DNA of 64,000 nucleotides from Pseudovirgaria hyperparasitica (lineage: Eukaryota): NCBI GenBank assembly GCA_010093815.1, contig ML996576.1; one strand, 5' to 3'. The notes under the pieces were generated by a model. The model worked only from the letters and a program-made list of their open reading frames with translations. It made no database searches and had not been told where the DNA came from. A program made the translations under genes and the position numbers. Of the stretch, positions 1 to 64,000 are shown in pieces. The first letter of the stretch is position 1; each line of letters starts with the position of its first letter.

Positions 1-70
1 GTAAAGGGGAAAAGACTTCAATAGATTGTCAGTAGGTGAGGCGAAGTGAGTGTTCCCTGAACCAGACTCG

Positions 71-1966
71 TCAAAGAGGAATCTCCACGTCATCTTTGAA
101 CGGCCAAGCTCGCATCCATTGACTTCTTTCTTCATCGTGGTACGCGTGGCGACGCAGAAAGTCTTCGCGATGACGGGCCAAGCGTTCTTTGTACAACGAG
201 TAATTGCTGTGATTCACCCACCCATTCCATCCCTGGTATGCTCCTATCTGCGTCAAACTCTCGTACATTAGCTCGACACCTTCGTTCCAACTCTCCTGAA
301 GACGTTGCTGGTGTGCCCTGTCATCGGGGGTATATGAAAGAGGGCATGCTGTCTCGGAGTTGGCACATGTCGTCCATTCATCCTGAAGTTGTATGAGCAT
401 GCCCTGGAGGACCGGCTCTCCGTCGCTGAAGATTGAGCTTGCTATACCGGTGATCTGACCGGGTAGAGTATCTCGAAAGCGCAATGCACGGGCAATGTCT
501 GGACACTGACGCAGCATGGAAATGTCGTAGAGTTTGTAGAGAGATTGAGCAGCCCGGAGGATCTTCGCCTGGTGTTGTTCATCCTCATTCAATTTGTCAA
601 AATCGTCAGGTAATTCTATGGGTTTTAGACCCTCTGGAATTGGCCCTTCAAACTCGATAAGAGAAGGATGTCGTGCTTGAAGGAAGAGCGGGGAGACATT
701 GACAGCTTGCCAATCAATCACGTTTAGGATTTTGGTCGGCTGGGAAGGGTCAACGAAGATGTTGTCGGCATGTAGATCGGAATGCCAGAGAACTGGCTTA
801 GAGAGATTTTCATCCTTGGGCAGAATCTGTGTTGCTACTTTCAAATAGTCTCGGAGGACTTTGATCTTCAGTTCTTTGGTCGGACGATACTGGTTGGGAC
901 CGTTGAACATCCCTTGCTGATTAGGGAATCTCGAGAATTTCTCAATGCATGCCAGCTCTCGATTGGCACGGGAAGAGATGAAATCGTTGATTGAAGACCC
1001 TATCACTCAGTCAGCTTGGGTCGAGCACGAGGGCGATGGTAAGGGGTGTTACAAGGCCCTCGCTTCGCTTCAACGTTGTATCTTCCTCCATCGAAGAATG
1101 CTCTATTGGTCGTTGGGCCGATCGCAAATGGCGCAACTTCACCTACCACATCTGTGGAATTGAGGAATTGACCCGAGCTTAGGTTAGGCAGATCCTTCGC
1201 ATAATACAAGCTCCCGTACATGGGTGAATTGACAGAATACATAGCTTTTTCGTAGCCAACCAATGACCTCACAATCTCAAACTTGTCTTTCCCAGGCATG
1301 TTTTCCCATATTTTGCCTAGCTCTATCCCTTTACTGCGTTCCATCAAAATATACTCTGCTCTAACAGGGTTGTCTGTTGAGGAGCAGTAGCCATATACCT
1401 GGGGTGCAGGAATGCCAAGGATGTTCCTAATCTTCAATGGCCTCATATTAGCGACTGCTAAACGTGACGCCTGGGATAACTCATACGTAGTCCATTGTAG
1501 CGACTTCACTGGCCGTTGTGAAGTGCGGCGGTCCAGCATTTGGATTTGGAATTTTAGCGATCAAATCTCGGCCATCATCAAATGTGATCAAAAAGACCTT
1601 GTTGAAGTTTCCTTCATGCAGCTTTTCGATTTCGACGCAAGACCGGCCTCCCATCGCCTTCGACGAGACTTGGAGGAGTCCAGGTAGGTTGAACCTGACA
1701 TAACGGCAGGCAAGCTGATCATGCTCATTCCAGAGCCATCGACCCGATGTATATCTGTAGAATTTCTCTAAGTCGTGGTCTCGAAAGTCGAGATTGTGTG
1801 AAGTAGTGGTGTGATAACTTGGGTGGGGCAACGTGGCCGAAGCCAATGGAGTCGACGAGCTGGAATAAGAAAAATTGTACCGAGACCAAGCAATTCGCAG
1901 GGAAGATTGTCCGAGACGCAATGTTGATGGACTACGAGACGCAGCATATGCAGCTAGAGACGACAT
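71..1966 (-). CDS. Phosphotransferase (APH/choline-kinase-like fold) family protein, AIM9-like, probably mitochondrial
   Basis: Three ORF pieces join via introns 1432-1486 and 1000-1052 (GT..CTAAT/CTGAC..AG). Motifs FYRYTSGRWLWNE, EGNFNKVF, TTASEVATMDY, LWHSDLHADNIFV and IDWQ. Ser/Arg-rich N-terminus resembles a targeting peptide. Confidence 0.85.
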
Positions 1967-2740
1967 GCTAGGAGCGATGGAGATGGAGTCACTGTGAGGA
2001 GAACGCAAAGCACAGTCAAATCTCGTTACAGGGGCACCCCGTTACAGCAATAATAAGCTCAGTACAAGGATATCATTCTCGTGAACGAAATTGATATACC
2101 GCCGTAGCATGAAGACTTGCAGCTAATAAGCATATCAGACAGGTCTTCTATATTATGAGTGTGATGTGCATGCTTGCAAGCTAAAAGCTGGGGCAACGAA
2201 ACAAGGTGCTATTGTATAAGAGCCAAGCAAGATGCTAGAAGGAATTTGAAACGATAAGACTTGGAATCTCTTTCAGTCCAGGGAATGCCTACTCACCAGG
2301 TGGAGCGATTCGGAGTTTTCGACCTGCTCAGCTGCGGACTAAATGAATCGCATATATTCGACTGGACGGTACGAGTCGCAAACTTTGATGTGAGGCGTCA
2401 AATAGCCTTAGAGAGATGTAGTGCAAGTGAGACGCCACGACGTGAGCGATCGTGGAGGGTTGGAAGAGTGTCTCGAGGCGCGTTTCTGGTGGTGGGAATT
2501 ATTTGATGGTTCAGTAATCGGGATGAAGGAGCATGAGTGATGGATAGTAATCAAAGAACGAGGACCCTAGTAGAGTGGGCACTGAAACAGAGATTGCGTA
2601 GGATAGCGGTGTCGACGTGGAAGATACATAATACACCCGCACAGTAAGACTCACGTTACGAAAACTTCTCGCTCGTATGCTGCCCTTGTCGTTGTTGTGG
2701 ATGATTAAAGGTGACTGAGACAGTGAAAGAGTTAGGATCC

Positions 2741-3907
2741 ATGGTTGCAGCGCCGCTCGCTCTAATGACTTCTCCTGTACGTATCACTCGACTGCTCCCT
2801 ATCCTGCCTGCGAAAACAATCCTGACGTCTTGTCCCGCCAAGAACACATTCCAACCCTTGATTGCAGACAAATTCTTCACGAATAGCATACTCTCTCGTC
2901 CACCTGGAGCTTTTCCTGAGCGCATCCCTTCGCAGACGTTCCCTGCGGAGGCAGATCGTTACCTACTCTACATCTACCCAGGATGTCCGTGGGCACAGCG
3001 GGCAAACATTACTCATAAGCTCAAAGGCCTGCAGGATGTCATTCAGGTTGTGGTTCTCGATAGTCTGGAGCCAGGGAAGGGATGGTGTTTCTCTGGTGAA
3101 GGCCAATTTGGCCACAGGAGGTGTCCCGTTTTTGGATGCAAGTACCTGAAGGAGATCTACGAGTTCGCAGCACCCTCGTACGACTGCCGTATCATGATTC
3201 CAGCATTACTGGACAAGCAGACCAGTGCGTCTATGATATATACAATGTTAGATATCCATATACTGACTGTTATTTAGAACGAATCGTGAGTAATAGCAGC
3301 GGCGAAATCACCCGCATGTTCATATCAGCATTCGACGACCTGCTACCCCTCGCTCGGCGAGAATCAAGCAAAGGCTCAGGAGGTCTCTTACCGGCACAGC
3401 TTCTAGCCCAGATAGACGACTTCAATGCTTTCGCATACGACTCCATCAATAACGGGGCTTATAAGACCGGCTTTTCCTCTTGCCAGAAGTCATATACTGA
3501 AAATGTGACCCGGCTTTTCGACGGACTAGACCGAGTAGAGGCGCTGCTTTCACAGCCAGGTCACTCTCCATATCTCTTTGGATCCCACGTCACCGAGGCT
3601 GACATTCGGTTGTTCCCTGCGATTGTCAGATTCGATGTTGTCTACCATACGCTCTTCAAATGCAACCTCAAGATGATAAGGTACGACTATCCGCGCATAC
3701 ATGCCTGGCTTCGGAGACTCTACTGGGATGAGAGTACCTCGCATGCATTCAAGGACACGACATATATGCAAATTGTAAGTCTGTTGTATTGAGGAATCGA
3801 GCCTCGAGTACTGACGACTGTAGATTCGCGAAGGCTATACGAGAGCTGCTGGAGAGACCATCGTACCTATCGGTCCACTACCCGACGTCGTTCCTCTCTC
3901 TCCGTGA
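2741..3907 (+). CDS. Glutathionyl-hydroquinone reductase / Xi-class (ECM4-like) glutathione transferase
   Basis: Catalytic CPWA motif (RYLLYIYPGCPWAQR), plus SINNGAYKTGF and TEADIRLFPAIVRFDVVYHTLFKCN. Introns 3225-3277 and 3775-3823; last exon ends ..PDVVPLSP-TGA at 3907. Start codon choice is uncertain. Confidence 0.85.
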
Positions 3908-4286
3908 CGCTATGCGAGCGATTGAAGCCTGCTCTCACAGCGATTCCGTCTGATCCCACTTGCATATACAACGGCGTTCGGTGGCTTTTTCATGAGACTA
4001 TTCCTACCATGCATGCATAGTTACTAGCGGTTGCATTCGCGGGCATTTTCTTTTTATGAGCACAAGATATCCATGTAGTATCCAGGAATATAGATCGTTC
4101 ATTCATTGTGACAACATTCCCGAATCTGCCTTTGCGGTAATTTATGCGCCGGGCGCGGAACGCTCCGCATCCACCGGTCCACTTCTCCCCCGGATCCCCG
4201 CCAAAACTTTCCCGCAGCTGCAGCTGGCTCAAAACTCCTCAACACGACAGTCACAGTCGCATTCAGTCCGATGTATAGTACACAAT

Positions 4287-5231
4287 ATGCCCTCCCGCCG
4301 TCCTAAACTTCTTTCTTCCTCCCGGCCACGCCCTCTGAACCGAATTGCCAAAGCTACCTCTCGCACTCCTACTCTGTCCGCGAAAAAAGGCCGCTCCCTA
4401 ATCCGTGCCTTCCACACTCTGCGTAAACAGCATGCTGCCGCTCTCGTAGCCGGTGACGGGAAAAAAGCCACCGAATATGAGGCACAAATGGACGCTCTCG
4501 GAGGACTGGAAGCCTACCAGAAGGCGAGCCTGAACGGGCAAGGCAAAGAGAGGGGAGGCGATTCAAGTGGTGTGCTTGTGGGATGGTTGAGCAAAGGCGC
4601 TGCTACGGAACTAGGGAGTGGAACCGGGAAGAGAAAGAGGGCAGCAGACCCAAATGGTGTCGAGAAGCAGAGAAATGTGAGGAGGGTCTTGGAGGTCGGC
4701 TGTCTTTCCACGACGAACGCGGTTTCGAAAATGCGTGGTGTACACATGGATCGACTGGATCTGCATTCTCAGGATGCGCAGATTGAGCAGCAGGACTTTA
4801 TGCAACGGCCCATACCGACAGACGAGAGCAAAAAGTATGATGTGGTCAGTTTAAGCTTGGTTCTGAACTATGTACCCGACGCAGAAGGGAAAGGGGAGAT
4901 GCTCAGACGGACGTGTGAATTTCTCAGGAAGCCTAATCATGAAGTCCAAGAAGAGGAAGAGGAGGCTAATACCGAAGAAGAGTTATATCCGTGTCTCTTC
5001 CTTGTCCTACCTGCGCCGTGCGTACACAACTCTCGATATCTAGATGAGGCACATTTGGCCCGTATCATGAATAGTTTAGGCTATAGCCTGATACGGCAAA
5101 AGCTATCATCCAAGCTCACATACACACTTTGGCGATGGGACGGCTGGGAAGCCTCAAGTAAACAGAAGTTCAACAAGGAAGAGCTCAAGCCCGGCGGCGC
5201 ACGGAATAACTTTTGTATCGTTCTGAAATAG
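4287..5231 (+). CDS. BMT2: 25S rRNA (adenine-N1)-methyltransferase Bmt2
   Basis: Intronless ORF from ATG 4287. Motifs LGGLEAYQKAS, RGGDSS, VLEVGCLS, IEQQDFMQRPIP, SLSLVLNYVP, FLVLPAPCVHNSRY and C-terminal RNNFCIVL. Confidence 0.88.
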   Translation: MPSRRPKLLSSSRPRPLNRIAKATSRTPTLSAKKGRSLIRAFHTLRKQHAAALVAGDGKKATEYEAQMDALGGLEAYQKASLNGQGKERGGDSSGVLVGWLSKGAATELGSGTGKRKRAADPNGVEKQRNVRRVLEVGCLSTTNAVSKMRGVHMDRLDLHSQDAQIEQQDFMQRPIPTDESKKYDVVSLSLVLNYVPDAEGKGEMLRRTCEFLRKPNHEVQEEEEEANTEEELYPCLFLVLPAPCVHNSRYLDEAHLARIMNSLGYSLIRQKLSSKLTYTLWRWDGWEASSKQKFNKEELKPGGARNNFCIVLK

Positions 5232-5266
5232 TCTCGATACACGCCGCTCGGATTAGCATTATATGA

Positions 5267-6482
5267 TTATTGCTTGTTTCCCGCTCTCGCTGTCCCCTTC
5301 ACACTCAGCGCTCCTTCTGCATTTTCTGCCCACAGCTCGTACTTGCCATCTCCCAGATCCTTGCCGCATACCTTGACCTCCTCATTACAGTACAACGGCG
5401 CGAGGTTGCGATACTCGAAAAACTCAATTGCTTTTCCTGTACCCTGAAGCTGTGCCTCTAATTGCGTCATCAGAAGCGTGAGGGATAGCGGGCCATGGAA
5501 GAGCAAGTCGCGATGGCCTTCTACTTCACGACAGTATTGAGGGTCGAGATGTATGCGGTGTGCATTAAACGTGAGGGCAGAGTAGCGGAAGAGCAGCGCA
5601 GGCGTCGGCGTGAAGGCATACGAAAAGTCAGGGGCATGTTGTGCTACACAAGCCATCAGCTTTCATTTCCCGGTCTCTCTCATCATAACATAGCTGGAAC
5701 AAGCGCAACTCACCTCTCAATATCTTGGTAGTCTTAGTCTCACTAGCCTTCCTCGCCTCCTCAGGACTCCTCTCTCTCATGAACACAATGTTCCTCCGCT
5801 CAACCAACTCCGCCTCGCCCAAATCCTCCTCAGTCTCCCTCCACAACCGCTGCCTGATCTCATCCTCACCCTCGCCTGGCACCCGCCGCCGCCCACTCCC
5901 AAACCGCCTCTCGATGCCCACAAACACCTTCTCCTCCCCGTCCTTGCCCTTGACTCGCACATCCCTGATCCCCTCGAGACACACCCCCGGTGGCTGCGCA
6001 TGATGCCCGGAACAGCCCGCAAACCTGAGCCGCGGGCCACCCTTGCCAAAATTCAGATACCCGCCCGCCCACATGCGCCGCACAAATGGCGGGCCGGGAC
6101 TTTGCAGTGGGTCTGTGCCATCGGCCAGCAAGCGATCCGCGGGAATGGCAGGGTTGAAGTAGACCAGATGGTGTGCTGGTGGGAGCAGCTCTGCAGCAGC
6201 ACCAGCAGGCGGCGCGTCGGCGTCGGCGTCGGCGTCGGCGGGTGGTAGCGGTGGAGGGAACGCTGTTGTGTTTGTCCAGTGGGATGGCAGACAGGCGCTG
6301 AGGGCGATCTGGAGTTTATGCGAGTTGTCGGGGGCGAGAGAGTCGTAGATCAGGGGGATTTTGCGGGCGCAGAGCTCGGCGTTGAGATGGGAGAGGTCGG
6401 AGGTGAAGCGGCGTGTGAAGAGCGAGAGGGAGTTGCGAAGGAGAGACGTGGGCAGGCGGCGGGAGAGACTTGTCGAGGCCAT
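5267..6482 (-). CDS. HTD2: Mitochondrial hydroxyacyl-thioester dehydratase type 2 / mesaconyl-C4-CoA hydratase-like double hot-dog protein
   Basis: Motifs HHLVYFNP, PFVRRMWAGG, LLFRYSALTFNAHRIH and LLFHGPL. Intron 5644-5713 (GTGAGT..GCTGAT..TAG). Arg/Ser/Leu-rich presequence. Confidence 0.8.
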
Positions 6483-6885
6483 TGTTATAGGATGGATTGT
6501 GAGGGAGCAAGCGCAACAAAAGAGAATTATAGAAGCGTTAATTGGAGTTTCCGCGTCTCCATATATACATCTATACATACACACAGTAACCGATTTGCGA
6601 CCTCGGGTTTCGCGTGCAGGGGAGCTTTGGGTTGGAACAGGGATGAGGTCATGCCACTGTGGCTGATGCATGTCTTATTGCCGCCTTATAACCGGACTCA
6701 TATATAGTAGCCTTGGGAAGACGGTAATCTGTTTGCGCCCTATGCTTATACTGTGTCGATGCGATAGTATCACCACATATCATGTGATATACTTGATATA
6801 TCGGCATACATTGTATATATATGCGCATAGACTATTGGTTACAATAGCACTAATATCAACAACATAGCCTCCCTGAGTCCACACG

Positions 6886-9183
6886 TCATGCGCCAATTAA
6901 GTCCTTGGGCAAGCATGCAAATACTGTGCTCACGACCGCCATGATCACGGACACAATAAGTAAAGTCCAATCAAACGCCTTGTCCCTACGTCGCATCTCC
7001 TTGCCAAACAGTTTCAAGTGGAACGCCAGCGGCAAAATGATGCAGATTGTGAAACATGCAATAGCGCCAAGTAAGGTCATGATGCGATCAAAACTTGGGA
7101 AAACGATCGCAATGAGGACAAAGACAATGTACATGATGACCCGGATAGTGATCATGAGGAGGCCGCGGTTCCAGCCGGACATACCGGCCATTGAAGGGGT
7201 GGACGCGATTGCTCGAGAATCGATGCCACAGAAGATCTCCACGGTGCTGATGATCGGCCGAGCGTTTAGAGGGACTTTAGTAAGCGGAATAATGGCAATA
7301 CAAATTGCGAGGATAACCGAGAGTCCGGCAGGATAACCAGAGGTCATGAAAATATTGGAAGTAATCTCATCTCGTACATCCTCGCCGAACATAAGGATTC
7401 CTATGACAGCCATGCCGAGATCAAGAAGGAGCTATGTTGTTAGCTTGGTGGCATCGCGAGTGATATGTAGACACTTACTGTGAAGCTATATGTGATGTTG
7501 ATGGCTTTTCTGTATTTATATGAATGACGCATATCCCTGTAAATGTTTGGAAAAACACTGTGACCACCCCATGGTGCTAAGACGTTGGTTAGAGATATAC
7601 TTGGTTCTTTTATTGTCTATACGTACACATCAATAGCCCAAAACTCAGAGGAATGGTTAGCCAGTTCTCTGGGAACAGGTACTGTTGAGCTGGTTCAAGA
7701 AGTGATCCTGGTTGTTCTGGTTTGATCAGACCATCCACGACAAGTATGAGGAATACTGAAATGTTGTTAGGACCTGCTGCGGTGATCTAATTATGAGATT
7801 CTTACTTGAAAGACAACACAGTATACCTAGAATACTGGTAAAGCTCAGGAGTCGTAACGGGAGGAATCCGATTGGGATCAAGATCAAACCACAAAGAATC
7901 TTCCATCCAGTAACACCCCAGCCAGGAATAAGGGCATTGAGAGAGTCAGCGAACAGAATGATCAGTGCTACACAAGCTGCAATCAGCTCTAGGCTGAACA
8001 GAATGCTTGTAGCAATCCTGGCTTTCTTGCCAAACGAGACAAACGCAAGATCCGCGAATGTTATTAGCGAATTATCCACATCCAAGCATTTGGCAAGGAG
8101 TTTCGCCGTGTATGCCGTTGCGACGGCTGAATAAGTGAAAAAGATGAGTCCAATCAGCAGCCCAGAGTATTTCAGAGCCAGGGGCAAGCTCAATAGTCCA
8201 ACCCCAATGAGCACGTTGACAGAATTAAATATGGTCTGTAGTTATGCTGTTAGTATGGACGGGACTTTTAGCGCCTCTAACAAATCAAAATACTTACTTG
8301 TGGTAATGTTGACTGTCCAACCACAACATTGATGATTTGGCCATCTTCTTCCACCTGCTTCACGAGAAGAGGTTCACGTTGCTCGTCAGGCTCGGTCACG
8401 CCTTTGAGTTGTTGTTCGGTGAATAGTCTTCCAGCATGCATCTTTGCGGAGTCATTGATACGAGAGCCAAGACTCCCATACATGGTCCCATAACTTCCGC
8501 CAAAAGGCGACGACAGCGAAGGCTCGATAGAAAAAATGCTTTCGTCTCGAATTCTTCTCCTTTCATCTCCTGAGACATGCAAGAGACCGGAAGTCTCGAC
8601 TGTCGACTCGTCATCTTCGACTGCATGGTCTGTGGCGCCTTCATTAGAGGCCCGCCGTCCTTCCTCTTCTAGAGCAGAGCGTAGAAGCGAGCGGTAGCTT
8701 CGCGGTCCAGTCTCTGCGGTCGGTGTGTCCACATCATCTTGCTGTGTATCATCATCGTCCCCAGTATCAGATATACGAAACGAATTCCGCACATGGGTGA
8801 TCTCGTGGAAACCAACGGCGCGCTGCCAGGAACGGGCAAAATTGTTCAAGGAGTTGACACCACCTGCATCAGCAAGGTTCTGTATGCGCATAGACAGGGA
8901 GGACCTGTAGAAAGTTTCCTGTTAGTGTTTGATCCGTTTGATGGAGTGAGAATTCTCCTCAGCCCCTTTCGACACGCGAAAGAGTGGGCTCTGGGAGCTC
9001 TCACCTTCTATGCCTTAATTGACCGTTGTGATCGGTCATATGTGGCGATTCAGTTCTAGATGCGCGTCCGGGTCGCTCAGAGCTCTCGTCCCATTGTATG
9101 TGACTGCCAGTAGAGCTAAAGGAACCATAGCGGCCCTGTTCGTAGTCCTTGATGGTGTTTGACCTCTTGTCATTAATATCCAT
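6886..9183 (-). CDS. Vacuolar amino acid transporter (Aa_trans family, AVT1-like)
   Basis: Multi-exon gene. Long hydrophilic N-terminus (GGVNSLNNFARSWQRAVGF), then GQSTLPQ/NVLIGVGLLSLP, GGHSVFPNIYRDMRH and multiple TM segments. Confidence 0.85.
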
Positions 9184-10403
9184 GGCCAATCTAAAGCACC
9201 GCAGAGGTGTAGCTGGTTGTGCACTGTCAAGGAGAAGGTAGAGCGAGTCGCGACAAAAATTTCGAGATGATAAAGAGTGAGATTACGAGAGCTAGGTAGG
9301 GCTATCTATCCTGCCACGGTAATTGTGGGGTCGTACTGCAATTGGGCATGCGAGCAAGGAAGAGTTGGGACGAGTGGAGCAGATATGTGGTGAAGAGGAG
9401 CTGGTCTTAAAGGAGAGGGCAAATGAGGATGTGCAAAGCAGATTAAGTTTGAAGACACAGAAAAGAGAAGGGAGAGTGTTGAGGGCCGAGGAGGACTTGG
9501 GCGGAGAAGGGGTGAGGAAGCTTGGGAAGGTCATGAGAGCGAGCGTAATCGTGAGATTGATATCGCAGCCGATCGACGGTTCAGATTGCTATCTAACGGC
9601 CCGTTTTAGCATGACATCTGGCGGCGCACCAATCAGCTATGGATTAGGCTCTGGAATCTGAGCACCAGTCACTCACCCATGGATGCAGATGTTGTAGTGT
9701 CGGATATCAAGCAAGAAGATTTCGTGATTCTGTAGAGGGACCACTAGGCGCAGTGGTACGTAGAGAGTAGTAAGTAGGAGCTGGTGCACCTGCAGCAATT
9801 ACGGTACCTCCCTAGTACCTTACCTAAGGAAAGACGTACCTATCAGCAGGACTAATAATTGCTGCCCCAGGTGCCCCCGCGAGGTCTGCATGGTAAATTC
9901 GCGCTGCCCGGCCCTGCCCCCCCCAAAAAAACTGGCCTCCCGCCCCCCCCCGCTGCCGTCACAACAGGATTTTCCGTAGGCGCCACGGTATCTTCAGCCC
10001 TTCTAGAACGGCGGATGTGCTGCTGTGATTAACAGAAGGATAATGCTGGTTTCTGATTCATAGGTACAATGACCTAGATTGACTGCAATCATTATTCTGA
10101 CTCCAACTCCTGACTGCTGCCCCCTCATAAGCAGCCGCCACAGGAGCCCACTGAGGTCATTGGCTGTGGCTGGGCTGGGTTGCTGGACTGGGTTGGACTG
10201 CGGGACTCGTGACTGGAAGCGAAAACACACCGCCGCTAAACTCGTAGCCGTACCCCTCGTCGCTCTACATGATACACACTGGCCTCTCCACAAAATTTCC
10301 CTTCTTTTCAACACATTCGTGTCTTGTCCGCTTCTGCGCCAACGACACTACTCTTACCTGCGTCGAGCATCTTTGGAAGTAGGTTTATCTGTACCTGCCC
10401 GAG

Positions 10404-11877
10404 ATGAGCGCACCGCCGCAGGGGCAAGGCGCTGACGCCGAAAAAAATATCGAGATATGGAAGGTCAAGAAACTGATCAAACGTCTCGAAGCCGCTCGTG
10501 GTAATGGAACCTCCATGATCTCGCTCATCATCCGTATGTGTCCATTCACTCTAGTCTGCATACACTTTCCCTAACAGCACACAGCACCCAAGGACCAGAT
10601 CCCCCGTGCGGCAAAGATGTTGGCTGAAGAATACGTGCGTTTGAACGACACATGCATGCCCAATAAAATACATACTGATATGATATAGGGCACGGCATCT
10701 AACATCAAATCCCGCGTCAATCGTCTCTCGGTTCTATCCGCCATCACATCCACCCAGCAGCGTCTCAAATTATACTCAAAAGTACCCCCCAACGGCCTTG
10801 TCATATATTGCGGTGAAATTATTACTTCTGAGGGAAAGGAGCGGAAGATTAACATCGATTTTGAGCCCTTCAAGCCCATCAACACTTCGTTATATCTTTG
10901 CGACAACAAGTTCCATACTGAAGCGCTGAGCGAGTTGCTGGAGTCGGACCAGAAGTTCGGATTCATCATTATGGACGGTAACGGAGCGCTCTTTGGTACT
11001 TTGAGCGGAAATACTCGTGATATTGTTCACAAGTTCTCCGTTGATTTACCAAAAAAGCACGGCCGTGGTGGGCAGTCTGCACTCCGTTTCGCACGTCTTC
11101 GTGAAGAGAAGCGTCACAATTACGTTCGCAAGGTCGCTGAGTTAGCCGTCCAGAACTTCATCACTGCGGACAAAGTGAACGTGGCCGGTCTCATTCTTGC
11201 TGGATCCGCCGATTTCAAGAACGACCTCAATCAGTCTGATATGTTCGACAACCGCCTCCAGTCCAAAGTCATCAAGGTCGTCGATGTCTCGTACGGTGGT
11301 GAAAACGGATTCAATCAAGCCATTGAGCTATCAGGAGAGACGCTGAGTAACGTCAAGTTCATCCAGGAAAAGAAACTTATCAATAAGTACTTCGACGAGA
11401 TCAGTCAGGACACAGGTAAGGTCTGTTATGGTGTCGAGGATACCTTGAAGGCGCTCGACGCTGGTGCCGCGGAAACCCTCATCGTATTCGAGAATCTCGA
11501 GATCACTCGATGGACGCTCAAGAGTTCAGAAGGGACAGAGATCATTTTGCATACAAACAAGCTTCAGGAATCCGATCGTTCGCTGTTTATGGACAAAGAG
11601 ACCGGACAGGAAATGGAGATTGCCGACCAGATGCCATTCCTTGAATGGCTTGCAGAAAAGTACCGTGATTTTGGCGCCACTCTTGAGTTTGTATCCGATA
11701 GGTCCAGTGAGGGCAACCAATTCGTCAAGGGATTCGGTGGCATAGGTGCCATTCTGCGATACAAGCTCAACTTTGAGCAGCTCGCAGACTTCGACGACGA
11801 CGAAGATGAATTTTATGATGGTAAGTATAGCTTTCGAATTTTGAGTAGATCCAGTTTCTAACGAATGACAAGATTGA
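10404..11877 (+). CDS. SUP45: Eukaryotic peptide chain release factor 1 (eRF1)
   Basis: Motifs [41 protein letters not shown] and GRGGQS. Introns 10534-10584, 10635-10688 and 11821-11872; spliced C-terminus ..EDEFYDD-TGA (11875-11877). Confidence 0.97.
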
Positions 11878-11897
11878 CGATTTCGCACCCTCGCAAT

Positions 11898-11954
11898 GAG
11901 CGAGGAAGCACCCCAGGGGCTCGCCGCGTCAGGCCCTGGGAGCATTCCTCGCTC
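11898..11954 (+). promoter_or_regulatory. Predicted stem-loop 20 nt downstream of the eRF1 stop codon
   Basis: GAGCGAGGAA (11898-11907) is the exact reverse complement of TTCCTCGCTC (11945-11954); the inner stem is CCCAGGG/CCCTGGG. Confidence 0.6.
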
Positions 11955-12640
11955 TACGTGTCCGAATGAACAGGACACCCCAGCACTCGGGACGAGCGAC
12001 GAGACGTTCGCTTCTCCCTGTTACGCCAGGCTATAATGTCGACCGACTACATTGATGCTGTAGGCTTTTCCCCATCTCATCGTTGATAAAGCCTTATATT
12101 ATATGTTCACTGACTAGAGCAGTATCAGACTCGATGAGCATCAAAATGGGCTTGCTACAGTGCAGAGCTTTAAGGTTTTTTATATGGGGGCATTGAGCAA
12201 GTAGGAGACATTTGGCTCGTATATCAGCCAAGAATATAACTGCTGAGCCATGTGTTTAGATTGCTAGTTGTTGAAATGCCAATAAAGTGCTCCACGTGTT
12301 AATCACTCGTAGAATGTTCATTGGACTTGTAATTCTAATGATAGCTTTCGCTCGCCAGATGAACAAATAGGGACTGAAAGCGAATCTAGGCGTGGATCTT
12401 ACGTTCTACAATATTGTGCTACAGGTTAGTCATGTGTCTACTATACCCTAAGGTCGTTCGGTCCGCACCGAATTTGCTTTTGCGTGCATCATATCGGCGA
12501 CCGATGAAGGCACGCATGCTCCGTCTTACCTGATCCTAGAAAATAGCAAGTGTAAAGTCGAGATCTGATCTACATAGTTCTGGCTGAATATTAGCTTCTT
12601 CAATTTTCTCCGTGGTTACATACATGTACTCAATCTTGCA

Positions 12641-13848
12641 ATGAACACCCCGCACGAAGGGGTGGCATTCCTCGGCCCTCGAGCCTCATACACTCATCAA
12701 GTAAGCGGATATTTCTACCCTGGTTTTTCTTCTCGTGCGCACCGTGTTCTATCGATAACCTAGTAGCTTTACTATGTCTTTATCTAGTTTTAGCGTCCTT
12801 GTGCTCCGTTATCTGATACATGAAATCTTGCTAAGCATAGTAGGCTGCACTCAAGGCGTTTTCAGATTCGTCAAAATATGACCTCCAGCCACAGGTATCA
12901 ATTGAAGATGTATTCAAGTCCGTACAATCTGGCTCATGTGCAAGAGGCGTTGTTCCCTTCGAGAACAGTACAAATGGTAGCGTAGTTTTCACCCTGGACC
13001 TTTTCGCGGATGCCCATCAGCGCTATCCTGATATTCTCGTTTGCGGCGAAGTCTATGTGGATGTACACCATTGCTTGGTCGGTCATATGCCAAAAGAGGC
13101 ACATTCTGCTGCTACCACGTCGGCGCTTACCAGTCCCCATAGCAGCGGCCATGCTACGCCTACGGCTGCTCACCCGAGCCCAGCCATCCCGCGGGCCGTT
13201 CCTCTTGTGTCGCTAAAGGGCATCAAAAAGCTGTATTCGCATCCGCAAGCTTGGGGACAGTGCAATGCGTTCCTGACAACCTATTTCAAGGGTATCGAAC
13301 GACAAGATGTCTCATCAACCTCTCGAGCTGCTGAAATCGTAGCTGCCGATACGTCCGGCGAGACGGCTGCGATCAGCAGCGAAATTGCAGCACAGGTACA
13401 CGACCTCGACATGCTTGCAAAGGGAATTGAGGATACAAGCGACAACAAGACACGTTTTTTTGTGTTACGGCGTGGGAACCACTCAGCCCAGAGCAATGGT
13501 GACTCCAATGGTGGAGCAGTTGACACAGACACTCCGGCATATAAGACACTGGTTTCATTCACCATTTCACATAGCGATCCAGGGGCTCTGGCAGATTCTC
13601 TGGCTGTGTTCAAACCTTATAATATCAATTTGACGAGTATCAATGCACGGCCAAGTGGGATTGCGTCTTGGAATTACATCTTCTTTGTGGAGGTGACGGG
13701 TCGCCGGCTAAAAGAAGATACCGGTGCGGTCAATGCTGCATTGCGGGACTTGGAAAAGGTTGCGAGAGAATGGAGATGGTTGGGGAGCTGGGAGAACATG
13801 TTGCTACCAAAATGTCGGCCACTGGGAAAAATTGATGAGGTATCTTGA
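12641..13848 (+). CDS. PHA2: Prephenate dehydratase
   Basis: Exon 1 VAFLGPRASYTHQ, intron 12701-12843, then GVVPFENSTNGSV, LYSHPQAWGQC, SSTSRAA and the NKTRFFVL signature. C-terminal ACT domain (PGALADSL, NLTSINARP). Confidence 0.93.
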
Positions 13849-14240
13849 TGCAGTAGTATGCTGAGAGAAGCAGGGCAGGAATTGATAGACTTACATACGA
13901 AGGAAGCTACTCTGCATCACTCGGCAACTCCTCTAGCAAAGTGAATCGATTCTATAATTAAGAATTCTTTAGTACGTGATCTTGTGTAATTGACCCAAGC
14001 GACCAAGATAATGTGGAGGTTGAAGGTGCCTACAGCTCAGGACGAAGCTTGAGTTGGACCTCCGGCCAGTGACGTCGGCCCGCTAAAAACATAGATCGCG
14101 GCTCCAACGCTGCGAAGCTCATACCTTATGAGGTCGCATTTGTTTTGACAGAGTTAGCGAACCTTGTTTTTAGGGCGATACTGTTTACAGTCCTCGATAT
14201 GTTATAGCACGAACAAAGATCCTGGATCTCAGAAGCAATC

Positions 14241-17200
14241 ATGAATGAAGACGCACACGAACATGGGTCAGCCGTGCGTCGCAGCAGTTCGCTGCAACGA
14301 CGACGAAGCAGCGACGCATATAGAAGAAGATCAATCATGAGCGAGTGAGTGGTTGAGGTCGACTCACTATTGCGATACTGATCGAACATAGAGCTAGCTT
14401 CATGGAAGATGTCGAGATGGCACAAGACGAGGTCCGCATACCGTATGTTACCCTGACTTGTGTCCCATACTGATAAGGTGCTAGATCTTCTCAGGACCTA
14501 TGTCTGAAAGCGTTCCCATGAGCGTGTCTTCCTTCGCGCACCGAACTCGAGCTCGGGCAGACTCTACCATTAGCCAAACGAGCTTTGCCTTCTACGACGA
14601 TGACGACGAACAAGGCTCAGAGATAACGGAGGAAGATGTCTTTGAGGAGGAAGAGAATGGTGATCTGAATGGCAATATGGAAGACTTTGATGGCTATGCA
14701 GAAGAGGGCGAGGATTTAGAAAACGGCCGCCGCCCACATTCGATTCGGCGCAAATCGTCGAACTACTCGAAGCACTCCAGACGGTCCTCCGGATCAGCGC
14801 GCGCGCCATTATTACGATTGCATTCCCGGACGAGTATTGAATCGGGCGATGGGTGGAGAGATGGGAGAGTGAGCCAAAAGATCTACATTGTTACGGAGGA
14901 TCTCACGATAGTCGTTGCTGGGTTCCAGACTTCCATGATCGGATTCGCCATCTACGTCACGATGTGTATATGCACAGGTGGCCTAGCATGGCTTCTATTT
15001 CGTTGGCTACCAAGGTGGTATGTTAAGATCACGGGCTCACCGACTTCATTGAGAGATTGTGACTGGGTTGTCGTTGAAAATCAATGGGGCGAGATGCAGA
15101 TAATACAGATCTCACGGGTAGGCTATGATAAGCCGCTATCCACAATATTTGGTGTACAGGATAAAGATCTTCATGGTGACTATCATGAGGATGATGATCC
15201 CATGGTAAAAGAGCTACTGACTTTGGACTATCGATACATAAGGTTTTGCTTCAATCCCCTCAGAGACAAGTTCATGCTGGGCACGACTTGGAAGGATCCC
15301 TCTTGGACAGAAATCGAGGCTATCCGCGGAGGTCTCGACACTGATGAGAAGGAATACCGCGAGACTTTGTTTGGAAAGAACGTCATAGACATCGAGGAGA
15401 AAACTACCGGACAGCTGCTTGTAGACGAGGCCTTCCACCCGTTCTATGTCTTTCAGATCGCCAGTCTGACTCTTTGGTCTTTGGATGAGTACTACTATTA
15501 CGCAGTGTGTATTTTCGTCATTTCTATCGTGTCCATCACAGCTACACTACTGGAAACCAAAGCGACTATGAGAAGATTGCGCGAAGTATCAAGGTTCGAG
15601 TGCGACGTCCGCGTTCTACGAAATGGCTTCTGGCGTTATGTTGAGTCGAGCGAGCTCGTTCCCGGCGACATCTATGAAATCACAGATCCTAATCTGACAC
15701 AATTCCCATGCGACAGTCTGCTTCTCTCGGGAGACTGCATCGTCAACGAAAGCATGCTTACTGGGGAGTCTGTTCCAGTCTCGAAGATCCCTGCAGTTGA
15801 TGAGACTTTGGCAGCGTTGAACCTTGGAGCAACGGCCATACCGGCGGACGTTGCTAGACACTTGCTCTTCAGTGGCACGAAAATCATCCGAGCTCGCAGA
15901 CCACAGGATGACAAGGACGACGAAGCCGCCGCCATCGCCATGGTTGCCAGAACCGGCTTCAACACCACCAAAGGGGCTTTAGTCCGCTCAATGTTGTTCC
16001 CGAAACCATCTGGCTTCAAGTTCTACCGTGACTCATTCCGCTACATCTCCGTCATGGGTGGTATTGCTGGCATCGGATTCATTGTATCATTTGTCAATTT
16101 TATACACCTCGGCCTAGCATGGCATCTTATCGTGGTTCGAGCATTGGATTTGATTACCATTGTCGTCCCTCCAGCGCTTCCGGCAACTCTCACAATTGGT
16201 ACTAATTTCGCATTGAGTCGACTCAAGCAGAAGAAAATCTTTTGCATCAGTCCGCAGCGCGTCAATGTTGGCGGGAAGGTTGACGTCGTCTGCTTTGACA
16301 AGACTGGAACTTTGACAGAAGACGGTCTCGACGTCTTAGGTGTACGAGTTGCCCAACCTAGCAGGTTTAGTGACATTCTTTCCGAGGCCTCTGATCTATT
16401 ACCAGGAAATCAGTATGAGCGAGATCCTACCGTGGACTATGACATCAACAAGGCTATATTGTACACAATGACAACTTGCCATTCACTGCGAATGATAGAT
16501 GGTGAGCTCATTGGCGACCCTCTGGATGTCAAAATGTTCGAATATACCGGCTGGGTCTTCGAAGAAGGCCAGCAGCGGAACGGCAACATTGATGATGACG
16601 ATCAACACAAACTCTCTCCATCTGTGGCCCGACCACCACCAGGGTCAGAGTACGATATCGATAACAATGAAGGACCTAATCGTACCCCAATTGAGCTCGG
16701 CGTCTTGAAAATTTTCGAGTTTGTATCGCAACTCCGACGAGCCAGCGTCATTGTTCGGCAATTCGGGTCACGCGATGGGAGTGTATTCGTCAAGGGTGCA
16801 CCTGAATGTATGGCCGAGATCTGCAAGCCTGAGAGCTTTCCACCAGACTACGAAGAACTTCTCGGCTACTACACCCACCGTGGGTATCGAGTCATTGCTT
16901 GCGCGACTAAGGTGATACCGAAGATGAGCTGGATCAAGGTCCAGAAGATGAAGCGCGATGAAGCAGAATCCGATCTTCAGTTCCTAGGTTTTATCATATT
17001 CGAAAACAAGCTCAAGCCCACGACAGCGGGCGTCCTTGATGAGCTGACCAATGCTGGAATCCGCAAGGTCATGTGCACCGGAGACAACATCCTTACTGCC
17101 ATCAGTGTCGGCCGTGAATGTAACCTCATCGATAGGACTGCTCACTGCTTCGTACCACATTTTGTCGAAGGCAACTCGGGGACTCCGCTGGCTAAGCTAA

Positions 17201-18426
17201 GTTGGGAGAGTGTTGACAATCCTATCTACACGTTAGATGAACACACCCTCAAGCCACTCCCACCGCCTGCAGAGACTGATGCTTCGCTACCATACGATAT
17301 CACGAATCTGAGGAACTACTCGGTCGCTGTGAGTGGCGACGTGTTCCGATGGATCATTGATTACGCCTCCGAGAAAGTACTCCGCGAGATGCTTGTGTGT
17401 GGGCAAGTCTTCGCACGCATGTCCCCCGACGAGAAACACGAACTTGTCGAGAAGCTCCAAAGTATCGATTACTGTGTCAGCTTCTGTGGAGATGGTGCAA
17501 ATGACTGTGGTGCCCTGAAGGCTGCAGATGTGGGCATTTCCCTCTCGGAAGCTGAGGCATCGGTCGCGGCACCATTCACCAGCAGAGTCTTTGACATTTC
17601 GTGCGTCCCTCAGGTCATTCGCGAGGGTCGTGCTGCACTGGTTACGAGCTTTAGCTGCTTCAAATACATGTCTTTGTATTCCGCCATTCAATTCACGTCC
17701 GTCAGCTTTCTATACGCAAGCGCATCCAATCTCGGCGATTTCCAGTTTCTATTCATCGACTTATTACTCATTCTGCCAATTGCGATATTTATGGGTTGGA
17801 CAGGACCGTACTGGGAGTTGTCTCGCAAACGCCCAACTGCGTCGCTCGTGAGCCGTAAAGTCTTGACACCACTCGTCGGGCAAATCGTCATCACCATCTT
17901 CATTCAGGCTGTCGGGTTCTATTTCGTGCAGCGGCAGCCGTGGTACCAACCTCCTATTCTGGACAAGAACCACTCGAACTCGAAGAATTCCCAAAATACG
18001 ACTCTTTTTCTCCTTTCGTGCTATCAGTACATCCTATTCTCAGTTGTGCTTAGCGTCGGCCCGCCGTTTAGGCAGAGTATGGCTCGCAATTGTTTGTCTT
18101 CTCCTACACCCATAATGTTAGGTGTTTGCTAACAGTCTTTAGTACCTTTCGTCATAACAATAGTTGTAACGATGCTTATTGCATCTTACATGCTATTCGA
18201 TCCAGCCCACTGGCTATACAAGCTGATGGAGCTTACAGATATGTCGCTACAGTTTCAGCTCTTCATTCTTGCATTAGGATTGGGAAACTTTTGCCTTGCG
18301 TATGTGGGTGAGAAATATGTCTTCCCAAATATCGCAAAGGCGATTGGAAAGACGAAGCAGAAGATGAATCCGAAATGGAGGAAGCAGAGGAAGCAGTATA
18401 AATTGATAGCAGAGGGGCAGACGTGA
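14241..18426 (+). CDS. YPK9: P5B-type ATPase (Ypk9/ATP13A2-like, putative polyamine transporter)
   Basis: Motifs PPALP (P5B), DKTGTLT, LTGES, KGAPE, TGDN, FARMSPDEK and CGDGANDCG. Introns about 14345-14391, 14432-14484 and 18092-18142. Confidence 0.93.
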
Positions 18427-18800
18427 GAGGGGTCCTGCGATACACAGTGGAATGAAGGGTTGAGGAGGATGTATATATGAATGCTGACATGTTTATTGTA
18501 CATATTGAGTTTACTATACAGTAGAAATTGGATCGTACATAGCAACAAGTACGTATCATGTGGCGCGAGTTGAGACCGACGGCATTTCCGGATGGTCCTG
18601 GAAGTATGCTGCGGCCGTTCTTGAACCGCCTAAACCAGAAGGATCAGGCTCACATAACGTCGATCTTGTACTTTACAATTCAGACCATGTTAGCTCTCGT
18701 TACGACGTGCATGGTAGTATGTAGTGATGTATAAGGATTATCATGAAGACCTCCCTCTCTATATACATGTGGCTAGCGTGCCTATACCGTCGACCAGCGA

Positions 18801-20430
18801 TCACTTCGTAACCGGAATCTTACACCCCAAATTCTCCCACTGCGGCCCATCGATCGCCTTCAACGCCGCAGCCAACGCCTCCACAGTCGGCGTGACAATG
18901 CCATTCAGACTACTGGGAATCGGACCTGCAATCAGTTGATAGAATAAACAGGCAAAGTCACTCGGCCCCGTGCCGGTGAAGTTGCCGCCCTTGATGTAAG
19001 GCGGGAAGTCCAGCCCGACAAACTGCCCGTTGACGTTGCCCCCGAAGCCCACCGGGTACTGCGTGTACAGCTTGAAGGTCTGCGCTGCGACATCGAGGAA
19101 GGTGTAGGGCGTGGCGCGCGTCGTCCAGTTGTCGGGGATGCGCTCTGGGATATGGCTCCAGGAGCCGTCGCGCTCTTTCTTTGCTCCGAAGCTGTGCGTG
19201 TTAGTGGGAGGAATTCCAACGAGCGTGATTGCAGGAATGGAAAGGAGGGGACGACTTACAATGCGGCAGTGTTCGCGAGCGTGGGTCTGTAGTCCTCGGT
19301 GCCGCTGGGGAACATCTCGTAGACGAACGAGGCGGCGCCATGGGTGAAGATGGCGAGAGGACCAAAGGAAAACTGTGGGTTGCGTGTGCGGCTGTCGACG
19401 TAGCGGTTGTAGCGCACTTTCGCCATGCCGTAGGCGTCGAAATAGCCGCCTGTCGTGTTGACCATCTGGCCGAACAGCGTGCCGTTGAAGCTGAAGTTGT
19501 CGCCGTTGCCGAGGAAGTAGTCGTTGCGCGTGAGCGAGGTGTCACTGTTGGGTGGGCCTTTGTTTAGATTTCTTGCCTTTGAGAGGGAGGATATGGGGTA
19601 CTTACGCCTCGAATTTGTTGTGCCCATCGAGACCCGGTTGGCTGCCGGTCAGGGCCGGGTTGACGGAAGTTCGAGTTGTGGCGTCACAGCCGATAGAGAG
19701 CTTGGAGGTGACGAGATCACCATCAGCGATGTAGATGGAGATAGCAGCGAGGAAGTTGGCGAGGTCGTAGCCCATGTTGTAGGCATTCTGTACGGCATCG
19801 ATGAGTTCGGTATATTTAGTAATACCATCACGAGCAATGAAACCATCTGCTCGATTGTTAGACCAGCATACCTGGGGAGATAGGGCACGGCAGCGAAACT
19901 TCAGTCTTGTAACATTTCAAGCATCGTCTTTCCTGAAGCATCACCAGACTAATGCACCTCGTGCCGCCGAAAGGAGTACGTACGATTTGCAGCAGCGTTC
20001 AAGCCAGGACATGGCCCACGAATATCCGTCGACTTCGGGGCAATGTACTTGTGGTCTTCGTCACCGATCGCTGGAACGAGGTAGCCTCCGAGCCCCCTTC
20101 CAGGAAGACCGTTTTTGGCATAATTATACGGACTAGATCGATCAGCAATCACGTTACTGGGTCTTTTGCACCGATGTGCTCACAATTTGTCATTGACCGG
20201 GACCGCGTCCTTGTGGTCCGGATTGAACGGACAAGTATCCGCACCTCCGGGTTGACCGGGTGCCGGAGTCTGGTCTCAAGTCAGCTTTCTAAGTCGGATT
20301 TCCAAAATTGCTTTCTTGACTATACCTGCTGCCTCTTCAAAAGGTAATGATCCACGCCTGGTTGCTCTGCAACAAACGCCCAACCGGCACTCAGCCCAAC
20401 CAACGACGAGATCGCAAAGACTGCCTTCAT
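18801..20430 (-). CDS. Secreted heme-thiolate peroxidase / unspecific peroxygenase (long type)
   Basis: Signal peptide MKAVFAISSLVGLSAG; proximal motif DIRGPCPGLNAAAN; spliced HNKFEADTSLTRNDY; ERIPDNW. Several short introns, not all resolved exactly. Confidence 0.85.
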
Positions 20431-21284
20431 TTTTTCGAAAGTTCTCTTCCTGTTGGCGGTATGACCAGCTCTGATCGGCGCATGGATAGCATTTAAGGTC
20501 ATTGATTTTTCCTCATGTTCAGCCACGTCCAGAAAGTTTCCTTAGCATTCGCCTCGGTACACGTTTATTATAGTGTAGCCATGTGAATATAAATGGCATC
20601 TTGGGGACGCTTGGGGTATAACGGTCTGCGCTGGTCGCACGTTCATAAGACCGTATTATGCCATATTGGGATATAAGTGTATGTGCTAGCGTGGTACTGG
20701 ACGGGAGCTCCCATGTGGCGTGGGTAATCCCTTGAGATGTCATTGGTCAGCTCTGTCTCAGATGTAGACGACCGAGGCTGCGAGGAGCTTGGCGTGGGAT
20801 TATGGAATCGCGTAGTAATCAGTGATGTGTATGTAGTAGAGGTTTGGTAGCTGATACGAAACGTCTCGCGCGGGGTAAACGTCTCAAGCAGATACGGACT
20901 GCTGCAATGGTGTTGTGGTGTATGCAAGCAGGAGTTTTTGATGTGAAGCAAGGTGCTGAACTACTGCCTGAGGCGAAGTCGTTCCTCGCCTTGACAACCC
21001 CTTTTCGAGGTCTGCATCGAACGGACGCGACGATCATGACACAATGGGACCAGGATCATTAGTGGTAACCGTGGGAAAAGCAGCTCACGAACTGATGCTA
21101 CTTGCATTGGGTGCATCCCAGATATACAGTCAAGAGGAGGCACAGGTTCATGGTCATGATCACCCTACGAAAGGCACGTCCATTTCGGATGTGTGATCCA
21201 TATAAGCTTCCTTTAGTTCAAGGTCAAACTCCAATACCCAAAAAACAATCTAAACTCCGAGTAGCAGATCTTTCCAGTATTCTC

Positions 21285-22595
21285 TCACTCATACCGGTAA
21301 CAGAGGCCACCTGCAGTCGTGCTCATCATATCCCTAACAGGGATCTGAGGGCCGACATCGCCGTAATCCAGAATATCATCCAGCGTAGCCTCAGCACTGG
21401 GCGGACCTGCGTATTGTCAGCTACTGGCACGTACCGTCACTATTTCATACAAAGCAAACTTACGATTGAACCAAGTCAGCGTCCCCGCCAATCCGTTCTT
21501 CCTCGCTTCCCAATCTTGCCCTTGCCATAACGCCCAGATAAGGTCCAACCAGCCATGCAGGAAGACGAACTCCGGTGCCAGTGGACTAACGTAGAAATCA
21601 AGCACAGCGCCTCCGACTGCCGCATGCATAGCGCCATGCGGCCCATCCGGGCTCTCGACATACGGTCTAAACGCCGCAATATCTGGCTGCGCTAGAGTCT
21701 CTGTGATATTAGCCCAGCTCAGGAAGCGCGTCGTCTGGCCAGGCATAAAGTCGCGGGTCAGACAGCGCGGGTTGTAGTTGCGTCCCATCGGGTCATTAGG
21801 AGGCGGATTTCCGGGAGTTACGGGGCCAATGGAGATGTTGAATACGTTTGCGGCAAAGGGACCTGTGGTCACGCAGCCACCACCCGTACCAGGCGGGATC
21901 GTGAACTCAGCGGGCGGATTGCCGTCGTTGGCATCGATGCGGAAGACCTTGGGGGGCGGGTTGGCAAGGTGCTCGCCGTTGCCGCCGAGGGATGTGGAGC
22001 TGCCGTCAAAGAGAGCTGAGCCTGCAATATCGTTCTCCCAGCGCGGAATGTCCCAGTAGGGCTGGTATCCGGTGTACGAGCATTCTTCACGCAGGGCGCG
22101 TTCCCAGACATGGAGGAAGCCACGGTGGAATGGGAGGAAGAGACCCTACTAAGTGTTAGTTGTGAGTCTGTCAAGCTGAGGTTTCCGGATATACTCACGT
22201 TGGCATGAGAGCGTAGGACGACGTTAGCATGCGATGAGGCGAAATCGTCCATCCGATTCCGGTTGCCAGGATGCAATGCCGGATCGGCGCGGGATGGGGC
22301 AGAGTGTAGGCATAGGACGGCGTCGATATAGGCCTTACGTTCTTTCTTGGAGAGTTTGTCCCTAGGGAGAGAGTGTTAGAGAGTGGGTGGGACCCGACAA
22401 AGGTTATGCATACCATGATTTACGAACGGCTATGTTCTTCTCCGTGCATTTCCCAGAAGGAAGAGTTGACTTGACACTGCGAAGATATGTCTTTTGGATA
22501 TCTTTATACTCTGCTGGAGGGTCAATACCCCGAGAGCAGACCGGAGTACACAGAAGCACCGCGACAGTGGCCACAAAGGATATAAGGTTCTTCAT
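21285..22595 (-). CDS. Short secreted tyrosinase / catechol oxidase (type-3 copper protein)
   Basis: Signal peptide and CTEKNIAVRKSW. CuA region DDFASSH..RSH..FLPFHRGFLHVWERALREEC..PYWD; CuB region GPHGAMHAAVGG..FLHGWLD. Ends GLCYRYE-TGA. Three introns. Confidence 0.85.
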
Positions 22596-23704
22596 AGCGA
22601 GTGTAGTCTTAGGCTTTGAGTCTCGAGGGAGGGTTGAGAAGCATGACCACAAATGCCATGATTGTCGAGGTACCTTGGTCCTTCATATAGTCGTAGCTAC
22701 GCCGACTCCCAGGACTCCTCTTGCGACATCCTGATCTGACCTTAAATTTGGACATGACTGACGACACACTATGCCAAGGCGCAACGTATGATCAAGTGAG
22801 CTCACCCTCCAGTCAATAGTCTTCGAAAAAAGTCTTAATTCACGAACGCAGAGGCCCAATGCTGGCCTCGCCAAGCTGGTAATTGCGCAAGCCAGTAGTT
22901 TGTATAGGGGCATGATTAGTTCCCGGGCCGAACACTGATCTCCTCATGGGTCTAATCTCCCCAAAAACTAGTGATGATGGCCTCATGGTTCGAGAGCAAC
23001 CGCTGCTCGCCAAGTACTCGGCATGAGGCTCAGACTCCACGTACCGGCTTCTTCTATGCATGTCAAGCCTTGGTCCTATGTATAGCATGACCAGTAGCGA
23101 GTACGCGGAAGTAAACGCAATGGTTATCTTATGACGAGCTTCTTCTCTCCGGCACGGCTCGCGTCCGTATGGGGAAGGCCCTTGCTTTCCGAAATCCGAG
23201 CAGTATCAAAGTGCGGGGTATTAATATAAAGGAGGGTCATGCCATCAAAAATCGCAGCTTCGTTTCAACGTCATCGAAAGGGCAAACCATATCCGCCGTG
23301 TTTCCAATAAAGTTTTACCAAGGTCTCGGTGTACTCTTAGGTGTTTCCTTTGTTTGTTAGCCAAGTTATGTTGGGGGTGAATGTAGAGATACAAGAGTGG
23401 AAGACAACGAGTGTAGAGTTGCAACAAACGTCTTAAGCCCGAGGAAGTCACTTCATAGAGTACAATGAAAGCGTAGTCTCCATGAACTAGACGGTGTAAA
23501 GAGGAGCACAACGGGGCACATGAAGATAGAAAGTGCTAGCTAATATCTAGCCCAGCCTTCTACCATTCTTATTGCTGCAAGAAAGACGGATCCTGACCAT
23601 GTCTACAACACAGCCATGTAGTCGTGTATGTCACCAGAGGCACCCTTGTCAAAGTCCATCACGCGTGGTTAACGGCTGTACACTCACTTCCATCTTACCT
23701 TTCT

Positions 23705-25786
23705 TCACGACCGATTCTCTTGTACTCTCACCTCCATACCCTTCATACTTCCCTCTCTTCTCCATTCCCCTATTTCTCTCATGAATGCCTCGCTACCGCC
23801 AGTGTATGTCGCTCCCCTAGCACCCTTTGCACGCTCCCCTGCACTCTTGGGTCGATCCGCCGCACCCTCACCATTGAGATACCCAGGTGTGCAGCCCACC
23901 ACGGCGCCAAGCAAACTTGCGCCTTTCGCGATTCTATTACCCCATTCCAGCACACCTTGCTCCGAAGGCTCAAGCGCAACCTTGGCGCCACCTGAGCGGC
24001 GCAGTGCGGATTGAATCATGTACACGCAGTGCTCGGATAGACAGTCTGTAGTGTATGTATAGTTCACGGCGTTGGCCGCCTGCAGAGGCCCAGCGAAGAA
24101 CACGTTTGGGATATGACGGGAGATGACACCGTGCAGCGTGGCCACGCCAGAATCGAATGTGTCGCGCATGCTGACACCGTTGCGACCAATGAGTTGCATG
24201 CCGCCTGCACGTGTGGCTGGATCTATCATGCCAGTCGGATTGAAGCCTGTACTCCAGATGATGACATCGACGTCAATCTCCTTACCATTGACAAGGAGGC
24301 CGGATGCAGATGCGCCCTCAATACTCTTACCATTCGTATATACAAGAGTAACATTAGACTGATTGAACGAGTCCAAGTATTCATCGTGGAAGCAGGGGCG
24401 CTTGCACCAGCCTGCATACCATGGCTTGAGAAGATCTGCGGTTTTTGAGTCCCTGACAATAGTATCGAGACGGCGCCTGATCTTTTCCTGGCGTGCAATG
24501 TCGATCTCGTGGAGTAGCTCGATGTAATCACCGAGCTTTTCACGGCTGCCATCAAAGCCCTTGCCCGGATGTCCGGTACCAAGAACGGCACAATAAGTGT
24601 TAAAGCGTGTCCATTCGTCGTTGACCATGTTGACCGAAGGCAGCGGATCTTCTTTGTTCGTGAAGGCATTGAAGTTGGCCTGACGCTCGCGTTGCCAGCC
24701 TGGGTGAGTAGCTACATCTTTGGCGTAGGTCCGTGGATCGATGGCCTTATTATCACGAGCATCAACAGCGGCAGGAGTACGCTGAATGACGTATAAGTGT
24801 TTGGCATATTTGGCGAGATGCGGTACTGCCTGGACAGCTGTCGCACCCGTGCCGACAATTGCGACTTTCTTATCTTGCAGTTTGAACAGGTCATAGTTAC
24901 CCTTACCTGGAGCGCCGCCAGTGATACTATAGTCCCAGCGTGCCGTGTGGAACGAGTCTCCCCCAAAGCTATCAATGCCAGGAACAGCGGGTAGCTTTGG
25001 TCGATCTAGGACACCAGCCGCCATGATCACAAAGTCTGCTTTAAAGTGAACTTCACGATCCCCTGTTTGGCCCGATTGCTTTTGCGTCACGGTGACATTG
25101 TACTCTTTGTTCTCCTCATCCCATTGCATGAATCGAGCCTGAGTCTGGAAGCTGGCGACCGATGGAAGCGAGTAATGCTCAGCAAGAGAGTTGAGATATC
25201 CCCGGATCTCTTCACCACTTGCATAACGATCTTTCGGCGTATAGTTCAGGTCTTCTAGAACTGGTAGATATATAGATGCTTCGAGATCGCACATGATGCC
25301 AGGATAGCGATTCCAGTACCAGCTCCCGCCGAATCCACCGGCAGTATCAATCATGTGAATATCTCCCACCTTGAAGCCACCCTTGATGAGATTCCTGGCA
25401 TAGAGAAGACCAGATATACCTGTTCCCACGATGAGAAATCTGCAGCGCTCTGGGAATGCCGCACCGAAGTTCGGTCTGACTGGATCTATCCAGGGGTCTT
25501 CTGCGAACCTTGAAAGATGTTGTGAGCTGGCTGGATCCAGATACTGTGCGAAACCACCGAGGCGCTTGGCACGCTCTTCGCGATATCGTTGACGAGCGCG
25601 AAGCTTGTCTTCCACATGGATATTGGAATCTATAATCGCCTTCGGCTTGGACGGGTCGATACCAACTATACCGAGCGTGGCACCCTGCTCACCCTCTGCA
25701 AGGGGAGATCGAGGCGAGTACGCTCTCTTCAGATGGTCAACATCGAGATGAATGCCCCGGTTGGGCTGTGCGACTTGTGCTGACAT
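23705..25786 (-). CDS. Type I Baeyer-Villiger monooxygenase (FAD/NADPH)
   Basis: Intronless. Rossmann motifs IVGTGISG and IVGTGATA, GGSWYWNRYPG, BVMO fingerprint FGGDSFHTARWD, GWCKRPCFHD and GCTPGYLNGEG. Start taken at ATG 25786. Confidence 0.92.
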   Translation of the reverse strand: MSAQVAQPNRGIHLDVDHLKRAYSPRSPLAEGEQGATLGIVGIDPSKPKAIIDSNIHVEDKLRARQRYREERAKRLGGFAQYLDPASSQHLSRFAEDPWIDPVRPNFGAAFPERCRFLIVGTGISGLLYARNLIKGGFKVGDIHMIDTAGGFGGSWYWNRYPGIMCDLEASIYLPVLEDLNYTPKDRYASGEEIRGYLNSLAEHYSLPSVASFQTQARFMQWDEENKEYNVTVTQKQSGQTGDREVHFKADFVIMAAGVLDRPKLPAVPGIDSFGGDSFHTARWDYSITGGAPGKGNYDLFKLQDKKVAIVGTGATAVQAVPHLAKYAKHLYVIQRTPAAVDARDNKAIDPRTYAKDVATHPGWQRERQANFNAFTNKEDPLPSVNMVNDEWTRFNTYCAVLGTGHPGKGFDGSREKLGDYIELLHEIDIARQEKIRRRLDTIVRDSKTADLLKPWYAGWCKRPCFHDEYLDSFNQSNVTLVYTNGKSIEGASASGLLVNGKEIDVDVIIWSTGFNPTGMIDPATRAGGMQLIGRNGVSMRDTFDSGVATLHGVISRHIPNVFFAGPLQAANAVNYTYTTDCLSEHCVYMIQSALRRSGGAKVALEPSEQGVLEWGNRIAKGASLLGAVVGCTPGYLNGEGAADRPKSAGERAKGARGATYTGGSEAFMREIGEWRREGSMKGMEVRVQENRS

Positions 25787-27436
25787 ATGGGAGAGATGTG
25801 CTGATGGCGCAAAGGTGGTGGAACTGCCTTGCTGGGTGTTGAAGCCAAAGATAATATGAGTCCGAGGCTGGATATGCTGTGTATCAGAGATATACTTATG
25901 TGTAGGTGGAGCCAATGGGCACAGATGCAGAGTATATAGATGCGCAGCGCTGATAGTGCATTGCGCCGGCGTTCATATCGCCCCGCGCCAGTAAGTAGTA
26001 GTCAACAGTCTACATTATGGGCGATGTAGAATGCAACGGTGCGATAGGAGGAAGGGGTTTTGGGTATCCATCGTCGTGAGGGCAGTTTCCTCCGACCAGG
26101 GCAAGTCTTATTTTTCGTATTCGACCAGGCCAGTGATTTGCTCGTATGGTGCGGGGCTAGCGAGGCCGGATGTTGAGTGACCTGCATATGTACAACCCTA
26201 CAGGCGTAAGGATTCGGTTATCAACCGTGTTCTTTGATCCTTTAACGTCCAGAGATGGTCGTTAGCAACTGTCGAGCAGACACAGGCACCGGCCTGACCC
26301 GAGGTATGGGTATCGAACGAGGCACGATTGCGCATTTCTAGTGCGCCATTAACGATATCATCACCGCTACGGCAGATGGAGCGGTACGCATTCAAGGCGG
26401 CCCGCCGCGTCCCTAGACATATATTTTGGGTTTTGCAAACTGCACGTATCGAGTTTTCGGTTTCGTATTTGGGTGCTCCTGGCTTGGGCGGACCTGTGAT
26501 CCATCGGCTGTACAAGCGAGTCACCAGCGGCGTATATGTGCGGCGCAACGAGTGGAGCTCCGCATATTAAGTTGACGATACGGGTAATTGGCCATTTGTA
26601 ATGTTGTTTGCTGCTGATGTCCCGAGTATCGGAGGCTACGAGTTGGTACTTTCTGTGTTGTTTTCAGTATTGCATTTTGATTATGGGGGCGACCCTCGCC
26701 GCTTCGATCAGACAGATAGACGTTCTGGCTTTGACTAGCATACGCTTTGAGTAAGCGGAGTTATGTGATACACCACATGGACCATGGTCTACCGAGAACA
26801 CTTGATAGGATCCGAGCATGGTTGAAAGTATGTATGTTAATTATCATTACGAAGTTGGACTAGACATGGGAAAGCCGGAGACGTCGACATCTTGGTTCTG
26901 CCGGTGCCCCGCCCGGTGCCCCTTACCCCTTGCCCCTTGTTCCCTCTGCGCTAAACTAATATACATGTATCCGCTTAGCTGGTCTTATAACGATACCACA
27001 TGTTCTTGGAAGAGCGCCGCGCCGTATGCGTCCTGCATGACACGAGAGACGTCTCCGGTAGACTTCGAGAAAATCGTCCGAAGATCTGCTCAGCTGCACG
27101 TGACCAAGTGCTTTGGCCCCACTTTTCAAGCCGATCCGATTTCCAGGCCGATTCTCGTCATCAGTGGAAAAGCAAAGAGAAGCCAAAGCATACCACATCC
27201 TCAGTCCTCGGGCCCTATCTCTAGGTATCTGCCGTCATCACAGACTGTGCACTGAGTCTCGCCAGTGTCATAGTGAAGCGAAGTGTTCCTTGCTGGTGCA
27301 TCAGACAACCAGCATCAGTCCCGAAGTCGTCGCACTGCAGTGCGAGAATGTCCCAGATGCTTGCTCCGTCCATTCCTATAATATCAACCGCGTGCGTTTT
27401 CATCGATTCATCATTTCGGCCTCGCACAGAGAAGTC

Positions 27437-28547
27437 ATGAGTCCCACCAAAGAAGATGAAACACCTGGAACCTCACAGTCGAACTTTGTCTGGGTCGACT
27501 CGAGCTCGCTCCATCGTGAAAAGCCGCAGGCGATAAAGAAAGTGATCTGGTCGCGAGCTGCTGCACATAGCCATAAAGTCGCACCTCGAACACGCAAGAA
27601 GCCCGAGAAGTCAAAGACAAACAAAACGACAACGAAGACGACAACCAAAGTCCAGAGCAAGACTGTCAAGGGGATAAATAAGGTACATTTAGCCAAGATA
27701 TTTGCAGGGCAAGGCTGACATGCAAAGCCCCGTGTCAAATCAAGTGGCACGTCAAACCCAAAGGATCGCTACAAGACTACTGATGCAAGTTCCGAAAAGA
27801 GGAAAGCTCAAGTCGGCGAGCTGTTGGTTAGGCAGCCGTTACCATTACCGCTTCTGATGAATGCCAGTGCGAGAGATCCATTTGCGTACACGCCAGCCAT
27901 CCAATCGCGGCGTGAGTGGCTTACAGATTTTTGGTATAATCATGTTATACCGAAGAGTAGCCACCCGATTAAGGTTCCTATGGAACAGCTTTCGGTATAC
28001 GTTCGATGGTGTAGGCAACTGGACCTTACAGAACCAGCACTGTATTACTCTTCTCTGTTCATGGCTTCTGGGATCCCCGTGGCAGAGGGCAAATTGCCAG
28101 TTTCTGAAGCACTCTACTTCAGGTCACTTGCTGTTCACTCTTTGAATGAAGCTTTGAACGACCCTGATCGTCGCTGTAGTACAGCTGTCATCCTTGCCGT
28201 GGGACAGCTGGCCGTGCATGAGCATGTATATGGAGACAGACAGCTCGCCCAGAGAGTCCACCATGATGCACATCGAAAGTACTGTAACCACAAATCGCTT
28301 CTGCACCAGTAGCTAACTGTTCTGCAGGATGATACTAATGCGAGGTGGGATAGAGGCCTTACAAATGCCTCCAGCGGCCGTGCAGCTTTTCCGATGGGGC
28401 CACGCTCTTCTGATGACCCCACTTGATGATCTATTTGGAAACTCAGTGAAGAATTTGCCCCAATATAGCATCCAAGAAGCACTCAGTGTAGTTGAGCATT
28501 GTTCCCCGAGACGGAGCAACCACCCAGGCTACGGCTCGGGGAAATGA
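27437..28547 (+). CDS. Fungal-specific protein resembling Zn-cluster-less transcription-factor-like proteins
   Basis: Three exons join in frame (introns 27683-27727 and 28279-28327). N-terminal FVWV..KKVIWSRAAAHSH, ARDPFAYTP, helical region AVHSLNEALNDP..STAVILAV and MILMRGGIEAL. Function is inferred only. Confidence 0.6.
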
Positions 28548-29311
28548 GCGGTCTGCCAGACATAAGACGTAGTGAGAGTGTTGATGGGGTTTGACTTGTG
28601 TTGCAAAACGTTCTCGAGAGATTGATCGCATAGCTCATCGAGCTTGTTTGTTATTACAGAAGTGAACCGAGCGGCAAGAAAACTTGATCATCTACACTAT
28701 TCGTGTGTAGACATTGACTCATACCGTCATATGACTATTCCGGTAGTCTCTTCGAAAGAAAAAGTCCAGGTAGCAATAAGAAGAAGTAAAGTGAGAGAGA
28801 ACCCTTGCATTTTATACTCAGTTTATACTGATGCTGTTCTGTCTTTGGTGCAGATCATTCCTTCTTGTGGGCAATGCAAACATTCCGCTGCGCACGAAGA
28901 ATGACGCTTATACTCGCACGGGCCCGGCCCCTATATTAAGCATCCATAAACCGTAAGCCGGAACTGTCGATTGGTAACTGTGGCGGTATTATCCAAGGCT
29001 TCGAAAGCCACCCGGCGTGGCAGCTAATGTTATTCGTGCGGGCATCCGCGAACCCGTGCCAATAGTGGAAAGGCGGACTTGTAATGGCTGTTCAGCCGTT
29101 GACCACAGGCCAAATGCAGCAACCGTCGATTTTTATTTTTATGCTCTACATTGTTACACACGGTTTTTTTATAAGTATATATACACTACCTTACTACACA
29201 TTGACCTACCTGGTGTAAGACCTGGCCAATCTCTATTTAGATTGATATCTTTGGGTCCTCAAAACAAACCCCAATTCACCGTGGCCGTCTGACCCCAGCG
29301 TCACCGTAGAA

Positions 29312-30199
29312 ATGATGGCAATCACCATGATCCTCACACTCCTCCTCAGCACCCTCTCCATGACCGTAAACGCCATACCGACCAAACCCCTTGCCCCAAG
29401 ACAACAAGTCGGCGTCTATCCCGCCCCAGGCTCCAACAACTACGCCTGCCGCGCCACACACGCAAACCCAGTCGTCTTCCTGCACGGTCTCGGCGCTACC
29501 AAGGACGAGGACCTAAATGTGCTCCAAACACATATGCAGCAGCGCGGATTCTGCACCTACGCCCTCACATACGGCGACTACCCGGCGTTCCCCTTCGTCG
29601 GCGGCCTGCAGCCCATCGCACAGTCATCCCAGGAGATCGCAGCATTCATAAGGACCGTCGCGCAGAAGACAGGCGCCGCGAAAGTCGACATCGTCGGTCA
29701 TTCCGAAGGCGCGTTTCAGGCCTTGTACACGGCCAAGTTTGGTGGACTGGCGGGCTTGGTGGGGAGTGTAGTTGCGCTTGCGCCGCCGACGCACGGTACC
29801 GATTTTGGGAATTTGTATGATCTGGCGTATGTTGGTGGCAAGCTCACGCGTGAGCTTGTGGGGACGATTCTGAAGACGGTTGGGTGTGCGGCGTGTGATG
29901 ATCTGGGGCCGGATGGAGCTGCGATTGCGCGGCTGAATGATGGAACGCCGATTGCGCAGGATGGTGTCGAATATACGATTATCATCTCGACAAAGGATGG
30001 CTTGGTAACGCCGTATAACACATCGAGGGTGGACGAGCCGGGAGTCAACAATGTTGTTGTGCAAGACTTTTGTCCTGATGATCCGGTTGGACATATTGGG
30101 ATGGCGTATGATACGTGGATTTGGAGTGTGGTTATTAACGCGCTAGAGCCATCGGTGCCTAGAACGGCGTGCACGAAGGGCATGCCGTATCGCCGTTGA
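29312..30199 (+). CDS. Secreted lipase/esterase (alpha/beta hydrolase, Lipase_2-like)
   Basis: Signal peptide, PVVFLHGLG oxyanion motif, nucleophile elbow VDIVGHSEG, D in STKDGLVTP and H in DPVGHIG. Intronless. Confidence 0.88.
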   Translation: MMAITMILTLLLSTLSMTVNAIPTKPLAPRQQVGVYPAPGSNNYACRATHANPVVFLHGLGATKDEDLNVLQTHMQQRGFCTYALTYGDYPAFPFVGGLQPIAQSSQEIAAFIRTVAQKTGAAKVDIVGHSEGAFQALYTAKFGGLAGLVGSVVALAPPTHGTDFGNLYDLAYVGGKLTRELVGTILKTVGCAACDDLGPDGAAIARLNDGTPIAQDGVEYTIIISTKDGLVTPYNTSRVDEPGVNNVVVQDFCPDDPVGHIGMAYDTWIWSVVINALEPSVPRTACTKGMPYRR

Positions 30200-30893
30200 T
30201 ATGAATTCTATTATTTGAGGCTTGTTTGTCCTACTTATGCAAGTCGCACGTTTCAGCCTCATTTGCAGATAGAGGTTCCGGCCTTGGAACTTCGTGTTAT
30301 CTCCATGTGCCTTACGTGTGTTGAGCATGACTGACGTAGAATATAAGACGCAAGAGAGGAGACAGGAGTAGAGGAACTTCTCTAGAGCCAAGAAGCGATT
30401 AACCGAGATGGCCCATGTAGAGATTGGCTGAAATGAGGGAAAGCGATGAGGTAATTGAAAGCCTCACTCCTTCTCTGGTATGTGAGAACAGCTTAATTAT
30501 GCTGACCCCCTGATGTTAGAGAAGAGCTACAGATGCGTTTGCTGTGATTGTTCATATGCCCTGATGCAAGAGGTGCAAGGCAAGGTGCAGTACTAGAACA
30601 GATCCTACACATTTGCACTGTAATTTGGATGTGACGTTCCTGGCTGAGCCAAAATCGCATGCTTGTGGTACTGTTCATGATCACTTCTTCAAAAGCAAAT
30701 CTCATCAGATCACAATCAGAGAGCTGAAGATGAGCCTCACCTCGTTGGAAGAATATAAAGAGCGACATCGAGACCAAGAGCAGTGGTTATATTGCGACGG
30801 TGCTTGAGCGTTACGAGATGGTCATACTTCGTAGTAAAGATTTGGTTTAGTGACAGCTGCTTCGCTCAGACACTTCGGGTATCGTACAGCTAA

Positions 30894-32879
30894 TCATCGC
30901 CCAATCTCTCTCCTCAACCGCGCCTCCGCAGTCTGTGGTCCAGGCTCCGGCCAAGTCTCAACGGCGTCCTCGACCTCTTGTAAAAACGTCGTGCTATTGT
31001 GAATCGTTGTCCCACCGATGACAACACGAACTCCAGGGCTGCTTGCATTGACCTGGGCTACCATCTTTGCCTCCTCATATGTTGTACCTCCAACCATGAA
31101 GATGACAATGTCTTGTGGCTTATCGCGGGTCATCCCTCCGCCCTCAACGAAAGGATAGATATTCTCTCGCAGGCGTCCTTTGATTAAATCCTGCAATATC
31201 GTTTCGAGACGCGGCGAGTGTTGTGTATAGACATTCTCGACACCTTTTAATCCCTTGAAGCGATCTCGCGCTCCAGAGAACAACGACGAGGACTGAAATA
31301 AATCGGGAAGACCGGATCCTCCCGTTGCTGCGATATTTTGTAGAGAGTTGTGGTAGGTGAGGAGCTTGGAAATGACGGCTATACGTTGTTTCGAGAGGTT
31401 CCCGGCGACAGAGAGGAGGTCTAGAAGCATCGGTGTTGAATTAGAAGGGTGTTTAACATAGCGTAAAGCATAGATTGCCGTCAAACGAAGTTTGTTGTCG
31501 GGGGGTATCGTGGGATTTTGGATGAGACTTTGTAAGGTCTTTAGGTCGTTGTTGTGGTTGTCATTACAGGCTAAACTTTGCTCCAGCTCGCTGACGTCCA
31601 GGAGATTATCCACGCCAACCCGCCGGGACAGCTCACCGACGAGCGTGACATGTTTTGTTACATTTCCCGAAAGTTTTCGGAATTCCGGATAATCTTCGAT
31701 GAATCGCTTCATATCCGCTATTGAGTCAAGTTTGTGGTTACCTTGACTTTTCGATGCGAATTGTTCTACGTAGTCTTTTGCATTCTGCCCTAGGTCTCCG
31801 AAGTTGAGATACATGTTCTTCTTGAAGAACGGGTCCTGATCTTGCGCGAGGACAATTTCCTGTCCATGTTAGGAAGCCCAGTAGTACGCTATTTCAGACT
31901 TACGTTGAGTTCTGGTCGTATATCGGGAACATCGGCCAGGCTCACCCTACCGTTATGTATGCCCATGAGCTCGTGAACCATTGCCTGGTACGTCCATTGT
32001 GTTAACAACGGTGTTACTGGATCATCTCTGCGATCCACTATCAAAAGTATTGGTGGTGTATCAGTCTTCCTGAAGTCAAAGAGCTGATCTTCTTGAGTCA
32101 TGTTGTAGCGCACTTCAGTGGCCAATTTCTTCGACAGAGGACTGTTCTTCTGATATCGAATCAGAGGTTTCTTCTTGAGCGACAATAACAAGGCCAGCAC
32201 GCCTTCGGTAGATCGTTGTAGAGTGTCCGTGTTCCACTGATCTGGAGAGCTAGACCATATTCTATTCATGGGATAGGCGATGTTGAGCGAGAAAAGATCC
32301 GGGTTTATGACGAGAAAGTCGGCGAAATACTCTTGCACAGCTCGGACAACCTCGTGATCGTCTGCTTCGGCCAATCGTTCCAAGGCTGACTTCTTGATTA
32401 TATTACTGAAATCTACACGATTCAGCATGGTGAGTGCGCATGGCAGCAGTTCTGATGCGTACAAATGTGATATTCGCCATACTTTGGCTCTCGCAGCTCT
32501 TCTATCAATGCTTGTATAGAGCCCGAGGAAGGGCGGACAAAGCATAGACAGCGCAGATGGCGCATCTTCTCACGATTCTGGTTCTCGAGTCGACTGGACT
32601 TGTCAGGTGTCATGCGCCATGTGTATTGTAGGAAGAGACGATTTACTCGGTCAGATACACCTCATGATTGAGAAGTGCGGATTGAGTTGTCGCGGTCGAG
32701 ACGATGGACACCTGCGAACATGTCAGCATCAACATTAGTAAATAGATTACGAGCGACAAACCCACAGTCTCATTGTCTAACAAAAGTATCTTCATCTTCG
32801 CGCCCGCGGTGCCGGTTGCGCTGTCTCCAACCGACACCATTTTCGTGATGTAGCTAGAGACGGCCTGGACGATATCCAT
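30894..32879 (-). CDS. VPS45: Vacuolar protein sorting protein Vps45 (Sec1/Munc18 family)
   Basis: Motifs KMKILLLD, TQSALLNHEVYL, EKMRHLRCLCFVRP, DRRDDPVTPLLTQWTYQAMVHEL and VENVYTQHSP. Four introns. Confidence 0.95.
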
Positions 32880-33303
32880 GATGCTGGTTGCCTACGCTTG
32901 TGAACTGTGAGCGGAATGGGCCAACTGGACTTCGGTCGAGCGTTAGTGTTGAAAAATGTTGTTCTTGACTATGACAGAGATGTATGCCTCTTGCAGGCGC
33001 TGAGGTTGAATGCAGTGCTAACCTTCGAACATTAGAAGGGTCCAAGCTCCCGCGATCTACCTGCGTTAGTGTGGGGTGAGTGGGGCCTTTTACCCATCTG
33101 TAGCACATGGATGCAGTACCTAAATGAATTCCAGGAACTGCTCTGCTCCTAGACTGAACAACCTATATTATATCCATGCTTGATTAAACGAGCCTCCGAT
33201 CACCAACAGTCGTGAAGCTCAGGTTCCATGGTTTGCACACCGGTCACAGTACTCGCGATATATCTTAAGTAGTCATCATAGTCTTGTCATTACTAAGTAT
33301 ATT

Positions 33304-34630
33304 TTATTTTTTGCCTTTCTGGTCCATCAGTTCTACCCCTGTCCTAACCACGCCTATGACTGCGCCCGTTTGTACTGTCTCATTCCCGCCGCCGCTTAAT
33401 CTATATTCAATTTCGGACAGACCCTCTATCCAGGCGACTCTAGTTTGAGGCGGTACTTCCCACTTCGACAAGTCATCGCCTAGCGCGGTCAAGATGTCGG
33501 CAAGTGCTAGACCTTTGTTCGCCTTTAGTCGACTGATCTTCAGCAGACAGGCTTTCACATCTGAAGTATTCAGTAGAAGCTCCCTTATTGATTTTATGTC
33601 TTCGGGATGCGGCGCGGCAATACAGTCGTATATCGTAGTCTCGGTGATGAGATCTCTTTCGATAGTCTTGGGGTCCGGTTTGGGTTCTCCGGGGGCTCGT
33701 AGGGGCGTACTGCTCGCATGACATGCTTGAAGTACATTCAAGGCCCTTCGCATGTCTCCTTTACTCAGTCGGACAAGGCTTTCTACGGCTGGTGCTTCGA
33801 TCCTGATGTCCTCTTCATCTATAACCTTGTCCACTAGCCGCCGAATATCTGGCTCTTTCAGGGGGCTGAAGCGAAACCTGGTACATCGCGACAGGAGCGC
33901 GGGGGACAGCTTGTGCGTGTAATTGGCAATGATGCAGAATCGAGTGTTCGCAGTGTATTTCTCCATGATTCGTCTTAGAGCCATCTGGGCTGTTGAGGTC
34001 ATGGCGTCGGCCTCATCGAGAATGATGAGCTTGTAGGAGGCTATCGCGGACGAATGACTCGAGGCGGTCATTGAGAATATCTGTTTTGTGCTACTGAAAG
34101 TCTTGATTTGCTCCCTGTTCCAGTGATTAGCTGATGTCCCATGCAAGCGTTGGAACTCATACCTAACAACGTCGATACCTCTATCGTCACTGGCGTTGAG
34201 TTCTAGCACCATCTGCCTCATATTCTTGTTGCCATATATTCGTCGTGCTAAGGCTAGAACTGTGGAAGTCTTGCCAGTACCAGGGGGACCGTAAAGAAGA
34301 AGGTGAGGGAGTCGCTGACCTCAATTAGCATGGAAAGATTGGTCGAGGAAAGCTCGTACGTTGGAGTCGACGAATTTATTGATCGTAGTCAGAATATCTT
34401 GGTGACCCGAGACATCGTCCAGGGTGTTTGGTCGGTATTTCTCAACCCTGTATCTATTAGTCTCGATGTGTTAGGTCTTACCCAGACACATACCATGGTA
34501 GAGAGTCCTCGGCCTCGACGGGCAAGTTAGCGGCACTCCGCTTTCCCTTCACTGCGCTGCCAGAGCTGAACTCGATGTCGCCTTTGCTCGCGGGCGCATC
34601 AATGTCCATGTCATCCTCGTAGTCCGACAT
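33304..34630 (-). CDS. RFC3: Replication factor C small subunit (yeast Rfc3 / human RFC5 type)
   Basis: Motifs SLPWVEKYRP (spliced), Walker A GPPGTGKT, LELNASDDRGIDVVR, ILDEADAMT and SRCTRFRF. Three introns. Confidence 0.93.
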
Positions 34631-36349
34631 ACTGGAGTGAGAGTCGAAGTAGGTACTGTGAAAACAACAGTGGTTGTGCAGTTGGGCGCAGGACCGCCTA
34701 CATTTCGCAATGAGGTTGACGCGACCGGCACGCGTCTGGCCAAAGTGTCTGTCTAACCTGATTTGGACTAGTAGACCACTCTTTCTATTGATGCAAATCG
34801 CCTTGCAGCACTTTCTTCCAGTGTCATTTAGGCAGTCGAAGTAGCAGCACATTGTTAGTCTCGGATGAGAGACAATGGTGTTGATACACATTGCGCCTAG
34901 ACAAAGTTCAATTCAGGATCTTGGTCTTTGTTCATGGCGAATACAATGTGTATGGATTAGCACGAGCGTAAGACGAAGATAAAAGTGACGTCTTTGACTA
35001 CGCAGATTACCTGGACCAAAATCTTCTCGGCATTCTCAGCAGCATCATACTTATTGACCATCACGAGCACCATTCATCCCGTCTTCGAACACCTAATCTA
35101 AACCTCATCTCGTCGGACAATGGAAAGTCAACCTGACCAAAACACTTACCACGCCCCTTCCGCATGCAGTCACACATACAGCTTGGTGGACTATGAGGAA
35201 AAGGACGACGACAGGGCGCAGTGGCGTACATATAACAAACGTGTACAGTCGCCACAATCATGCGTGGCACTGCTTCTGGCGGTATTGCTGTGTATCAGCG
35301 TTGGTGGAAATCTGATCCTGCTGCAGCGATTAAATGCTTGTCAGGTCATGATCGGACAATAATAAGAGTAGAAGTTGTCGCAGTGATGGGACGAGTAGTC
35401 GAAGAATGGGGAGACTGATAGCATTCTGTCTGTTTGGCTGCGAAAGTGGTACTTGATTCATGAACTGTCCTCTGATATACCATCAGATTATGCATATAAT
35501 CAATCTATTGATCCTTCAAGGCTGCAGGACCTGTCTACTATGGGCTGGTTTGTGCGGGCACAACAAGCATGACTGGTTGCAAGAAAGACACATCCATGTA
35601 ACAGACCGGCAGAACACTGCTTGTAATTCGATTATCGGTGTTCATTGCCTGATCATGAACCTAGGAGAACTCAGAAGCTCAAATGTGCTGTTGGGACCCT
35701 GTTGAAACAACATGATGCCATAAGCTGAAGAAAAGACTCGTATCATCTGCATCAAAGGAGGGATCCGATCTTCCACGTTTCGAAACGTCGTTTAGCGATG
35801 AAACGTCGCAAGAAGTCTCAAGAAGTAAATAAGCATGAGTAAGACCAACAGCATCAACAAAAGTAAGCTCGTACGGACCGGGCCACTAAGCAGGACAAGC
35901 CCCGATTTTAAGGAGTGACCGATCTTCGTCGGGAAGAGATCGTTCGGGAACAATTACAGCCACAGCCACATTCACTTTCTCCGATTGCGGGGATGGTGCA
36001 CTAGCCACAATCGGAAGAACAGCACAACGCTAAAGCTACTAAAGCGCCTCGGATGCCTCCACTGCCGTGTCTTCCATTATTAAACCTCATCCTCATCATC
36101 GTCGTATTAATTCTCCTAATGACGCCCTTTGACGCGTTCTTTTAGCTTGACTTAGCTTTCCGTCTGCTGCCCACTCGTCGGGCCCTGTATTTCTAACGAC
36201 ACATTCCTGCAACTTGTCCTCTTCCATAACCCACCCGACTGTATATCACCTTTCATAGACCACACTTCGTCTGTGCTTTGGCAAAGCAACATATCAACCA
36301 GGTCACTCATTCTGCGGCTCCTCGACTCGCGCATACGGAAGAGCTTAGG

Positions 36350-37993
36350 ATGATGGACTCCACGTCCCCGGAAGCAAAGGCCACTCGCAAGCGGGTCTTG
36401 CGCGTGCTCTTCATATCACTCCTACTCGATCTCGTACGACCATCCATGTCATTCACTTCCCTGCTCCCAGTCCAAGCACGAGCTAATCCAAGACTTTTTT
36501 TTTTATCTCGCAGATCTCCTTCACCTTCATTCTCCCGCTCTTCCCCAAACTCCTCGAGTTCTACCGCGAGACCGAGACGTCCGCCGGCTCCACGTCCGTC
36601 CTCAACTCGGTCCTGGACGCCCTCAATACGTACAAGAACTCGTTTGCAAAGCCGATATCTTCGCGCTATGACATTGTGCTTCTGGGCGGCGCGCTCGGCT
36701 CGCTGTTCTCCTTCCTGCAGGCAATCGCCTCGCCCATCATCGGCCGGCTGAGCGACAAATATGGTCGCCGCACGGCGCTGCTCTGGAGCATGTGCGGCAA
36801 CATTGCCTCGGTGGCGCTGTGGGTGGCGGCGACGGATTTCCGCACCTTTCTGGCAAGCAGAGTGGTCGGTGGCCTGAGCGAGGGCAACGTCCAGCTTGCC
36901 CTGGCGATTGCAACGGACATCAGCGACGAGACGCAGCGCGGCGCGACAATGGCACTGGTGGGAGCATGCTTCAGCATCGCATTCACATTCGGGCCGGCGC
37001 TAGGGGCATGGCTCTCGAACATCACGACCGTCGCGGCGAACCCCTTTGCGACCGCCGCGGGCTTCAGCCTCTTCCTCATCGTCACCGAAACAATCTACCT
37101 ATACCACAGCCTCCCGGAAACGCTCCCGATCGTCGTCGCCAGCAGCAGCAGCAGCAAAGAGCGCAAAGACGACGACGACGACGACGACAAAACCAACAAC
37201 AAAAACCCCACGGCAAACGGCCCAACCACAAACCCGCGCCCCCTCCTCGTCCGCACAAACTCCCACCTCCTCCTCAACTTCACCCACTTCTTCTTCATCC
37301 TCTTCTTCTCCGGCATGGAATTCTCCCTCCCCTTCATGACCTACGACCTCTTCAGCTACGCCGCCAAGGACTCGGGCAAACTGCTCGGCTTCATCGGCCT
37401 CGTGGCCTCGGTGCTCCAGGGCGCCGTCACGCGCCGCATGCACCCACTCCGCGTCGTCCAGCTCGGCGTCGTCAGCGCAAGCATCGCCTTCTTCATGCTC
37501 GGCCGCGTCGCCTCCGAGCGCGCCCTCTACGCCGCCGCCGCCTTGCTCGCCGTCACCAGCGCCACCGTCGTCACCGGCCTGAACAGTCTAAGCAGCTTCG
37601 AGGCCCAGGCCGGCGAGCGCGGCGCGAAGCTAGGCAATCACCGCAGCTTCGGTACGTTGTTCTTTGTTTCTCTCCCCTCCCTTTTTCGCGCCCACAATCC
37701 CCCCTCCCACCGCATACACACACAGAAACACAAGCTAACATGATGCTATAAAAATAGGCCAAATCGGCCGCTCCATCGGACCCTTGCTCTTCTGCTCCCT
37801 CTACTGGTGGGCCGGCCGCGAGACGGCATACAGCATCGGCGGCGCCGGCATGGTCGCCGTCTGCGCCGTCGTCTTTGGCGGGCTCAAAGTGCCCCCCGGC
37901 ACCGAAACGGTCAGTGTGAGGGGAACGAAGAAGAAGGCGGCAACGGGGGCGGGGGTCAAGGGGGTAAATGGGTCGGGCAAGAAGATGCAATGA
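36350..37993 (+). CDS. MFS transporter (MFSD10/tetracycline-transporter-like)
   Basis: RVLFISLLLDL/ISFTFILPLFP across intron 1, MFS motif A GRLSDKYGRR, GGLSEGNVQ and FFSGMEFSLPF. Second intron about 37652-37757. Confidence 0.88.
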
Positions 37994-38538
37994 AGATGAA
38001 GATGAAGATGATGATATAGACAGGAACGCTTTTGGGGTTTGGGGTTTGGGGTGGAGGGGGGATTCCTTCTTCTTCTTCTTCTTCTTCTTCTTCTTGTATT
38101 GTATTGTACTGTATGTGATTGTGTGTTGTTGTTGTTGTTGTTGTCGTTGTATACGTAGACCTGTCTTGTAAATGTAATGCATCGTATACGTGGACGTGGA
38201 CGTGGACGTGTATCATATCTTGTCATGTCGTATCGTATCGTATTGCAATGCATTGTAATGCATGATTTCTATTGTTGTCAAAGTTGTAGGAGAAAGAATA
38301 ATGCCGCCAGTCTGTTCTACCCTCCTTATGTGTTCAATACTATATATACACCTACACACGCTGTGTAATAAGAATAAGATTTACGCCCAAAGAAGCTTGG
38401 CGTCGAATCTGTGTATGTGTTACCCTTACCCTCCTATACCTACCTTATAATCGATTACCCGTGCCTCATCCCTCCACGGATCAAACTACAGCTACACAAC
38501 ACGATAGGGAAGGACGAACCGACGTATCATAGACAGGC

Positions 38539-38762
<224 letters not shown>

Positions 38763-39154
38763 AGTACAACAAAGGAAAAGATAAAGGGCCGTACGCAGCC
38801 CGGAAAAATATGATACAAGCAAAACGCGCCGTATGGCTGCAGACATGATAGTGCAGCATGCAGGTTGCCAAACACCCCAACCCCAAAAGGTCCCCGTGTG
38901 TCATCACTTCGTCTCCAGTATCGCAACTAAACACCCAGGGGTGCATTTCTTTGCGATTCAAGCGTGCATACAGCGCGGCGCCCGTAGCGCAAATAGGAAT
39001 ACCTTGAATTCAAGGCCTCACAATCCCTCAGTCCAGCCTTTTGCATTCAACCTCATATCCATTACGACCTCCTGCCGCCAAGTCCATCTTCATATCCATT
39101 AGAAACCCCCTGCCAGCATGTCCATCACGTCCATCACGTCGATCCTCATATCCG

Positions 39155-39643
39155 TCACAGCCTCCTGCCATCGCGCCCATAATCAGCATACTGGCCTGGC
39201 TGTTGGGCTTGGCTTTGCGGTTGGTGTTGTCCCCTGCTGCGTTCGTATTCTTCCCTTATTCTCCTTTCGCGCTCCCAGTCAGCATGTGGATCCCTGACGC
39301 GAGCGTCTCTCTCGTCTGGCCGTTCCCAGCTCGCGCCAGCGGTGCGGCTTTGTGGCCGGAACGGATCCGGTCGAAGAGGCTGCGCATGTTGGCCTTGACC
39401 ACCGTCACGCGGATCAAGCGCACCTCCTCGGAGCGGAGGTCCCTGGCCATGCGGACCTGGCGGCGCTTGTTGCTGTGCCCTTGCATCTGAGGCTGCACTC
39501 AGCGGGTAGGCGGCAGGCGTGCGACTTGATGTTGAGGACGAGGACGGTGGTGGTGGCGGTGGAGGTGGAGCCCCGAAGCGAGCATGATGATCATGGGGTG
39601 AGACGCTAACTGGAGTGTGTTGGCTGTAGCGCATCTGCTGGAA

Positions 39644-39685
<42 letters not shown>

Positions 39686-40259
39686 ATGCTGATGCTGTTG
39701 CTGCTGATGCTGTTGCTGATGCTGCTGATGCTGATGTTGCTGCTGCTGCTGCTGCTGCTGATGCTGATCATGCTCGCGGCGCTCGCGCTCTTGCCTTGAA
39801 TAGTATTTCGCATGCAAGGCTCGACTGTCTCGTGCATTCTTGTCATTGTACTCAGTCTCGCGCTCTCGAGCGTACTTCTCACGCATGTCTCGCTCGTGGA
39901 GCTCGCGCATATGCTCTTGTTTCTGTCGTTGCAAGTCAAGTTCTCGACCACGTTGTACGCGCTGTTCGTACTCTTGATTCTCTCGACCGAGGTGGTGGTG
40001 GTGGTCGTCGCCGCCGCCGCTGATGCCCAACCCGCGTTGCATCATCGTCTCGGTAGCTTGTCCCGGATAAGCGAGGCTTTGATTTGCGGCATGGGATCGT
40101 TCGGTCAAGGCCTGTTGCGAGGTCGCGTGCACGATGGGACCTGCGGGTGCAGTACTCGGTGGTTGGACGCTGGCATATGGATTCGAATGCAGTACAGGAG
40201 CTCCACCGACTGGAGGCGTGTGCAGACGGCTTGGAGCCTGGCTTGGTGGGGGCTGTTGA

Positions 40260-40312
<53 letters not shown>

Positions 40313-41390
40313 AGCTTGACTGTACGATGGGTATCGACCATGTGCATATGCAGTAGAGTGAGGTGGCGGAGTTGAAGAATGACCGGGGTGGGCATGTTGT
40401 CCCAAGGCAAGCGAGCGATGATTGGAGTTGCTTATTCCACCAAAAGGGGGAAGACGGGCTTCGCCAAGGGCCGAGGGGGCAGGATGCGCAGACAATGGTG
40501 AATTGTTCTGGGAATGAGTTGCTGGCTGAGCGCCAGGATACGCACGCTGAGTCCAGCCATCCCTGGTGGGAGGGACAGCGTGAGAGGGCGGCTCTCGAGT
40601 GGCTTGATCCAAAACAGAGCGGGACGGAGGGCGAGATGGCACTTGTGAAGACGCACCGTAGCTTTGTCGCGAATAGGACTGCTGCATTGGCTCTCCATAC
40701 GCCACGGCCGCCAACCGAGCCTGCTGCGGGCCAGAGGGGCTTTGACCGATGGGAGTCGGGGCAGCGCGCGAAGTTGAGGCAGCGTGTTCGCCGTCACGTG
40801 TACTAGGCTGCTTTGCCGCCTCACTCTCCGGTGCCGGGTTCAGAAGCGAGAAAAGGTTCGAGCTCTTTCGAGTGGTCTCGGCGGCGGGCTTGGGTGGTGG
40901 TAGCGATGAGCGAGTGGCAGGTGCTGCTGCCGGGTTGGACGATGGTCGGGGCTCTTCTCTTGCACCATAAGACGGCTGACTTCTCTCTAGTATTGAACGT
41001 GAATGTGAATGTGACGGTGCCGGTGCTGGTACAGGTACAGGTGCAGATGCTTGTGCTGGTGGTGCCTGAGAAGGGTGATCGTCCATTCGTCCGATACTCG
41101 AATGTGGTCGATGTAGCGGGGCCAGCGGCGTGTGTTGCGCAGGGACGCTCCTCGGCTGTAGTTCTTCGCTCGATGGAGGTCCGGTAGAGCGAGCGAGCGT
41201 CATTACAGGAGGCGCCGCCTGGCGAGACGAAAGGGGTTGTTGATACAGAGGACGATCCTGGACGCCCCAGGTCCGTGTGTGGGGAGGACGATCTTGCGGC
41301 GCTTGTTGGAGATGTTGTTGTTGTTGTTGTGACTGTGGCTGCTGGTGTTGTTGTTGATGTTGATGTTGTTGTTGGTGGTGGTGGTGGTGG

Positions 41391-41436
<46 letters not shown>

Positions 41437-42100
41437 GCGGTTGATGTTGCTGCTGGTGTTGTTGTTGTTGTTGCTGCTGTTGTTGCGGTTGCGGTTGCGG
41501 GTGCTGCTGTTGCGGTTGTTGTTGTTTTTGTGGATGCTGTTGTGGTTGTTGCGGGTGCTGCTGTGATTGATGCTTGGGCGCACTTTCAGTCTCCGAGGGC
41601 TGTAGACTTGTATGTCGAAATGGTGGGGATCCTTGACTTTGCGAACCATGACCAAGTCTCGACTGCTGTTCGGCACGGCCACCAGAATAAGGAGACGGGC
41701 GGAATGGCGACTGAGCATGAGCGGACGGCGCAAGCTGATTAGCATGTAGTGGTAGTGGTGCTGGTGGTGGCGGCTGAGTAGAGGATAAAGATGATGATGA
41801 TGCTGCCGCCGCCGCCGCCGGTTGAGCCAAAGGTCGACTCTTTGGCGACTCAAAATTCGTTCCCATCCTCGGGGGTGGCCCGGAACGTGCTTGGTATTGT
41901 GACTGAGGCGGGAGAGGAGGTGACAAGTGTGGAGCATCTGTCAACGGCCGCATTGGAGGGGAAGCTTGCGGCCCAGCAGAGGTGGTTTGTTGAAGACGCC
42001 CAGAGGGGCTTTGGCTGCTGAGGTTAGAGAATCTGTTTGTGGATTGTTGGACTTGAGGGGGCGAGTGAGCGGGCACAATGGCTGCTGTTGTTGCTGTTGA

Positions 42101-42140
<40 letters not shown>

Positions 42141-45100
42141 GGAGCAGCAGCCGACGACGACGACGACGCCGGCGGAGTGTCTGCGTCGACGTCTGGGTTC
42201 GGTGCAAGCGTTCGGGGTGCAGCAATCTGCGCGGTAGTATCATACCTTCGTCGAGGTGCAACTGCAGAGGGCACAGGCGGAGGACCCAGAGATGCTCCGC
42301 TCTTGATGCGTTGGTCGGCCTCTTCTGCCGCCCTGCGCAAAGCATCATCCCTACCTTGTTCGACGCTTCGGAGATACTGGTTCTTGACCTGTTCGATGGT
42401 GTTAGAAAATATATAGTTCGAGGGTTGTTGCTTCGCCATGTCGGCAACGTCAAAGTCCGGCGGGGCCGCGGGCCCGTCCGGGACTTGTTGCGCTTGCTGC
42501 TGAAGTCTTGTGATTGAAGAATGAGAAGTATCATTTACCATGACCATCGTTTTGGTACCCATGTGCTGGGCGATAGCAGAGAAGTTTGTGCCAAAATACG
42601 CCACGTTCCGGCGGAAGTCTGCTGTCTCCTGTACAGACCAATAGCTGGAATGACCCTGGCGCTGCGTCGTTGGGGCGGCGGCGGCGGCGGCGATGGTAGT
42701 GGTGGTGTTTGTGGTGGGAGTTGCTGCCTGTAATCGCGGACGATCTGTAGAAAGTAGTGGAGGGGGTATTCCAGGAGTAGTAATAGTAGTAGTACTCGAG
42801 AACGGAATCTGACCCATGCCTTCTTCCATGGTCTGATGTACATCATCTGGTGGGCCATATGTTGACGGAGTGGACTCGTACAAGGCCAGCGGCTCCGATG
42901 ATTCTGCGCGCATCAAGTCTTCCTGCTTCACACCAAGCATCTTCTCGAAGCGGTCCCTTGGTTGCTTGACAGGCGATGATGTTGTTGATGTCGATGTTGT
43001 CGCTGTGGTTGCTGCCGCTGTTGCTGCTGTGGTCGCGGCGGCGGCGGCGGCGGTGGTGGTGGTGCTGGTGGTACTGGCGGTAGGTGCTGGGGCCAGAGCG
43101 TTGTTTCTTGCCTTCCGAGTTCCTTTTTCTTTTGTGCCCCTGGTCCGCTTTGTGCCCCCCCTTGGTTCAACGGTCGAGTCACCACTACCTCCGCCGCCAC
43201 CACCACCACCACGGCTCCTCACAGTGGTGGTGGAGGGAGTTGCATTCGCTTCGCTGTCATTGTCCATGCCAAATTGAGGTGCAGCGGCTCGGCGGGGACG
43301 CCCCTTTTCAGTGACAGCCATCGTCGACCCTCCATCCTCTCCTCCGTTCTCGAGGCGGCCCAATGCTTCAGTGTTGAGTGGCGCTCTTCCCCGGCTGGCG
43401 CCCGTCTTGGCAGCTCTGGACCTGGCACCACCACCACCCTTTCTCTTCCCAACCTTTGGCTTGAATTCTCCTCCCCACTTGGTGTTGTAGTAGTGACAGA
43501 TGCACTGTCGAAAGTTACGATTCTTGACAGCAGATGCAATGAAGCCCCACTTCTTCGGATTCTGGTGGTAGGCAGCAACGAGTGATTTGTGCTCGTCCTC
43601 GGTAAAGTCGTCGCGCGGGGGATCAAAGTGGAAGCACTTCAGCGCCTGGGAGGGGTGGCGTAGGCTCGTCCAGTCCTTGTAGCGGCGTCTCTGTTGGGTC
43701 AGCTCGTCCATCAGGTCGGGTATCTCGGCTTCCTTTTCCAGGTCGGGTTTCGACTTTTTTGCCTCGCGTTCCTGCTTCGCTTGACGTTCCTCTTCGACCT
43801 TGGCAGACTCCTTCATGATGAGGTCGAGCTGATACTGGCTGATGAAGCCTCGGGCACGGCCCAAGCCTGGGGTGGGGAGGGCAGATGGTAGGCCAGTCGG
43901 ATCAGGCGTCACGGCGGCACGCGGTTCATCGGCAGTGGCAGTGGCAGCAGTAGCAGCAGCCGGCTGATCTTCCTCGTCGTCTCCATGGACGGCATCGTAG
44001 TGCTCGAGATGCTTACGCCATTGGCAGTATAGCTCGTAGAAGAGCTCGCGTTTCGAGTCCATCTCGTCGTGCGTCGCGTCGAACCTGGAGCGGAGCAAGG
44101 CCTTGATCTTCTGGAGCGTATCCGCCGACATTTCCTCCTTGACCGGTAGCTCGTGCCCAGGGTCCGAAAGCGGAGTTGGGGGTGCTTTGATGAGGAAGGG
44201 CAGTGAACTGAGGTCAGGCGTAGGCTCCCGGTCGGTAGACGGGTCCCTGTGATGATGGGTCGTGGTGCTGTCATCGACATCGTGCATGATTTCGTCACCA
44301 TTATGCTCTTCCTTTGGCGTCATCATGTCCGGTTGGAGGGATGTTGTGAGCATCTTGTTGACGACGACAGCGGCGGCTGCTTCTTCCGGCGGCGTGGCAC
44401 GCTCGTCTTTGTGCTGCTGCTGCTGCTGCTGCTGCTGCAGCAGAGACCTCACGTAGTTGACATCATCCATGGAGATGCGTGCGATGCGTACAAGTTCATC
44501 GAGGACTGCGGCAGCGCGCAAGGACGGGTCGCTCAAGTCGTGCTTCTGGGACTCTAGCCGTGCTTTACCCTCCAAAAAGGCCTTTTCTGCAGCCTCGAAA
44601 TCTGCCTCGTCCAAATCCAAGCCGTCCTCGTCATCGCTGAGATCGTCACCGCCTTCTGGTGCCGAGGGATTAGCTGACAAGGGGAGTGGTGGTGGTTGAT
44701 CGATCGGGGAGGGAGACACATCAGCCATGACGTGGTCTTCAGACGTCTCACCCTTGGGCTCGGGTTTTACATGCACGTGTGATGACGAGTGGGTGGTAGC
44801 TGTGAGGATGGCTGGATGCTTGAGATTTGTCTCCAGCTTCAAGGACGCCGCCAAAGGGGTACGCTCCTTTTCTTCGCCGTCCGAGTCGCGTTTTGCCGGT
44901 ATTACCACACCAGCTCTGTGGGCCGCAGGTGCGGTAGGCGCACCCGGACGGATCCATTGACGGCTCTTTATCGCAGGTTGGGGGAGGACAGCTGGACCGC
45001 GTGGAGATGTGAATGGAGGACTGGCGTGCACTGGCTGTCGCAAAGGGTTGCTGGGACCTAGTCTTTCTCGTTCGGCTCGGGGGCCGGTGGGTATGACTGC

Positions 45101-47074
45101 GCTGATGGACTTGGGCGAGGTTATCGGCCAAGAGTTTCTTGGTCCAGACGGAATACTGGCTGCTGCTGCTGCTGTTGTTGTTGTTGCCGTTGCCGTTGCC
45201 GTTGCTGTAGTTGTCACATCTGTGAGCGAAGCTGGTCGTGACGGCGCATTGCTAATCGCACTTGGTCCTGTGGGGGGAGCTGCTTGTGGCACCAGGGACG
45301 GGACGCGAGACGGAACGCGGGACCTTGGAGCGGGAAGAGGTGATGCTGGTGCCGGTGCCGGTGCAGGTGCAGGTGCTGGAGACGCCGACGACGGTGGTGG
45401 TGGTGGTGGCTGAAAGGGGGTGTCTCTGTCTCTGGTATCCAACGGCTGAGGCGTGGAGACAATCTCACCGGGGGATAGCCTGGCAGCAGGAGGCTCACGC
45501 TTGACGTGGTCGTCATTTGAAGGTAGCGACGACGGCGGCGGCGGCGGCGCCTCTCTATCTCGAACATCAGCAGCAGCAGTAGTAGCAGCAGGCCTTGCGG
45601 CTTTGGGCCCTGTTGGAGGAGCGGGGGGAGGAGGAGGAGGAGGAGGAGGAGGGGCAGTCGACAATGCTTTCGGCGCGGTTGGGGGTACAGGCTTGATAGT
45701 AGTAGGATTCTTCTTCTGCTGCTGCTGCGCAGTAGGGCCAGCAGCATTGGCCGGATTGTTCTTGTCAAGGTGTGATGCTCTCCATACATTCGAAGTAGGG
45801 CCGGCAGCAGTGAATGGATTTGGCGCTCGAGCTGGAGGCGGCGGCGGCGGCGCAGCTGGGAGGATAGAGCCAAAGGCAGGGACTGAGGGGGCTTGAGGTG
45901 GCGGCGAGGACCGGCCGGTAAAACGATCACGAGGCAGCAGCTCCGTTCGGCCTGGCGGAAGGTCAGACTTGTTGTTATTGTTATTATTGTTGCTGTTGTT
46001 GCTGTTGTTGTGGTCTTCGCGTCGTGCTTCCTTGGCGGTCGAGAGCTCGGCTAGGGAGGAGCGCCTAGTGGTAGAAGGGGGAGGTGGAAAGTCACGTGGG
46101 GCAGCGGAATCGGTCCCAGCAGATAGCGGTTTGCTGACATGGAGGACGTGAGGGCTAGCGGAACCTGAAGGGGCGTTGCGGGAGTCTATGTTGTAGGACG
46201 ACGACGACGATTCGATCCGAGCGGAAGAGGTCGGCGGCGGCGGCGGCGGCTTGTAACGATCATCCTTTTCTTCTCGGTCTCGATATATTCTTCGATCGTC
46301 GTCACGTCTGTCGAATCTTCGGTCATCCCTTCGGTCAACGTCACGATCATCCCGAGCCGAATTGTTCTCGCGCCAAGGACCCCTTGAGCGACTCCGGGCG
46401 CGATAAGTGTCCCGGTCGTCGCTGAAGTGACCTCTACCACCACGGCCATGATAATCCCAGTCGCCACGGCCTCCAGCTCCTCCAGCTCCTCCAGCTCCTC
46501 CAGCTCCTCCAGCAGCGCCTCTGAGCGAACCTCTGAAGCCCCCTCGGCCATAACCACTGGACTGCTGGGGTGGATCGGAATAGTTTGAGCCGGCAGATGG
46601 GGGACCGTCTCTGGCGGCCCGCTGTGCACCTCTCACATCGAGTTCCCGGGGTGGAAAGTCTCTCGGACCGCGTTGTGGTGAACGAGCTCGTGGGGAGGGT
46701 CTCCTCTCGCTACGCCTGTCAAAGTCACGATCCCGATCACGGTCACGGTCACGATCCCGGTCCCGATCGCGATCCCGATCATTCCATCTCCTGTCTCGTG
46801 TGTCGGTTAGCGGTGGAGCGTCTCGAAGTTCAGGGCGTGGCGGGAAGCCTCTTCCTCGTGGACCAGAAGGGATGGAAGTGCTGGCAGCTGAAACGGAAGC
46901 GCGCGAACCATTCTCCAAGGCGCGTGGACCTCTCGGGGGAGCATCTCTGGCGGCACTATACTGGCTGCTTGACGCATAAGAAGAGCGCCGGTCGCTGCGA
47001 GGAGGCGGCGGCGGCGGCGGTGACCTATCACGTGGAGGATATCGCGAGTCAGCCGAAGAGATGCGGTATGACAT
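39155..47074 (-). CDS. SNT1: Snt1/N-CoR-like double SANT-domain subunit of the Set3 HDAC complex
   Basis: SANT1 DFTEDEHKSLVAAYHQNPKKWGFIA..CICHYYNTKW and SANT2 SSYWSVQETADFRRNVAYFGTNFSAIAQHMGTKT..VKNQY. Probable in-frame intron 42389-42538. Long low-complexity flanks. Confidence 0.8.
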
Positions 47075-47500
47075 CTGATGGTCGGAATGGGAAGCAGGAC
47101 AGAGTCAGAGATTGAGGCAGACGTGCTTCCAACATTGACGACGGGAAGAGGAAGCAGGGTTGGTCGGGGACAGACAGGATGCAGTGGACGGAGGTGGTGG
47201 AGTTGACGTCACGTGGAGAGCAGACAAGGGGAAGAGGGAAGTCGCCACGGGATCGGGAAGGAGGAAGGGTTGGAACAGAGGAAAGTGGGGCGGAGCTGCA
47301 GCCTGAGGCTAAATTTGCAACTTTGCAGACGTGGGACAGCAGCGGCGGCGGCACCAGGAACAGGAACGGGAACAGGAACAGGAGCCGGGAGTGTAGTGAA
47401 GCGAGACGACAACGAGGGACAAAGTGAATCAAGCGCGTAGACGAACGGGGACAGTAGATGGAGATTGAGACGAGCGTATGTTGGGCGCGCGCTGGATGAA

Positions 47501-47533
47501 GTCGAGTCGAGTCGAGTCGAGTCGAGTCGAGTC
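47501..47533. repeat. (GTCGA)n pentanucleotide repeat
   Basis: About 6.5 tandem copies visible. Confidence 0.9.
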
Positions 47534-48839
47534 AAATGGAAGGGAGAGTGAAGAGGGCGGCTATCCAGAGGCTGGTCGGATGCGGCAGTCGAGTGATTTG
47601 GGGAGGAGGGAAGCCAGATGGAAGAAGCAGAGTATGAATGGCGAGGATGTGTTAAGAGGCAGCCGGTCGGGAGAGACGAAGAAGTGTGTTGTGTGGTTGA
47701 TGGAAGCGGAAGGTGGTATGAATGGAGGAATGAGGATGGAAGTGGAGGAGGATTGGAGAGAGTGGACGAGGCGGGTTAGTGACAGTGGGTGGTGGTAAGG
47801 CGTGTAAGGTGTGTTTCAAGCCGGCGCGTGTGCGCGTGGATGGGTGTGGGTATGTGTGCCTCAGGCAGGATTGGGCGATATGGCAGCAAGCCAAGACGAA
47901 GTAGACGAGACGTATCGAATCGAGTGAAGATGGAGATGGAGATGAAGATGAGGATGAAGATGAGGATGAAGATGAGGATGAAGATGAAAGATGAGGACGA
48001 GAATGAGAATGAGAATGAGAGAGGGCGAGAATGGATTGGTTGGTTGGCAGAGAATTGGGAGAATGGGTGTGGCAGTCTGTGGCGTGTGTGTGGACTGTGG
48101 ACTGTGGACTGTGGACTGTGTGGAGGGGTGTGTGCATAGCCAAGGGTAGGCAGTAGATGGATGATGATTGGCTACAAGGGCTAGCGGGCGAGCTGCTACG
48201 GGCCACCCGCACCGAAATAGCCTTTCTCGACAGCTTGACTTGTAGACTTTGACCTTCTCGAACAGCCGTGATTGGCCAGCGGATTGAAGATGTGCACGAA
48301 GAGAGAGCCAGGCAACAAGGCGACAGGGCGACGAGGCAACAATCCATCGACTGCGCTCGACTCAACCTACCAGTGACCACTAAAGATAAATGCATCGTCA
48401 CCGTCAGCATCAAGTTGCTCTTCTTCGCATCTCGTGTCGCTGCGTCTGCACCAAGCTGCTGCTGCATGCCGTTGTATGCATCTGCCTACTACAGTGATTA
48501 ATTAGCTATACAGGACAGGCTACAGTAAGTATCGCCTACTTATTATTACTTATCAACCCTCCGACTCTCCCCCTGCCCGTGCTGGCTGCCACATCCATGC
48601 ATGCTACCACTAATTATATATCCTGCCGGGCTGGCCTGCGTTGATCTCAGCATGGGTGCGTATCTCTACTGTATTCTCTGCTTGTCTGCTTGGCCCCACT
48701 ACGCTGTCGACAATCAATTTTCACTCTGCCTGCCCTGCTTACCTTCTATCCTCTTGTCCCTTCAACTAATTACTTATTCTCTCTCGCTCTCTCTCTCTCT
48801 CTCCCTCTCTCTCCTTCCCTCTCGTGCGCGCGCGCCATC

Positions 48840-49048
48840 ATGGATCCTGCCACCGCCACAGATGCCGTCCTCAGGCCCTCCCATCCTGTCCCCGACAATG
48901 CCCGCCCGGTCCGCGGCATCGAGTTCGACAATCTGCACCACAGACCCGTCACTGTCGATGATCTCGTTGCTGGCATGGCCGACATGGGCTTCCAGGCAAG
49001 CGCTGTAGGCGACGCCGTCAACATCATCAACGATATGGTAACAGTCCA

Positions 49049-49120
<72 letters not shown>

Positions 49121-50139
49121 CTTTCCACCTGCCCCCCACCGGACCTGACCAGCGCTCTCGATGCATGCAGCTAATGAATGCCCTGCCTTGCACAGCGACG
49201 TTGGAGAGATGCAGACACGCGCGAATCCACCACCATCTTCCTTGGCTATACCTCGAATCTCATCTCGTCCGGGCTCCGGGAGACGCTGCGCTACCTGGTC
49301 CAGCACAAGCATGTCTCTGCCATTGTCACCACTGCCGGCGGCGTTGAAGAAGACTTTATCAAATGCCTGGCCCCGACCTACCTGGGCTCCTTTACCGCGC
49401 CGGGTGCTGCCCTTCGCGCCCAGGGGATGAACCGCATCGGCAACCTGTTTGTGCCCAACAGCAACTACTGCGCCTTTGAAGAGTGGGTGGTGCCGATCCT
49501 GGACCGGATGCTGGACGAGCAAGAGGCGGCACGACACGAGCCAGACCCGCTCGTCTGGACGCCCAGCAAGATCATCAGCCGGCTGGGCAGGGAGATCAAC
49601 GACGAGCGGTCCGTCTACTACTGGGCGTGGAAGAATGAGATTCCGGTCTTCTGCCCCGCCATCACGGACGGCAGCCTCGGCGACATGATGTTCTTCCACA
49701 CCTTCAAGTCGTCGCCCAACCAGCTCATCTGCGACAGCATTGGCGACATCAGGACGCTCAACACGCTCGCCATCAAGGCCAAGCGCGCCGGCATGATTGT
49801 GCTGGGAGGCGGGGTGGTGAAGCACCACATTGCCAACGCCTGCCTCTTCCGCAACGGCGCCGAGAGCGCCGTCTACATCAACACCGCCCAGGAGTTTGAC
49901 GGCAGCGACGCGGGTGCACGGCCCGACGAGGCGGTGAGCTGGGGCAAGATCAAGGCGGATGCGCAGAGCGTCAAGGTGCGTGCACACACTGCCCTCTTAT
50001 CGGCTGTTTTCGTGAGTATGCCAGTTTTGTGTGTGTGTGTGACTGACGGCAGCTTTTTATATAACAGGTGTATGCCGAGGCGACGGTGGTGTTTCCTCTG
50101 ATTGTCGCAGCGACATTTGCCAAGGCGGCCACGGAGTGA
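48840..50139 (+). CDS. DYS1: Deoxyhypusine synthase
   Basis: Motifs [53 protein letters not shown] and [19 protein letters not shown]. Introns 49038-49195 and 49976-50067. Confidence 0.96.
49050..49119. repeat. (CA)n microsatellite inside DYS1 intron 1
   Basis: About 35 perfect CA units. Confidence 0.97.
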
Positions 50140-50889
50140 TGGACATGCTGCCAGTGACAGCGGCAGGACGTACCTCCAGTGACAGTAGCAGTACGTGGGC
50201 GAGAAGACGGATGATCCATAAATCCCCAGACATGCACGCACCCCCGAGGGCGTTAAAGTGACGCGGGGCAAGACAGGCACAGCCCTACCAACTGCTGCCT
50301 GCTTAGTAGTAGGTTGGGGGGAGTAGTAGCTGCTACTAGCTAGTATTGGTACTAGCGACGGTGGGCGGGTGTGCAATTAGTGGGTTGACTGGGCGTTGAC
50401 TAGCGAGAATGTGGCTTAGCTGCCCGCCGCCACTCGACCGCCTCACCTTTTCCAAGATTGATGGCTAGTAATTAATTACCTAGTAGGTCGGTAGAGGTGG
50501 GTGGGTAGCTAGCTTGGTATCATCATTCCTCCCCTGTCACTAGGACTAATAGAGGTGGATGAACTACTCTCTCTCTCTCTCTACTCATGTAGTAGTAATC
50601 AAGTAGTTGACTCGATAATCCACACCCCTCTGTCTCTCGCATCATGCATATGAGCAGCAGCAGTAGTAGCAGCAGCAGCAGCGGATGAGCGAGTGAGGCT
50701 GGTGAGCTTCTTCTTCGTGGCAGCCTGTCCGCCTGTCCGCCCTGAGCCGCCCTTTTTTGGCTACGGGGAGGAGAGGAGGAGGAGCGTGGCTGTAATACTG
50801 TACTGTAAAGTATCCTATCATTTAATACATCCACTAACTACTACTACTGCTGAGCTGTCTGCCTCTACCTATACACTCTTCGCTATCCA

Positions 50890-50994
<105 letters not shown>

Positions 50995-51528
50995 AACAAC
51001 AACTCACACATGCACATACACATTCTCTCCCATCCTCCTACATCTACTTCATAAACATCCATCTATCCCGCTTGTCTTCTTGTCTTGTTCTCTCTCCGCC
51101 TGCTGCTGCTGCTGTCATAGCTCGCTTCCCCCGACCCTGCCTGCTTGAGCCTCACAATCAACCCTTAAGCCCGTTATCGCCAAGCTACTACTACTACTAC
51201 CACCACCACCACCTCTCTCAACATTCTTTTGCTTGTTGCTTCACTGCACTGCACTCACTACACTACTACACTGTACTACACCACACCACACACACACTAC
51301 ACCTCCATACCCGCCTTCTTGATACATTCCTCTTCACTCATACTCACCCACAAAGACAACCATCCGCTACCACAACTGTCCTTCACCACCCTCTCTCTAA
51401 TTATCTTGTGTCCTCCACTCCCTATTAACGTCCAGACGACGTTATTCAAAAGAAAAAAAAAGGAAGAAACCCTGCTGCCTACCGCCCATCCTTTGCCTCA
51501 AATAGGCCCCTTCCCACCTCCCAACGAC

Positions 51529-54046
51529 ATGAGCGTTACCACCTCCCCGGCCACTCTTGATCCTCCACCGCTTCTCTTCCGCCAGCCTTCTCCTTCTCCA
51601 TTCAACGCCGCTCCGCTCTCTCCAAACCCCTCCGCCCACTCCGCCGACTCCTCACACTCGCACTCGCACTCCGACTCACACTCCCTCTCCGCAGCAAACA
51701 TGGCTTCCTTGCCGCCGCCCCCCGACGATCACGACCACGATATCGACATGACAACCTCCACAACACTACCTCGCCAAGATGGTCAAAATCACGACAGGCA
51801 AGACGCTGACATGGCCGGTGCCGAGGACACGGCTGGCTCTCCTGTGCTGCCTGCAGACGACTCCACTAGCAGCGGTCATGCTGATTCTGACGACGAGTCG
51901 GAGGATACCATGCCCAACGAGGAGGAGGAGGAGGAGGAGGAGCAGGAGGACGAGGACGAGGAAGAGGAGGATGTCATGGACACCACTCCAGATCTCACCC
52001 AGCTACACAACCTGCCCGCAGTCGTCGATGCTCATGCAGCCCACCATCCTCCTCCTCCTCCTCCTCCGACCATCAGTAGTATCGACGCTCAGACCCCAGC
52101 TTCCAATAATGTCCCTCCTGTTCGTGTCCCTTCCCCCCAACCACCACCCTCGGTCCCGCATCCTCCTCCCCCCGACGCTCATGTTGAGGATGTCGATGAG
52201 GCTGGAGACGACGACTTTTCCGACGAGGACCAGCTGCACTCCTGGCATCCCATACATGAAGACACCTCCGCCCCGGACGAGCGTGAATTACGCGATATTG
52301 AGGCCCATCCGGAGCATTCGGCGCTTGAGCGTGAGTGCTTGCCCCCTTCTTTTTTTTTCCCAATCACTTTGCTGACTGTAGGATTGCCCCTCCATAGATG
52401 AATACTGGGAGAAGAAGACGTTTACCGATCTCGATGATCCGGAATACATACCAGGTCCAACCGGCCGGATCGAATGGACTGTCCCCAAATACAATGGTTC
52501 CCGCGACTCGCCCAACAAAGAGCTGGTCATGCGCTCGCACGTCGTCCGCATCGGCGGCTACGATTGGCAAATCAAGTTCTATCCAAAGGGCAACGACACC
52601 GATCATCTCAGCGTTTACATTGATTGCCTCACCGTCACCCACCGTGCCCCCGCCGCCGCCGCCGCCGCCGCCGCCAAGCAGCAGTCCAGAGATGGGTCGG
52701 CCAGCAAGCTCGACAGGCCGGCTGACGAGCTCGACAACACTGGCACCACCACCACGCTCGAGACTCAATTCACGCCCTTGCCCCTCTTGGACACACAGCC
52801 GCTGCCGAAGAGACCCAGTGTGGCGGCACAGGCCTCGGTCGTCGTCTACAATCCCAACGAGCCGCGCGTACACTGCTTCCGCTCGTGTGCTCACCGCTTC
52901 TGCCCCGACTCTGCCGACTGGGGCTGGACGCGATACCATCCCATCTACGAGATCCACCATCGTCTGCACGGCCAGCGCCAAGCCCTCCTCCGCAACGACA
53001 CCCTGTCCTTTACCGCCTACATCCGCATCGTCGACGACCACACCGGCTGCCTCTGGGAGCATGGCACCACAGACAACAGCTGGGACTCCTTTGCCATGAC
53101 CGGTCTGCAATCCCTGTACGTGCCACGTCAGACTCCGGGCGGGAACCTGGTCTCGGCCGTCTCGACATGGATCCTCCTGAAGCCGTTTAGAGACCTCATC
53201 ACCCGCCTGGTCGTCCCCGACCCGTCAAGCCCGATCCTCGACCACCCGAAGCCCTTCATCGTCGGCTTCCAGTATGTCCTCTACCGCATGCGCACCCAGG
53301 TCCAGCCCCGCATCGGGAAGATAAACATAGACTGGATCACGTGGGGCTTCCGCTTCTATGGCATCTACCATAAGCTGGAAAAGATGGATGTCATTGAGAT
53401 TTGGGAGGTGCTCCGCACGAAGATGGAGCAGGAACTGCGCGGCACCTGGGCCGAGAATGCGCTGACGGAGATATTTGGCGAGAGACGGCAGTATGCCGCG
53501 CCTGCGCCCGCGCCCACCTACAAGATTCCGGTAAAGGGGCTTCACAGCATACAGGAAGCCGTCGATGCGTCTGAAAACATGCTCTCCGACACCCAGGAGC
53601 TGCCCCAGGTACTGACCCTTGAGCTTGCCAGGCAGCAATTCGACGTGCCCACCCGCACCTGGAACAAGCTCACAAACGAGGTCACCTTGGACGAGTCGAT
53701 CGTGGTACGCGGAACGTCCTGGACCTTGTTTGGTCTTGTCGCCCATTCGGGTGACCCCCAGTCTGGCCTGTACAAGTCGGTCCTTCGTCCAAACGGCCCG
53801 GACGGGGGGAAATGGTACAGCTACCTGGACTCGCGCGAGGAGTACAAGGTCGTGTGTCTGACCAGAAGGCAAGCCCTCACCGCGCACGAGGGTTCACGCT
53901 CAAAGTCTCCGAATTCAACCGTGGCATATGCCGTCATCTATATCCGAAACGACATGACAGAGTCTGCCTTTTTCGCGCCCGAGATTGCGTGGAAAGCTCC
54001 CGCCTGGATGCCTCGCGAGTCCATGGTCGACTGCGGCGACATGGGT

Positions 54047-54077
<31 letters not shown>

Positions 54078-54588
54078 CGCCGCCACCGCCACTACCACCA
54101 CCAACACCGCCTGTCGGACAAGGAGGGGACGACTACTCCTCCTCTACTACTACTACTATCACCTCTCCCTCCCCCTCCTCTGTAGATGCTCCGTGCGCAC
54201 TCATGGCTGTCGATTCGCGTGTATTCTCACAACACGAGGGTCCCGGCTTCTTTGACCCCTACGATCCGAAATGGAGACCCGAATCCTCCGATCTGATCCA
54301 CTCCATCCGCCTCAAGCCTTCCGACACCTGGAAGGTAATTGAATCGAAGCTGGCGTCCGTCTTTGGAGTACAGGACCCGCGGCAATGCAAGTTCTGGATC
54401 ATACGGGCGGGTTCGCGCGAAACCGAGCTGAGACCAAGTAGTACTGCCGCCATGCCCGATCACCTCGACGCGAGCGAGTCCTGGGTCCTGGGCAGATTGC
54501 TGGGCGATCCCATCAAGTACCAGTGGTGTATATGGGTCCACGTACTCAAACAGGAGGACCTCCCTCCACTGGCGCCGCCGCCGCCGTT

Positions 54589-54622
<34 letters not shown>

Positions 54623-55912
54623 ACAACACAAGGAACAGCAGCTTCCGCACAGATGGCTGCCGGAAATGCATTCAGCCGCGAGCGGACCATACCTCCGCCA
54701 CCACTACCACCACCACCACCACAAGCACCACCACCACCTGCTGCAGGAGCTGCTGATGATGAGCTGATGGGAGACGACAGAGTCACGGTTGCGGAAGACA
54801 CGCCCATGCGTGAGCCCCTCCAGGACGGTCGAGAGAATAATGCCGCCGCCGTTGTTCCAGCTCCCGTGGCCGTGGAAATAATACATACCGGTAATGGTCA
54901 GACGGCAGAACTGATGGCTCCCGTCCGAGATGCGGACATGGCAGACGTCCTACTGGCCGTGGCCGTGCCTCCGTCACCCCCCCCTGCTGGGGCTATTCTC
55001 GGTAATGGCCCCCCCCGGGCGGATGATCCAATTGCTCCGACTGTCGTCCCGCACCCGCCCAACTCCGCCACGGAGGTCTACTTCTTCTTGAAGTTTTTTG
55101 ATTATGAACACCAGCGTCTGGAGAGCCGCGGCTTCCATGCGGCGAGTAAATCTGCTCGTCTCGATACGGCCATCCTGAAGATTCTGGATCTGCCGCACGA
55201 TACCCCACTCAACATTGACGAGGAGGAAGACATTGTGACGGTAACGCCGCTGCGTGCCCGCCGCTCCTTTGAGCAGAACAAGGTCGATCGCCAGCGCAAC
55301 CGGCTTCCCATCCTCATCGCCTCACCCACCCTCACTGGCCCCCAGCGCATCGAGCTTGCCGCCCGCGGTGCCTTTTTCGACACACAAGCCCTGCTCCGTG
55401 CCCGGGCAAACGCGCGCAACTTTCCCGGCGTTGCCAACGGCCACTTTTCCTTTGCGCCCTTTGGCGGCGAGAGCTACGTTGGCGAGATCAAGCACCACCA
55501 CATGCACGGCCATGGCACGCGCGTCTACCACACCGGCAACTCGTATACCGGCGCCTTTGTGCTCAACCAGCGCCATGGCCACGGCGTCATGACCTTTCAG
55601 AACGGCGACACGTATACCGGCGAGTGGGCCGACGACCAGCAACACGGCCAGGGCACCTACATTGAAGCCAGCACAGGCAACACCTACGTCGGCGGCTGGC
55701 GGCACGACAAGAGGCACGGCGAGGGCGTCACGCACTGGAAGAGTGCGCAGGAGACGGAGAAGCTCTGTCGGATCTGCTGGGACGACGATGCCGAGGCGGC
55801 CTTTTACGACTGCGGGCACGTGGTGGCGTGTCTGCCGTGTGCCAGGCGGGTCGACGTGTGTCCCGTGTGTCGGAAGCGGGTGTTGAGCTGTATGAAGCTG
55901 TATTATGTCTAG
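51529..55912 (+). CDS. MATH + USP-like + MORN-repeat + C-terminal RING (C3HC4) protein
   Basis: MATH domain (IGGYDWQIKFYPKGN..DWGW), USP-like His-box region (LFGLVAHSGD), MORN repeats (YVGEIKHHHMHGHG, YTGEWADDQQHGQG) and RING CRIC..CGH..C..C..CPVCR. Intron about 52331-52398. Confidence 0.85.
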
Positions 55913-56300
55913 TAGTCGAGGGCAAACCCGACGAGCCGTTGTACTGTACAATCCCACCCACACACCCAACAAACCTGTCTCTCCCTCGATCAGTCAGCTT
56001 TCCCCCTCCCCCCCGCCAATCTCTCGAAACCCTCTCTCTCTCTCTCCCTCTCGCTCCCTTGATAGCGTTCTTTGAAGTTGACCTCCTCTCGGGCTCTCCT
56101 GCTGTATGTACTTGTAGTAGTAGTAGTAGTAGTAGGAGTAGTAGTGCTGGTAGGAGTAGTAAGCGTTTTTTGGTCCCTTCTTTTTTTCTTTTTGAGGTTT
56201 TCCATCATGTGCTCATTCCTCTCCCCTCTCCCCTCTCTCCCCACTCTCCCTCTCCCAAATGGGCAGACTGCTATTATTACCTTTTTTTCCTTTTATTCTC

Positions 56301-56371
56301 ACGGTCTTGAGTCTTACGGTCTTGAGTCTTACGGTCTTGAGTCTTACGGTCTTGAGTCTTACGGTCTTGAG
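56301..56371. repeat. 15-bp minisatellite (ACGGTCTTGAGTCTT) x ~4.7
   Basis: Perfect tandem copies visible. Confidence 0.95.
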
Positions 56372-57089
56372 GGGGGGCGGTTTGGGTCTTGGTATGGTTT
56401 CGGGGATGTTTTTGTTTTTTTGGGGAACTGAATACTCAGTTCCATGCCATGCCATGCCATGTCATACATAGCTAGACTGGAACTGAATATATGTGAAATG
56501 ACTGAGTGATTGAGTGATGAGGTGATTGAGTGATGAGGTGATGGAGTGGCCGAGTATGAATACACATACACATACACATACACGCACGGTGATGGTGATG
56601 GTGATGGTGATGGTGATGGGGAGGTGTCTGACTGGCTGGTTGGCTGGCTAGTTGGCTAGGGGCTAGGGTAAATGGATAAATGGACAAGGGAGCTGGCTTT
56701 GAGATATTTGGGGGATATTTGGGGGATATATGGAGGATATATGGAGGATATATGGAGGGTATATGGAGGGTATATATATATATATGTATACATTTACCAT
56801 GGATTTGGGTATGAATGTAAGTGTGAGTGTGAGTGTGATCGTAAGCATGAGTATATGATGTCTACAATGTTCAGCCTCTCTCTCTCCCTTTCTGTAAACT
56901 GTGAACTATGTACTGTGTGTACAGTCTAGTAATACAGACTGAAAGATTGATCGATCAAGGGAATGGGTAGGTAGGTATCAGACCCACCCACGATGATGGT
57001 CTTTTGATCTTTTGAAGTTTTTTTGGTGTTGTGAGTGACGCTTTCTGTCTCTCTCTTTATCTCTCTCCCTTCTCCTGACTCGTCTCCGT

Positions 57090-57374
57090 CCGTGTCTCTC
57101 TCTCTCTCCGTGTCTCTCTCTCTCTCCGTGTCTCTCTCTCTCTCCGTGTCTCTCTCTCTCTCCGTGTCTCTCTCTCTCTCCGTNNNNNNNNNNNNNNNNN
57201 NNNNNNNNNNNNNNNNNNNNNNNNNNNNNNNNNNNNNNNNNNNNNNNNNNNNNNNNNNNNNNNNNNNNNNNNNNNNNNCTCTCTCTCTCCGTGTCTCTCT
57301 CTCTCTCCGTGTCTCTCTCTCTCTCCGTGTCTCTCTCTCTCTCCGTGTCTCTCTCTCTCTCCGTGTCTCTCTCC
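57090..57374. repeat. 18-bp minisatellite (CCGTGTCTCTCTCTCTCT)n spanning an N gap (57184-57278)
   Basis: Identical units on both sides of the gap. Confidence 0.95.
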
Positions 57375-57543
57375 GGTCAGTCAGGTCAGTCAAGCCATGC
57401 CCATCGACGCCCCTTTCCCCACTTCCTCGGATCGATATTTACCAAGTCTCGTCTCATCTGCCTCATCTTATCTCATCTCATCCCGTCCCATCTCACGAAC
57501 GAGCATCATCAGCCCATTCAGTATAATCATCACCCACGACGCT

Positions 57544-57612
57544 GACAACCACGACAACCACGACAACCACGACAACCACGACAACCACGATAACCATGAC
57601 GATAACCATGAC
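57544..57612. repeat. 9-bp tandem repeat (GACAACCAC)n with degenerate tail
   Basis: Directly visible. Confidence 0.85.
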
Positions 57613-58000
57613 GATACCACCACCAACACCAACACCACAACCACCAAGCCACCCCGCGAGAACCCAAGAACCAAAAAACACACAAACGTCGACATTGCGT
57701 TTCGAGTCTTGACCACCGGAGCCGGGCGGGAGAGTAACTAACGTCCATGCTCGCTCCTCCTCTTATATTCGTCCCGTCAGTCGTTCGGTAGGTCAGTTAG
57801 TTAGTCAGTTAGTCAGTAATTCAGTCAGTCAGCCAGTCAGCCAGCATTCACACATCCACAGACAAATCCACAGACAAATCCACAGACAAACTCATCTCCC
57901 AGCTAATAGATCTGGCATTTGAATACTAGCTAGCCAAATATCTGAGCTCCCCCCCCCCTCCTCCTCCTCCTCCTCCTCCGCCCTCGTTGCCTACCATATG

Positions 58001-58056
58001 CATCATCATCATCATCATCATCATCACCATCACCACCACCACCACCACCACCACCA
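58001..58056. repeat. (CAT)n(CAC)n compound microsatellite
   Basis: Directly visible. Confidence 0.9.
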
Positions 58057-58554
58057 CGCAACATGCGATTCGAGCCTGACGAACCTCAAGCTCATACTCA
58101 AGCTCAAGCTCACACCCACATCACCCCACGGAACAAACCCCCCCTTCGTCATGCTCCCTTTCGTTCTAAAAAGTAAAAAAAAAAACCCAATTCGCTCGAG
58201 GCGTGACCTACTCCCCATGCCCCCCCCTTCTAAACACATTAATGGGAATCTCCGCGAAGCATAATGGGTTTCGGACGCATATGAGCAGCTTGACGGCTGA
58301 CTTTGGGTTGCGCCGCCAATCGGTGGTGTTGTACCGTTTTCGCTCCAGTGGTTTGGTCGGTGGCTGTGTATTAGGATTAGGGCGGTAATGTATTTATATT
58401 AGCCAAGCTGGTCATTGAAGCGACCCTCCCGATTGTCAGGAAGCCAGGTCGACGGGATTCAAAGATATAGGTTCCGGTCCGGGTCCAGTCCAGTCCAGTC
58501 CAGTCCGGGACGGGACCGCGATGAATCGACTTGCTCTGACGCTGTAATTAATGC

Positions 58555-60034
58555 TCAAAACCTACGTCAAGTCAGGGACAGCCCAAGTCCTCGCAGTCAG
58601 ATCCACACGTGCTTACCGTATCTCATAGTTTCCCGCCCTCGTCATGTACCGCACCCACTTGACGCTGCTGTAGTTGCTCTTCTCAAACACCTTCAAGTAC
58701 CGCACCAGCAGCCCGGAACTCGTAAACATGAGCAGGGAGAAACTCAGGCCCAGCGGCGGCCGGCTCCATGCCTTTTGGTTCGTCATGCTTGTCAGCTGGG
58801 CCTCTGCGCTGAGCACAAACTCGCTCTGGCCGGTGAACCGCGGAATCTTCCACACGACGTTGTTGGACTCGGGCTCGTATTTGGCCTTGCCTGTGCTCGA
58901 TCTCTCCGTGACCTTGGCCGTGTTCAGCGGCGTCGGTATGCGGACTACGACGTTTGTTGCAAAAAGCTTGGAGCTGTAATTGGCGCGGATCGCGATGCTG
59001 TACTCCACCTTCGTCTTCCCGACTTCGTTCACGATTGCCTGTACCTTGAAGGGCAAGTTCACATTCTCCGTCGCGCGATATCTCATCAGGTCGAATTCAC
59101 CGTCGGGCGGGACAAAGCTTATGATCCTGTCCGAGTCGAATTTGCCGAGCTTCACACACTGGTGGAACTGGCAGTCTTCCAAGGTAACGCTCCCTGCCGC
59201 TGCCCGGGTAGCCTTTGTTCCCGCGCGGTTCCCGGACGGCGGCTGTACATTCTCGTCACCGAGCGTGAGCCGATCGTTGAGGCCGAACTTGCACTCGGGG
59301 GTGCCGGAAAGATATGCGCGCATCACGATTTGTCCGTTCACGTCGGCGCGCAGAACCGTGCCTGTCGCCGACATGAGCAGATTGACGTCCTCGATGACAT
59401 CGACAAACGCTTCGTTTTTGCGGTATTTGATGTCAGCCCTCCGCCATGAGAGCGCCCCGGTGGCCTGCATCGTTATCTTCGACGAGTCCTCCTACATCAT
59501 GGTTAGCCCTTGCACTCTCGTCGTGTACTACTGCCCGCACCATGACCCTATCAGACTTGACCCCTTCCGTCGTGATGTACATCTTCAACGTGTCTGTCTC
59601 CGTGTTTTGAGGGTATCCAAAGTCCAAGATCTCTGTGCCGTTGTCAGCCCTACACCCCTTCCCCCCCAAGTCCAATTCCGCCAAGGCATAACCTTACCGT
59701 CTAGCAACTCATAAACCAGGACAAAGTTGTTCTTCACGGCCTCCTCGTCAAACTTGTTAAAGTATGCTTTGCCCAGTGCTATGAGGCGGTATAGGAACTC
59801 AAACACCAACGCCGCATTCGCATTGCTCTTTGTGACCGCAACCAGATAGATGTTTTCGTGTTTGACATGGCTGAAAGTCGTCGAGCCCAGTGTCAGGATT
59901 GGCGACCGCACCTGCGCATTCGATATCACCTGTATGCGGAAGACGTCGGCAAGGCGGGGACGGCAGTCGTTGCGGAACGCTCTGAAAATGAGGTTTTCGC
60001 CCTTTTGATTGAAGATGAGTATACCGGAGAGCAT
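58555..60034 (-). CDS. APM4: AP-2 adaptor complex subunit mu
   Basis: Motifs MLSGILIFNQKGENLIFRAFR, VKNNFVLVYELLD, ILDFGYPQ, SWRRADIKYRKNEAFVDVIE and FHQCVKL..ISFVPPDGEF. Last mini-exon gives YEIRF-TGA. Confidence 0.94.
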
Positions 60035-60465
60035 CTTGGGCAGGTGGGAGAAGCGACAGTCAAAAGCACACGAGAATCCGCCTAGACAACTTGGGAGCTG
60101 ATATATGGTCATGGCTGGCTGCTCCCCTGGAGGTAGCTGTTACCTCCGTCGGTGATATATCGGGTTAACTCACGTATCCGGATCTCATTCGAAGGGGTTC
60201 ACATAACAACACAGATGAAAGTGTTCCACATATCACACGTTCATCCTCTGCATACGCTTTGCATCGATTCATGCAATAAACAGGTGCATATCGTAACAAT
60301 GGTCGCTCCTAGGTGCTGTATACTGACGCAACGAAACTCTCATAGAAATTGGAAATGCATGATACAAGAATTGCTGAGCCGGAGGGATTTAGATAGAAGC
60401 CGGCTACAACGTTTGGCCACCAGCCGAAAGGTATCTCCCAGAATAACATCATCAATGCCTGCCAT

Positions 60466-61768
60466 TTATATCAAGTCCCTCTTTGTGAATTCGCTGTACA
60501 ACGTCTTGCCGAGAGATGCTGGGCTTCGCTCGACTACAACACCGGCGGCCTCGAGAGCGGTGATTTTGGAATTTGCATCTCCTTTGCCACCACTGACAAT
60601 CGCTCCAGCATGACCCATTCGGCGACCAGGAGGCGCAGAGATGCCGGCGATGAAGCTGACAACTGGCTTGTTCTCAGTGTTGTACTGCTTTAGGAAATCG
60701 GCAGCGTCCTCCTCAGCCGAGCCGCCAATCTCTCCGATCATGATGATTCCATCCGTTTCCTCGTCCTTGAGGAACACATTCAAGCAGTCAATAAAGTTGG
60801 TTCCAGAGAAGGGATCACCACCGATACCAACAACGAGTGATTGTCCTAGACCGGCCTGAGTGGTCTGATTGACGGCTTCGTAGGTCAGAGTTCCGGAACG
60901 AGACACGATACCGACGCGTCCACGCTTGTGAATGAAGCCGGGCATGATTCCAATCTTACATTGTCCCTGTCCGTAGCGTAAGCGTCCAACACCTAAAGTC
61001 CACGAACAAAGGCACCTACTGGAGCAATTATACCAGGGCAGTTAGGGCCGACAAGACGAGTCTTGCTTTGTGATTTCAGCATATCAGTAATGCGAACCAT
61101 GTCTAGTCGAGTCAGTTCAGATGTACGGCAAAACTGTGTCTTATCGCATACCATGCTGGGGAATTCCCTCAGTAATACTAGGGGCACTTAGCTTCTCACT
61201 TCAACCAGAAGATTATGTTTGACTGCTTACCAAACGACTAAGGGAATCTCTGCAGAGATGGCTTCTTCAATACCAGCAGCAGCCAATGGCGGACTATTAA
61301 TGTTAGCATCTGAGCATTGATCGCGCCTGTAGAGCTTCGTACGGAACGAAGATAGCTGATGCATTGGCTCCTGCTTGCTTTACAGCTTCTTCTACATTCT
61401 TAAAGACAGGCTTGCCAAGATGCTCCGTCCCAGCCTTCTTTGGGTTTGTGCCTCCGACAATGTTCGTGCCTGAGCAGTCTTTAGTTCATATGCGCATTGG
61501 ATGAAAGGGAGTCAGGTTTCAGTACCGTATTCGATAGCTTGTTGAGCATGGAAGCTGCATACTTGTCAGTAATGCTTCGCGTCAATTGGATTCTTTTTAC
61601 GTACGTTCCCTGACGACCAGTAAAGCCCTGGTAGACCACTTTGGTGTCGCCGTTTATCCTCAGATTCTGAACCGTTTGAGCATATTGCGAAGACCCAGTT
61701 GCGTAACCCTGCTTGCGGACAGCGCTCTGCACGGCAGAGGAAAGGGGACGACGGAAAGCCTGCATCAT
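60466..61768 (-). CDS. LSC1: Succinyl-CoA ligase alpha subunit, mitochondrial
   Basis: Motifs [45 protein letters not shown] and phospho-His motif RMGHAGA. Many short introns. Confidence 0.96.
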
Positions 61769-62047
61769 GAAGCTTGCCAGGAAACGGAACAGGCTCGAGA
61801 GGAAAGGAAACAGATGTTGAGTTCGGCGATCGTTGCGAGATGCGAGATACCCGAGGTGCGGTTGGTTTGAAGGTTTGTCACTTGCTCGTCGGAGGTTCCA
61901 TTCATGCCCGCAGCCTTAGCGTCGTTTTTCTAGATAAGTTTCGCCCTGGACAAGGTTTACCGCCGCCCAGACTTCAATCCATATATAACAGCACCATCAA
62001 TATTCGCGCATCCAAACAGCAAACAGCGCAAGTGCGCCCAGCACATC

Positions 62048-63830
62048 ATGGCCACAACGACCCTAACTGAGACTCGGACAAAGGCTCGAGGGCCGAAGCC
62101 AAAGAGCAATGTGAAATTGGCACCCGAGAACGAGCGTTACATGAGGGCATGCGCCGACATTGCCAGTGCCTTGATAGACGATTATGAGGCTCAGGCTGAC
62201 GGGTCAAAGCCTAAGAAGGACCTCAATCTTAATGCACTTCGAGGGCAAATTGCAAAGAAGCATTTCCTGAAGAGTCAACCCCCACTAACTGCTATCATCG
62301 CTGCCGTACCAGAGCACTATAAGAAATACATATTGCCAAAGCTAATAGCAAAGCCGATACGTATGCTACCACTGTTCTCTACTTGAGTTTGTACTGACTA
62401 CCTGCACAGGGACATCATCAGGGATAGCAGTTGTAGCTGTGATGTGCAAACCCCACCGGTGTCCTCACATATCTTATACTGGCAATATATGCGTGTATTG
62501 CCCCGGAGGTCCAGATTCAGATTTCGAGTATTCTACGCAGTCATACACAGGCTACGAACCGACGTCAATGCGAGCGATTCGTGCCCGTTATGACCCTTAT
62601 GAACAAGCGAGAGGAAGAGTCGACCAAATAAAGTCCCTAGGCCATAGTGTAGACAAGGTGGAGTACATTATCATGGGTGGCACCTTCATGTCATTGCCAG
62701 AAAGCTACCGAGATGAATTTATATCGCAGCTCCACAACGCCCTCAGTGGATATCAAACGAATAACGTAGACGAGGCCGTCGCCGCTGGCGAGATGAGTAA
62801 TATCAAATGCGTAGGCATAACCATAGAAACTCGCCCAGACTACTGCCTGGACCAACATCTCTCAGCTATGCTCCGCTATGGTTGCACACGTCTCGAGATT
62901 GGCGTGCAATCTCTCTACGAAGACGTCGCTCGAGATACAAATCGCGGCCACACCGTTGCCGCCGTTGCCGAAACATTCCGGCTGGCCAAAGATGCTGGCT
63001 TCAAAGTCGTCTCACACATGATGCCCGACCTACCCAACGTGGGCATGGAGCGCGACCTCGACCAGTTCCGCGAGTACTTTGAGAACCCAGCATTTCGCAC
63101 CGACGGCCTCAAAATCTACCCCACTCTCGTCATCCGCGGCACAGGGCTATACGAGCTATGGCGCACAGGGCGATACAAAAACTACACCCCAAACGCCCTC
63201 ATAGATCTCGTCGCGCGGATCCTAGCCCTCGTCCCGCCATGGACACGCATCTACCGCGTTCAGCGCGACATCCCCATGCCACTCGTGACCGCAGGCGTCG
63301 AGAACGGCAACCTACGCGAGCTCGCACTCGCACGCATGAAGGACTTTGGAACAACCTGTCGTGACGTGCGTACCCGCGAAGTCGGCATCAACGAAGTCAA
63401 GAACAAGATCCGACCCGCCCAGGTCGAACTTGTGCGTCGCGACTACTATGCGAACGGGGGCTGGGAGACCTTCCTAGCGTACGAGGACCCGAAGCAGGAT
63501 ATTCTTATTGCCCTGCTACGACTGCGCAAATGCAGCACGACGCATACCTTCCGGCCGGAGCTGACTGGCCAGCCGACGAGCTTGGTGCGTGAGCTGCATG
63601 TGTACGGGAGTGCTGTGCCGGTGCATGCGCGTGATCCGAAGAAGTTCCAGCACCAGGGGTATGGGACCTTGTTGATGGAGGAGGCGGAGAGGATTGCGCG
63701 GGATGAACATTGGAGTGAGAAGATTTCTGTCATTTCAGGCGTTGGGGTCAGGTCGTATTATGCTCGGCTCGGGTACTGGCTGGACGGACCATATATGTCC
63801 AAGATGATCGTTCAAGAAGACGACCCGTGA
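62048..63830 (+). CDS. ELP3: Elongator complex catalytic subunit Elp3 (radical SAM + KAT)
   Basis: [31 protein letters not shown] across intron 62361-62409, plus ETRPD, RELHVYG, FQHQGYG and [10 protein letters not shown]. Confidence 0.97.
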
Positions 63831-64000
63831 AGTATATGCGGGGATTTCTCTGGCTCTATCGAAAAGGAAGTGGACAGGCGTTCTGCATTGCTGGCGTAGA
63901 TTTTGATAGTTGGACATTCAGAGCAAGGTGCAACAATCTGCATTCAGATGAGACACGAGAACATTCGAACAGTTCATATGGGAGAAAAGTTTATCTGGCG

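What the first reader, a model, noticed from the sequence alone, without database searches (positions are those of the whole stretch)
11821..12128. eRF1 3' end has the full layout of a readthrough/NMD autoregulatory switch
Seen: after splicing, eRF1 ends at TGA (11875-11877) followed by C (TGA-CGA), a leaky context. The frame stays open for 52 codons to TAA (12034-12036). A candidate 3'UTR intron starts 23 nt later (GTAGGC at 12060, CTGAC branch 12110-12114, acceptor CAG at 12122 or 12128). The junction is ~180 nt from the first stop, far enough to trigger EJC-type NMD, but only ~23 nt from the second. Known: readthrough plus NMD autoregulation has been described for plant eRF1-1 and Neurospora crassa erf1. 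Inference: when eRF1 is scarce, readthrough clears the junction and stabilises the mRNA; when it is abundant, efficient termination triggers decay.
Basis: partly seen in the sequence, partly recalled or inferred. Interest (0 to 1): 0.75.

Follow-up and report, generated by a model that had tools for sequence, protein, structure and literature searches.

The report
Leaky eRF1 stop with spliced intron
In this fungus the gene for the protein that ends translation (eRF1) has a leaky-looking stop codon, an RNA hairpin, an open 52-codon tail and a genuinely spliced downstream intron, the layout already reported in Neurospora and plants to let eRF1 steady its own level, and the tail ends in what looks like a peroxisome address tag.

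Summary
Observation confirmed. Every coordinate is right. Spliced contigs of two public runs (one sample) skip 12060-12122, so the 3'UTR intron is real; its junction lies 182 nt after the TGA and 23 nt after the second stop. The 52 open codons alone are unremarkable (p about 0.25), but conservation is strong. In 39 of 39 filamentous-ascomycete erf1 loci the stop is TGA (+4 C in 35) and the frame stays open for at least 44 codons (control frames: 3 and 2 of 39). A 6-bp hairpin starts 11 nt after the stop (36 of 39 loci). The read-through tail ends in a PTS1-type tripeptide (ARL here; 9 of 39 loci, against 0.4-0.8% background). Best reading (0.85): an orthologue of the readthrough/NMD autoregulatory 3'UTR described for Neurospora erf1 (title only seen) and plant eRF1-1. 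Readthrough, NMD sensitivity and feedback were not measured here. Peroxisomal import of the extended protein is a speculative extra (0.3). The scan has noted this layout in three other fungal genomes and the PTS1 tail in one. New member of a known kind.

The parts
10404..11877 (+). eRF1 (erf1/SUP45) coding region, 4 exons (10404-10533, 10585-10634, 10689-11820, 11873-11877), 438 aa, with NIKS, YxCxxxF and GGQ motifs; only match in the genome
   Evidence: (Pfam eRF1_1/2/3)
11821..11872 (+). last coding intron, 52 nt, GTAAGT donor, CTAAC branch, AAG acceptor; ends 2 nt before the stop codon
   Evidence: spliced in both runs
11875..11880 (+). first stop TGA with +4 C (TGA-CGA), a variant of the UGA-CGG/CGx readthrough context
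   Evidence: TGA in 39 of 39 and TGA-C in 35 of 39 loci; context class from PMC3159437 passages
11889..11905 (+). conserved hairpin P1 (CCTCGC / 5-nt loop / GCGAGG), 11-nt spacer from the stop; candidate readthrough stimulator
11898..11954 (+). longer stem predicted in this species; it uses the 3' arm of P1 and outcompetes P1 at equilibrium; not conserved as a separate structure
11878..12033 (+). in-frame extension, 52 codons (a read-through protein would be 491 aa)
12025..12033 (+). last three codons of the extension, Ala-Arg-Leu: PTS1-type tripeptide
   Evidence: consensus and a fungal ARL example in PMC10470777 passages
12034..12036 (+). second stop TAA, 23 nt before the junction, at the expected EJC site (12036-12040 if the EJC sits 20-24 nt upstream; that offset is recalled knowledge)
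12060..12122 (+). 3'UTR intron, 63 nt, GTAGGC donor, CTGAC branch 12110-12114, CAG acceptor
   Evidence: spliced in contigs of 2 of 2 runs
12281..12286 (+). AATAAA, possible polyadenylation signal; use not shown
   Evidence: contigs cannot show a transcript end

Best explanation
This is the fungal erf1 readthrough/NMD (RT-NMD) autoregulatory 3'UTR. Splicing of intron 12060-12122 (shown) leaves an exon junction complex about 160 nt downstream of the normal stop (inferred). When eRF1 is plentiful, the ribosome terminates at the TGA with the EJC still in place, and UPF1-2-3 degrade the mRNA (inferred). When eRF1 is scarce, the TGA-C context, probably helped by an RNA stem just 3' of it, lets a near-cognate tRNA read the stop. 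The ribosome then runs 52 codons to a TAA that lies on the expected EJC site, strips the EJC, and the mRNA becomes stable and yields more eRF1 (inferred by homology with Neurospora and plants). Most of the tail is a neutral spacer whose job is to stay open and in frame (shown by sequence comparison).
For: Intron spliced in 2 of 2 runs. TGA in 39 of 39 loci, +4 C in 35 of 39; frame open for at least 44 codons in 39 of 39 against 3 and 2 of 39 in the other frames; 0 stops against 75 and 79 in the first 132 nt. Hairpin with 6 of 6 pairs at the same offset in 36 of 39, loops of only 5 or 8 nt, which keeps the frame; local fold z below -1.5 in 37 of 39. A candidate 3' intron was called in 27 of 39 loci, and in 25 of these 27 the second stop lies at most 36 nt before the junction or beyond it. 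L029, which looks like a spliced transcript, lacks the matching intron of L005, L031 and L070. UPF1, UPF2, UPF3 and Mago are present in G000. The mechanism was shown for plant eRF1-1 (PMC5397192, passages), and the title of Kurilla et al. 2020 states it for N. crassa (reference lists). In N. crassa, NMD through 3'UTR introns needs EJC factors (citing passage in PMC10578600).
Against: No readthrough, decay or feedback measurement exists for this organism. The +5/+6 bases (CGA) match neither UGA-CUA, UGA-CGG nor CAR-YYA exactly. In this species P1 has probability 0.00 in the equilibrium ensemble because a stem 6 kcal/mol more stable captures its 3' arm. P1 covariation is weak: 1 of 6 pairs has a two-sided change, in 3 related sequences, with 11 of 500 shuffles as high. 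The RNA evidence is one sample of one study. Introns in relatives are mostly predicted, with no candidate in 12 of 39 loci and 2 of 27 outside the pattern. The loci are related, so counts are not independent. The poly(A) site is unknown, so a long-3'UTR contribution to NMD cannot be separated.
Confidence: 0.85

Rival explanations
1. Readthrough is kept mainly to make an extended eRF1 isoform with its own fate (here import into peroxisomes through a PTS1, in other lineages a different C-terminal motif); the intron and NMD are incidental.
For: PTS1-consensus ends in 9 of 39 loci against 3 of 391 control-frame ends and 13 of 3614 in the window, in 3 to 6 lineage groups depending on the identity cut-off, placed among Dothideomycetes and lichen-type Lecanoromycetes on a quick tree. 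The Arg codon varies (AGG, AGA, CGA, CGC) and Leu is TTG or CTA. NCBI models of Diplodia and Lasiodiplodia that splice round the stop end in SRL, and some Penicillium models in SKL. An S-x-L-R-type motif recurs near the tail end in other classes (18 of 30 extended models).
Against: 30 of 39 loci have no PTS1 end, yet keep the stop, open frame and (mostly) hairpin and intron geometry. The body of the tail evolves about neutrally (25 synonymous against 59 non-synonymous codon changes in 7 ungapped pairs; 22-30% identity to the window's tail). In most Eurotiales models SKL is internal, so it is not a PTS1. The extended plant protein was inactive in termination assays.
Confidence: 0.08
2. The 3'UTR intron makes erf1 a constitutive NMD target (or aids 3' end processing); any readthrough is background and does not respond to eRF1 level.
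For: Only splicing is directly shown; the open frame in this window alone has p about 0.25; the conserved hairpin is predicted to be disrupted in this species.
Against: It does not explain invariant TGA, 35 of 39 +4 C, the absence of in-frame stops for 44 codons in all 39 loci, frame-keeping loop lengths, or the tie between second stop and junction.
Confidence: 0.05
3. Chance arrangement with no function.
For: Each element alone is short or common.
Against: Splicing is shown; the TGA-C plus hairpin pattern occurs once in the window (0 of 100 shuffles) and twice in the 35 Mb genome, and is conserved across classes.
Confidence: 0.02

Closest known systems
Neurospora crassa erf1 autoregulation by readthrough and 3'UTR-intron NMD (Kurilla et al. 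2020, FEBS Lett 594:3504; seen only as a title in two reference lists; not held)
   Same: Orthologous gene, same three elements named in the title (readthrough, 3'UTR intron, NMD); the layout is continuous across the filamentous ascomycete loci examined.
   Different: Different class of fungus (sister to Pleosporales on a quick eRF1 tree, SH-aLRT 91). I could not see whether the paper describes the hairpin or the tail's end. No N. crassa sequence was compared directly.
Plant eRF1-1 RT-NMD 3'UTR (Nyiko et al. 2017, PMC5397192; passages read)
   Same: [quoted passage not shown]
   Different: Plants use TAG-CAATCA with upstream A's and have an unregulated paralogue; here TGA-C plus a hairpin in the only eRF1 gene found. 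Plant tails were reported as unconserved and without motifs; the fungal tails carry conserved terminal motifs. The word 'stem' does not occur in that paper's main text.
Type II viral readthrough cassettes, UGA-CUA/CGG with a 3' stem after a 7-12 nt spacer (Firth et al. 2011, PMC3159437; passages)
   Same: UGA-C followed by a stem after an 11-nt spacer; UGA-CGG in 13 of 39 loci (read).
   Different: The viral stems are 10-12 bp or more with long loops; P1 is a 6-bp local hairpin. Stimulation by P1 is untested.
Cryptic PTS1 exposed by readthrough in fungal and animal enzymes (Stiebler et al. 2014, PMC4207609; passages)
   Same: UGA readthrough would expose a conserved PTS1-type tripeptide.
   Different: Known cases are metabolic enzymes with a UGA-CUA context; here the cargo is a translation factor with a 52-residue tail, present in only some lineages. 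'eRF1' does not occur in that paper's main text.

Membership tests
RT-NMD autoregulatory 3'UTR of eRF1 (plant eRF1-1, N. crassa erf1) | Gene encodes the class-1 release factor eRF1 | tested here: met
   Pfam eRF1_1/2/3; NIKS, YxCxxxF, GGQ
RT-NMD autoregulatory 3'UTR of eRF1 (plant eRF1-1, N. crassa erf1) | Stop codon in a readthrough-type context, conserved | tested here: met
   TGA-C here and in 35 of 39 loci, TGA in 39 of 39
RT-NMD autoregulatory 3'UTR of eRF1 (plant eRF1-1, N. crassa erf1) | [quoted passage not shown] | tested here: met
   Junction 12059>12123 in both runs, 182 nt downstream; one sample only
RT-NMD autoregulatory 3'UTR of eRF1 (plant eRF1-1, N. crassa erf1) | [quoted passage not shown] | tested here: met
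   23 nt before the junction; 25 of 27 loci with a predicted intron fit. Its distance to the poly(A) site is unknown
RT-NMD autoregulatory 3'UTR of eRF1 (plant eRF1-1, N. crassa erf1) | NMD and EJC machinery present | tested here: met
   UPF1, UPF2, UPF3 and Mago families over cut-off in G000; Y14 and eIF4A3 were not identified individually (one search listed RRM domains without telling which is Y14)
RT-NMD autoregulatory 3'UTR of eRF1 (plant eRF1-1, N. crassa erf1) | Measurable readthrough of the first stop | not testable with these tools
   Only indirect: stop avoidance and frame-keeping indels
RT-NMD autoregulatory 3'UTR of eRF1 (plant eRF1-1, N. crassa erf1) | mRNA is an NMD target and responds negatively to eRF1 level | not testable with these tools
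   Needs mutants or reporters
Structure-stimulated (type II) UGA readthrough cassette | Conserved stem 7-12 nt after UGA-C | tested here: inconclusive
   Pairing potential conserved in 36 of 39 but covariation weak and P1 is outcompeted in this species' predicted ensemble; no Rfam match
Readthrough-derived cryptic PTS1 isoform | Extension ends in [SAC][KRH][LM], conserved among orthologues | tested here: met
   ARL here; 9 of 39 loci; named Botryosphaeriales models end SRL; absent from 30 of 39
Readthrough-derived cryptic PTS1 isoform | UGA-CUA context typical of described cases | tested here: not met
   Context is TGA-CGA
Readthrough-derived cryptic PTS1 isoform | Pex5-dependent import shown | not testable with these tools
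   Pex14_N present in G000; import untested

The most novel reading that the evidence does not exclude
In part of the Dothideomycetes and Lecanoromycetes, and perhaps separately in some Penicillium, the circuit has a second, protein-level arm. The ribosome that reads through the erf1 stop both clears the EJC and makes a 491-aa eRF1 ending in a PTS1, which Pex5 carries into the peroxisome. The by-product is thereby removed from the cytosol, where it could compete for ribosomes or eRF3. Other lineages would dispose of or use it through a different conserved tail motif (S-x-L-R). A core translation factor sent to the peroxisome by its own failure to terminate was not found in my literature search (4 papers listed, none on this by title or abstract start), but Kurilla et al. 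2020 could not be read.
Probability: 0.3. Interest if true: 0.65.

Novelty: new member of a known kind. Interest (0 to 1): 0.4.

Why it matters
As a further case of eRF1 RT-NMD autoregulation it mainly confirms that the Neurospora circuit is widespread in filamentous ascomycetes, here with direct splice evidence. It also defines a compact testable cassette (TGA-C, 11-nt spacer, 6-bp hairpin, open tail, second stop at the EJC site), and it explains why many database eRF1 models of these fungi have spurious long C-termini. If the PTS1 works, it would show a feedback loop that disposes of its own read-through product by organelle import, and it would challenge the view from plants that the tail is inert.

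Tried and rejected
No RNA holder was on record; the two unlabelled runs turned out to be spliced. Acceptor 12128 rejected: contigs use 12122. Retention of intron 11821-11872 as the main form rejected; contigs drop rare variants, so minor forms are not excluded. A conserved second stem or two-state switch downstream of P1 rejected as a general feature: median z -0.33, 3 of 39 below -1.5, and RNAalifold on 24 loci kept only P1. The conserved TTG-TAA at the second stop as a hidden splice donor rejected as the cause of the Leu-stop ending, because the window has CTA-TAA with no GT; for L002 the best-scored donor does overlap its stop, so its SML end is uncertain. Rfam: no match at E up to 1. Pfam on the tail: none. 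A homologue search with an alignment of 8 tails among longer proteins: none (weak evidence). Viral contigs and genome contigs gave no close fungal loci. The second genomic match of the stop-plus-hairpin pattern (G000:C9) was not followed. The careful tree did not finish; only the quick tree was used. The pair script stopped after 9 of 11 pairs. Kurilla 2020 and Zhang and Sachs 2015 are not held. No complex prediction was run: a PTS1-Pex5 pair would pass by likeness to solved structures.

Full report
Observation. The gene is eRF1 (Pfam eRF1_1, _2, _3), the only match in the 35.4 Mb assembly. Its closest named relatives are filamentous ascomycetes at 89-94% identity; on a quick tree it is sister to Pleosporales (SH-aLRT 91; the careful tree did not finish).

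Splicing is shown. The run search listed two runs of one sample with no library type on record. Their contigs skip four GT..AG introns: 51, 54, 52 and 63 nt (the first only in X1, whose contig reaches further 5'). The 52-nt intron is 11821-11872, with an AAG acceptor, so the 438-aa protein ends FYDD-TGA. The 63-nt intron is 12060-12122, which settles the acceptor. The junction is 182 nt after the first stop and 23 nt after the second. The contigs continue unbroken to 12701 and then match 12845, an intron of the next gene, a prephenate dehydratase. Polyadenylation before 12060 is therefore not the form assembled, but the true 3' end is unknown; an AATAAA lies at 12281.

Chance. In this window alone, 52 open codons arise in 25% of base shuffles, so the argument rests on relatives. 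One search returned 80 metagenome loci. I used 38 of them plus the window (39). I dropped 40 that did not match a fungal-type C-terminus pattern (68-78% identity) and two yeast-like loci, L066 and L069, which end in TAA or TAG without the hairpin. Among the 39, the stop is TGA in all, with +4 C in 35 and T in 4. The frame is open for at least 44 codons in 39, against 3 and 2 in the two other frames; the first 132 nt hold 0 in-frame stops against 75 and 79. The loci are related, so these are not 39 independent trials; they fall into 15 to 33 groups by protein identity.

Intron geometry in relatives. A simple splice-site script called a candidate in 27 of 39 loci. In 25 of the 27 the second stop is 9-36 nt before the junction or lies beyond it; L018 and L023 do not fit on the top-scoring candidate. 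Twelve loci gave no candidate; two of these are truncated and some look like spliced transcripts. L029 lacks the intron seen at the same place in L005, L031 and L070, which is independent support for splicing in Pleosporales.

A 6-bp stem starts exactly 11 nt after the stop with all six pairs possible in 36 of 39 loci; L018 has five, and L006 and L007 have a different stem. Loops are 5 nt (29 loci) or 8 nt (8 loci), which keeps the frame. The local fold has z below -1.5 in 37 of 39, median -3.4. On an alignment of 36 of the 39 loci (three near-duplicates left out), 96% of cells pair, against 36-55% in slid controls, but covariation is thin: one pair changes on both sides, in three related loci. 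Viral UGA-C readthrough sites carry stems after spacers of about 7-12 nt that raise readthrough up to about 10-fold (PMC3159437, passages). Against a simple picture: in this species a longer stem (11898-11954) is 6 kcal/mol more stable and leaves P1 with probability 0.00 at equilibrium. A general second stem is not supported. No Rfam family matches.

The tail. Between close loci the body of the extension changes about neutrally (25 synonymous, 59 non-synonymous codon changes in 7 ungapped pairs), while the only two gaps in 9 pairs are 3 nt; downstream of the second stop 27 of 42 gaps are not multiples of three, though those alignments are rough (the script stopped after 9 of 11 pairs). So the tail is kept open and in frame rather than for most of its residues. 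Its end is different. Here it reads ARL, which fits the fungal PTS1 consensus; Histoplasma Sid1 ends in ARL and is reported peroxisomal (PMC10470777, passages). Nine of 39 loci end in a PTS1-consensus tripeptide (ARL, SRL, AHL) 49-52 codons after the TGA, against 3 of 391 control-frame ends and 13 of 3614 ends in the window, with varying Arg and Leu codons. NCBI models from Diplodia and Lasiodiplodia that splice round the stop end in SRL, and several Penicillium models in SKL. But 30 of 39 loci lack such an end, and in most Eurotiales models SKL is internal, part of an S-x-L-R-type motif seen in 18 of 30 extended models. The PTS1 is thus a lineage-limited feature, and import is untested.

Mechanism. 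Shown: gene structure, splicing, distances, conservation, and the presence of UPF1, UPF2, UPF3, Mago and Pex14 families in the genome. From established knowledge (recalled): the EJC sits about 20-24 nt before a junction, here 12036-12040, so a ribosome ending at the TAA would cover it. Inferred: termination at the TGA with the EJC downstream triggers NMD; readthrough removes the EJC and stabilises the mRNA; since eRF1 competes with near-cognate tRNA, its level sets the balance. I put this at 0.85.

Comparison with the known. Nyiko et al. 2017 (PMC5397192, passages) define the RT-NMD 3'UTR by three features, all met here, and showed the loop in plants. Kurilla et al. 2020 state the same for N. 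crassa; I saw only its title in two reference lists, and neither it nor Zhang and Sachs 2015 is held, so I cannot say whether the hairpin or the tail's end are described there. Searches listed no paper whose title or abstract start describes the fungal hairpin or a peroxisomal eRF1; most subscription papers are outside that library. Earlier notes of this scan report the same layout in three other fungal genomes and an AKL-ended tail in one; I had recorded the hairpin and PTS1 idea before reading them (notes), and they are unchecked AI notes, not independent evidence.

Verdict. A real, spliced, conserved RT-NMD cassette on eRF1: a new member of a known kind, interest 0.4. The open and more novel part is the PTS1-ended read-through isoform (probability 0.3, interest 0.65 if true).

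Noticed in passing
window 12641-13848 (+): Prephenate dehydratase gene directly downstream (ATG 12641, first intron about 12701-12843). A prephenate dehydratase match lies beside erf1 in 19 of the other 40 loci searched, in either orientation, and two Botryosphaeriales database models fuse the two genes (P0121, P0148).
   Followed up: partly
window 12123-12701: The spliced contigs of both runs pass without a break from the erf1 3'UTR into the next gene: overlapping UTRs, read-through transcription or an assembly join.
   Followed up: no
window 11821-11872: The last coding intron uses a rare AAG acceptor and ends 2 nt before the stop; retention would give a different C-terminus with an early TAA at 11859-11861, a likely NMD substrate. 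L012 and L014 also have AAG here, and several 3'UTR intron candidates use AAG.
   Followed up: partly
L016, L017, L019, L021-L028, L034; proteins P0113, P0122-P0146: In other classes the read-through tail carries a conserved S-x-L-R-type motif near its end (for example PSPLRS, PSKLRN, RSNLRN), in some lineages spanning the intron junction; function unknown.
   Followed up: partly
L006, L007: These two Capnodiales-like loci have replaced the conserved hairpin sequence by a different short stem at a similar position, while keeping TGA-C and a long open frame.
   Followed up: no
L032, L033, L035, L037: A clade near Orbilia on the tree has TGA-TGG instead of TGA-C but keeps the hairpin, open frame and spacing.
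   Followed up: no
G000:C9:1274022-1274052: A second match of the TGA-C plus hairpin pattern in the genome; whether it follows a real stop codon was not checked.
   Followed up: no
proteins P0013, P0035, P0063, P0113, P0122-P0150: Many database eRF1 models of filamentous fungi splice round the true TGA and run into the read-through frame, giving spurious long C-termini.
   Followed up: partly
window 7726-9000 (-) and 14485-18132 (+): Neighbouring ORFs look like an amino-acid transporter and a P5-type ATPase (by eye; names recalled, not searched).
   Followed up: no
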